NCBI GenBank assembly: GCA_029932365.1 | Contig: JAOZQG010000006.1 | Span: forward strand, 1-44,510 | DNA length: 44,510 bases | Origin: a bacterium | Lineage (GTDB): Bacteria > 4484-113 | Reading direction: 5' to 3' | Shown: positions 1 through 44,510 of the stretch, one piece after another | How the letters are laid out: the number at the start of each line of letters is the position of its first letter | Numbering within the stretch: position 1 is the stretch's first letter | Notes under the pieces: model-generated | Database searches by the model: none | The model's input: the letters and a program-made list of their open reading frames with translations, nothing else | Told to the model about the DNA's origin: nothing | Program-made: the position numbers and the translations under genes

Positions 1-1
1 C

Positions 2-76
2 TTTTTCGGCTACACTCACGACTCCATCCTGAAGAGCGAAGAGCCCATTCACGCGCATCAGGGCGCGGGGCGGTAA
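2..76 (+). CDS. 3' end of an unidentified gene running in from the left edge
   Basis: Frame 2 is open from the edge (FFGYTHDSILKSEEPIHAHQGAGR*) with GC-rich third positions and stops 19 nt before the next + gene. Confidence 0.4.
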   Translation, partial: FFGYTHDSILKSEEPIHAHQGAGR

Positions 77-95
77 AATAGTAAGGGCTTGCGTC

Positions 96-833
96 GTGAA
101 ATGGCTTGAAGACAGGCGGCTTATGTTTCTGCCGTGGCTGCTGGTGCTGGCATACGCAGCCTACGCCGTCGCGGGCGATTACGGCCAGTTCCAGCAGGAT
201 AAAACGCAGCAGGAGCAGGCTTTGCGCGAAGTGCGTGACGTGCTCGCAAAAACCACCGACGCGTGGGTGGAGCAGACGATAGAGATTACCGAGCAGTACC
301 GCGAAGACGAGGAGCGCCCGGGCATCCGCCGGTCACTGGACAGGCTGAACGAGGAGAATGCTGAAGCCTGGGCGGAGCTGAAGAGTCTCTCCCGCGTGCA
401 GTTTTTCCCCGAAACGCTCGACTATTTGTATTCGCTGGCCACAAGGCTCGAGCGCTTCTCCGAAATCGCCGACGGCATATTCGCCGCCAAGACCGAGCTG
501 ATAGACACCGAAGCACGGCTGGAAGAAGCCCCGCGGCGGATTCAGTACTACGCCGACCGCAAGCGCTACTTCTGGTCGCAACTGGACATCATCAACTACT
601 ACCTGACCCAGGAAGCGCTGGCCCAGTCTGAAGGGGCGCTTTACGAGCTGCAGATACGAAAGGAGAGCGCACAGGCCAAGGTCGAGCGCTGGCAGGAATC
701 GTTTGATCAGGAGCGTCTACTCGCCACCGACGATCTGCAGTCAATCGAAGACGCGCTCCAGCGCGAGGCCAACGCAGAATATCTGGGATACCTGCAGGCG
801 CGGTTGCGCAGCTTCACCTCCCGTAGGTCCTAG
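96..833 (+). CDS. Hypothetical membrane-anchored coiled-coil protein
   Basis: 245 aa; N-terminal hydrophobic segment (LMFLPWLLVLAYAAYAVAG) followed by an E/Q/R/L-rich helical body. Confidence 0.75.
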   Translation: MKWLEDRRLMFLPWLLVLAYAAYAVAGDYGQFQQDKTQQEQALREVRDVLAKTTDAWVEQTIEITEQYREDEERPGIRRSLDRLNEENAEAWAELKSLSRVQFFPETLDYLYSLATRLERFSEIADGIFAAKTELIDTEARLEEAPRRIQYYADRKRYFWSQLDIINYYLTQEALAQSEGALYELQIRKESAQAKVERWQESFDQERLLATDDLQSIEDALQREANAEYLGYLQARLRSFTSRRS

Positions 834-853
834 CTGGCATCCCGCGCGCTCAA

Positions 854-2296
854 TCAAGTTGGTTCGCCCGGAAGCATAATCGGCGGCGGCCCGGCATCGC
901 TGGATCCTTCCAGCGGCTCAACCGGCGGCTCATCCCCCGTGTCCTCTGCGGCCTTCTCCGGCTCCGGTAGCGAGGTGGCGTCCAGCGCAAGCTCGCGCAT
1001 AAGCGAGTAATTGCCCGCGCCCGTTTCGTAATCCTCGATAACTAAGAGCTTCCCGCCCTTGGTGTCCGTGTCCATAAATCTGATTCGCCGCGCGATGTCG
1101 TTTTGCCAAAGGACGCGTACCTTCGAGCCGTCCAGCGCCGCGGCGCAGACCGAATGCACGCGATTGACGCCGACAAGAGCGTAGCTGCTGTAGAAAAATA
1201 CCGGCTCCCCGGGATGGCAGATTACATCCAGGTGCGGCGATACGTCAGGCAGTACAACTTGCAGGCTGTGGTTTGCCAGGTTGAAAAGCTCCAGCGTCAG
1301 CTTCCCCCGCGTATGGGGCACCGACGCTTCCTCGTCGGCACCTTCCTCCGACGGAGTGAAGCGGCTCAGAAGCACCTTGTCGTCGTCCACGAATTCAACC
1401 ACCGGAGCCCACCGCTCTTCTTCCAGCGTTACGTAGTAGGGGCAGGAATATACGAGTCTTAGCTCCGCCGCAGATTGCTCCGGCGTTCCCTGGTAAAGCG
1501 CGAAGTACGATTTCTCATAGTCGCTGGCGTCGTAGTTGCGCACCACGTCCAGCGCGAGCGTCAGGTCGGGCGAGAGCAGCGGCGAGTAGTCAAACTCGTA
1601 TATGTCCTTCGCCGCCGCTTCATCGCAAAGCGTCCAGCGGGTGGTCAGCCCCCGCATGTAATAGCCGCGGAACGGGGTGATGCCGCTGGTATGCGCCAGC
1701 ACCAGTTTCCCGTCTTTGGCTATCCGCTCAACCATCGCGCCCTCAACCGGCACAACCGTATCCTCACCGTCCGCATCCAGCCGGTGGAGCACAACTTCCA
1801 CGTCTCGCGTGGCTTCGCGCCCCATTATCACCTCGTCTTCGGCTTCCTCGCCTTCTATCGGCTGCACTTCTTCCAGCGCGTGATAGTAAGTATCGCCCCC
1901 CGGCGCTTTTAGGAAATTGAGCACCTTCTTCCCGCCCTTTAGCTGAAAGACCTGCGACGCATCCTGCGCGTCAACCAGGTAAAGCGTTCCCGCCCGGTCT
2001 TCCAGCCGAACCGCGTCGTAAGTCGTCACCAGCGCCAGCACCCGGTCGGTTCCGGCGAAGTAGGCCGCCTGCTTCAGCATCCGCCCCCTGGGGCTGTAGA
2101 AAAGCTCGCTGCTTCTCACGTAAAGCGATTCGTCGAGAAACGCTACCGGCGAGTACTCCTGCACTGCTGGCTCCGTTGCCGCCGGCGGCCGGGGAGCGCT
2201 TTCGGGCACCAGCGGCGCTTTTTCTTCCGCCGGCTGCGGAACGCACGATGCCAGAAACGCCGCAGCCACCAGCAGGCTCGCAATCCGCGCGCTCAA
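854..2296 (-). CDS. Hypothetical lipoprotein, possibly a beta-propeller
   Basis: Signal peptide with lipobox (FLASC), Pro-rich linker, TolB-like fragments (SPLLSPD, ALDGSKVRVL); start overlaps the cobB stop by 4 nt. Confidence 0.75.
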   Translation of the reverse strand: MSARIASLLVAAAFLASCVPQPAEEKAPLVPESAPRPPAATEPAVQEYSPVAFLDESLYVRSSELFYSPRGRMLKQAAYFAGTDRVLALVTTYDAVRLEDRAGTLYLVDAQDASQVFQLKGGKKVLNFLKAPGGDTYYHALEEVQPIEGEEAEDEVIMGREATRDVEVVLHRLDADGEDTVVPVEGAMVERIAKDGKLVLAHTSGITPFRGYYMRGLTTRWTLCDEAAAKDIYEFDYSPLLSPDLTLALDVVRNYDASDYEKSYFALYQGTPEQSAAELRLVYSCPYYVTLEEERWAPVVEFVDDDKVLLSRFTPSEEGADEEASVPHTRGKLTLELFNLANHSLQVVLPDVSPHLDVICHPGEPVFFYSSYALVGVNRVHSVCAAALDGSKVRVLWQNDIARRIRFMDTDTKGGKLLVIEDYETGAGNYSLMRELALDATSLPEPEKAAEDTGDEPPVEPLEGSSDAGPPPIMLPGEPT

Positions 2297-3063
2297 CCGA
2301 CCAGCTCCCTGACCTTTTCCAGAAGCTGAGGCAGAATCTCGCCGCTTTTGCCGTGCAGCGCGAAGTCCGCCGTGTAGCTCAGCTCCGTCGGCTCCAGGTT
2401 AATCTCCACGACTTTCCCGCCGGCGCGGCTCGTGATGTAGGGCAGCCCCGCTGCGGGATACACCTGCGCCGAAGTGCCCACCACCAGCATCAGGTCCGCC
2501 GCGCCGCTTACGTTGAAGCTTTCCTCGATGACAGTCGGGTCAAGCTGCTCCCCGAACCACACAACGTGCGGGCGCAAAATGCTGTCGCACCAGGGGCAGG
2601 GCGGCGGATATTCGGGAAGCGGCGTGTCGGGAATATGTTTCAGCTCGGCGCAGCATCCCTTCAGGCACCGGGCGTACCATAAATTGCCGTGCAGCTCCAG
2701 TATGGTCTTGCTGCCCGCGAGCTCGTGCAGGCCGTCGATGTTTTGCGTAATCAGCGAATACGACGCGCCGCGCCCGGTGACCATCCGCTCCCACTGCGCC
2801 AGTGCATGATGCCCCGGATTGGGCTCGACTTCGGCGAGCTGCCCCCGCCGCCAGTCGTACCACTCCCAGACCTTTTTCGGGTCGGCGAGGAATCCCTGCA
2901 ACGTCGCCAGCTTCATCACGTCCTCGTCCTTCCAGAACCCGTGCTTGCCGCGAAACGTGGGGACTCCGCTTTCCGCCGACACTCCGGCGCCGGTCAGCAC
3001 CGCGGCGCGCTCGGCCTTAGCCATAAGCTCCGCCACCCGCATGATGGTCTCCGGTGCGATCAC
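2293..3063 (-). CDS. cobB: NAD-dependent protein deacylase (sirtuin, class III)
   Basis: GAGVSAESGVPTFRG, TQNIDGLH, ELHG, Zn-binding cysteines, RPHVVWFGE, GTSAQVYPA; YxxR (WYDWRR) is typical of desuccinylases. Confidence 0.95.
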   Translation of the reverse strand: MIAPETIMRVAELMAKAERAAVLTGAGVSAESGVPTFRGKHGFWKDEDVMKLATLQGFLADPKKVWEWYDWRRGQLAEVEPNPGHHALAQWERMVTGRGASYSLITQNIDGLHELAGSKTILELHGNLWYARCLKGCCAELKHIPDTPLPEYPPPCPWCDSILRPHVVWFGEQLDPTVIEESFNVSGAADLMLVVGTSAQVYPAAGLPYITSRAGGKVVEINLEPTELSYTADFALHGKSGEILPQLLEKVRELVG

Positions 3064-3713
3064 TGCATCTCCCCCAGAAGCTCTCTTCCGTGCACCCGCA
3101 CTCTACCGTCCGGCTGCAACACGACGCGCCCGTCGGCGAACCAGTTGATGACCTCGGGGTAAAGCTCGCGCTCGGCTGCGCGCACCCGCTCGCCCAGCGT
3201 CTCCACCGTGTCGCCGTCCAGCACCGGCACGGCGCGCTGGGCGATTATCGGACCCCGGTCGTATTCCTCGTCCACGAAATGCACCGTGCAGCCGGTGACC
3301 TTGCAGCCCGCCTTCAGCACCGCCTCGTGCACGTGGTCTCCGTACATCCCCTTGCCACCGAAGCAGGGCAGCAGCGCCGGATGGATATTGATTATCTTTC
3401 CGTGGTAGTGCGGCGGGAAGACGTATAGGCTCATAAACCCGCCGAAGGCGATAAGCTCCGGCGCGAACGGCTCCACGCCCCGCGTCACCACTTCGGAAAA
3501 TTCTTCCGGCGTGTCGTATTTTTTGCGAGGCACGACGATTGTCGGGATGCCCGCGTCCTCGGCGATCTGCACGCCCCTGACCTTGCTGCGCGAGGAGACG
3601 ACGCAGGCGATTTTAGCGCGGCAGCTTTCGTCGGCGACGCGGTCGATTAAGTTTTTGAGCGTGCTCCCCCCGCCGGAAATAAATACCGCCAGCTTAACTA
3701 CCCTTTCCCCCAC
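3060..3713 (-). CDS. purN: Phosphoribosylglycinamide formyltransferase
   Basis: ISGGGST, NIHPALLPCFGG, GCTVHFV, DRGPIIAQ motifs. Confidence 0.95.
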   Translation of the reverse strand: MGERVVKLAVFISGGGSTLKNLIDRVADESCRAKIACVVSSRSKVRGVQIAEDAGIPTIVVPRKKYDTPEEFSEVVTRGVEPFAPELIAFGGFMSLYVFPPHYHGKIINIHPALLPCFGGKGMYGDHVHEAVLKAGCKVTGCTVHFVDEEYDRGPIIAQRAVPVLDGDTVETLGERVRAAERELYPEVINWFADGRVVLQPDGRVRVHGRELLGEMQ

Positions 3714-3719
3714 GCACCG

Positions 3720-3728
3720 ATTATATCA
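3720..3728 (-). promoter_or_regulatory. Extended -10 promoter for purN-cobB (leaderless geometry)
   Basis: TGATATAAT, then 6 nt, then the GTG start; no Shine-Dalgarno (SD). Confidence 0.65.
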
Positions 3729-3812
3729 TTGGATTCGCACGCTGCGGTGCGCAGCAGGAACAAAGACAACCGAAACGAATCCTTGCTCCGCAGAAGGTCG
3801 CGCGCCAGTGGT

Positions 3813-3818
3813 TATAAT
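3813..3818 (+). promoter_or_regulatory. -10 box for the ruvX operon (leaderless geometry)
   Basis: TATAAT, then 6 nt, then GTG at 3825. Confidence 0.6.
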
Positions 3819-3824
3819 AGGCGC

Positions 3825-4244
3825 GTGAGTGTACTGGGGCTGGATCTGGGTGAAAAGCGCGTCGGTGTGGCCATCGCCGAGCCGCCGGGGTACGTCGCGG
3901 TGCCGCTGACGACGCTGGAAGCGACCCCCTGGGGGAACTTCGTTAACGAGCTTTCGGCAATCGTCGCCGAACGCGGCGTGAAAACCATCGTGGTGGGCCT
4001 GCCGCTGCACGACGACGGGCGCGAAGGTGAGGCCGCGAGAATGGTGCGCCGCATGGCCGAAAAGATTGTGCTGCGGCTGAAGCTGAGGGTGGTCTTCCAG
4101 GACGAGCGGCATACCACCGGCGAAGCGGAGCGCACCCTCATCGCCACGGGCAAAAGGTCGCGCGAGCGCAAAACAAAGCGGGACGTGCTAGCCGCCGTAT
4201 TCATTCTGGAAACGTATCTGCGGCGCGTGGGGGAGGGCGCGTGA
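3825..4244 (+). CDS. ruvX: RuvX/YqgF pre-16S rRNA nuclease (Holliday junction resolvase-like)
   Basis: LGLDLGEKRVGVA, VVGLPL, QDERHTT, DVLAAVFIL; start revised from 3729 to GTG 3825. Confidence 0.93.
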   Translation: MSVLGLDLGEKRVGVAIAEPPGYVAVPLTTLEATPWGNFVNELSAIVAERGVKTIVVGLPLHDDGREGEAARMVRRMAEKIVLRLKLRVVFQDERHTTGEAERTLIATGKRSRERKTKRDVLAAVFILETYLRRVGEGA

Positions 4245-4762
4245 GCGGCGGCGCGCTGCAGTTTCGGCCTGACGTTAAATTCGTGCGCGCCAGCGAAATT
4301 ACGCCCGAGCTTCTGGCCGGCGAGGGCATACGCGGGCTGATACTCGATCTGGACAACACGCTTACGCGCTGGGAAGAGAGTAAAGCCGCGCCGTTCGCCC
4401 CGCAGTGGGTAAAGTCGCTTAGGGACGCGGGGATACGCATGGTCATCCTCAGCAACGGGCTGCGCGATAAGCAGGATACGGTTTCGCGTGCGCTCGAACT
4501 GCCGCTGGTGCGCGCGCTGCTGCCCAAGCCGTTCGCCGCGGGATTCGTCAAGGCGCTGGAGGTGCTGGAGCTTCCGCGCGAGGAAGTGGCGATGGTGGGC
4601 GATATCGTGATGACCGATATCTGGGGAGCGAACCGGCTGGGCATCCGCACGATGCTCGTGGACCCGCTTTCGCCGCGCGATTTTCCCGGCACGAAGCTCT
4701 GGCGCGCGCTGGAAGTGATATTCAGGCTGCGCCGACCCAGCGGGAGGAAACGGTCGCGGTGA
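4241..4762 (+). CDS. yqeG: YqeG family HAD IIIA phosphatase
   Basis: DLDNTL motif I, LSN, KP, MVGDIVMTDIWGANRLG. Confidence 0.88.
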   Translation: MSGGALQFRPDVKFVRASEITPELLAGEGIRGLILDLDNTLTRWEESKAAPFAPQWVKSLRDAGIRMVILSNGLRDKQDTVSRALELPLVRALLPKPFAAGFVKALEVLELPREEVAMVGDIVMTDIWGANRLGIRTMLVDPLSPRDFPGTKLWRALEVIFRLRRPSGRKRSR

Positions 4763-6123
4763 ACCAAGCGCCCCGCCCGTATCTGACGCGCTTTTCCCAG
4801 TTCGCGTGGCTGGCGTCGTTTTGGTTTGTGGTTCATTTCATCTGGGCGACACTTCTGCCAGTGGTCATCCCGGCGGTCGTCCGGGGCTTCGCCGAAAGGG
4901 GCATCATTCCTCTGGAGGAGCTGGGCACGCGCCTGGGACTGGTGCTGGCGCTGGGCGCGGTGGTCTCCGCGGTTTTGCAGCTTACTATAGGCTTCATCAG
5001 CGACTCCAGCGAAAGCCGGTATGGCCGGCGCAAGCCCTACATCATCATCGGCGCGCTGGCGACGACGGTGGCGATTATCTATCTCATCGAGGCGCCGGGC
5101 TACTGGCACCTGGTGCTGGCGTATATGCTGGTGCAGGTGTTTTTGAATACCGCGAGCGTGCCCTACCAGAGCATGATGCCCGACCTGATACCGGAGCGCT
5201 ACCACGGCCGGGGCGCGGCGATGATGGGCATATTCGACCTGACGGGGAAGCTGAGCGGGCTGGTCGTGGCGGCGCTGGCCATCAGCGGGGTAGGCCTGGG
5301 CGCGGTTCAGGTCGCCGGCGAAAGCCCTTCGTTTGCGCTGCTGGGCGTCGTGTACTGCGTGCTGCTGCTGGGGCTGACGTTCGTCGTGTTCATAAAATCG
5401 CCCAGCTACCCGGTCATCCACGCCGCGGGATTTTTGCGCCTGCGTTTCGGCGCAGAGACGGTGCGCAACATCAGAGGGCTTCTGCGGGAGTACGCGCGCT
5501 TCGAGTTTGGGCGCAATCCCGAATTCGTGAAGCTGGCCTTCTCGCGCATGGCCATACTGCTGGGCTACTACACTTTCATCCCGCTGGTGTATTACTTCTG
5601 CGAGGCGAACCTGGGGCTTACGGCGGAGGACCGCTGGATGGCGGCGGTGCTGCTGGCGTCCATCATTCTGGGCGCGGTGGCGGGCAACCTCGCAGGCGGA
5701 TACGTAAGCGACCGCATCGGCAAGCGGCGGATGATATTTGCCGGGATGGCGGTGACGATTTTGTTTATGTTCCCCGTTATCTTCGCCACGGACATCATGC
5801 ACGCGATTTACTACGGAGCCGGGCTGGGTCTGGGCTGGGGCGCCTTTATCGCCGCGGACTGGGCGTTCGCCTTTACGCTCATCCCAAAGGAACGCAGCGC
5901 GCGCTATATGGGCGTGTGGGATATGACCGCGCTGGCACCGCAGATGGTCGCGCCGCTGGTCGCCGGGGTGGCGCGGGACCACCTGATAGCTGCGGGAATA
6001 GCGGTTGAACCGACGGCGTACCAGATAATCTTCACCTTCTCTATCTTATACTTCGTCGTCGGACTGGTCATACTGGGATTTGTGCGCGAGCGCAGGCCGG
6101 TGATGGGCAGGGATTCGCTATGA
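4759..6123 (+). CDS. MFS transporter
   Basis: About 12 hydrophobic segments; motif A-like GFISDSSESRYGRRKP and GYVSDRIGKRR. Confidence 0.92.
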   Translation: MNQAPRPYLTRFSQFAWLASFWFVVHFIWATLLPVVIPAVVRGFAERGIIPLEELGTRLGLVLALGAVVSAVLQLTIGFISDSSESRYGRRKPYIIIGALATTVAIIYLIEAPGYWHLVLAYMLVQVFLNTASVPYQSMMPDLIPERYHGRGAAMMGIFDLTGKLSGLVVAALAISGVGLGAVQVAGESPSFALLGVVYCVLLLGLTFVVFIKSPSYPVIHAAGFLRLRFGAETVRNIRGLLREYARFEFGRNPEFVKLAFSRMAILLGYYTFIPLVYYFCEANLGLTAEDRWMAAVLLASIILGAVAGNLAGGYVSDRIGKRRMIFAGMAVTILFMFPVIFATDIMHAIYYGAGLGLGWGAFIAADWAFAFTLIPKERSARYMGVWDMTALAPQMVAPLVAGVARDHLIAAGIAVEPTAYQIIFTFSILYFVVGLVILGFVRERRPVMGRDSL

Positions 6124-6596
6124 AAGCATCAAGACTGATTCCGCTGGTGGTTCTGGTGTTCGTGGCGGGACTCCTGCTCGTGCTCTATCTGCCCCGAACC
6201 GTGCGTTACTTCTCGTTCAGGGGAGCGCTGAACGATATGGTGCGGCTGGTGAAGGAGGGTGACCCGGTCGCCGCGGCGAAGTACGTAGAGGACGTGGATT
6301 ACGAGGATTTAATTGAGTTGATCGAAACTCGCGTGCCGCCGGACTACCACCAGGACATGGTGGCGCTCAACGTAACTTCGGCCACATGGGACGGCGAGTG
6401 CTACAACGTGCGCCTGGTGGCACGTTTTCAGGGACAGCGCTACAACGGTATCGGTCAGGCGAAGATGAAATGGCATCGCACAGATCAGGGCTGGCGCTTC
6501 AACCTGCGAGACACAATGGTGGCCGAGGGCTATCCCCAGGGCTCGTTCGTCAGCCTGGAGCACTACCTCGGCAGCTCGGAACTCTTCCGGCACTAA
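6120..6596 (+). CDS. Hypothetical membrane-anchored protein, possibly NTF2-like fold
   Basis: N-terminal TM helix; ATGA overlap with the MFS gene. Confidence 0.7.
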   Translation: MKASRLIPLVVLVFVAGLLLVLYLPRTVRYFSFRGALNDMVRLVKEGDPVAAAKYVEDVDYEDLIELIETRVPPDYHQDMVALNVTSATWDGECYNVRLVARFQGQRYNGIGQAKMKWHRTDQGWRFNLRDTMVAEGYPQGSFVSLEHYLGSSELFRH

Positions 6597-6621
6597 TACT
6601 GAGCAGTTAGGCGCCCCGTGC

Positions 6622-7668
6622 CTAGCGCACCTTTACCCGGATCATCCAGTTGGTCTTTTCCTGCAGGACCGAGAGCGGCCAATCCCAGAACGCGCCGACG
6701 GTGCCGTAGTAGTTGGGGTAGCCGCCGCCGCTGGTGTCGAAGCCGAGGTAAAGCGACGCTTCGGGCCGCGATACCGGCTCGAGGAGTATGTAGAAGTCGC
6801 CCGGCAGGTCCGTGTCGGGGAAATCCACATTTGACCAGTGGGGAATTTCCGTGAGGATACTGTATTCGCACTGCGCCGAGGTAATCACGCGCAGATCGTG
6901 GTCCAGCAAAAACACGCGGAACGTGGGCTTTCCGGTAAACCAGTCTCCCTCGACCCTTCCGTAGACGAAAACATCCTCCAGCGTTTTGTATCCCTGGTTC
7001 TTGAAGCCGACCATCGCTCCGCCGCGCTGGAACGTGAAGAATCCGTCTGCGGTGCCGTCGTCGTAGTGCAGATAGTTGATGCCCGAGATTTCGGTGGCGT
7101 CGATGAAGACCAGGGGCTCAAGCTTGTTACGCACGGTTATGCGTATCATCCAGTCGAACTTGCCCTCCACCGGCGTGAAGCCCGAACTGGGATTGCCCTG
7201 GTAACTGCGGAAAAACCGGGATTTCTCCGTGTACCCTATCTCCACGCCGAATTCTTCGCGGGCATAGGGATAGACCACAACAGATATCGGCTCGTCAATC
7301 TTCACGCTGGGAAGCTCGACGTAGACCCAGCCTTCTTCGCTGGCGTACTGCGAATACGGGATGAGCTTCTGGGCCAGCACTTTGCCCTCGGCGTCAGTGA
7401 TTGCGACGTTGGTGTAGGATTTCGCCGGGTCAGAGCCACCGCCGTAACGCCGGCCGAATATAGAAACACCCATAAGGTATGTTGCGTCCCAGTCCTTGAC
7501 CCCCGCGAAGTCCACCTTCGCGGCTTCTACGTAAAGCCGCTCAAAGTCGGTCACCTCACCTGAGTCATAGCTGAGGACGCGCTCCTGGTATTCATCCGCC
7601 CGCACAGGTGATGCGAGCGCCAGCAGGGACGCTATCAGGCACGCGAGCGCTAAAGAAGTATTCTTCAT
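6622..7668 (-). CDS. Secreted hypothetical protein with two tandem beta-rich domains
   Basis: SD GGAGG before ATG 7668; signal peptide MKNTSLALACLIASLLALASPVRA; internal repeat YDSG...FDWMIR / YDDG...TNWMIR. Confidence 0.8.
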   Translation of the reverse strand: MKNTSLALACLIASLLALASPVRADEYQERVLSYDSGEVTDFERLYVEAAKVDFAGVKDWDATYLMGVSIFGRRYGGGSDPAKSYTNVAITDAEGKVLAQKLIPYSQYASEEGWVYVELPSVKIDEPISVVVYPYAREEFGVEIGYTEKSRFFRSYQGNPSSGFTPVEGKFDWMIRITVRNKLEPLVFIDATEISGINYLHYDDGTADGFFTFQRGGAMVGFKNQGYKTLEDVFVYGRVEGDWFTGKPTFRVFLLDHDLRVITSAQCEYSILTEIPHWSNVDFPDTDLPGDFYILLEPVSRPEASLYLGFDTSGGGYPNYYGTVGAFWDWPLSVLQEKTNWMIRVKVR

Positions 7669-7691
7669 TGCCTCCTCCCTAACGTCTAAGA

Positions 7692-7720
7692 TTATAGCTG
7701 AGGCCAGGCTCTGGGGCAAG
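7692..7720 (-). promoter_or_regulatory. Sigma70-type promoter for 6622..7668
   Basis: TTGCCC-17 nt-TATAAT on the minus strand, upstream of a strong SD. Confidence 0.6.
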
Positions 7721-7723
7721 GAA

Positions 7724-8518
7724 TTAATCAACGAGCAAAGACTTAATTAGCTCGTAGTCGCTTAGCTTGTCCAGGTCCACCGCAATTTCCGGGTGGGGGA
7801 AAGGGACGATGCGCAGATGCGCGTTGAAGCGCTGCGAGAAGTCGCGCTCAATGTCGGGGACTGAAACAGTGCCCGTGAGGACACGCATGATAGTGCCGGA
7901 GCTGAAAAGAGACGCCAGGGCCAGGGGATTCTTGCGGCTGCGGTACACCTTTTCCAGCAGTTTGCGGTTATCGCGCAACAGACGCGGTTTCAGCAAAAAC
8001 GCGTTGCCGCCGGTGAAAGTTCCCTGTTTGGTGCGCACGTAGGTCCGCTTGGTGGCGGGAAACCGCCGCTGGACTATATCCTTTTCCACAATCGGCCAGT
8101 AGCCGTCGGCTCCAAGTTCTCGTGCCCGCGCCACCATATCCGCCAGATGCTGCGCTGTAACTAAAGGCACATCTACGTTGAGCAGCAGCATTCTTTCGTC
8201 GAAGAACTCTTCGCCCAATTCTCCCGCGAACACTTCAAGCCCGTCCACAATCGCGTCCAGCAGGCCGCCGGCACAGAGGTAGTGCGAGGCTTTGGGGGCG
8301 TAGCGGGAAACGATTTCGGCGCCGCTCTCTTCCCTTCCGAGATTCACCACTGTGCGCGCGTCAACGAATGCGCCGAATACCGCGGATAATACGCGCTCAA
8401 GCAGAGGCCTGCCGTTGAACTCGATAAGGCAGCGCTTGTGCGTCCCCGCCGCCGCGGCCAGGTCCGGAGGGACACCCCCACCCGCGAGCAGCAGGACGTT
8501 TAGCTTCTCAGAATTCAC
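7724..8518 (-). CDS. MobA-like NTP transferase / nucleotidyltransferase family protein
   Basis: LLAGG...K..I..NGRPLL, DVPL, TFTGGN, RKNPL, VDLDKLSD; start revised to GTG 8518. Confidence 0.82.
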   Translation of the reverse strand: MNSEKLNVLLLAGGGVPPDLAAAAGTHKRCLIEFNGRPLLERVLSAVFGAFVDARTVVNLGREESGAEIVSRYAPKASHYLCAGGLLDAIVDGLEVFAGELGEEFFDERMLLLNVDVPLVTAQHLADMVARARELGADGYWPIVEKDIVQRRFPATKRTYVRTKQGTFTGGNAFLLKPRLLRDNRKLLEKVYRSRKNPLALASLFSSGTIMRVLTGTVSVPDIERDFSQRFNAHLRIVPFPHPEIAVDLDKLSDYELIKSLLVD

Positions 8519-9848
8519 GAAGTGCACCCGCAATACTGAGGTCATTGCGCCGCAAATCCAGCGGCTGCCCTACGACAGCGGCGTCTCTGGAATCGCTCCT
8601 GATTATCCGGACAACGGGATTCAGCAAGTCCTCGGGATGCAGGCGCGTCACCAGAGCCAGCCGTTCGTCGGCGAGCTTTACCGCCGACCCCACCGGGTAG
8701 ATGCCCAGCTCTTTTAGGAATAGCCCCGTCGTGCTGGAATAGAAGTTATTGGATACACGGGCCAGAATCCGTATCGCGGCGCTTCGCGGTGCAAGCCGGG
8801 GCAGGCGCGGTTTGCTCAGCGTGAGCAGCGCAAATTTGCTGGCCAGAGCAAGCAACTGCGAGTGCTGCGGGATTGAATCGTAGGAAAGACCGTAGGGGAA
8901 GCCTTCACCGTCGGCGTGCTCGTTTTGTAAAAACACCATTTCCAGGACGGATTCCTCGACTCCCTCCGCGCGGCGCAGCTTGTGATAGAGGTTCTTGTAT
9001 TCATCGGGGAGCTTTTCCAGCGCCGATTCGGCAATCTCGCCCGCACGCGCGAGCTGCGATACCACGCTCGCCAAACCCAGGTTGTAACAAGCGATTCCCT
9101 TGATGAATTCGCCCTGACGCTTGCGCTTTTCTCCGTCGGGCGCTGCAACCTTCAGGAAAACGATTACGGTGCGGACCGTATGAGCCGGGATCAGGTCCGC
9201 CGCATCGCCTAAGTCCTCCAAGCTCACGTAAGAGTTGCTGTCCAGGTTAAGTCCGTTCAGGACGAATTGAGCCAGCTCGCCTAGCGTTTCGTTGCTCACG
9301 GTCTCCCCGGCGGAAATCCGGGCCTGGGCGTGCTTGAGCCGCTTGCTCACTTCTGAAGCCAGGACCGGCGACATCACGGGCACCAGGCCGGCATCGCTGC
9401 GCAATTGCTCTTTGTGGCGGGAAAACCACTCCTCTTCTTCCGTGGGCGTTTCCACCGGAAGCGACCGGTCGGGCTCCAGCGCACGGGCGTAAGCGTAAGC
9501 GTGAAGGTGCAGCGTCTGGGCGGGCCGCAGTCGAGCGGACACCTCCGGCAACAGCTCGCCGGCGCACTCCTTATCCAGCGCCGCGATAGCGTCGCTGAGC
9601 TTGGCGTCGGGCACGTTCGCCAGCGGCTCCAGGATTTCGTAGTCGTCCGTCGGCTCGGTCACTTCGGTTCCTGCGGTTTCGTCAACGATTACTATCTCGC
9701 CGACTCCATGGTCTCTCAGGTGGCTTATGTGTTCTTCCGTGAGCTCGCTGAACGCCGTCAGGAAGGTGTCCTTGCCGACTTTCACGTCCAGCGCCAGGCG
9801 CTGGCCAGCTTTAGCCTGTTCAACGGTGATTAATCGGGTTCTAGCCAT
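8508..9848 (-). CDS. HD-GYP-like protein with degenerate catalytic motifs
   Basis: QNEHADGEGFPYGL aligns to HHERxDGxGYPxGL; C-terminal LGIYPVGSAVKL...P is the usual HD-GYP tail; start probably ATG 9848. Confidence 0.78.
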   Translation of the reverse strand: MARTRLITVEQAKAGQRLALDVKVGKDTFLTAFSELTEEHISHLRDHGVGEIVIVDETAGTEVTEPTDDYEILEPLANVPDAKLSDAIAALDKECAGELLPEVSARLRPAQTLHLHAYAYARALEPDRSLPVETPTEEEEWFSRHKEQLRSDAGLVPVMSPVLASEVSKRLKHAQARISAGETVSNETLGELAQFVLNGLNLDSNSYVSLEDLGDAADLIPAHTVRTVIVFLKVAAPDGEKRKRQGEFIKGIACYNLGLASVVSQLARAGEIAESALEKLPDEYKNLYHKLRRAEGVEESVLEMVFLQNEHADGEGFPYGLSYDSIPQHSQLLALASKFALLTLSKPRLPRLAPRSAAIRILARVSNNFYSSTTGLFLKELGIYPVGSAVKLADERLALVTRLHPEDLLNPVVRIIRSDSRDAAVVGQPLDLRRNDLSIAGALREF

Positions 9849-9955
9849 GCAGACAGTAATCTTACCCAAAGCGGTGAGCGATGTCTATGCCATAAGTCCT
9901 ACAATCTAAGGGTAAAAACCCGTCCCCAAAAGCGCCGTTGTCCTATAATCACCGC

Positions 9956-10618
9956 GTGGATCTGCTGTCGCGCATCGACCATACGCTGCTTAAGATAGAC
10001 GCCGGCACGAGCCGCGAGAGTTTTTTTGCGGGCGCGCGGCTGACGCTGGAAAACGGCCTGCGCTCTTTTGTGGTGCCACCTAATCTCGTCTCCTCATTAG
10101 CAAGGGAATTCGCCGACCTGCGCGTGGTGACGGTTGTAAGTTACCCGCTGGGATGTGACGCTACAGCGATAAAGGCCACGTCCATACGGCGCGCGGCCGA
10201 AGACGGCGCGCGCGAGGTGGACATCGTGCTCAATCTGGTTTCACTGGTCGCCGGCACAGGCGAGTACATGGAGGAAGCGGTTGAGCTCTGTGATGCCGCG
10301 AGCGACGCGGGGATTGCAGCTAAGCTGATTATCGAAACGCCGATACTCGGCGAAAAGCGCATCCGCGAGATCTGTGCGGCACTCATGCCTTTAGAATTTC
10401 TGGCGCTGAAGACAAGCACGGGCTACGGGCGGGAGCCCGCCAGCGCTGAGGATGTGAGGACTCTGCGCGAATGCCTGGGAGATTCGCATCAAGTGAAAGC
10501 TTCGGGCGGTATCGGCAGCCTGAAGCAGGCGCGGGAGTTCGTGGAAGCGGGCGCGGACATACTGGGCACCAGCCGCACCACAACGATAATCAGCGAGCTT
10601 CAGGCCGGATGGTACTAA
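9956..10618 (+). CDS. deoC: Deoxyribose-phosphate aldolase
   Basis: IDHTLLK, VVSYPLG, GAREVDIV, KLIIET, KTSTG, VKASGGI, GTS; start revised to GTG 9956, 6 nt after TATAAT. Confidence 0.93.
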   Translation: MDLLSRIDHTLLKIDAGTSRESFFAGARLTLENGLRSFVVPPNLVSSLAREFADLRVVTVVSYPLGCDATAIKATSIRRAAEDGAREVDIVLNLVSLVAGTGEYMEEAVELCDAASDAGIAAKLIIETPILGEKRIREICAALMPLEFLALKTSTGYGREPASAEDVRTLRECLGDSHQVKASGGIGSLKQAREFVEAGADILGTSRTTTIISELQAGWY

Positions 10619-10624
10619 CTAAGC

Positions 10625-12244
10625 TTAATGCAGGAAGCTACGGTAGGGAACGAACACAAGACACAGCTTCAGCGCGTTGGCGCGGGCGATGACCTCGTGG
10701 TCCCGGATGCTTCCCCCGGGTGCTGCCAGCACGTCCACCCCGGCCTTGCTGGCGAGCTCCACGGAGTCGGCGAAGGGGAAGAAGCCGTCGGATACCAGCA
10801 CGGAGCCGGACACGCGCTTGCCCGCTTTTTCTATGGCGATTCTCGCAGCATCCACGCGGTTGGGCTGGCCGGTTCCGGCACCCACCATCATCAAATCCTT
10901 GAACAGCGCCACGGAGTTGCTCTTCAAGAAGCGAATTACTTTCATCCCGAACGCCAGATCGGGCTTGTACTGCGGGCGCAAGGGCGTGTCGCTCACTACC
11001 TCAATATCGCCGGGCCGCATAAGCTGCAGGTTTTCCTCCTGAACTAAAAAACCAAACGGCGTGCGTAAAAACTGGAGCGGGGTCTCGGTCTTTTTTTCGT
11101 TGGCGGCGACGACCCTTTTGCGCTCCGCTTCCAGCGCACGGGCGCCGGTTTCTAGCAGCCGCAACTTCTTTTTCGCCGCGAGCAGGCGCGTCGCTTCCCG
11201 GCTGAACTTGGGCGCCACCACCACTTCAAGGAAGGTCTTGGCGATCTCCCTGGCTTCGGCCTCCCCCACTTCAAAGCTGACTCCCAGGATGCCACCGTAA
11301 GCCGATATGGGATCGCCTTCCTTAGCGCGCTGGATGGCGCGCACCGGGTCGTCGTCGCAGGCTGCCCCGCAGGGGTTGACGTGCTTGACCACGCAGGCGG
11401 CGCAGGGCTTGTCGTAGGGCATGCGGCAGAAACGGAAGACCGCGCCGGCGTCCAGGAAATTGTTGTAGCTCATCTCCTTGCCCTGCAGCACCTTGAAGGG
11501 CACGGTGACGCCCTCCGAGGGCGTGTAGAGCGCCGCGCGCTGGTGGGGATTTTCCCCATAGCGCAGATTGCGCGTACGGGTAAAGGTGAGCTTGAGCCGC
11601 CCCTCCAGTTCCAGCGCGGGCTTTTTCAGGCCGGCTTTGCGCCGCTTTTCCCGCTCCAGCGCTGCGGTGAAGTAGTCCTCAATCGCTTCGTCGTACTCGC
11701 GGCAGTAGACCAGCGCCTTTTTTGCGTACTTCAGGCGCAGCTCGTAAGGGATATCCCCTTCGCAGTCGCGGTATTCCTGGATGAAAGGCTTGTAGTCTTC
11801 GGGATCGACCAGGACGATAACGTGCGGGAAGTTTTTGGCCGCGGCACGCACCAGCGTCACCCCGCCGATGTCGATTAGCTCCTGGGCGGTCTCCATGCGC
11901 GTGCGCTTGCGCACCTTCTCCTTGAAGGGATAGAAGTTGACCGCCACTAAATCTATCGGCGCAATTCCCAGCTTGTCCAGCTTGCGCCGATGGCGCTTTT
12001 TGCCCCGGTCGGCCAAAATTCCTGCGTAGAGCTGGTAGTGCAGCGTTTTCACCCGGCCGCCCAGCATCTCCTTGCCCCCGGTGAGTTTCTCGATGGGCTT
12101 GGCGGGGACCTTTTTGGCTTTTAGCTCTGCAAGCGTGCCGCCCGAGGAGTAGATGTTTGCGCCTTCCTCGGCGAGGAATCTCCCCAGGGTGCTGGCCCAG
12201 CTTTTGTTGAATACGCTGATTACGGCGGTCTCGATCTTACCCAT
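10625..12244 (-). CDS. purH: Bifunctional AICAR formyltransferase / IMP cyclohydrolase
   Basis: GGRVKTLH, IDIGGVTLVRAAAKN, LRYGENPHQ, SYNN, KHVNPCG, KSNS, SDGFFPF, PGGSIRD. Confidence 0.96.
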   Translation of the reverse strand: MGKIETAVISVFNKSWASTLGRFLAEEGANIYSSGGTLAELKAKKVPAKPIEKLTGGKEMLGGRVKTLHYQLYAGILADRGKKRHRRKLDKLGIAPIDLVAVNFYPFKEKVRKRTRMETAQELIDIGGVTLVRAAAKNFPHVIVLVDPEDYKPFIQEYRDCEGDIPYELRLKYAKKALVYCREYDEAIEDYFTAALEREKRRKAGLKKPALELEGRLKLTFTRTRNLRYGENPHQRAALYTPSEGVTVPFKVLQGKEMSYNNFLDAGAVFRFCRMPYDKPCAACVVKHVNPCGAACDDDPVRAIQRAKEGDPISAYGGILGVSFEVGEAEAREIAKTFLEVVVAPKFSREATRLLAAKKKLRLLETGARALEAERKRVVAANEKKTETPLQFLRTPFGFLVQEENLQLMRPGDIEVVSDTPLRPQYKPDLAFGMKVIRFLKSNSVALFKDLMMVGAGTGQPNRVDAARIAIEKAGKRVSGSVLVSDGFFPFADSVELASKAGVDVLAAPGGSIRDHEVIARANALKLCLVFVPYRSFLH

Positions 12245-12379
12245 AGGCTGCTCCCGGCCTTGTTGACCATTGAGTCGCGGCCGCTTTATACCAAATATCG
12301 GATGCGGTGTCTATGGCGTGGCGGGGCTTCAGGCGGCTAAATTGTATATCGGGCGCGAAAATGCGCTGTGCGCGGCAGC

Positions 12380-12679
12380 CTAATCGCTCAGCGGACGCAA
12401 AACTTCATTGAGCGTTTCCAGATAGGCGGCGAAAGCGGCGTGGCCGGCGTCGGTGATATGCACATAAGTTGCGGCGTCGGCCAGCGCGGCGCGCTTCTCC
12501 ACCGTCACAAAGCCCGCCCTTTGCAGCGCGCGCAGGTGCGAGGCCAGATTGCCCTGTGTAAGTTTAAGCGCATCGCGCAGATAAGTGAAGCGCAGCGAGG
12601 GGCCTTCGGCGACCAGCTGCACCATTATCGCCAGCCGCACCGGCTCGTGAATTCGCTTGTCCAGCGTCTGAGGCGACAT
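12380..12679 (-). CDS. Winged-helix transcriptional regulator (ArsR/MarR-like)
   Basis: LDKRIHEPVRLAIM, F..LRD.L.LTQGNLASHL..L..AGFV, ITDAG..AF..YL; start revised to ATG 12679. Confidence 0.88.
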   Translation of the reverse strand: MSPQTLDKRIHEPVRLAIMVQLVAEGPSLRFTYLRDALKLTQGNLASHLRALQRAGFVTVEKRAALADAATYVHITDAGHAAFAAYLETLNEVLRPLSD

Positions 12680-12692
12680 ATTTGGCACCACT

Positions 12693-12738
12693 CTGTTTGT
12701 ATTACAAACAGTATAGCGCAAATGGGTTGCGTGCGCAA
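12693..12738 (-). promoter_or_regulatory. Promoter with an overlapping palindromic operator for the wHTH gene
   Basis: TTGCGC-17 nt-TATACT on the minus strand; perfect inverted repeat CTGTTTGTA-T-TACAAACAG at 12693-12711 covers the predicted start site. Confidence 0.7.
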
Positions 12739-12974
12739 GTTATCCCTAAGCGGGCGATGAAATAGCGCGGTTAAGTATGCATTTGTGTGCACTGCATACA
12801 ATAGGGTTTTCCCGGCAGAAGACACACTTCGCTATTCTGCTATAGCCAAAGATGTGGAGTCATAAACGACCGCCCATTGTCGCACAGGGTTAAATCGCTT
12901 CCCAGCTCGTGATAGGCGAGCCAACCAAGCAGCAAGCCCCGCCGCCACCGCATTAGCTTTGGCGAAGCCCCAGT

Positions 12975-14222
12975 TTAGAGCCCATATTTGGCGACGATGT
13001 CGTCTTTGGATTTTCCCAGGATGTCGTATTTGGCGCCGATCTTGGTGAAAGCCTCAAGGGCCTTGTCAAGGTGCTCCTTTTCGTGCGCGGCGGAGATCTG
13101 AGTGCGGATACGAGCCTGGCCCTTCGCCACTACGGGGAAGAAAAAGCCGATGACGTAGACGCCCTCGTCAAACAGGTCGCGCGCCATATCCTGCGCCAGC
13201 TTGGCGTTATAGAGCATAATGGGCACAATCGGCGTCTGGCTCTCCTTGAGGTCGAAGCCGGCGCTCTCAAGGCCTGCGCGCCAGTACTTGGTGCTCTCCT
13301 CCAGCTTGTCGCGTCGCTCGGTGGTCGCAGTGATTATGTCCATAACTTTATTCGCCGCCGCTACTACAACCGGCGCGACCGTGTTGGAGAACAGGTAAGG
13401 CCGAGCGCGCTGGCGGCACATCTCGACAAGCTCCGCGCGTCCGCTAACGCAGCCTCCCGATGCACCGCCGAGTGCTTTGCCGAGAGTGGTGGTTATCGCA
13501 TCGATGCGCCCCAGAACACCGCAGTGCTCGTGCGTGCCCTTCCCTTGTTTCCCGATAAAGCCGGTGGCGTGAGAATCGTCCACCATAACCATCGCGTCGT
13601 ACTTGTCGGCTAAATCGCATATCACGTCGAGCTTGGCCATATCGCCGTCCATGGAGAAGACACCGTCGGTGATAATCATCCTGTAGCGGGCATCCTGATG
13701 CTCCTGGAGCTTTTTCTCCAGGTGCTCCATGTTGGAGTGTTTGAACGTGTCGTGCTTAGCCGGACACAGGCGCATGCCATCAACTACCGACGCATGCACC
13801 AGCCGGTCGGCAATCATCACGTCCTCGGCCGTCAGTATCGCCTCAAACATCCCGGCGTTGGCGTCCATGCAGGACGCAAAGAGCACGGTGTCCTCCGTCT
13901 CAAGGAACGCGGTCAGCTTTTCTTCCAGCTCGCGGTGTATGTCCTGCGTGCCGCAAATGAAGCGCACGGAAGACATACCATAGCCGCGCATATCCAGCCC
14001 CTCATGCGCAGCTTTAATCACCTCGGGATGGCTGGAAAGCCCGAGATAGTTGTTGGCGCAGAAATTAAGCACGTCTCTCGGCTTACTTCCAGCAGGAAAC
14101 TCGACTTTAATTTCAACACCCTGCTCGGAATGGATGTAACGCTCCTCCTTGAACAGCCCGTCGTTTCGAATACCATCTATCAGCCCCTTATAGGCAGATC
14201 TTACCTTTTCTGAATAAGCCAT
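12975..14222 (-). CDS. kbl: Glycine C-acetyltransferase (2-amino-3-ketobutyrate ligase)
   Basis: NFCANNYLGL, SSVRFICGTQDIH, DGVFSMDG, DDSHATGF, TLGKALGG (PLP lysine), RQRARPYLFSN, ARIRTQ. Confidence 0.93.
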   Translation of the reverse strand: MAYSEKVRSAYKGLIDGIRNDGLFKEERYIHSEQGVEIKVEFPAGSKPRDVLNFCANNYLGLSSHPEVIKAAHEGLDMRGYGMSSVRFICGTQDIHRELEEKLTAFLETEDTVLFASCMDANAGMFEAILTAEDVMIADRLVHASVVDGMRLCPAKHDTFKHSNMEHLEKKLQEHQDARYRMIITDGVFSMDGDMAKLDVICDLADKYDAMVMVDDSHATGFIGKQGKGTHEHCGVLGRIDAITTTLGKALGGASGGCVSGRAELVEMCRQRARPYLFSNTVAPVVVAAANKVMDIITATTERRDKLEESTKYWRAGLESAGFDLKESQTPIVPIMLYNAKLAQDMARDLFDEGVYVIGFFFPVVAKGQARIRTQISAAHEKEHLDKALEAFTKIGAKYDILGKSKDDIVAKYGL

Positions 14223-14300
14223 GATTATCCTCCTGGCAAAATGAATTGTGAATGGTTGTTATAGTGCTAGAAAAGCTCCGGGCACCTGTCGCCCTGCAGG

Positions 14301-14549
14301 CTATTCCGCATCAGGATTGAACTCGTGAACCAAATCGATTATCTTGCGCACCGTATCGAAAGCCTCGGGAGCAGCCTTCTCGTCAGGGATACTGATGCCG
14401 TACTTGTTCTCCAGGAACGTCTTCAGTGACACCATCGAGAAGGAATCGACTATCCCGCTCGATATCAGCGGCGTATCGAGACCCACTTCGTCGTCTTCTT
14501 CCAGATATTCATCCTTGATGTACTCAATGATGAGGTCCTGCATCGCCAT
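14301..14549 (-). CDS. Stand-alone acyl carrier protein
   Basis: 82 aa, very acidic; GIVDSFSM phosphopantetheine serine motif; FDTVRKI; SD AAGGAG. Confidence 0.9.
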   Translation of the reverse strand: MAMQDLIIEYIKDEYLEEDDEVGLDTPLISSGIVDSFSMVSLKTFLENKYGISIPDEKAAPEAFDTVRKIIDLVHEFNPDAE

Positions 14550-14563
14550 AATTTTTTCTCCTT

Positions 14564-16282
14564 TTATTCGTCTTCAAGAGTCGATATGTCGCCTATGGGC
14601 TCTCCCCTGTCCATCGCGCGGAGCACGCGCCGCATTATCTTGCCGCTTCGAGTCTTGGGCAGCTTGTCCATAAACTCGATGTATTGCGGCATAGCCAGAG
14701 GAGACAGCCTCTTCCGGACAAAGTTCATTATACTCAATTCAAGGTCTTTGGTTGGCTCAAAACCGGACTTTAGCGCCACGTAGGCCTTGACCACTTCCAT
14801 ATTTACCTTGTCGGGAGTGCCGATGGCGGCTGATTCAGCCACAGCTTCGTGCTCCAGCAGGGCGGACTCAACCTCGAACGGCGCGACGAGGTGGCCGCCG
14901 GTGTTGATGACATCGTCGTCACGCCCCTCAAACCAGTAGTAACCATCTTCGTCAATGCGCGCGCGGTCGCCGGTTATGTACCATCCGTTCTTGAATTTGC
15001 TCTCGTATATCGTGCGGTTTCCCCAATACTCCCGGAACATCGAGGCCCACGGTGGCTTGAGTGCCAGCTTGCCCGGCTTGTTGGGTTCGGTGATGGGCTC
15101 GAACCGGTCGTCGAGCACTGCGGCAGTCGTCCCGGGGAAAGGCTTGCCCATTGAGCCGGGCCGCACTTCCATCCCCGGGTAGTTTGTGATCATTATCGCT
15201 CCGGTCTCGGTTTGCCACCACGTATCGTGGAACGGCAGCCCGTACACTTTCTCCGACCAGATCACCGCCTCCGGGTTGAGGGGTTCACCCACGCTGCAAA
15301 GATGGCGCAGCGATGACAGATCGTACTGCTTGACGATTTCCTCTCCCTCACGCATCAGCAGCCGGATTGCAGTGGGCGCGGAGTACCAGACTGACACCCG
15401 GTGCTTTTCTATGGCGGAGTACCAGCGGGCAGGAATGAAACCGACCTCCAGGACGAGCTGCGTCGCCCCCAGGCTCCAGGGGCCGATGACGCCGTATGAG
15501 ATGCCGGTTACCCAGCCGGGATCCGCAGTACACCAGTAAACGTCATCCGGCTTAAGGTCCATTACCCATTTGGTCGTGATGTACTGCGATAATATGGAGC
15601 CGTGTACGTGCAGCGCGCCCTTCGGCTGACCGGTAGTGCCGGACGTGTAGTGCAGGAGTGAGGGCGTCTCCTCGGTGGCAGGAAAAACAGGGAAGACCTC
15701 TACCGGCGGCGCATCCTCCACTGAATACGCCATTTCGTCTCCCTTGAGTTTGCTCTCGTCATCAGCATCCACAACAATGACGCGCTTGAGCGCGGGCAGG
15801 CCCGGCCTTGCTTTGCGCAGTTTGCGCGCGAGACGAGGGCTTGTGATGCAGGCGACCGCGTCACAATTAGCCAGACGCACCTGTAGCGCCTCTTCTCCAA
15901 ACGCGGAGAACATAGGGACGGCAATAGCACCAAGCTTCAGGATGCCCAGAAGAGAAAAGTACAACGAGGGAACACGGTCCAGGTATATGGCAACACGCTC
16001 ACCATCCTTGACGCCAAGTTCCTGGAGGAGTTTCGCAAAAGCATTGCTGTACAGGCGCATCTGGTCAAACGTGTACTTGCGCTCCTCCCCCTGAGTGCTT
16101 TCCCAGATGAGCGCGGTCTTGCCGCCCAGACCTTGTTCGCAGATACGGTCGGTGCAGCACCACCCTATATTACGGGGCGCTCCGTCTTCGAATCCCAACT
16201 CCTGTGAAACAGCATCCCACGTGAAGTTCTTCACCCGTTCTTCATACGAGCCAATGTTAGTACCCGACTTGTCCGTGTTCAT
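14564..16282 (-). CDS. acsA: AMP-forming acetate ligase (AcsA-like ANL-family enzyme)
   Basis: YTSGTTGQPKG, WCTADPGWVTG, GEPLNPE, DTWWQTETG, TGD, GRDDDVI, PKTRSGKIMRR. Confidence 0.88.
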   Translation of the reverse strand: MNTDKSGTNIGSYEERVKNFTWDAVSQELGFEDGAPRNIGWCCTDRICEQGLGGKTALIWESTQGEERKYTFDQMRLYSNAFAKLLQELGVKDGERVAIYLDRVPSLYFSLLGILKLGAIAVPMFSAFGEEALQVRLANCDAVACITSPRLARKLRKARPGLPALKRVIVVDADDESKLKGDEMAYSVEDAPPVEVFPVFPATEETPSLLHYTSGTTGQPKGALHVHGSILSQYITTKWVMDLKPDDVYWCTADPGWVTGISYGVIGPWSLGATQLVLEVGFIPARWYSAIEKHRVSVWYSAPTAIRLLMREGEEIVKQYDLSSLRHLCSVGEPLNPEAVIWSEKVYGLPFHDTWWQTETGAIMITNYPGMEVRPGSMGKPFPGTTAAVLDDRFEPITEPNKPGKLALKPPWASMFREYWGNRTIYESKFKNGWYITGDRARIDEDGYYWFEGRDDDVINTGGHLVAPFEVESALLEHEAVAESAAIGTPDKVNMEVVKAYVALKSGFEPTKDLELSIMNFVRKRLSPLAMPQYIEFMDKLPKTRSGKIMRRVLRAMDRGEPIGDISTLEDE

Positions 16283-16364
16283 ACAGCCGTTCCTTATGAT
16301 TTCACAGGGTTCTCTTTGGCTTGAGCGCCGTTACAATTCGCGCTGCCGTCCCGTTTTAACGCAG

Positions 16365-17351
16365 TTAAACATCTCCCTTATACAGCTCGCCCTTCTCATG
16401 GCGCTCCTTCAGGCGTTTAAGCATATCCTCGGTCATCTTCGCCAGGTCGTAGGCCGGCTGCCAGCCCCACTCTTCCCGGGCGGCGCTGTCGTCAAGGCTG
16501 CTGGGCCAGCTGTCCGCAATGTCCTGGCGGAAGTCGGGCTCGTAGGTGACCTCGAAGTCGGGGACATGTTTCTTAATCTCGGCAGCCAGCTCACCCGCGG
16601 TGAAGCTCATCGCGCCCACGTTGAAGTCGCCGTGATGCTTGAGGGATTCGAACGGCGCCGCCATCAGGTCCATCGTGGCTTTGATGCAATCGGGCATATA
16701 CATCATAGGCAGCGCAGTGTCCTCTCTCACAAAGCAGGTGTATCGCCCTTCCTCGATCGCCTTGTAGTAAATCTCCACGGCGTAATCCGTGGTGCCCCCG
16801 CCGGGCAGCGTCTCCGCTGAGATGATTCCCGGATAGCGCAGGCCGCGCGCGTCAACGTTGAATCTTCGGACATAGTAATCGCAGAGCAGCTCGCCGGCAA
16901 CTTTGGTGACACCATACATGGTAGTGGGCTTCAGCACGGTTTCCTGAGGCGTGTTGTCGCGCGGGGTTTCCGGCCCGAACACGGCGATACTGGAGGGGCA
17001 GAGCACCTGAACCAGGTCGTGCTCGCGCGCCGCTTCCAGCGTGTTGATAAGGCCGGTCACGTTCACGTCCCAGCATCGCTGCGGGTTCTTCTCGCCCTTG
17101 GCGGAAAGTATCGCCGCCATATTGACAATGGTGTCGATGCTGAACTCCTTGATGGTTTCGTTCAGCCTTTTCCGGTCCACCACATCGCACCAGGTGAAGG
17201 GCCCCGAATCGCGCAGCTCGGGCGAAGGTTTGGTCTTTCGCCCCGCCGCAACCACGTTGTCCGCGCCATACTTCTCGCGCAGCGCGAGCGTGAGTTCACT
17301 GCCAATCTGGCCCACCGCGCCGACTACAAGTATGCGCTTGATTTCCCGCAT
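16365..17351 (-). CDS. tdh: L-threonine 3-dehydrogenase, extended SDR type
   Basis: GAVGQIG, AAILSAKGE, PSSIAVFG, PTTMYGVTK (YxxxK), PGGGTTDYAV, PMMYMPD, RQDIADSWP; SD GGAGG. Confidence 0.9.
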   Translation of the reverse strand: MREIKRILVVGAVGQIGSELTLALREKYGADNVVAAGRKTKPSPELRDSGPFTWCDVVDRKRLNETIKEFSIDTIVNMAAILSAKGEKNPQRCWDVNVTGLINTLEAAREHDLVQVLCPSSIAVFGPETPRDNTPQETVLKPTTMYGVTKVAGELLCDYYVRRFNVDARGLRYPGIISAETLPGGGTTDYAVEIYYKAIEEGRYTCFVREDTALPMMYMPDCIKATMDLMAAPFESLKHHGDFNVGAMSFTAGELAAEIKKHVPDFEVTYEPDFRQDIADSWPSSLDDSAAREEWGWQPAYDLAKMTEDMLKRLKERHEKGELYKGDV

Positions 17352-17442
17352 GCCTACCTCCGGGTGGGGAGTATTCAGATTAACCGATCATGGTGCCAGG
17401 ATTTATATCACACGCTATCGACCGGCTCCATTCCCGCGCACC

Positions 17443-17471
17443 AAGTTACACAAGGCTATGACCTTTGTCAA
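17443..17471 (-). promoter_or_regulatory. Sigma70-type promoter for the tdh-acsA-acp-kbl cluster
   Basis: TTGACA-17 nt-TAACTT on the minus strand; a second extended -10 (TGATATAAA) lies at about 17402-17410. Confidence 0.6.
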
Positions 17472-17709
17472 GTGAAATGGTTAACAGTTCAGCATACTGG
17501 TCGTCACCGCTACGCTCATTGCACGAATGGACCTAACCTGCCGTATATCAGGGACGACCGAACCAATGCGTCAAGCTGCCCGCGTTCTTGAGGTCACCGC
17601 GCTAACACCCCGGGTCACGAATCGTAACGCTCTAAAGGCACCGGTCAGGCAGCAATCGCGCCTGAGCGAGTGACTTTGTAGCGGAGTCGCCTATCACGTG
17701 GCTGCTCGC

Positions 17710-17732
17710 TGACGGCGAACGACTCGCCGTCA
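17710..17732. terminator. Perfect 9-bp hairpin overlapping the stop codon of the 17730..18104 gene
   Basis: TGACGGCGA-ACGAC-TCGCCGTCA; no U tract, so terminator function is uncertain. Confidence 0.35.
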
Positions 17733-18104
17733 GGATTCTAATCCTTGTCCGGGCGTCGCCCGCCTGACTTTCAGCTCCACGCTCGTCGTTCTACCTACCC
17801 TGACGGATACGCTTTCAGGCGAGATGATATCCAGTTTGACACCGTTTACGTTCCGGACCTCAAAACCGTACGTCCCGGCTTCTACACCTTCGAAAATCGT
17901 AACACCCCGTTCGTTCACGTTCTGCGAATACTTCGCCTTGCCGCTTTCGTCGATCAGGCTCACGCTCACGTAGCCGTAAGTCCCGCCAGCTTCGTTATAA
18001 ACTTCTACCTTGATCACGCTCTTAATGTTGGCTCGGAGTTGCGCGCAGCCCACCACCGTCAGCAGCAACAGTGCGGCAACTGACAGGATCACAGAAATTC
18101 TCAT
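17730..18104 (-). CDS. Small lipoprotein with a carboxypeptidase-regulatory/prealbumin-like beta-sandwich
   Basis: Lipobox VVGC; pattern V.V.L.D..G......N..G...F..V.AGTY; SD GGAGG before ATG 18104. Confidence 0.75.
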   Translation of the reverse strand: MRISVILSVAALLLLTVVGCAQLRANIKSVIKVEVYNEAGGTYGYVSVSLIDESGKAKYSQNVNERGVTIFEGVEAGTYGFEVRNVNGVKLDIISPESVSVRVGRTTSVELKVRRATPGQGLES

Positions 18105-18128
18105 GGAAAAGCCTCCCAAAAACCAGGA

Positions 18129-19184
18129 TTACTCTATCAAAACATTGCCGCTACCGGAAACAACCTCGCCCAACCTGAGCAGCTTAATTTCGTTTTCATT
18201 CAACGAAAGCGCGGCTTCAGCCTGCTCGGGAGCGGCAATCAGTATGCATCCAATGCCCATATTGAACGTATTCCACATTTCCCGGTCGTCCACTCCCCCT
18301 GCTTCGGCGATGCGCTGAAACACAGGATACACGGGAATCGCCGAGCGGGTAATCCGCACGTCCAGACCAGAAGGCAGCATCCTGGCGGCGTTGCCCGGGA
18401 GGCCGCCGCCGCTGATATGAGCCACCGCCTTAATTTCAATTTCTGCCTTCAGCAGTATCTGCAGATGCCGGTAGTAGATGGTAGTAGGTTTCAGCAATTC
18501 TTCGGCCAGCGAACAACCCAGACGGTCGTCGCGCTTCAGCCAGTCGCGCTCCGGCAGCGACTCAAACGCCTTGCGCACCAGCGAGTAACCGTTGGAATGC
18601 ACCCCGTTTGAGGAAAACCCGAGCACGATATCACCTGCCACAACGCTTCCGCCGTCGATCCGGCGGCGAGAATCCACGACGCCCACGGCGAAACCTACGA
18701 GGTCATATTCGCCTTCACCGTAAACGTCCCCCATCTCGGCCAGCTCACCGCCGAGCAAAGAGCAGCCGCACTCCAGGCACCCGTCGCGCATGCCCGAAAC
18801 GAGCCGCTGGACAATTTTCGGGTCCAGCCTGTTGCATGCGATGTAGTCAAGAAAGAACAGGGGTGCCGCGCCCGTCGTGATAACATCATTTACGCTGACC
18901 GCTACAAGGTCCCGACCTACGTTCTCCCAGGCGTCGAAGCGCGCCGCGAGCTTCACTTTAGTGCCCACGCCGTCAGTCGAGGCCACCAGCACCGGGTCGT
19001 CGCACTGCTCGAAATCCGCTTTGTAAGCACCTCCGAACGCGCCTATTGCTGAGAGTACACGCGAGGTATGGGTCGCTTCTGCAAGCGGCTTGATAAGCTT
19101 GATTGCAGCGTCCTGCGCGGCTATCGATACGCCAGCCTGCTCGTAGGTCAGGCTGCGCTTCTTCAACGGTTCATCTCGTTCCAT
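18129..19184 (-). CDS. purM: Phosphoribosylformylglycinamidine cyclo-ligase
   Basis: TYEQAGV, STDGVGTK, PLFFLDY, GGELAEM, SNGVHSNGYSL, HISGGG, TFNMGIG; start at 19184 or 19199. Confidence 0.96.
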   Translation of the reverse strand: MERDEPLKKRSLTYEQAGVSIAAQDAAIKLIKPLAEATHTSRVLSAIGAFGGAYKADFEQCDDPVLVASTDGVGTKVKLAARFDAWENVGRDLVAVSVNDVITTGAAPLFFLDYIACNRLDPKIVQRLVSGMRDGCLECGCSLLGGELAEMGDVYGEGEYDLVGFAVGVVDSRRRIDGGSVVAGDIVLGFSSNGVHSNGYSLVRKAFESLPERDWLKRDDRLGCSLAEELLKPTTIYYRHLQILLKAEIEIKAVAHISGGGLPGNAARMLPSGLDVRITRSAIPVYPVFQRIAEAGGVDDREMWNTFNMGIGCILIAAPEQAEAALSLNENEIKLLRLGEVVSGSGNVLIE

Positions 19185-19245
19185 AAGGCACGGCCCCACG
19201 GGGCTGTCATCAATTATATATTATACAGGTATGCCTTGATTGGAA

Positions 19246-20097
19246 TTAGAAGCTTGTGTAGTAAAACCTCTGGAGCCACTCAGCAAGCCTATCCAGACCG
19301 CCCAGGGCAAAGGTCCCAACTATAATCGCCGCTATGATAACCGCTAAGAAGCCGCCCAGAAGCGACCACGAGTCCTCCGAGCGGCGAAAAGCCTCAAAGC
19401 TGCGCCATTCAAACCTCCTCCAGCGCCCACGCCGTAACCACCGTCCGAGAATAAAAATGTAAGCCAGGACAAGCCAGCCTGCACCGATATAGATATAGCC
19501 GGCTATGACCGAAGGCTCCGAGCTGGACATCGGCAAAGACCCGGCCAGGTCCCAGGGGCGGTTCAGGAGCAAAAGCCCCACGTGGAAAAACGCTGTAGCC
19601 AAGACCGGCGGGCAGAAAAGACACACGCACACCGCCACACCGAATGCTCCTGCCGGAAGCCCTAGCTGTGCCAGCGGTATCAGGCCGAGCGTCAAAGGCA
19701 GCAAATACGGCCACGAAACGGGGCTCGCCATATACAACCCGCAAACCGGCCCAAAGGACTGCTCGCGCAGGAAATCCTCGTTATCTCTTGATAGCGGAAT
19801 GCCCCGGCCGACGAGCCTCTTTGCTCCGCTTCGAGCATCCGTGTCCTCGGGGAAAGGCGCAGCACGGTCGGCAGATTCCCCGGGCCGACCCGCGTCGGCG
19901 CCCAGGCCGGTTTTGCTGTCCCGGAATGCCTTCTTCGCGCCTGCTCTCACATCATCTTGGGAAGTACGGCTACCGGACGTCCTGCTACGTTTTTCCTCCA
20001 GGCGTTTTAACCTGTCTCCGAGAAAATCGCCGGGCGCGCGTGCACGACCGGCACGGTCACCGGTCCCACCTTTCACCGGTCGTTTCTCTTCGTCCAC
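19246..20097 (-). CDS. Hypothetical membrane protein (charged N-terminus, about 4 TM helices)
   Basis: SD GAGGTG before GTG 20097; hydrophobic segments in the C-terminal half. Confidence 0.65.
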   Translation of the reverse strand: MDEEKRPVKGGTGDRAGRARAPGDFLGDRLKRLEEKRSRTSGSRTSQDDVRAGAKKAFRDSKTGLGADAGRPGESADRAAPFPEDTDARSGAKRLVGRGIPLSRDNEDFLREQSFGPVCGLYMASPVSWPYLLPLTLGLIPLAQLGLPAGAFGVAVCVCLFCPPVLATAFFHVGLLLLNRPWDLAGSLPMSSSEPSVIAGYIYIGAGWLVLAYIFILGRWLRRGRWRRFEWRSFEAFRRSEDSWSLLGGFLAVIIAAIIVGTFALGGLDRLAEWLQRFYYTSF

Positions 20098-20115
20098 CGG
20101 ACTGTCACCTCGCAA

Positions 20116-20505
20116 CTATCTCAAACGCCAGAAGTGCGCAAGCACAATCAGCGGAAAAACCGGCGAACACAGAGCCAGCAGCAACATCCCCAGGCAGCCG
20201 GTCTTCGCCTTGGGTGTTTTCTTGGTTTCCACTAACTCTTCGGTTCTAGCTTTATACTCCTTAGCCTTTTTAGTTGCCTGCTTGGCGGCGTCCCACGGCT
20301 GCGGAGCACCGGTGTCCTTGCGCTTGTACTGCTTACGCTCGAAATGAGCGCCTTCCCCCGGCTTGAGCGGGCGCCCGCTGAATTTGGAAGCTTCATCGGC
20401 CCGATCCTGTTCCGTTTTGGTGGATTTCTTGATAACGCTTTCGTCAGGCGCGCGAATCGGCTTTCGTCGTTTAGAAGTACCCCCCGAGTTTCGACGTTCT
20501 TCCAT
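20116..20505 (-). CDS. Hypothetical basic protein with a C-terminal membrane anchor
   Basis: SD GGAGGT; K/R-rich body, then KTGCLGMLLLAL... Confidence 0.65.
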   Translation of the reverse strand: MEERRNSGGTSKRRKPIRAPDESVIKKSTKTEQDRADEASKFSGRPLKPGEGAHFERKQYKRKDTGAPQPWDAAKQATKKAKEYKARTEELVETKKTPKAKTGCLGMLLLALCSPVFPLIVLAHFWRLR

Positions 20506-20613
20506 CTCCGACCTCCGAAACCCACTTGCTGGATTCGCTATTAGTATAGCACTGCCAAGGACAGCTTGAGAAGTCTGTTGGCAGAGCTCTTTCCGTATGG
20601 TAAACTGAATGTG

Positions 20614-21042
20614 ATGGCAAGGGAGGCTGTTGAAAAGCTCTGCCGGCGCCTGGCCGAGGAACGGGCGCGCACTCTGCGCACTATCGGGCAGGCGATAGAA
20701 GAGGACGACTTGCTAAAACCTTCCGGCACCGAGGACCTCAGCGTCCTGGACATCCTGGAGCGCATTGCCGCTTCGGATAGCGAGCTGACTGCGGGCGTTG
20801 TCCCGCTGAAAGGCGTCTCGCCGGTGGGCCCGTTTCTGCACCCGCTGTACTTCATTCGCGTGGCCTCGGAGGGGCGCGGCAGGCTCCTAACCGAGCTTTC
20901 ACAAATGACGGACGACGACCTGGACCGCCCCTACCGAGATACAGGCATGACCGTGCGCGAGGTCGTTGAAGAGCTAATCGACGATGAGTGCGAGCATTTG
21001 CGCCCGGCGCTTGAACGCTACATCGAATCAAAGGGCAACTAG
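20614..21042 (+). CDS. DinB-like helical protein
   Basis: LSVLDIL.RIA, L..MTDDDLDRP, MTVREVVEELIDDECEH; start revised to ATG 20614 after TGGTAAACT. Confidence 0.65.
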   Translation: MAREAVEKLCRRLAEERARTLRTIGQAIEEDDLLKPSGTEDLSVLDILERIAASDSELTAGVVPLKGVSPVGPFLHPLYFIRVASEGRGRLLTELSQMTDDDLDRPYRDTGMTVREVVEELIDDECEHLRPALERYIESKGN

Positions 21043-21147
21043 GCGGGAGTTCTCCCTAGAGCTTTCTCCTATCATCCTGCATTCATACGCTTGCGCACGG
21101 GGACGTTTACTCCGCAGCCGCCCGCTCAAAAGCGTTACAGCGCAGCC

Positions 21148-22953
21148 TTACGCGAGGTTCTTGATTACAAAGCCACCGAAGGCGTCATCGTCGCGTTCAA
21201 GCTCCAGTTTGCGCGCGCCGGCCGTGGCGTAGGTCATCCCCGGCATCTCAAAGACGCTTCCGCACATCGCCACAATCCAGCCGGGTCCGCCCGCGTAACG
21301 AACCTTTGTTACCGTTATCGGCCTTCCGGTCGGGTCGCCTCGGTATTTCGCATCGTCGGTGATTGAATACTGCGTTTTGCTCATGCACACGTTGAGCATC
21401 GGTTCGTGCAGAGCTTCAATGGACGCCATAGCAGAGTCGACGCCGCGACCGTACCGCACTTCTCCGGCGCGGTAGATTTCGCGCGCGATGGTCTCAATTA
21501 TGCCCTTGAGATTCATCGTGCGCGGGTAAAGCAGGCGGAAATCCCTGGCGGTCTTTTCGTGGGTCATGCTAATGGTGTCAAGAACGGTTGCGGCCAGCTC
21601 TTCGGTTCCCTTAGGGCCGTCCGCATAGCCTGAATGAACCTCGCAGGGCACGCCGATTTCGTCGCGCACGTACCCGACTATCGCATCCAGTTCGGCCTCG
21701 GTGTTGAAGCTGAAGCGGTTCACCGCAACGACAACCGGTATGTTGTACTTGCGCAGGTTCTCCACGTGTATGCGCAGATTCCACATACCAGCCAGGCAGC
21801 CTTTAACGCTCTCGGGGAAGCGGAAAAGCCGCTGCTCCCGCTTGGTCTTGCCGACAGGCTCCATCCCCCCCTGGTATTTCAGGTCGCGCGTCGAGCAGAC
21901 GATGACGGCGCAGGATGGGTGCCGCCCGGTGGTCCGGCAGACGATATCGAGGAACTTCTGCGCGCCAAGGTCGGCTGCGAAGCCGCCTTCGGTGACCACG
22001 TAATCGCAGGCCTTCACCGCCGTCTCCAGCGCCACCACCGACGAGTTACCGTGCGCGATATTGGCGAACGGGCCGGTGTGTATGAAGACGCCGTTGCCGG
22101 CCAGCGTCTGCACCAGGTTGGGATTGAACGCGTGCAGCAGGATGGAAAGCAGCGCGCCGACGGCATCAATCTTCTGCGCAGTAATTAGCTCGCCCCGCTG
22201 GTATTCACCCACGACGATGCGGCCCAGCCGGCGGCGCAGGTCGTCCATGCTGGTCGCCAGGCCCAGCGTGGCCATCACTTCGCTGGCGGCGGTAATCACA
22301 TAGCGCGATTTCAGCCGCAGACTCTCGTCAACGTACTTGCCGGATGCCGACAGGTGTATCTGGCGAACACTGCGGTCAACCATATCCACCGCGCGCGGCC
22401 ACCAGACCTTCTTCAGATTCACCTTGTGCCTGTTTTTTCCCTCATAGGCGTAAGCCATAAGCATGGCGAACAGCAGATTGTGCGCTGCGCCGACTGCGTG
22501 AATGTCGCCGGTAAAGTGCATGTTGATGTCTTCCATGGGGATGACCTGCGAGTAGCCGCCTCCGGCGGCGCCGCCCTTCATCCCCAGCACGGGGCCCATT
22601 GAGGGCTCGCGCAGCACGGCGGTGGCCTTCTGTTTGGGACTGCCCTTGCGCCCCAGGACGCGGTTCATCGCGTCGGTCAGCGCTATGGTGGTCAGCGTCT
22701 TGCCGCTGCCCCTGGGCGTGGGAGTCATCGCCGTGGTGATGATGATGTGGCCGTCGGCGCGGCGTTTGAGATGACGCTGCACCTGGGTACCGTCAATCTT
22801 GGCGATGCGGTTGCCGTAAGAGTAGAATTCCTCCGGGTCGGTGGGTAAGCCCATATCACCCGCCACCTGTTCAATGGAACGGGCGTTGGCCAGCGCATCG
22901 GCTGCTATCAAGTAGCTCGGGGGCGTGGGATGCTTGATTCTGATCACGGGCAA
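21148..22953 (-). CDS. fhs: Formate--tetrahydrofolate ligase (divergent)
   Basis: LREPSMGP, KGGAAGGGYSQV, INMHFTGDIHA, GPFANIAHG, TEGGFAADLGAQKF, CMSKTQYS, MPG. Confidence 0.94.
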   Translation of the reverse strand: MPVIRIKHPTPPSYLIAADALANARSIEQVAGDMGLPTDPEEFYSYGNRIAKIDGTQVQRHLKRRADGHIIITTAMTPTPRGSGKTLTTIALTDAMNRVLGRKGSPKQKATAVLREPSMGPVLGMKGGAAGGGYSQVIPMEDINMHFTGDIHAVGAAHNLLFAMLMAYAYEGKNRHKVNLKKVWWPRAVDMVDRSVRQIHLSASGKYVDESLRLKSRYVITAASEVMATLGLATSMDDLRRRLGRIVVGEYQRGELITAQKIDAVGALLSILLHAFNPNLVQTLAGNGVFIHTGPFANIAHGNSSVVALETAVKACDYVVTEGGFAADLGAQKFLDIVCRTTGRHPSCAVIVCSTRDLKYQGGMEPVGKTKREQRLFRFPESVKGCLAGMWNLRIHVENLRKYNIPVVVAVNRFSFNTEAELDAIVGYVRDEIGVPCEVHSGYADGPKGTEELAATVLDTISMTHEKTARDFRLLYPRTMNLKGIIETIAREIYRAGEVRYGRGVDSAMASIEALHEPMLNVCMSKTQYSITDDAKYRGDPTGRPITVTKVRYAGGPGWIVAMCGSVFEMPGMTYATAGARKLELERDDDAFGGFVIKNLA

Positions 22954-23033
22954 ACTCCTCGCCTGTGGTATTGTCGGCGGTCTTCATTATAGAATATAGC
23001 CGCTTTACCTGAAACAACGGACGGGAGGATACT

Positions 23034-23549
23034 ATGAACAACACGCATCATCCGGGTCCGCCCGGGACAAGCGAGCTTCTGGCGCGGCAGTTCCAGTTCG
23101 CCCGCGATTCGACCATTACGCTGCTGCATGAGTTCGACGAGGAAACCGCGCGCTGGCGTCCCACGCCGCATAACAACAACGCGCTGTGGCTGGCGGGACA
23201 CTTGCTCATCTCCAATGACGAGATGAGGGAAGCCCTGGGATTCCCCAAGCGGGACCAGGGACCTCAGGTAGACCCAGACTTCAACATCGGCGGCTTCTTC
23301 CACGAAGACAGGGACTACCCGTCCTTCGCTGAGTTCTCTAACGCGCTCATTGCGGAAAGGGACAATCTTATTGCAGCCATCAAAGGAATGTCCGCGGAAG
23401 ACCTGGCCAGACCGACAGAGGGGCCGCTGGCGGAGCTCTGCCCCACGCTCACCGACCTGGTTTCGCTGATAATCGCGCACGAGAACATCCACAACGGGCA
23501 GATGTATTTCCTGCGTCGGGGACTGGGCAAAGAACCACTGATAAAATGA
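23034..23549 (+). CDS. DinB family protein
   Basis: NNALWLAGHL and HENIHNGQ (His triad); SD GGGAGG. Confidence 0.85.
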   Translation: MNNTHHPGPPGTSELLARQFQFARDSTITLLHEFDEETARWRPTPHNNNALWLAGHLLISNDEMREALGFPKRDQGPQVDPDFNIGGFFHEDRDYPSFAEFSNALIAERDNLIAAIKGMSAEDLARPTEGPLAELCPTLTDLVSLIIAHENIHNGQMYFLRRGLGKEPLIK

Positions 23550-23552
23550 GTA

Positions 23553-24167
23553 GTGGACGCAAAGCAGCGGGAAAAATCGCGCTTCTTCGACCGCGTGGCT
23601 AGGGAATGGGCGACGCACGGCTATAGCATTGACGAGCTTCGTCGCGTGACGAGGCTTATCCGGCGCAGCAAAATCCAGCGCGGGATGCGCATCCTGGAGC
23701 CCGGCTGCGGGCCGGGCCTGATAACGCCGCTGATTGCGCAATGCGTGGGCCCCGGCGGGTATATCCTGGCGCTGGATATCAGCCCGGCTATGGTGGAGCA
23801 ATGCGAAAAGCGGACGTCGGACTTCCCGCAGGTGCGAGTGGAGCACGGCGCGATTGAGGATTTTACCGCGCACGAGGGCGAGTTCGACTGCGTGTTCTGC
23901 TTCAACTCGTTTCCCCACTTCACCGACCGCGAAAAGGCGTTGCATGTGGCCGCACGTTGCCTTAGGCCCGGCGGAAGTTTCGTAATCGCACACAGCAATT
24001 CGCGCAAGCGGATAAACGAAATCCACATGCGGGTCGGCGACGCGGTAATGCACGATGCGCTGCCTAAGCCTCGCGAGCTGCAAAGGCTTGCCGAAGCGCA
24101 CGGTCTGCTCGTCACCGAAACCTGCGACGACGACGACAGCTTCCTTTTCTCCGCCGAGAAGCGATAG
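23553..24167 (+). CDS. Class I SAM-dependent methyltransferase
   Basis: FFDRVA..W, ILEPGCGPG, LDISPAMV, FNSFPHF, LRPGG. Confidence 0.9.
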   Translation: MDAKQREKSRFFDRVAREWATHGYSIDELRRVTRLIRRSKIQRGMRILEPGCGPGLITPLIAQCVGPGGYILALDISPAMVEQCEKRTSDFPQVRVEHGAIEDFTAHEGEFDCVFCFNSFPHFTDREKALHVAARCLRPGGSFVIAHSNSRKRINEIHMRVGDAVMHDALPKPRELQRLAEAHGLLVTETCDDDDSFLFSAEKR

Positions 24168-24182
24168 GTAATCCGCGCACGA

Positions 24183-24191
24183 TGTTATAAT
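24183..24191 (+). promoter_or_regulatory. Extended -10 promoter for the 1095-aa lipoprotein gene
   Basis: TGTTATAAT about 65 nt upstream of ATG 24256. Confidence 0.55.
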
Positions 24192-24255
24192 CACCACGCC
24201 GGGAAGTGAACACAGGGGCGCATTTCCCCCACTAAGCTTTCAAGGGCTTTTACAG

Positions 24256-27200
24256 ATGAACAGGCACATCATCCTTCTGACACTGGCGATGTGCGGACTG
24301 GCGATTGCCGCGCTACTTGCGGCCTGCCAGAGCGTCGGTCCCACAGGAAAAGCGGTCAAACGCACCGAGCCGGAAAAGACCGCCGAAGAGCTGCGCGAAG
24401 CCGAGCACGGCCCCTCCGAGCAGCGCGCAATGGTAACGCGCTTCGGCAAGGAAGTGGTTTTCCGCCACTGCAAGGTCGTGTTCCCCACGGGCGCCTTCAG
24501 CGACGAAACCTACGTCACCATCAGCTTCCCCGAGGACGCGCCGGAGGGCTTCGTCGCCGAATCCGCTTACAGCGTTATGCCCGATACGATGCCGCTGGGC
24601 AAGCCGGCGATGCTGTCTTTGCACTACTTCGACGACGATCTGAAAGAAGGCGAGGACGAAAACGACATCCAGCTCGTCCGCCTGGTTGAAGGCATCTGGA
24701 TGCCGGTCGGAGATTTCACGCTGGACGTGTACAACAACATCGCAACGACCAGCGTCAAGCGGCTGGGAGTATTCGCGCTTATGGTCGTGCCCCGGCGCAC
24801 TCCGCTGATCAATGACCCGCCGGTCGCGCGAATTACTTACGAAATAGCGCTGCCCGGCGAGGAGAAGGAAGAACCGGCCGCTGAGGAAGAACCGGCAGCA
24901 GAAGAACACCCGATAACGAAAGATGAAATACTGGAAGAAACTGAAGCGGAAACTCCGGTCCGTGAGCCCGGCGTAGAAACCTCGGAGCCGATGGAACCGG
25001 AGAAAGAAACGCCGCCCGAAGCTTCTACAGGCGTTCCGGCGGTATCCGAGCCGGTGCCCATCGGCGCGGAAGAAGAAGTGCCGCCGGACGAGGATGGCGC
25101 GACTGAGAAAGGAGCGCCTGAACGCGCCGAACCAACCGATGAGCTTGAGGACAAGGAAGTCGTCGAGCCGAAAGACACTGAAGAAAGGCGCCGCCAGAGC
25201 TTCCTGGTGGAGACGCCGAAGGAACCAGCCAAACCGGAGCCAACCATCGGCGCAACCGTGGAGTTTTCGGGCGCCGATTCTTCCGATCCCGACGGCAGGA
25301 TACTGCGCTACATCTGGGACCTTAATGCCGACGGTGTGGCCGACTACGTTTCTGGCAGCCCCGAGGTCGCTCACGTTTACGAAGTATATGGGTCGCTGCT
25401 GGCCATTCTCCAGGTGGAGGACGACGCGCAACCCGCCGGAAGAGATGTGGCCTTCGCCACCTTTGAAATTCAGCGTGATCCGCTGGCTCCCAAGCTGCCC
25501 TTCAAGGTGAACTCGGTGGCCTTCCCTGCGGAAGTAAACAGCGGCGGCAAGGTAGTATTCGGCGCAGCCGCCACCGGGGGCGAACCCCCGTATGCTTTTG
25601 GCTGGACTTTCAGCGACGGCACCACCGCCGACGAACAGGCGGTCATCCTCGTGCCAGGCAAAGCGGGAGAGCTTACGGGCAATCTAACCGTAACCGATTC
25701 GTCGGGCAGAGCCGTCCAGAGAACGGTCTCGGCGACCGTCGTGCAGCCTTCGCGCGAGCCGGCAGAAAAGCCCGAAGTGAAGGTGCAGCCCAACCGGGTC
25801 TATCTCGACGTTCCCGGAAAGGTGCAGTTTGAAGCCACGGTGAGCGGCGGCCGCGAGCCGGTGACGCTGCTGGTGGACCCGGGCTTCGGTGAACCGTTGA
25901 GTACGAAAGACAAGGCCTTTACGCTGAGCTTCGCCAACGCCGGATACTATGTCGTCACCATTACCGCAACCGACCGCACGGGCCGAGGGGCAAAGACTTT
26001 CGTGCCCGTCGCAGTAACGCCGGGTGAAGTCGGCGTCTCGGGGGTCGACACCGGCACCGGCAGGCTCTCGTTCGCCTTTGAATACCAAAAAGACGGTTGG
26101 ACCGTAAGCTTCAAAGCCGCGGGCGCAGGCAAAAAGGCCAAACTGCACTGGGAGTTCGGTGACGGAACCGCGAGCGACGAGCGCAATCCAGGCAAAACCT
26201 ACGCGCGCGCAGACGAATACCGGGTGCGCCTTACCGTAGACGACGGATTCGAACGCCGCTTTGTAGAGCGGACGGTGCCCGTTGGCGGAGGCGAACTGGC
26301 AGCGGCGATTGACACTCCATCTACGGTGCGCGGCATGGTTCCGCTCAGCCTTACTCCGCAGGCCGTCGTCACAGGCGGCGAGTTCCCGTTGTTCTATCAC
26401 TGGAAGCTGGGCGAGCTTTTCAGCGAAGAAGAGTACCCCGAATTGGTGCTGACGAAGCCTGGCACTTACAAACTGCAGCTCACGGTCGGCGACGCCAGCG
26501 GCGACACCTACGACACATACCCGGTAACAATTAAAGCGAGCAAAACTCCCAAGAAATTCCGGTATCCGGTTGCGTACTTCGTCGAAACCGACGATGGTGA
26601 CATAGAAGTAAAGCTCTCCGAATACGACGGGAGCGGCGAATGCACCTTCACCCTGGGCCCGGAGAATCCCACCGGCGTCGCGCTGGCGCCCCAGGGCACC
26701 GCAATCGCCCTGCTCGCGGACAAGGGCTTTGTCGTATACGACCTGGCCGGCGGCCGCGAGATATTTAGCTTCACACCCAGCCGGGGTAGCATCAACGAAG
26801 TGCTACTCACCAGCGCGCAGGAGCTTTTCGCGTTCAACATTGAAGGCGACAAGGGCGTACGGGGCTACATCCGCAGCGAGGCTTCGGGCATCCTCCCGCT
26901 CAGCGACCGCATCGAACGTGTGGTTGACATAACGCCGGACGGCTCGGCGGTTCTCCTCGCGTCGGATAAGGGCGTCCGGATGTGTAAGGTGGACGTATTC
27001 ACTGGAGGCCTTAGCGACAGCGTCGAGCTTTTCGGCGAGGCGACAGAAGGAGTGCTTACTTCCGACGCCCGCAGCGCATTCCTTCTGGGGCTGGACGGCG
27101 ACGTGTACCAGGTGGAGACCGAAACGGGCGAGCAATGGCGGCTGACCCACGACGGGACGGCGAAACACTCCCTTCAGATAAGCGACGACGGTAAAACTAT

Positions 27201-27543
27201 CGCGTATTCGCTGGAGGGAGGCGACATCATCGCTATTCAGCCAAGAGGGGAAGCACCCGGTATGCCGGTAAACCTGACCGCGCTCAACGGCTTCGCCAGC
27301 CGCAATTGGAAGCTCTCGCCCGACGGACGGCTTATCCTCGCCTATGGTTCGCGGGACAACACCAGCGGCCTGTATATGCTCAACCTAGCGGTTGATGTGC
27401 AGTCGGCCGGTACCGACGAACTCGCACCCAGCTTCTACGCCGAGAGCACTCCGACCTTCACCATGAGCGGGCACAAAGATCGCTTCGACGTGCTGCTCAC
27501 TCAGAAGAAGCCCGCTCCGGAGGAAGAAGAGACAGCACTCTGA
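24256..27543 (+). CDS. Large lipoprotein: ZU5-like domain, acidic tract, about 5 PKD domains, TolB-like beta-propeller
   Basis: Lipobox LAAC; FPTGAF...P; SSDPDGRILRYIWDLNADG, WTFSDGT, WEFGDGT...NP.KTY; repeated SPDG/TPDG/SDDG blade motifs. Confidence 0.85.
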   Translation: MNRHIILLTLAMCGLAIAALLAACQSVGPTGKAVKRTEPEKTAEELREAEHGPSEQRAMVTRFGKEVVFRHCKVVFPTGAFSDETYVTISFPEDAPEGFVAESAYSVMPDTMPLGKPAMLSLHYFDDDLKEGEDENDIQLVRLVEGIWMPVGDFTLDVYNNIATTSVKRLGVFALMVVPRRTPLINDPPVARITYEIALPGEEKEEPAAEEEPAAEEHPITKDEILEETEAETPVREPGVETSEPMEPEKETPPEASTGVPAVSEPVPIGAEEEVPPDEDGATEKGAPERAEPTDELEDKEVVEPKDTEERRRQSFLVETPKEPAKPEPTIGATVEFSGADSSDPDGRILRYIWDLNADGVADYVSGSPEVAHVYEVYGSLLAILQVEDDAQPAGRDVAFATFEIQRDPLAPKLPFKVNSVAFPAEVNSGGKVVFGAAATGGEPPYAFGWTFSDGTTADEQAVILVPGKAGELTGNLTVTDSSGRAVQRTVSATVVQPSREPAEKPEVKVQPNRVYLDVPGKVQFEATVSGGREPVTLLVDPGFGEPLSTKDKAFTLSFANAGYYVVTITATDRTGRGAKTFVPVAVTPGEVGVSGVDTGTGRLSFAFEYQKDGWTVSFKAAGAGKKAKLHWEFGDGTASDERNPGKTYARADEYRVRLTVDDGFERRFVERTVPVGGGELAAAIDTPSTVRGMVPLSLTPQAVVTGGEFPLFYHWKLGELFSEEEYPELVLTKPGTYKLQLTVGDASGDTYDTYPVTIKASKTPKKFRYPVAYFVETDDGDIEVKLSEYDGSGECTFTLGPENPTGVALAPQGTAIALLADKGFVVYDLAGGREIFSFTPSRGSINEVLLTSAQELFAFNIEGDKGVRGYIRSEASGILPLSDRIERVVDITPDGSAVLLASDKGVRMCKVDVFTGGLSDSVELFGEATEGVLTSDARSAFLLGLDGDVYQVETETGEQWRLTHDGTAKHSLQISDDGKTIAYSLEGGDIIAIQPRGEAPGMPVNLTALNGFASRNWKLSPDGRLILAYGSRDNTSGLYMLNLAVDVQSAGTDELAPSFYAESTPTFTMSGHKDRFDVLLTQKKPAPEEEETAL

Positions 27544-28150
27544 GCCCGTAACGGTACTTGGACTCGGTTGAGGGCGTCAGGGAGTAACGCTCCTTGATGA
27601 AATCCTTCACCTCAACGAGCTTTTCCATCCCGATGCCGTGGTCCTCTATCTCCAGGTAGTTTACGCTGTGAATCTTACCCGAATCGGACGGATCGCGGAA
27701 CTTCACGTTATCATACGCGACGTTGAGGTTTTCGCTCTCGGTGCCCAGGTCGAACTCCTTGCTGGTCTCCTCGGAAACCAGTTGGAAGAACGCGGGCTCG
27801 TTTACGAGAAACCTGGTCAGACCGCTGAAGAATCTCACGACCTGGTCAAACTCGCGAACGCCCACCTTGAGCTTCAGTTCTTCGCGGATCAGTATATCCG
27901 GGTGCTTCTCTAGGGGGAATTTGAAAGTCAGACGGGTACCCTCGCCCGCGTAAATATTGTCCAGCTTGCGCCGCAAGCGGAACGAAAGGTTGTTCCGCAG
28001 CAGGTAATAGCTTTTGGTATCCACGTAGATGTCGCGCACCTGCGTCATACCGTTGCTCAGCAACGGCAGGTGGAAACGGTCCGAGATTGTCTCCACCGCT
28101 TCGCTCACGTCAAAATTGGCGTCGGGAAATTCTACTTCAATCTCCTTCAT
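27497..28150 (-). CDS. CYTH (triphosphate tunnel metalloenzyme) domain protein
   Basis: EIEVE, DIYVDT, SFRLR, LTFK, REE, LEIE, SKY; SD AGGAG. Confidence 0.8.
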   Translation of the reverse strand: MKEIEVEFPDANFDVSEAVETISDRFHLPLLSNGMTQVRDIYVDTKSYYLLRNNLSFRLRRKLDNIYAGEGTRLTFKFPLEKHPDILIREELKLKVGVREFDQVVRFFSGLTRFLVNEPAFFQLVSEETSKEFDLGTESENLNVAYDNVKFRDPSDSGKIHSVNYLEIEDHGIGMEKLVEVKDFIKERYSLTPSTESKYRYGLRVLSLLPPERASSE

Positions 28151-28366
28151 AGTCGGCTCCTGTTTGGGTTGGGTATTCTACACCATAATAGTGCCAGTCA
28201 ATTGTTAGCGGATGATGAGGAAACCGAAAATTTCCTCGGGTATTTTCAGTAAACGCGGCACGCCATAATCGGGTAAAATAGCGAGGAGAGACGAACAAGG
28301 TTCGTTGATATTCGTCTGAGTAGGTGATAGACTGAAATCTGGTAACATACCAGGAGCGGCTTAGCT

Positions 28367-30514
28367 ATGCGCAAACTGCATTTATTTCATGCGATTGCCT
28401 TGTTGATCATCTTCGCTGCGGCTGTGGCGTGCACCAGCAGCAGCACCACAACGCGAACCAATCCCAGCTACGACCAGGACTACAGCAGGTCGACCCGGTC
28501 GCGTCAGAGCAGCCAGGCATCATCCCAGGAGGGCTTTCCGGAAGAGACCTACCGGCCGCCGATAACCCTGATGATGTTGTCAATGATGACCGGAGAGGTG
28601 ATTGAAGGTGAATCCTATGCGGTTATCGCGGTGGTGGATAATCCTGAGAACCGTGACCTGACGTACAGGTGGTCGGTGGAAGACGGCAAGCTAGGAGAGC
28701 TTCCCGAAAGCATGCGGGCCGATGTGCTCGGTTTTGAAGAACAGCTGCGCAGCAACAAGGGCATCTCCGGCCGAGCTCCTACAGGTGAAGCCGTTGCGGG
28801 AGAAGATACTCCCGCGCCTGGCGCGGAAGGCATGGTAGGAGCTCCGACAGGGGAATCGGCCGCAGCGAAACCCGCTGGCCCACGCTCTGGGGTAGAAGAA
28901 GCCGAGGCCAAGCCCGCTCCCAGGCCAAAAACTCCCATCGAGTCTGAACCTTCCGCGGAAGAAGAAGCCAAGGCTGAAGCTCAACCCGTAGCCACCGAAA
29001 GCACTGAAGACGAGGAAGCGGAGCAGCCGGCCGAAGAAAGCGAAGAGGAAGCACCTGCACAAGCTGCGCCCGCCGAAGAAGAGCCGGAGAAGGGCAAGTC
29101 GCAGCTGGTGGCGATGAATTTCGTCCGCTACGCCGCGCTCGGTGCCGAAGAAAACGAAGGTGACGAAAACGAGCCGGCGGAAGAACAATGGCCTGAGCCG
29201 CAGCCCAAAGACGCTGACCAGGGCGCCGCTGCGGAAGAGCTGCCCGAGCAGGTGGAGGAGACGGACAACGACGATGCCACCAAAGATACTGATGAAGAAA
29301 CCGCCGAGGAACAGCTCTCTGCGGAGGAACTGGCTGCGCGTGAAGCGATGGCCAACCAAGAAGAAGCTGAAGGCATGGTTCGGGAAGTCGGCGAATCTGC
29401 CGAGGAATTTGAAGGCTTCAAACCAACGGTGGGCGAAGGCCGGCTGGTCGAGCCTGAAGTGGAAGAGGAAGAAGGCAAAGAAGACGAATCGCTACTCGAC
29501 GCTGCGCCGTCGCTGGTCACAATCGAAACCGACAAGCCCTATGCGCTGTGGACTCCGCCGGGAATCGGCTCGTACACCATACGCTGTATCGTGCTCGACG
29601 ACAAAGGCAACGAGCTGACGCCCGAGCGCTCGTTTCCGGTAACCGTAACCAAGCCTGAGCCCAAGACGGAACTGGTTTGGAACACCTCCCAGAAGCTTTA
29701 CGAAGACGACTATCTGGTCGTAGAAGTGCGCGTGAAAAACGTGCCCAGCTTCAGCAAGGGGCTGTTTACCATCAAGTTTGACCCCACCATTCTGTCGTTC
29801 CGCCTGGTGGAAACGGGCGATTTCTTCCCCAAGGATTACCGCACTTCATTGTTCTACGCCCAGCCGCCAAACTACCCGGGCAAGGTCACTGTCGCCGTCT
29901 CGGCAGACGAAGTTGGCCTGCCCAAGGGCGATGGCGTTGTCGCTCGCACCATTTTCAAGGTCAAGGAGACGATAAACGATCCCAGCCAACTTAGCATCTC
30001 CGAAGTGATGAGCGAAGAATCGCGCTATATACTGGACGCCGAGGGAGTCAACGTGCTACCGCTGGTTACCGAACATCCCGTTTATGCTACCGAATGGACT
30101 GAACCGCCCGAACGTCCGCAGCGAACGCGCACCGAGACAGCGAGCCGGGGCGGCGTGCCCTCCGCGCCCGAGCCACCCAGCCCGGCGCAGAGCTCCGGCG
30201 GCGCCGGCGGCAAAGGTGGAACGGTCCCCGCGTCGGGCGAAGGCACGCAAAGCGAAATAGCTTCGCAAGGCGGTATTGCCAGGCTCAAGGGAGGAGAATC
30301 CCCAAGCGAGGGGACAGGTGATTCCGTGGGAACAGTCCAGGCTCCGGAAGGAAGTGAATCGGGACTTATGTCAGTAGAGGAAAGAATCGCAGCACTGGAG
30401 GAGGAGCGGAGCCGCGTTGAGGCCAACGAAAACATCCCGGAGGAAGACCGGCAACGGATTCTGGCTGATCTCGACCGAAGGCTACAGGAACTGCGAGAGG
30501 GCGGCACAGAGTAA
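28367..30514 (+). CDS. Lipoprotein with a split Ig/PKD-like domain, long acidic tract and cohesin-like domain
   Basis: Lipobox AVAC; SD AGGAG; V.V.V.NV......FTIKFDP..L....V..GDF...G.V.......GDGVVA...FKVK matches the cohesin pattern. Confidence 0.8.
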   Translation: MRKLHLFHAIALLIIFAAAVACTSSSTTTRTNPSYDQDYSRSTRSRQSSQASSQEGFPEETYRPPITLMMLSMMTGEVIEGESYAVIAVVDNPENRDLTYRWSVEDGKLGELPESMRADVLGFEEQLRSNKGISGRAPTGEAVAGEDTPAPGAEGMVGAPTGESAAAKPAGPRSGVEEAEAKPAPRPKTPIESEPSAEEEAKAEAQPVATESTEDEEAEQPAEESEEEAPAQAAPAEEEPEKGKSQLVAMNFVRYAALGAEENEGDENEPAEEQWPEPQPKDADQGAAAEELPEQVEETDNDDATKDTDEETAEEQLSAEELAAREAMANQEEAEGMVREVGESAEEFEGFKPTVGEGRLVEPEVEEEEGKEDESLLDAAPSLVTIETDKPYALWTPPGIGSYTIRCIVLDDKGNELTPERSFPVTVTKPEPKTELVWNTSQKLYEDDYLVVEVRVKNVPSFSKGLFTIKFDPTILSFRLVETGDFFPKDYRTSLFYAQPPNYPGKVTVAVSADEVGLPKGDGVVARTIFKVKETINDPSQLSISEVMSEESRYILDAEGVNVLPLVTEHPVYATEWTEPPERPQRTRTETASRGGVPSAPEPPSPAQSSGGAGGKGGTVPASGEGTQSEIASQGGIARLKGGESPSEGTGDSVGTVQAPEGSESGLMSVEERIAALEEERSRVEANENIPEEDRQRILADLDRRLQELREGGTE

Positions 30515-30615
30515 CGGGTACCACCCGAGTAATCGGGTATCGGATGGCGCTGACGTCTCGCATCAGCTCACCCCTTCGGGTTAGTGGGAAGAAGCCGGAC
30601 GGAAATAGAAAAGGC

Positions 30616-30715
30616 GCCGGGGAATTACCGCGGCGCAGGTCACTGCCTGCTTAGGGCTGCTACCTTCCGGTCCTGACCCGGTTCGCAGCGCAACCTCGCA
30701 CAGGTTCCCCGGCTT
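30616..30715 (-). ncRNA. ffs: Signal recognition particle RNA (small bacterial 4.5S type)
   Basis: Minus strand contains the helix-8 core GGUCAGGACCGGAAGGUAGCAGCC; terminal GCCGGGGAA/UUCCCCGGC pairing; extended -10 TGCTACAAT upstream and a U-rich tail downstream. Confidence 0.95.
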
Positions 30716-30819
30716 AAACCTATTGTAGCAGACGAGCGTATTTGCGCATTCCCTGGGCTTGCACCATCTCAGCAGGATTTCGTTGCCACTTATCACTTCC
30801 TTGCCCTACAATATGAACG

Positions 30820-31692
30820 ATGCTGCTTCCCGACGAAACCGTGGTCATACTCGGCTCGGGCCAGATAGGTCGGGCGCTGTACGACGAGTGCTCGCAGAAA
30901 GAGAGCGCCGGTTGCACTATGCTGGGGCACGAAGAGGCTGACGTTACGGACCTTGAAACACTGCGCGAGCGCCTGGCAGAACTAAAGCCTACGCTTATCT
31001 TCCATACCGCGGCGTTCACCAAAGTAAACGAGTGCGAGCGCAACCCCGGGCTGGCATTCGCGGTAAACGCCCGGGGAACGGGGAATGTGATTGAAGTCGC
31101 CCGGAACCTGGATGCGCGCGTCGTCTACTTCTCCACTGATTACGTATTCCCGGGAAAGCTCGTAGGCGAGTACTGCGAAGATGACCCTCCCCAGCCGCTG
31201 AATGTCTATGGCCAAAGCAAGCTTATGGGCGAGCAAATCACAGCCGAATACGAGGGAAGCATCATAATCCGAACCGCCGAGGTCTTCGCGGCGACCGGCC
31301 GCAACTTCCCGCTGGCGATACTCGCCAAATATGGCGAGGGTCAAAAGGTCCATGTCGTGAACGACGAATATGCCACGCCGACCTATGCACCCCATTTTGC
31401 GTCGGCGGTTAAAGAGCTAATAGCTGTGGCGGAGCATCGCCTCTATCATTTGCGGGGCCCGGAGGAGCTGACATACTACGAGTTTGCGCGCCGCATCTTC
31501 GCCGCAGCCGGGCTGCCGGTTAGCGCTATCGCGGCCACGGCTACCCACAGGCTGGTGCTACCGGTAAAGCGTCCGGCGCGGGCGGTGCTTTCTGTGAAGC
31601 GCTACTTGAGCCACGAGTTGCCTTTGTTGCCTTCGCTGGATGAAGCGATAAGCGACTTCGTGCGCCTGCGCCATTCGCGGTTGGATCGGTAA
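30820..31692 (+). CDS. rfbD: dTDP-4-dehydrorhamnose reductase
   Basis: GSGQIG, HTAAFTKVNECE, STDYVF, PLNVYGQSKLMGE, PT, RPARAVL. Confidence 0.9.
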   Translation: MLLPDETVVILGSGQIGRALYDECSQKESAGCTMLGHEEADVTDLETLRERLAELKPTLIFHTAAFTKVNECERNPGLAFAVNARGTGNVIEVARNLDARVVYFSTDYVFPGKLVGEYCEDDPPQPLNVYGQSKLMGEQITAEYEGSIIIRTAEVFAATGRNFPLAILAKYGEGQKVHVVNDEYATPTYAPHFASAVKELIAVAEHRLYHLRGPEELTYYEFARRIFAAAGLPVSAIAATATHRLVLPVKRPARAVLSVKRYLSHELPLLPSLDEAISDFVRLRHSRLDR

Positions 31693-31853
31693 CAGGCGCG
31701 CACCGCAGTATGGGGCGAATGTACGGCGAAATTTCGCCCTGATTGAATCTTAACTTGCGCTCGGGTTGATGCGCGGCCGCGCTTAGCCGCATCCTCCCGC
31801 TGTATCTGCAACCCAAACTAAAGCTTTCCGCGTCCCGGTTCTCTTGAGCCCTG

Positions 31854-34800
31854 TCAGTTCATAAACGATACGTAGAGATTATCGTCCATCACCAGCGAGA
31901 AGACCGGTCTGCGACTTTCGCCAACGTCTCTCATCTCCATTGAAAGGTACCTGCCGGCACCGCCCAAAGCGGGCTGCACGCTGTAAATGTAGTAGTTGCC
32001 GGGATGCAGGAGGTTCTCGATGGCCAGACGGCCTGCGTTCAACGTCTGATTGTAGGTCGAAGCGAATATCATCAAACTGGACATAACGATGTCGGTGTAA
32101 TAGCCCGTGTCGTGCGCGGTCTGAGCATCCACCGGGCTGAATGTCCATCCGGGAATTCCGTCCTCAACATCTCTGCGGGCCACCCAGAACGAGGAGTCCT
32201 CTTCACGGCGGAAGGCTATACGCGGTAGCCAGACGGGGCTTCCCTCATACTCAGTTTCCCAGATGCATAAGCTGACGTTGGTCACCAAGTCGGAGTCGCC
32301 CGCACGGAGTCCCAGTCGCCAGTCCGCCTCTGCGTTGCGCAGTATCCAGGAAAGCCGACCGCTGGGGTCATCGGGGTCGCCGTAGGCGATAGTGGCCATC
32401 TCGTGCGCCGGCTCACCCTCCAAGGAGAAATAACCGTACGCCAGAGAGGGCCTGGCGCCGTCCTGGTCGGGACCGCCGCCCGCTGAAATGCCGCCCAGCA
32501 CTTCAATCTGCCATCCCCCGCTGTTCCAGGCGAACCGGAGCACATCATCATCCTCCTCGCTGGCAGCGCTCCACGAAAGATAGGCGACTGAGGGTGTATC
32601 CGTAGAATCAAATGCCAGCGACGGATTGACGAAAACAATGCTCTCCCCGCCATCGTCCACCAGGTCCGGCGCGGCCCAGTCACCTGGGGAGTTGCGTTTC
32701 ACGTGCTCAACTGTCGTATAAGGCGTGAGAGGGCTTTCATCGTACTCGTGTGTGTTGTTAATAAACGCGATGTGCGGCACGTCCGCGCTGTCAAACATAA
32801 GTGACGGCATTTTCCCCCGCGACTCGTCGGGCAGGCCACCGCAGACTGTCTCCGTTACCCAGTCACCGGCTTCGTTGGTGGCGTAACGCAGCTCGTGTAC
32901 GAATTGCCCTGACGATACCTCGTTCGCAACCGTGTATGCGATGCCGACTGAGTTGTCGCTTGCCACGTCTACACTCGTGTATTGAACGGGCAGCGCGTCA
33001 TCATCCAGAAGCTCGTAATCGTAAGTAATACCCGGACGAGGAATCGCCGTGTAATATACCGAATTGTAGTCTTCGTTGGGGCCTCCTTCCAGTTCCGGCC
33101 AGTTATCCAGCGCCCGCACGGTGAAGCTGTAAACCGTATTGTTCATCAGGCCTTCCACTCGGTAGTAAAGGTCGCCGGTAACCGCCGTTCGGCCGTCAAG
33201 GATGGCTTGCGCATAATCGGAGATGCCCTGGTCGCCCGGCTCCCAGTAGACCCGGTAGCTTACCGGCGGCGACTGCGCGTCGGTGGCGGAATTCCAGGAT
33301 GTGTCAGCGTAACCGTTGCCGCCGGAAGCGAACTGAATGCCTGTTGTGGTGTCCCATTCGGGTGGCCGGTTATCCAGCCCCACACCGGGAATTGCGGTCA
33401 ACGTTTCGGCATTCTTATCTTCGTTGCCGGTGGCGTCTTTGGCGCGGACTACGAAGGCGTACTCCTGGCCGTCGGTTAGACCATTGATATAGGTGGGCGG
33501 GAAGTGGGTGTCAACTTCAACGGAGCCGGTAGCGGCCGAGAAATCGACCGCGTCACCCTCCTGATAGTAAATGGTATATACAACCGGCGGGCTGTCCTCA
33601 TCGCTCGCGGCTCCAAACTCCACGCGCACGGAATCTTCCCCAGGCATCGCATTTGTCACTCCTGTCGTATCGTCCCACGTTGGCGGGGAAACATCACCCA
33701 TATCGGGTCCGGGCGTGACTTGGAGGGTATTCGTGTTCGCATCCTCATTGGGGCTGATCGGCGGGTCGTAGCGGTCGGCGCTGTCAATTGCTCGCACTCC
33801 AACGGTGTATTGTGAGTCGTTCACCAGCCCGGTTACGGAAAAGGGAGAGCTGTCCGCTTCCAGGAACGACGCGGTATCAAACTGGAGTGTTGCGCCTTGC
33901 CTGAGGTACACCCGATAGCGCACAGGCGGCGACTGGGCGTCCACAGCGTGCCCAAAGGTCACGCGGAAACCGCCGTCTCCAGGCTCAACGGAGACGATAC
34001 CCACCGTGTCCGCCCATACGGGCGGAGTGAAATCGTTGCGGGCCGCCGCGCTGGGCGTGCAGGTCTTCACGGCGTCCGCGACCGGCGAGGTCCGGTTCTC
34101 GGCTTCGTCTTCCGCGGCCAGATACGCTGCATAAGTTGTCCCGTTAGCCAGGTCTTCCCAGATGTACGGCGGGTCCACATCGGTAACCTCGATAATTGTT
34201 GAATTGTCAAGGTCTATTCCCGCGTCACCGCCCGGCGGGCCTAGGTAGAGAAAATAGCGGAGCCGGTCCTGAGGCGTGACGTTGTCAACGGCGTTCCGCC
34301 GATAGACTATCTTCGCCCGGCCGTCACCGGCGTCCATAAAGGTAATGCCCTTGTACGGGTTGGTCGGCGCACCCGGGCCGTGCGGGGGTGTTGTGTCCTC
34401 GCCCTGATCGATGGTGAGAGTCTCGGTAACATCGTAGCCACTTTCGCCCTCATCTCCTACGGGGACGAGGCGATAGATGAAAGTGGTGCTGGTCTCAACG
34501 ATGTCATCCAGCAGCGTATTGTCCTGGTAGAAGTAAGCGGCGGGCTGGAAGGGCTCGGTTACCGCCCGTTCAATAGACATTTCCGATCCCGGGTCGTCCA
34601 TATTCACCAGCAGCTTTTCGTCTATCTCAGGATGGCCTTCCACGCTGCGGTAGATGTTGTATCCGTCAAGAGTCGTGCCGTAGTGCATGGCTATAGGTGT
34701 TATCTCGGCGATGCTGACGCTACCGTCCGTAGCGCCCGCGCGGTCTATGAAGCCCTCAGAGACGTCATTACCCAGGCCGTCGCCCACGTTTCCTCCATAG

Positions 34801-35525
34801 TAAATGGCGACAGGGGTGATGTCGGAGATGCCGACCGTGCCGTTATTGTCGTAGTCGCCGCGCAACTGGTCGTTCCAGGAAAGCCGCGCGGCTTCGTCGC
34901 CGAAAGATTCGACATTGTAGTCTTCCAGCAGCAGCGCGGCTTCGCCGGCCGTAGCGCTCACGGCGCGGCTGCCGGCGGCCTGGCCGGGGGAAAACGCCAG
35001 CTCGGCAACCAATCCGCCGCCGGAGATTAGCCCTTTATCCTGAGGGCGCACCCGGGCCAGCCCGAAGGGCAGCGTGCCGGCGAATTTCTTGACCGCCAGA
35101 AAGATGCTCTCGTCTCTGCCGCCGTAAAGCGAGCCGGGAAGTATTTCGCGCAGCTTCCATTCGTCCGGATTGTATTTGAGCACGAACAGGCTGGCCGCGG
35201 AATCCGTTAGATCCTGTGCGTAGACCGACACGAAAGTGTCCCCGTTCATTAGCGTGCGCACCGCGAAGTCGTAGTACTTGCGGTCCTCCGGGGCGATCTC
35301 CCCCCACATGTCCAGAACAAAAAGGGAGAAGCCTTCGTGGTTTATCGACTTGGCGGGATCGTAAACCTTCAGTTCTCGGGCCAAAGAGTCCGGCGCGGCC
35401 TGACCAAGGATACCCGAGCGTAGCGTAGTTGTTGGCGGCGCGCCGCTGCGCCCGCTGCCGCACGAAAATAGGATAACCAGCAGCAGAAATACGCAGGCTA
35501 CCGTCGAATGCTTTATTAAAGCCAT
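31854..35525 (-). CDS. Large lipoprotein: cohesin-like, dockerin-like, four FN3-like repeats, C-terminal propeller-like region
   Basis: Lipobox LFSC; GDYDNNGTVGISDITP and DGSVSIAEITP duplicated EF-hand-like motif; four DxxPP...G(I/V) repeats. Confidence 0.82.
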   Translation of the reverse strand: MALIKHSTVACVFLLLVILFSCGSGRSGAPPTTTLRSGILGQAAPDSLARELKVYDPAKSINHEGFSLFVLDMWGEIAPEDRKYYDFAVRTLMNGDTFVSVYAQDLTDSAASLFVLKYNPDEWKLREILPGSLYGGRDESIFLAVKKFAGTLPFGLARVRPQDKGLISGGGLVAELAFSPGQAAGSRAVSATAGEAALLLEDYNVESFGDEAARLSWNDQLRGDYDNNGTVGISDITPVAIYYGGNVGDGLGNDVSEGFIDRAGATDGSVSIAEITPIAMHYGTTLDGYNIYRSVEGHPEIDEKLLVNMDDPGSEMSIERAVTEPFQPAAYFYQDNTLLDDIVETSTTFIYRLVPVGDEGESGYDVTETLTIDQGEDTTPPHGPGAPTNPYKGITFMDAGDGRAKIVYRRNAVDNVTPQDRLRYFLYLGPPGGDAGIDLDNSTIIEVTDVDPPYIWEDLANGTTYAAYLAAEDEAENRTSPVADAVKTCTPSAAARNDFTPPVWADTVGIVSVEPGDGGFRVTFGHAVDAQSPPVRYRVYLRQGATLQFDTASFLEADSSPFSVTGLVNDSQYTVGVRAIDSADRYDPPISPNEDANTNTLQVTPGPDMGDVSPPTWDDTTGVTNAMPGEDSVRVEFGAASDEDSPPVVYTIYYQEGDAVDFSAATGSVEVDTHFPPTYINGLTDGQEYAFVVRAKDATGNEDKNAETLTAIPGVGLDNRPPEWDTTTGIQFASGGNGYADTSWNSATDAQSPPVSYRVYWEPGDQGISDYAQAILDGRTAVTGDLYYRVEGLMNNTVYSFTVRALDNWPELEGGPNEDYNSVYYTAIPRPGITYDYELLDDDALPVQYTSVDVASDNSVGIAYTVANEVSSGQFVHELRYATNEAGDWVTETVCGGLPDESRGKMPSLMFDSADVPHIAFINNTHEYDESPLTPYTTVEHVKRNSPGDWAAPDLVDDGGESIVFVNPSLAFDSTDTPSVAYLSWSAASEEDDDVLRFAWNSGGWQIEVLGGISAGGGPDQDGARPSLAYGYFSLEGEPAHEMATIAYGDPDDPSGRLSWILRNAEADWRLGLRAGDSDLVTNVSLCIWETEYEGSPVWLPRIAFRREEDSSFWVARRDVEDGIPGWTFSPVDAQTAHDTGYYTDIVMSSLMIFASTYNQTLNAGRLAIENLLHPGNYYIYSVQPALGGAGRYLSMEMRDVGESRRPVFSLVMDDNLYVSFMN
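33030..34400 (-). repeat. Four tandem FN3-like protein repeats of about 110 aa
   Basis: DTTPP, DFTPPVWADTVGI, DVSPPTWDDTTGV, DNRPPEWDTTTGI, each followed by A.D...P...Y..Y and L.....Y....A.D; boundaries approximate. Confidence 0.8.
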
Positions 35526-35604
35526 CTATTTCACCCCCGATACCTGTTTGATTATACCATCGGGTATCGTTGACTCCCGTCTGGGTGAAGGCTACAATCA
35601 CCGT

Positions 35605-36189
35605 ATGAGAGCAGCGTTTACAAGGGGCAGGCTGCCGGTCGCAGCGCTAATTGCCGTCTTCCTGACGCTTCTTGCTCCGGCTGCGCGAAGCGTTCACGCG
35701 CAGGATTCCTGGCTCGGTGACCCGCTAGACCGGGCGGTAACTCATGCCGCGCGCTACTTCGAGTGCAACGGCACGTACCAGGAGCGATTTGATACCTGGT
35801 GGCTATCCACCGCTAATCCCTTCAAGTTCCGGCGGTACTTCACGGGCACCTGGTATTTCGACGGCGTCCAGGTCTCCTCAATTGAGGGGAATAGCTTCAT
35901 TCTTCGCATGGATTTTGATGTGTACACGAACTCCAGGGAATCCGGCGGCAAGCCCACTGCGGCAACGGTTGACCTTATCGTGCAGAATCCCAACTCGGAG
36001 GAGGAGCTGGAGATTCTGAACGTGCGAGTCGAGATGAACAAAGACGAGCTGCCCATTCCAACGTACGTCTACGTGCCCAAGAGCCTGCTGACCGATGACG
36101 GTCGCGTGGTTGTAGAGCTTCATGGTCTGGGCCAGATTGGGATCGGCCGCTCCCGTTTGCGCCTGCTGGCTCCCCTAGAACGCTACTGA
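35605..36189 (+). CDS. Secreted hypothetical protein
   Basis: Signal peptide ending VHA-QD; start revised to ATG 35605, 6 nt after TACAAT. Confidence 0.72.
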   Translation: MRAAFTRGRLPVAALIAVFLTLLAPAARSVHAQDSWLGDPLDRAVTHAARYFECNGTYQERFDTWWLSTANPFKFRRYFTGTWYFDGVQVSSIEGNSFILRMDFDVYTNSRESGGKPTAATVDLIVQNPNSEEELEILNVRVEMNKDELPIPTYVYVPKSLLTDDGRVVVELHGLGQIGIGRSRLRLLAPLERY

Positions 36190-36195
36190 GTTTCA

Positions 36196-37095
36196 ATGGC
36201 TGCCGCCGCACGTTTTACCGGCGAACGGTGCCTGGGAATTATCTCACCGTCGGCGCGTCCGCTCTCGGACGTCCTGCGAAAGCGCCTGGAGGTTAAGCTC
36301 GGAAAGCTCGCAGTGATATCGCCAGGGAACGTGGAGGAGCTGCACGATACAGTAGCGCGCTCCAAAGATGAGTACCCGCTCGTCCTTGTTATCGGAGGCG
36401 ACGGCACAATAAGCCAGGTCGTCCAGCATCTGGACCTCGAGTCGCAGATACTGGCGATTCTGCCTTCGGGCACGGGCAACGACCTGGCGCGGGGGCTTGG
36501 CTTGCCCCGCCGGACTGACTGCTACCTGAAAGCCCTGCCGGATTTCGTCCTGCGGGAGATAGATGTGTGGCTGATGGATGGCAGGCGCTTCATTAACTCC
36601 GCAGGCTTCGGGCTGGACGCGCAGGTTCTGGCCACTATGGCATCGTCCCGTGGCCTTGCCCGGCAAAATTACGTAGCCGCCTTCATTGCCACGCTGCCCG
36701 GGCTACGCCCGCTTTATGTCAGAGCTACCGGGAATGGCGAAGTATTGGTGGACGGCGACGTCTGGTGGCTCGCGGCGCTTAACTCGCCGTTCGTCGGCGG
36801 AGGGATTCCCCTGGCTCCCCGGGCGCGGCTCGACGACGGGAAGCTCGACATAGTGGCCGTCCACGCCTGCTCGAAATGGGAGCTTCTGCTCAAGCTGCCC
36901 CGCGTTACCCGGGGCCATCACCTTAAAGATCCCCGAGTATCCTGCCACCAGGCGGCCCGACTGACCGTCCAAAGCTCGCAGCAGCCCGTTGCAGCCGAGG
37001 GTGATGGCGAACTTATGACGCTGTACGAACGCCGCATTGCACTGGTTCACGCGGGCAGGCTCAGTGTCCTTTGTGCAGCGGCAGGTACACGTTGA
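36196..37095 (+). CDS. Diacylglycerol/lipid kinase family protein (YegS/DgkB-like)
   Basis: GGDGTI, LPSGTGNDLA, NSAGFGLDA, GGG...AP.A..DDG, DGE. Confidence 0.9.
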   Translation: MAAAARFTGERCLGIISPSARPLSDVLRKRLEVKLGKLAVISPGNVEELHDTVARSKDEYPLVLVIGGDGTISQVVQHLDLESQILAILPSGTGNDLARGLGLPRRTDCYLKALPDFVLREIDVWLMDGRRFINSAGFGLDAQVLATMASSRGLARQNYVAAFIATLPGLRPLYVRATGNGEVLVDGDVWWLAALNSPFVGGGIPLAPRARLDDGKLDIVAVHACSKWELLLKLPRVTRGHHLKDPRVSCHQAARLTVQSSQQPVAAEGDGELMTLYERRIALVHAGRLSVLCAAAGTR

Positions 37096-38650
37096 AGGCG
37101 GCCCCGCCAAGCTCGCTGGTCCGTTCGGCCATGACGACTCCTCCGAGTCGGCGGACTATCTGCTGTGTAACGTTCAGCCCCAGGCCGCTGCTGCTTTGCG
37201 GGTCTTTCGTCGAAAAGTAGGGCTCGAATATGCTGGACGTAAGGTCGCTGGGGATCCCCGGTCCTGAATCAATGATCCTCACCAGCAATATACTTGGCGC
37301 GCTGAATCTGACAAACCCGTGCGGCAGATCTCGGTGAGCCACTTCGGTAACTTCAATGCGAATACGCTTGTCCTCGGAATCCAGCATAGCCTCAAACGAG
37401 TTCTGCACGATGTTAAACAGCGCCTGGCGCAGCGAGTTGGGATCGGCATCGACAAATCCGACGGCTTTCATGCTGAGTTCCAGCGTAACATCCTTGGGCA
37501 CGACGAATTCCACCAGCGACGTGAAGTTTTCAAAGAAGCTCTCAACGGCCAGCTTGGAGACGCGGGGCTCGTGCAGCCGGGCATAGCTCGTGAGATTGCC
37601 TATGAGCTTAACTCCCCGGTCAACCAGACCGTTTACCTTCTGCAAATATGACGCTTCGCTGCTCTCGCTGTCGGCTTCGGACTGTAAAAGCGAGGTGACG
37701 CCTTTAATAGCGGCAAAAATGTTGTTGAACTCGTGAGCCACGCCCCGCGCGAGCATGGCAACGCTTTCGGAGCGCTGCATGAGCGTCACCGAATGCGAAA
37801 GCCGCTCTGCCAGAACGGGCTGGGATATAAGCAGGCACAGTATCGTGCGCCTGCCGGCGTCCTCCATCGGCAGCAGGCTAAACGCCAGGGTCGTATGCAT
37901 GTCGGCGCCCCTTCCCAGCGCGCCCTCAAGTTCGGTGTAGTAATCCACCGGCGGGAAATAGGCTTCCTGCCCCATGAGGGCATCCTGCACCAGGGATGCC
38001 GTTTCGGGGCGCGAGAAGTTTGAGTCCTTGCTGATGTCATATGAGGGCGAATCCGCTTCGCCCTCCAGTTTGAAAAGCTCGCGCGCCCGCGGGCTGATGT
38101 AATCCGCCTTTCCGCCGTCATCCAGCAAAAGGAAGCTGGCTTCCAGTCGTTCGAGAAGCTTGGTTGTACGGGCATCCTCCTCCAGCTGGCGCAGGACCTG
38201 CGCGAGCGGCTCCTCGCTTATGGAGAATGCGCGCGGCGCGACTTCCGCTCCCGGAGCCGCCTGAAGCAGCACTACCGTCCCGAAGAACCGGTCGTCCTGC
38301 CACAGCGGGGTAGCGGCGGTAACTAGCTCCTTTTTCGCCGCTGAAGGGGCACCGCCCTTCGCGCTGGGTACGGAAGCGTAACCGGTGAGTGTCTGGCGCT
38401 GTTCGCCGTTCTTTAACTGTCCCACTTCAATACGGGGAAACAGAGATTGAAGGCTGGCGCCGACGATGTCTACAAGCTCTCTGCCCATGAGCTCACCGAA
38501 TGCGGCCGTGGCCCACTGGCAGACCATTAGGTCATCAAAAAAGGCCATGCCCAGAACCTGGGCGTTTTCCAGATAGGCGAGCAGTTTCGCTCGCTCGGCG
38601 ATGTCATTGCTTGAGGGCAAAAGCTCCAGGAATTCGAGGAACTTCTTCAC
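37061..38650 (-). CDS. Soluble PAS-domain sensor histidine kinase
   Basis: H box GVAHEFNN, N box NIVQNS.EA, DSGPGI, IFEPYFSTK, GLGL; two PAS-like segments; no TM helix and no receiver domain. Confidence 0.9.
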   Translation of the reverse strand: MKKFLEFLELLPSSNDIAERAKLLAYLENAQVLGMAFFDDLMVCQWATAAFGELMGRELVDIVGASLQSLFPRIEVGQLKNGEQRQTLTGYASVPSAKGGAPSAAKKELVTAATPLWQDDRFFGTVVLLQAAPGAEVAPRAFSISEEPLAQVLRQLEEDARTTKLLERLEASFLLLDDGGKADYISPRARELFKLEGEADSPSYDISKDSNFSRPETASLVQDALMGQEAYFPPVDYYTELEGALGRGADMHTTLAFSLLPMEDAGRRTILCLLISQPVLAERLSHSVTLMQRSESVAMLARGVAHEFNNIFAAIKGVTSLLQSEADSESSEASYLQKVNGLVDRGVKLIGNLTSYARLHEPRVSKLAVESFFENFTSLVEFVVPKDVTLELSMKAVGFVDADPNSLRQALFNIVQNSFEAMLDSEDKRIRIEVTEVAHRDLPHGFVRFSAPSILLVRIIDSGPGIPSDLTSSIFEPYFSTKDPQSSSGLGLNVTQQIVRRLGGVVMAERTSELGGAAFNVYLPLHKGH

Positions 38651-38670
38651 TCATCGGCCTCCCGGCAGGG

Positions 38671-39477
38671 TCAGTACTGCCCGAGCCTGCCGTCTATTCG
38701 GGACTTCCGCTCGCAGATAAGGAAAACGGCGGACCCGATAAGCAGATACACCGCAGAGTTTATCACAAGGCCGAGCAGCAGCCAGGGCCTGGTGCCGTCG
38801 AATACTGTGCTCTGCTCCACGACCACGGTCTTGATCAGGCTCACTCCAAGCGTAAGGGGCAGGCTGTAGAAGGCGACCTTTAGCCAGCCTGAGATCTGTT
38901 CGGCGGGGAAGTACGCGAGAAAGAAAAACGCAAATTGCATAATGGTCCCGACCTGACCGATGCGCTTGAAGACCAGCGCCAGCCCGGCGAATATCAGCCC
39001 GAAACCGTATATCCCCGCGACCGTTACAATGAGCAGAAACAGTATCTGCAAGATGTTGCCCGTACCTATAGCCAGCCACTTGCCGGTACTGGCCATTATG
39101 CAGACGAGCAGCACAACCACCATAAGCAGGCTGGTTATAAAGTCAACGGCGCTCCGTATCATCATCAGCGCCAGCACGCGCGGGTAGGTGAGGAATATCT
39201 GTTCCAACACCCCCATCTGGGCTTCGGATTCGATATGGTGTGCCAGCCGCCCCAGGGCGGATATCACGAAAAACCACATAACGTAAGAGATAATGAAGCC
39301 GTCCAGCGAGGCGCTGAGCACCTGGGGGTCCCTTACCAGCGAGCGGGCGCCGAGAAACAGACCCATAAACAGTATGTACATAATGAAAAGGCCGATAAAT
39401 AGCTCGATGGGGTATCTGAGGGCGAGCAGCACGCTGCGAACCAGCTCCGCCCGAAACAGCTTGAGCGCCCGTATCAC
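38671..39477 (-). CDS. ABC-2 type exporter permease
   Basis: About 6 TM helices; EAQMGVLEQ; 4-nt overlap with the ATPase gene. Confidence 0.88.
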   Translation of the reverse strand: MIRALKLFRAELVRSVLLALRYPIELFIGLFIMYILFMGLFLGARSLVRDPQVLSASLDGFIISYVMWFFVISALGRLAHHIESEAQMGVLEQIFLTYPRVLALMMIRSAVDFITSLLMVVVLLVCIMASTGKWLAIGTGNILQILFLLIVTVAGIYGFGLIFAGLALVFKRIGQVGTIMQFAFFFLAYFPAEQISGWLKVAFYSLPLTLGVSLIKTVVVEQSTVFDGTRPWLLLGLVINSAVYLLIGSAVFLICERKSRIDGRLGQY

Positions 39478-40475
39478 GCTTCATCTCCTTTTCTGCCCGC
39501 GTAGTGTTGGGTTATCTGCAGGAAGATGTCCTCCAGCGACGGCGTGACCTGGCTTATCGTTATAAACTGCGGACGGCGGGATAGCAGCAGCTCCGACAAC
39601 TTGTAGAAGCCTTCCCTGCTGTCCAGATGGAAAGTAATCCTTACCTCTTCGTCGTCAGAGCTTCGCTCCTCGGTGAACCTGAATGCTGACACATCGTTGC
39701 GCAGTCTCTCCCATTCGCTGCGGGGAAGCTGCAATTCGTAGTTCTGCTGGCGAAAAAACGCCACGAGGTTGGGCAGGCTGTCCTCGGCGATTAGCTCCCC
39801 TTCGGAGAGAATGCCGATGCGGTCGGCGACCCGTGCGGCCAGCTCCATCATATGGGTGGTGAGTATGATGGTGCGGCCGTCGCGTTCCACCAGCTCGCGC
39901 AGGCGCTTCTGGATGAGCCGTGAGCTTTCCACGTCCAGGCCCAGAGTGGGCTCGTCCAGCAGCAGTATCTCCGGCTTGCCCAGAAGCGCCACCGCGACCG
40001 CGACCTTCTGCTGCATTCCACGGGATAGAGTCTGCGTGCTGGCGCGCGCCTTTTTAGTCAGGTCGAACATCTCCAGAAGCTCGTCCGCTTCGCGCCTGAT
40101 TTGCGTAAGCGACAGTCCTTTGAGTTCCCCGAAGTAGTAAAGGTTTTCCAGAGGGGAGAGCCGCCAGTACAGGTTGCGGGAGCCTTCAAGCACCGCGCCC
40201 AGGCGCGGCCGCGAACGCAGTTCGCTCCCGTCCCTGTCATAGAATACGACGCGCCCCCGCGTGGGCAGGATCAGGCCGGCGATTATCTTTATGGTGGTGG
40301 TCTTGCCGGCTCCGTTGGGCCCAAGCAGGCTGAAGATGCAACCTCGCGGCACCTTCAGGTCTATCCCGCGCACGGCTTCGACCGCGCGGTGGCGGTGCCA
40401 GGGCAAAATGGGGTAGAAGGTCTTCGCCAGCCCTTCAAGCCGGAATGCGTCCTGCTGGTCGGTAGTTCCCGCCAC
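39474..40475 (-). CDS. ABC transporter ATP-binding protein
   Basis: GPNGAGKTT, LSRGMQQK, LLLDEPTLGLD, TTH; start uncertain (40475 or 40499). Confidence 0.93.
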   Translation of the reverse strand: MAGTTDQQDAFRLEGLAKTFYPILPWHRHRAVEAVRGIDLKVPRGCIFSLLGPNGAGKTTTIKIIAGLILPTRGRVVFYDRDGSELRSRPRLGAVLEGSRNLYWRLSPLENLYYFGELKGLSLTQIRREADELLEMFDLTKKARASTQTLSRGMQQKVAVAVALLGKPEILLLDEPTLGLDVESSRLIQKRLRELVERDGRTIILTTHMMELAARVADRIGILSEGELIAEDSLPNLVAFFRQQNYELQLPRSEWERLRNDVSAFRFTEERSSDDEEVRITFHLDSREGFYKLSELLLSRRPQFITISQVTPSLEDIFLQITQHYAGRKGDEA

Positions 40476-40514
40476 CTCTGTTATAAGGATTCTACACAAT
40501 ATCGGCGGACGCGC

Positions 40515-41729
40515 CTAATGCGCCATCAATTTGCCTATGCGTTTTCTACGCTCTTCCCAGCGCGCAAGCACATCGTCCATATGGCTTCCGCCAAATTCCA
40601 CCAGTATCACATCCGCCAAAATCAGCGCCAGCATATTCTCGGCGATGACCGAAGCGGCGGGTGCGGCAGTAATGTCGCTGCGGTGTTTGGAAGCCTTTAC
40701 GGTTTTGCCGCTGGCGAGGTTAACCGTCCGCAGCGCTTCTTTCTGCGTGGGGATGGGCTTGACCATTCCGGTGAGCACGACCGGCATACCGTTGGTCAGG
40801 CCCCCCGTTATGCCACCAGCACGGTTGGTTGCGTGGGTTAGCCCTTCGCCATCGCTCACAATTTCGTCGTGGTACTCACTGCCGTCGGCCTCCTCCAGCC
40901 ATCCTGCCGCGCCGAATCCAACCAGCTTCACAGCCGGTATGCTCACGATGGCCTGCGCTATGCGGCCGTCGAGCCGCTCGTCCCACTGGGCAAAGCTTCC
41001 GATCCCCGGCAGGAGACCGAACGCCATTACAGCGAATCCGCCGCCCAGCGTCACGCGGCGCTTGCGGGCGTCGTCCACTGACGCCTTCGCGGCCTTCCCC
41101 ACCTTTTCGTCAGGCATTCTCAGCGGGTTTTTCTCGATCTGCGCCACAGGCAGTTCCTGCAACTCCTTCGCCTCCAACAGGCGCAACAGCTTGCGTCGCG
41201 GCAATCCGGCCTTTCCGATGCGGTGAACGAAGCTCGCCACGCTCACATTCACCGCCGCGAGAAGCTCCTTGCATACCGCACCGGCGACGACACGAGCGGC
41301 AGTTTCGCGGGCGCTGGCCCGCTCCAGTACGTCCTGAATGTCCGCGGGATGGAACTTATCGCCTTTGTAAGAAGCGTACTTCATCGCGCCGGCAAAGTCG
41401 GCATGTCCGGGGCGGGGACGGGTCAGCGGGCTTTCGCGCAGGCCTTCCCACGGGTCCAGCAGGCGCGACCACTTCTCGGCCTCGGCGTTGGGGATGCGGA
41501 AGACCAGCGGATTCCCCGTGGTGACGCCGCCGCGCATCCCCCCTTCGCAGGCAACGGCGTCGGTTTCGCGCTTCATCCGGCTGGAGCGCCCGTAAAGCTT
41601 GCGCCGGCGGCGAAGCTCGTCGGCGATGCGCTCCCGCGGAAGGCGCAGGCCGGCGGGCATGCCCGACAGGACTGCGCTTATCGCGCTACCGTGGGATTCC
41701 CCCGCTGTCAGCAGGCGTAACCGCTGCAC
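40515..41729 (-). CDS. aroC: Chorismate synthase
   Basis: TAGESHG, RPRPGHAD, ERASARETAARV, TNRAGGITGG, KPIPT, RSD. Confidence 0.96.
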   Translation of the reverse strand: MQRLRLLTAGESHGSAISAVLSGMPAGLRLPRERIADELRRRRKLYGRSSRMKRETDAVACEGGMRGGVTTGNPLVFRIPNAEAEKWSRLLDPWEGLRESPLTRPRPGHADFAGAMKYASYKGDKFHPADIQDVLERASARETAARVVAGAVCKELLAAVNVSVASFVHRIGKAGLPRRKLLRLLEAKELQELPVAQIEKNPLRMPDEKVGKAAKASVDDARKRRVTLGGGFAVMAFGLLPGIGSFAQWDERLDGRIAQAIVSIPAVKLVGFGAAGWLEEADGSEYHDEIVSDGEGLTHATNRAGGITGGLTNGMPVVLTGMVKPIPTQKEALRTVNLASGKTVKASKHRSDITAAPAASVIAENMLALILADVILVEFGGSHMDDVLARWEERRKRIGKLMAH

Positions 41730-41801
41730 GGCTTTACTTTAGCACAGGCGGTGCGCGGTCGCTGATATAATAGGTGTTTACGGGCTGCGGCGGGATTTTA
41801 C

Positions 41802-43064
41802 ATGAGGCGCGTACTTAAATACGGCGGGACTTCACTGGCGACACCGGCTCACTTCGAGCAGGCGGCGCGCGCCATCGCGGGGCTGGTGGAGGTCGGCGAG
41901 CAGATTGCGGTCGTCGTTTCGGCGATGGCAGATGAAACCGACCGGCTGCTCCAGGAGATGGGGGAATGCGGGGGAACCGCGGTGGACAGCGGCACACTGC
42001 TCAACTACCTCTCAATGGGCGAGGAAAAGAGCGTGCTCTTAATGTCCGCGGCGCTGCAGGCGCAGAAGGTCGGCGCGGTGGCGCTGCATCCGCGCTGGCG
42101 CGAAAGCTGGCCTTTGATTGTGGACAGCGATGACGACTCGCCGGTCGCGCCCATAAAAACCAACGAGGAACGAAGCTTCTCCGTCCGCACGCAAAAAACC
42201 TCCAACCGCTTTATAAAAAACGTGCTGCCCCACCTGCGGCTGGGCAAGGTGCCGGTGATTTCGGGATTTATGGCGCTTTCCAGCCGCGACGAGCTCGTCA
42301 CGCTGGGGCGCGGCGGGAGCGACATCACCGCCTTCGTCGCCGGGCGCTACATTGACGCGGACGAAGTGGTAGTGGTGACCGACGTGGAAGGCGTGCTGTC
42401 CGCCGACCCCGGCCTGGCGCAGAACCCGCGCATCCTGGACAACCTCACGGTGGAGGACGCCGAGGTCATCGCCCGAAGCGGCGCGAGAGTCGTGCATCCG
42501 CGCGCGTTTCGGTTTATGACCGCCGATATGCGCGTGCGCATCGTGGATTTCCGCAAGCAAAATGAGCTGGTCAAGACCGGCACGACCATTACCGGCGAGA
42601 GCAAGACGACGATTTTCCGCAACGACAACCGCCTGGCGGCGCTGGTGCTGGTCGGCAGCGGCTGGGCCAACAAGCCGGGCATTCTTGGCAGGCTGGCTAA
42701 CGTCCTGGGCGAAAACGACATCGCCATCAGCGCGGCGACCAGCGGCGGCCGCTTCATCGTGTTTTACCTTGACGAAGACATTGCGGAAAAGGCGCACAGC
42801 CTTCTGCACGACGCCGTCGGCGAAGACCGCGAAACCTTTACCAACATCACGCTTCGCGGCGGCATGGGCGAACTCAGGCTGCGCAGCCCCGAGTTTATTG
42901 ACCGTCCAGGCGCCATCGGCGATTTGGTACGCGCGCTCGCCCATCGCAAAGTGAACATTATCGAGGTCGTAACCAGCCTGAGCGACATCCACATCTACGT
43001 CCCCTGGGACGACCTGGAAGCGGCCTACGAGTGTATGCTGAAGTTCTTCAAATCAAAGTATTAA
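41802..43064 (+). CDS. lysC: Aspartate kinase with two ACT domains
   Basis: KYGGTS, VVSAM, TLGRGGSDITA, TDVEGV.SADP, GARVVHP. Confidence 0.9.
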   Translation: MRRVLKYGGTSLATPAHFEQAARAIAGLVEVGEQIAVVVSAMADETDRLLQEMGECGGTAVDSGTLLNYLSMGEEKSVLLMSAALQAQKVGAVALHPRWRESWPLIVDSDDDSPVAPIKTNEERSFSVRTQKTSNRFIKNVLPHLRLGKVPVISGFMALSSRDELVTLGRGGSDITAFVAGRYIDADEVVVVTDVEGVLSADPGLAQNPRILDNLTVEDAEVIARSGARVVHPRAFRFMTADMRVRIVDFRKQNELVKTGTTITGESKTTIFRNDNRLAALVLVGSGWANKPGILGRLANVLGENDIAISAATSGGRFIVFYLDEDIAEKAHSLLHDAVGEDRETFTNITLRGGMGELRLRSPEFIDRPGAIGDLVRALAHRKVNIIEVVTSLSDIHIYVPWDDLEAAYECMLKFFKSKY

Positions 43065-43284
43065 AGCAGATCGGGCAGTGGAGATAGAACTGCGGTTGCG
43101 ATCGATGACAGCTCAATTTCTCCTCTCGTGCGTCTTTCTTGCTCCTTCATCCTAACTCAGGCAACGCCAGCTTTATACCACCCAAGTAATGTATAATAAA
43201 AAAGACAGCCGAATCGCCTGGGGGCTGCCAATCCGGTGAGCTATCCTTGACCGTGCATCCGCGTGCGCGGCGAAGGAGACTACG

Positions 43285-44070
43285 ATGGCAAAAGGCTTCA
43301 AATACCTCGAGGTCAGGCGCAGGGCGGGAGTCCTGTACATCTGGCTGAACCGCCCCAATGAGCGCAACGCGTTCGACGACGTTTTAATAACCGAGCTTAC
43401 TCAGGCTTTCTCCCGCATACCCGAAGACATACGCGTGGTCGTGCTGGGGGGGCGGGGCGACGTGTTCTGCGCCGGCGCCGACCTGGAATACATGAAGCGC
43501 GTGGGACAGATGGGACACGAAGAAAATATCGCGGACGCGAACGCGCTGGCGGAAATGCTCGCCATGGTTAACGACTGCCCGGTGCCGCTGGTCGGACGGG
43601 TGCAGAAGGCCGCATTCGGTGGCGCTATCGGACTGATTGCCTGCTGCGATTCGGTGTTCGCCTCCGAAGACACGGTTTTTGCGTTCTCCGAGGTCCGCCT
43701 GGGCCTGAGCCCCGCGACGATATCCCCCTACGTGATTGCCAAAATCGGGGAAAACACAGCGCGCGACCTGTTTCTCTCCGGAGAAAAGTGGGACGCCAAA
43801 CGCGCTAAAGAAATCGGGCTGGTGCACTATGTCGTGAAGCCTGATGTGCTGGACAGCGCGGTGAACGTGAAGGTCAAGGAGCTGCTGAAGGCCGGGCCGA
43901 AGGCGGCCCGGGCCACCAAGCGGCTGATTGCGGATGTGACCGGCTCCGTCGCTCTGGCCATGCGGGACTCAACGGCAAGGCTCATCGCCGAGCTCAGGGC
44001 TTCCGAGGAAGGCCGCGAGGGCCTGACCGCCTTTGCGGAGAAGCGCAAGCCCTCCTGGATGGAAAAATAA
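43285..44070 (+). CDS. liuC: Enoyl-CoA hydratase, methylglutaconyl-CoA hydratase-like
   Basis: LNRPNERNAF, FCAGADL, FGGAIGL, FSEVRLGLSPATISPYV, EGLTAFAEKRKP; adjacent to a biotin carboxylase. Confidence 0.82.
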   Translation: MAKGFKYLEVRRRAGVLYIWLNRPNERNAFDDVLITELTQAFSRIPEDIRVVVLGGRGDVFCAGADLEYMKRVGQMGHEENIADANALAEMLAMVNDCPVPLVGRVQKAAFGGAIGLIACCDSVFASEDTVFAFSEVRLGLSPATISPYVIAKIGENTARDLFLSGEKWDAKRAKEIGLVHYVVKPDVLDSAVNVKVKELLKAGPKAARATKRLIADVTGSVALAMRDSTARLIAELRASEEGREGLTAFAEKRKPSWMEK

Positions 44071-44084
44071 CCTGCCTGTGACCT

Positions 44085-44510
44085 ATGTTTAAGCGAGTTC
44101 TTATTGCCAATCGCGGTGAAATAGCGGTACGGATAATCCGCGGCTGCCACGAGCTGGGATGCGAGGCGGTCGCGGTTTGCTCCGAACCTGACGCCGGGGC
44201 GCTGCACGTGCGACAGGCGGATGCCGCCGTCCTGCTCGGCCCCGCGGCGCCCGCTGAAAGCTACCTGAACTTCGAGCGTATTTTAGACGCGGCGCGGCAG
44301 CAGAACTGCGAAGCCATCCATCCCGGCTACGGCTTCCTGGCGGAAAACGCCGATTTCGCTCAAGCCGTGGAGGACGCGGGTTTTGCCTGGATTGGCCCGC
44401 CGCCGGAGGCCATCCGCCGCATGGGGCTTAAGGTGGAGGCGCGCGAGCTGGCGCGAAAGTCGGGTGCGCCGGTAATTCCCGGTATGGACAATCCCGAAGC
44501 AAGCGACTCT
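44085..44510 (+). CDS. Biotin carboxylase subunit, probably methylcrotonyl-CoA carboxylase alpha; truncated by the window edge and absent from the ORF track
   Basis: Hand translation: [19 protein letters not shown]...AESYLN...[13 protein letters not shown]...[12 protein letters not shown]. Confidence 0.9.

Follow-up and report, generated by a model that had tools for sequence, protein, structure and literature searches.

The 44,510-nt stretch of contig JAOZQG010000006.1 analyzed here (the window, whose positions serve as coordinates throughout) carries four co-directional genes on the minus strand, in the order tdh, acs, acp and kbl1. The first, tdh (16365..17351, 328 aa), encodes an NAD-dependent L-threonine 3-dehydrogenase of the SDR/GalE type (PF01370), and is followed by acs (14564..16282, 572 aa), for a short AcsA-type adenylate-forming acetate ligase that we propose to be an acetate:ACP ligase, by acp (14301..14549, 82 aa), for a stand-alone carrier protein, and by kbl1 (12975..14222, 415 aa), for a 2-amino-3-ketobutyrate (AKB) ligase, or glycine C-acetyltransferase, of an ACP-linked clade. 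The ORF coordinates reproduce the co-directional arrangement and the gaps of 82, 14 and 78 nt given in a preliminary description of this DNA, and the 14 nt between the ligase stop and the acp start contain an AAAGGAG ribosome-binding site. The TTGACA-17-TAACTT promoter placed ahead of tdh in that description fared less well. The string is present on the minus strand (17471-17443), 92 nt ahead of where tdh starts, but its -10 box agrees with TATAAT at 3/6 positions, and a promoter scan of 12300-18200 gave three promoter-like sites, with 2.9 expected, and did not include it, so that this promoter is unsupported beyond chance. A promoter-like TTCACA-17-GATAAT in the acp-kbl gap (14224..14252, minus strand) is a consensus match only, at 10/12 positions.

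Each product falls into a known family. The tdh product matches solved SDR-type Tdh structures with E values from 1e-135 to 1e-71 (best 1.5e-135), the nearest epimerase/capsular-biosynthesis SDR reaching 1e-12, and its orthologues in same-family genomes are 86-93% identical. The ligase scores 771.2 bits on the acetate-CoA ligase model NF003313 (cut-off 729) and matches PDB 9g79 with an E value of 3.9e-171. As previously noted, it carries the DTWWQTETG motif, and residues V258, T259, V331 and W356 are invariant in 58/58 ACP-linked homologues. They are the equivalents of V310, T311, V386 and W414 of Salmonella enterica Acs, which we take from the Acs literature to be acetate-pocket residues. Lys548, the A10 catalytic Lys, is likewise found in all 58, and no Acs-like gene besides that of the operon was found in the window genome.

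The 82-aa protein matches PF00550 in a profile search (27.1 bits, cut-off 20.8) and reaches the cut-off of none of the named ACP families of NCBIfam. It has a DSF serine motif, in which Ser36 lies within the block SGIVDSFSMVSLK (residues 30-43 of the window protein); 12 of these 14 positions are invariant in the alignment, and all 37 aligned sequences have D35 and S36. The window genome has this gene as its second PP-binding gene, the other lying on C98, and a single PF01648 transferase. Elsewhere, ORF clustering places a TIGR00516 AcpS gene immediately before acs in 26 loci, and tblastn does so in 35, pointing, if indirectly, to a carrier that is phosphopantetheinylated and at work. This attachment and the invariant Ser36 suggest that the carrier is meant to be functional.

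We then consider how widely the arrangement occurs. Searched against a collection with one genome per species, the ACP profile gave matches in at least 585 stretches, which puts the family in no fewer than 585 species genomes from many phyla and groups (Bacteroidota, Ignavibacteria, Zixibacteria, Aminicenantes, KSB1, Delongbacteria, Cloacimonadota, Chloroflexota and others), and it comprises at least 8000 protein clusters. A Kbl gene lies directly downstream of the ACP gene in 80/80 loci fetched from other genomes, starting within 1 kb of it in 79/79 loci with flank, and in 19/19 strong matches among 41 relatives. Of the 68 loci with enough flank to place the ligase, 61 have its gene upstream of the ACP in the same orientation, and in 53 the distance is no more than 400 nt; the median gap is 65 nt. 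The preliminary description would have been refuted had the acs-acp pair not been kept beside kbl and tdh in other genomes, and these counts do not refute it; one genus (G010, G011, G014, G017) has acp-kbl1 and no short ligase. Given the ACP-Kbl adjacency, chance falls far short of explaining the gene arrangement, and the idea that an unrelated ACP gene happens to sit between acs and kbl is refuted by the same order and strand in 80/80 and 19/19 loci from many phyla.

Comparison of sister genera shows what the arrangement has displaced. The window genome and three relatives (G001, G002, G004) have the order tdh-acs-acp-kbl1. Five others (G003 and G005, of the same family, as well as G009, G012 and G018) have an adjacent tdh-kbl pair with a canonical Kbl of 668-686 bits, and lack both the ACP and the short AcsA-type ligase; G003 and G005 gave no Acs-like match whatsoever, and the other three only long-type Acs (511-549 bits). 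The Tdh of these five is 62-86% identical to that of the window. Thus, acs-acp-kbl1 replaces the canonical kbl behind the same tdh. The dehydrogenase itself is less constant in position: Tdh is encoded within only 14-15 of the 80 loci, and at the spot that the SDR Tdh has in the window, G006 and G023 have a Tdh-like gene of the Zn type. Exactly one confident Tdh type is present in 45/50 carrier genomes, of which 29 have the SDR and 16 others the Zn-type enzyme.

Kbl1 was compared with canonical Kbl and other oxoamine synthases. It scores 588.3 bits on TIGR01822 (cut-off 493) and 582.8 on NF005394 (cut-off 460), and matches the E. coli Kbl structure 1fc4 with an E value of 5.9e-142. All 36 Kbl1 sequences aligned have K249, H143, D215 and H218; from oxoamine synthase structures we presume K249 to be the PLP lysine, H143 to stack on PLP, and D215 and H218 to belong to the DDSH motif. 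A tree was built from 65 ACP-adjacent Kbl, 26 Kbl paralogues that are not ACP-adjacent, and 4 further oxoamine synthases, all from the same loci; in it, the ACP-adjacent proteins form a single, separate clade (SH-aLRT 99; 0/500 label shuffles as low), so that the ACP-linked Kbl clade looked for was found. All 65 have V142 and F115, beside the catalytic His. Position 142 is N in 19/19 canonical Kbl, 7/7 sister paralogues and 4/4 other oxoamine synthases, and position 115 is Y, within an ILYSS motif, in 19/19 canonical Kbl and 5/7 sister paralogues. Two more distant ACP-adjacent Kbl (G011, G013) also have F115 and a hydrophobic residue at 142. Kbl1 further has a C-terminal extension of ~14 aa.

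The invariant changes near the active site (Y115F, S116P, F119M, I136M, N142V, L269C) could alternatively reflect a different product, if Kbl1 used another amino acid, or decarboxylated to an aminoketone such as aminoacetone that would serve a cofactor, a signal or a lipid head group. In agreement with this, a canonical Kbl is retained beside Kbl1 in 31/50 carriers, often within the same gene string, indicating that Kbl1 is not simply redundant, and Tdh is infrequent within the loci. We nonetheless consider another product improbable, since Kbl1 proteins reach 571-588 bits on the Kbl equivalog models, as against 316-327 on the best SPT model (327 for the window protein, cut-off 640) and 356-368 on BioF. 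Moreover, Kbl1 is the sole Kbl in the window genome and ~18 others, takes the very place of canonical Kbl behind the same tdh, and occurs with Tdh in 45/50 carriers and with an acetate-type ligase pocket.

Alternatively, the enzymes may be ordinary CoA-dependent Tdh, Kbl and Acs, converting threonine to glycine and acetyl-CoA and activating or scavenging acetate, with the ACP having a role elsewhere, for example as a partner of Kbl1 with a structural or regulatory function, or as a link to another acyl transfer. Several findings favor this reading and count against carrier dependence. Both the ligase and Kbl1 exceed the cut-offs of curated CoA-dependent families. The ligase retains the equivalent of S. 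enterica Acs R584 and has Leu at that of R526, a Leu shared with the short AcsA of G029, and against this single close non-ACP homologue no separable ACP-specific signature was seen. Kbl1 is not more positively charged overall (mean net charge -4.5, compared with -2.1 for canonical Kbl), hence nothing in its overall charge hints at an ACP landing pad. The genus with acp-kbl1 and no short ligase also speaks for CoA, and in the 31 carriers that keep both Kbl types, coupling the two through AKB would make a futile loop.

On the other hand, CoA dependence would leave unexplained the invariable adjacency of acp and kbl1 across phyla, the monophyly of Kbl1 with its invariant derived residues next to the catalytic His, the attached AcpS, and the proximity of ligase and ACP genes, 14 nt apart in the window. 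The ligase also tracks the ACP: among 41 relatives, 16 have a short AcsA (at least 660 bits), of which 15 are ACP carriers and one is not. Structure prediction for a Kbl1 dimer with ACP gave ipSAE values of 0.53, 0.42 and 0.53, the best of three controls being 0.00, with a partner pLDDT of 84 and at least 85% of contacts agreeing between runs. In the calibration, the mark was reached by 58/80 solved complexes and 2/110 mismatched pairs, and values up to 0.60 count as weak; the prediction thus lends weak support to a Kbl1-ACP contact, and this weakness is a further point for the CoA-dependent reading. Weighing both sides, we regard that reading as rather unlikely.

We favor, with modest confidence, a carrier-protein-dependent Tdh/AKB ligase pathway that may run in either direction. 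The ligase would adenylate acetate, and the acetyl group would pass between it and the phosphopantetheine thiol on its private 82-aa ACP, made holo by AcpS, which many genomes encode next door. Kbl1 would shuttle the acetyl group between ACP and glycine/AKB, with ACP in place of CoA, and Tdh would connect AKB and threonine. The net reaction would be threonine + NAD+ <-> glycine + acetate + NADH, coupled to ATP <-> AMP + PPi via an acetyl-S-ACP insulated from the acetyl-CoA pool. That the ligase uses ACP, that Kbl1 uses acetyl-ACP, and which way the flux goes are points that we infer.

Such a pathway would depart from textbook metabolism, as Tdh and Kbl are CoA-dependent and the canonical pathway requires CoA only. 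Compared with E. coli tdh-kbl and with SDR-type Tdh plus Kbl operons, the enzyme families and the AKB intermediate are alike, and sister genera have the plain pair at the corresponding place, whereas the window operon inserts a ligase and a private ACP and has a Kbl1 with F115 and V142 for Y and N and an extended C terminus. The ligase resembles B. subtilis-type AcsA (NF003313; PDB 9g79) in its 572-aa length, acetate-pocket residues and catalytic Lys, and has three clade-specific residues (N494, M495, S527) in the C-terminal domain. Components of the scheme have precedents. The citrate-lyase acetate:SH-ACP ligase CitC acetylates an ACP thiol from free acetate, although CitC is not of the ANL family and its ACP is a subunit of the lyase complex. 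BioF accepts pimeloyl-ACP. The alpha-oxoamine synthase SulA prefers acyl-ACP (PMC9304779). Like BioF, it takes an ACP thioester as the donor in a PLP-dependent Claisen condensation, but both work with the housekeeping ACP and with acyl chains of long or medium length, and the electropositive ACP groove described for SulA is not mirrored by any net charge shift in Kbl1. The closest parallel is the AcpR/AasR/SPT triad of sphingolipid synthesis, in which the gene for an adenylate-forming ligase accompanies those for a specialised small ACP and an alpha-oxoamine synthase; the ligase acylates its ACP alone and SPT prefers acyl-AcpR (PMC9386255). That triad condenses long-chain fatty acids decarboxylatively with serine to a lipid product, whereas the window module has an acetate-type pocket, a Kbl-type synthase (glycine-using and non-decarboxylating by family) and a Tdh partner. 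Co-occurrence of the three genes is as in that triad, with the genus of G010 as the exception, and the ACP-dependent Kbl module may well be its acetate/glycine analogue.

A literature search found no description of such an ACP-dependent Kbl module. The recurrence of the same trio across hundreds of uncultured bacteria suggests an undescribed version of the pathway with a private carrier instead of coenzyme A. If so, central small-molecule metabolism, beyond lipid and secondary metabolism, could run on a private carrier pool apart from acetyl-CoA, and where the metabolism of uncultured bacteria from sediments and digesters is reconstructed, thousands of genes named acetate-CoA ligase, glycine C-acetyltransferase or acyl carrier protein may be mis-assigned.

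Within the carrier-dependent reading, we lean slightly to the conversion of acetate, glycine, ATP and NADH into threonine, because, to our knowledge, every characterised triad of ligase, carrier and alpha-oxoamine synthase works by loading the carrier and condensing. A homoserine-independent route to threonine that is driven by ATP and starts from glycine and acetate would be new. The anti-correlation with hom and thrC expected for such a route does hold among the 41 relatives, where none of the 19 ACP carriers has either gene and none of the 12 holders of thrC/hom has the ACP. It is not specific, however, since ilvC, hisD and trpB were not found either in the five carriers G000 (the window genome), G001, G027, G034 and G039, making these general auxotrophs, and since thrC is present in 31/50 other carriers. 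Both observations count against the condensing direction, as do the genes resembling ADP-forming acetate-CoA ligase (Acd) near 7-8 loci.

These same observations fit a catabolic use of the carrier-dependent machinery, in which threonine would yield glycine and acetyl-ACP, and the latter, with AMP and PPi, acetate and ATP. We give this version only part of the confidence placed in carrier dependence, and by itself hold it to be doubtful. Its users would be amino-acid-consuming anaerobes without acetate kinase or ADP-forming acetate-CoA ligase, as in the window genome. The private ACP might here act as a thermodynamic insulator, an idea we put forward tentatively: an ACP pool would permit a ratio of acetyl-carrying to free thiol beyond reach of the CoA pool, and so substrate-level phosphorylation on a carrier protein by a reversed AMP-forming ligase. 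Such an ATP-yielding reversal would likewise be new; the Acs1 of Syntrophus aciditrophicus, which uses CoA, reportedly works in reverse to form ATP from an acetyl thioester, AMP and PPi. The canonical role of Tdh and Kbl is catabolic, the gene losses of the five auxotrophs suit consumers of amino acids, and carriers that already have thrC would have no need of a second anabolic route. In the window genome and G001, neither ackA nor an ADP-forming acetate-CoA ligase was found, which leaves the operon ligase as the only acetate/thioester enzyme found there, and the sister genera with a plain tdh-kbl pair lack the short AcsA-type ligase.

Against the catabolic direction, we know of no ligase and carrier pair that runs physiologically in reverse, and ackA is present anyway in many carriers (G006, G013, G015, G016, G022, G027, G034, G039). 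Among genomes that are related and not independent, tdh-containing loci are commoner without thrC (8/10 compared with 11/40). Finally, genes for transporters of a family named acetate uptake transporter neighbor the module in 7-8 loci.

The cluster comprises four minus-strand genes which, read in the direction of transcription, are tdh (16365-17351, an ORF of 328 aa), the ligase gene (14564-16282, 572 aa), the ACP gene (14301-14549, 82 aa) and kbl (12975-14222, 415 aa). Gaps recomputed from the ORF coordinates are 82, 14 and 78 nt, in agreement with the preliminary description, which had read these genes as an operon for a carrier-dependent interconversion of threonine with glycine and acetate. 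The 328-aa protein is an SDR/GalE-type L-threonine 3-dehydrogenase, matched by solved Tdh structures with E values of 1.5e-135 to ~1e-71, as against only 1e-12 for the nearest epimerase/capsular-biosynthesis SDR structure. The ligase scores over the NCBIfam equivalog NF003313 for short acetate-CoA ligases (771 bits vs a cut-off of 729), and PDB 9g79 aligns with it end to end (E 3.9e-171). Similarly, the 415-aa protein exceeds the cut-offs of both Kbl equivalogs (588 bits vs 493, 583 vs 460) and is matched by E. coli Kbl (1fc4) with an E value of 5.9e-142. The 82-aa protein is a PP-binding protein (PF00550) that reaches the cut-off of no named ACP family, the top model being that for an ornithine-lipid ACP (53.6 vs 130 bits). 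A strong ribosome-binding site, AAAGGAG, lies inside the 14 nt that separate the ligase stop from the ACP start.

The regulatory signals are less distinct. The string TTGACA-17-TAACTT, previously put forward as the promoter, is present at 17471-17443, but its -10 box fits at 3/6 positions and a consensus scan does not list it; the scan of the cluster region returned 3 promoter-like sites vs 2.9 expected, that is, no excess. A terminator scan found none after kbl on the coding strand, and a search of the window and 16 loci found, close to the cluster, no riboswitch or leader RNA that would name an inducing metabolite. Downstream of kbl by 250 nt, on the same strand, lies a gene for an ArsR/HTH_34 winged-helix regulator (12380-12721, minus strand), which we rejected as a part of the operon, as it was not found beside the cluster in 10/10 related loci tested. 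Upstream, between purM (18129-19199, minus strand) and tdh, is a gene for a 129-aa protein with a signal-peptide-like N terminus (17730-18119, minus strand) and no match to a Pfam or NCBIfam family. The order of purM, this gene and tdh is kept in four loci (L021, L022, L024 and L112); we considered it as a hint that glycine is made for purines and set this aside, given that the order is kept in close kin only and that the source genome, G000, has SHMT. Elsewhere in the window, a bacterial small SRP RNA is found at 30614-30712 on the minus strand (RF00169, 65 bits).

We then asked how far the gene order extends. Among 41 related genomes, the ACP search yielded 19 strong matches (E <= 6e-19) and one weak, and in 19/19 strong matches Kbl is directly beside the ACP. 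The ligase is immediately upstream of the ACP in 14/19 and 1.2 kb upstream in one; in the other four, all of one genus, it was not found in the 1.5-kb flank. Scanning a one-genome-per-species collection with the ACP profile matched at least 599 stretches, 585 of the matches listed being confirmed, and the record titles among the matches listed name Bacteroidota, Ignavibacteria, Zixibacteria, Aminicenantes/Acidobacteriota, KSB1, Delongbacteria, Cloacimonadales, Chloroflexota, Riflebacteria, Chrysiogenales, Elusimicrobia and Clostridia MAGs. In the best 80 of at least 585 loci, a Kbl ~70% identical to that of the window follows the ACP in every case (80/80), starting <1 kb away in 79/79 loci with flank; the ligase is upstream on the same strand in 61/68 loci having at least 2.1 kb upstream, and <400 nt from the ACP in 53/68 (median gap 65 nt). 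Conservation of the arrangement, which the proposal had anticipated, was thus confirmed: the conserved unit is the ligase, the ACP and this ACP-adjacent Kbl (hereafter Kbl1), often with a holo-ACP synthase (AcpS), working beside Tdh. In a protein collection the ACP profile matched at least 8000 clusters, whose source names, where given, are only "acyl carrier protein", "phosphopantetheine-binding protein" or "hypothetical protein". Kbl, ligase or Tdh is broken into pieces in different frames in several loci (L028:7884-9066, L094:3970-5188 and L038:3887-6960), for which misassembly of the MAGs or pseudogenes may be responsible.

The most telling result on the threonine link comes from relatives that have no ACP. 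Five of these (G003 and G005, of the same family, and G009, G012 and G018) carry adjacent tdh-kbl genes, with a canonical Kbl scoring 668-686 bits and a Tdh 62-86% identical to that of the window. None of the five has a short AcsA-type ligase: no Acs-like match was found in G003 and G005, and G009, G012 and G018 have the long type only (511-549 bits). In G000, G001, G002 and G004 the order is tdh-acs-acp-kbl1, and the three-gene module thus stands exactly in the place of canonical kbl in sister genera. In two further relatives, G006 and G023, the slot directly upstream of the ligase, which holds the SDR-type Tdh gene in the window, is taken by a Zn-type Tdh-like gene (L111:6384-7448 and L112:10828-11889; 358-378 bits vs a Tdh-model cut-off of 458); Tdh has likely been replaced in these operons by a non-orthologous enzyme. 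Among the carriers of the ACP family, taken as 50 of the genomes holding the best 80 loci, 29 have an SDR-type Tdh (28 at least 49% identical and nearly full length, one fragmentary) and 16 others a Zn-type Tdh of at least 339 bits. As no genome is in both sets, 45/50 carriers have exactly one confident type; four of the remaining 5/50 have weaker Tdh candidates and one has none.

To characterize Kbl1, ORFs of 380-460 aa were kept for residue comparisons and for a quick IQ-TREE tree, in which 65 Kbl encoded next to the ACP were placed with 26 that are not and with 4 other oxoamine synthases, all taken from one set of loci. The results show that 65/65 ACP-adjacent sequences fall in one clade (SH-aLRT 99; 0/500 label shuffles as low). 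Its sister group, a third type of Kbl, consists of 7 paralogues whose genes immediately follow kbl1 in loci of the Delongbacteria type (L054:8536-9795, L061:8556-9815, L057:8252-9538 and four other loci). Compared with canonical Kbl (n=19; canonical residue in parentheses), Kbl1 has invariant F115 (Y), P116 (S), M119 (F), M136 (I), V142 (N) just before the catalytic His143, C269 (L), R303 (L) and W314 (F), as well as a C-terminal extension of ~14 aa. The canonical state at 142, 269 and 136 is common to the four outgroup synthases, and the Kbl1 state is therefore derived. In G011 and G013, whose ACP-adjacent Kbl are more distant, only F115 and a hydrophobic residue at 142 are seen of these features, and the extension is absent; the sister paralogues have the extension, R303 and W314 while keeping N142, and Y115 in 5/7. 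It is thus Y115F and N142V/I that go with adjacency to the ACP. A net positive charge of Kbl1, as a landing pad for the acidic ACP (mean net charge -9), was rejected, with a mean of -4.5 vs -2.1 for canonical Kbl. The predicted complex of a Kbl1 dimer with the ACP gave ipSAE values of 0.53, 0.42 and 0.53, the best of three controls being 0.00, with a partner pLDDT of 84 and runs agreeing in at least 85% of contacts. In calibration, the mark was reached by 58/80 solved complexes and 2/110 mismatched pairs, and scores <= 0.60 are wrong in the majority of cases where the pairing was not already likely; the prediction thus lends weak support to a contact between Kbl1 and the ACP.

For the ligase, we compared ORFs of 540-620 aa and aligned the window protein to S. 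enterica Acs (PDB 2p2f), in which V310, T311, V386 and W414 form the acetate pocket. Their equivalents V258, T259, V331 and W356, as well as the catalytic Lys548, are invariant in 58/58 ACP-linked ligases. The enzyme thus looks acetate-specific, with the ACP as its predicted thiol acceptor. The equivalent of S. enterica R526 is Leu in 58/58 ACP-linked ligases, which we rejected as a sign of ACP use, as it is also Leu in the short AcsA of G029, a genome without the ACP. In the C-terminal domain, N494, M495 and S527 are clade-specific relative to 11 outgroup sequences, only one of them close. A short AcsA of at least 660 bits is found in 16/41 relatives, 15 of which are ACP carriers, and the four acp-kbl1 genomes without a neighboring ligase have only long-type Acs elsewhere. 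The genus of G010, G011, G014 and G017 has a stand-alone acp-kbl1 pair and a separate canonical tdh-kbl operon; in G011 (L106, G011:C1:1532000-1549000) a divergent ffh lies upstream of the pair.

The closest characterized system to the ligase-ACP-Kbl1 unit is the AcpR/AasR/SPT triad, whose ligase acylates its own ACP only, and not CoA, and whose oxoamine synthase prefers acyl-ACP (PMC9386255). SulA is likewise an oxoamine synthase with acyl-ACP as its real donor (PMC9304779). Based on these precedents, the window operon is, on balance, probably the acetate/glycine counterpart of the triad. The ligase would interconvert acetate and acetyl-S-ACP, Kbl1 would interconvert acetyl-S-ACP plus glycine and 2-amino-3-ketobutyrate (AKB) plus HS-ACP, and Tdh would interconvert AKB and threonine. 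A private carrier pool may allow the acetyl/free-thiol ratio to depart from that of CoA, which could push the non-decarboxylative condensation or let the AMP-forming ligase run backwards. Sphingolipid synthesis already offers an architecture of this kind; what would be new are its substrates, its enzyme clades and its position within central amino-acid metabolism. In the full-text literature searched, which covers few subscription journals, we found no description of an ACP-linked Kbl/Tdh pathway or of an acetate:ACP ligase beside Kbl. Formation of threonine from glycine and acetyl-CoA via Tdh and Kbl is on record (Marcus & Dekker 1993, as summarized in PMC3439479).

The operon could run either way, and condensation of acetate and glycine to threonine appears to have slightly better than an even chance, as every characterized triad, by analogy, provides a precedent for it. 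Cleavage of threonine to glycine and acetate, with a gain of ATP, comes a little short of even. Among the best 80 ACP loci, the recurrent neighbors bear on both directions: an acetate uptake transporter (NF038013, 274 bits) in 7-8 loci favors condensation, and an ADP-forming acetate-CoA ligase (Acd)-like protein in 7-8 loci (TIGR02717, 541 bits, just below the cut-off of 567) favors cleavage. The gene next to the ligase on its upstream side encodes the holo-ACP synthase (TIGR00516, 113 bits vs 59.8) in 26 loci according to ORF clustering and in 35 according to tblastn. Of the two Tdh types, SDR occurs in 8-10 loci and the Zn type (NF003808, 580 bits) in 4-5. A second Kbl paralogue occurs in 26 loci and scores 574-622 bits on the Kbl models, above Kbl1. 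Each recurrent neighbor has to do with acetate, with threonine/glycine or with conversion of the carrier to its holo form. Canonical Kbl and Kbl1 are frequently encoded together, and coupling the two through AKB would be futile. In one locus, L035, the stop of the second Kbl gene, kbl2, overlaps the acpS start in the ORF calls.

The acetate genes of the relatives also point toward cleavage, in that the window's genus has neither ackA nor Acd. ackA is found in 14/41 relatives and in only 5/24 genomes of the window's class, and Acd in 0/24 genomes of that class; the operon ligase is therefore, in G000 and G001, the only enzyme found that links acetate with a thioester. G000 itself (88.5% complete) has one Kbl and one Acs-like gene, and neither thrC nor a homoserine dehydrogenase gene (hom) was found in it. 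The preliminary description had predicted an anti-correlation of the operon with thrC and hom, as support for an anabolic route. The pattern is indeed present among the relatives, as 0/19 ACP carriers have thrC (over the cut-off) or hom and 0/12 holders of thrC or hom have the ACP, with neither in 10/41. However, it is not specific, since five of these carriers also do not have ilvC, hisD and trpB, and thrC is over the cut-off in 31/50 carriers from other phyla, so we rejected it as specific evidence for threonine synthesis. In G000, G001, G027, G034 and G039, ilvC, hisD and trpB were found in 0/5 each, thrC and homoserine dehydrogenase likewise being missing, although G027, G034 and G039 are 98-100% complete, and all these genes were found in 14/14 control genomes. 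SHMT was found in 5/5 genomes tested (G000, G001, G003, G005 and G027), indicating that detection works in such genomes. These five ilvC-less carriers, with small genomes of 1.9-2.6 Mb, look like broad amino-acid auxotrophs, and such general auxotrophy, together with thrC in most other carriers, favors cleavage over the condensing direction to which we lean. Of the 50 loci tested, those that contain Tdh come from genomes without thrC in 8/10 cases, vs 11/40 for the others; this residual association comes from some four lineages and could reflect a shared lifestyle. In G039, a tRNA-Sec gene lies ~6 kb from the cluster (L110:588-679), which suggests that this organism uses selenoproteins; glycine reductase would then be a candidate fate of the glycine.
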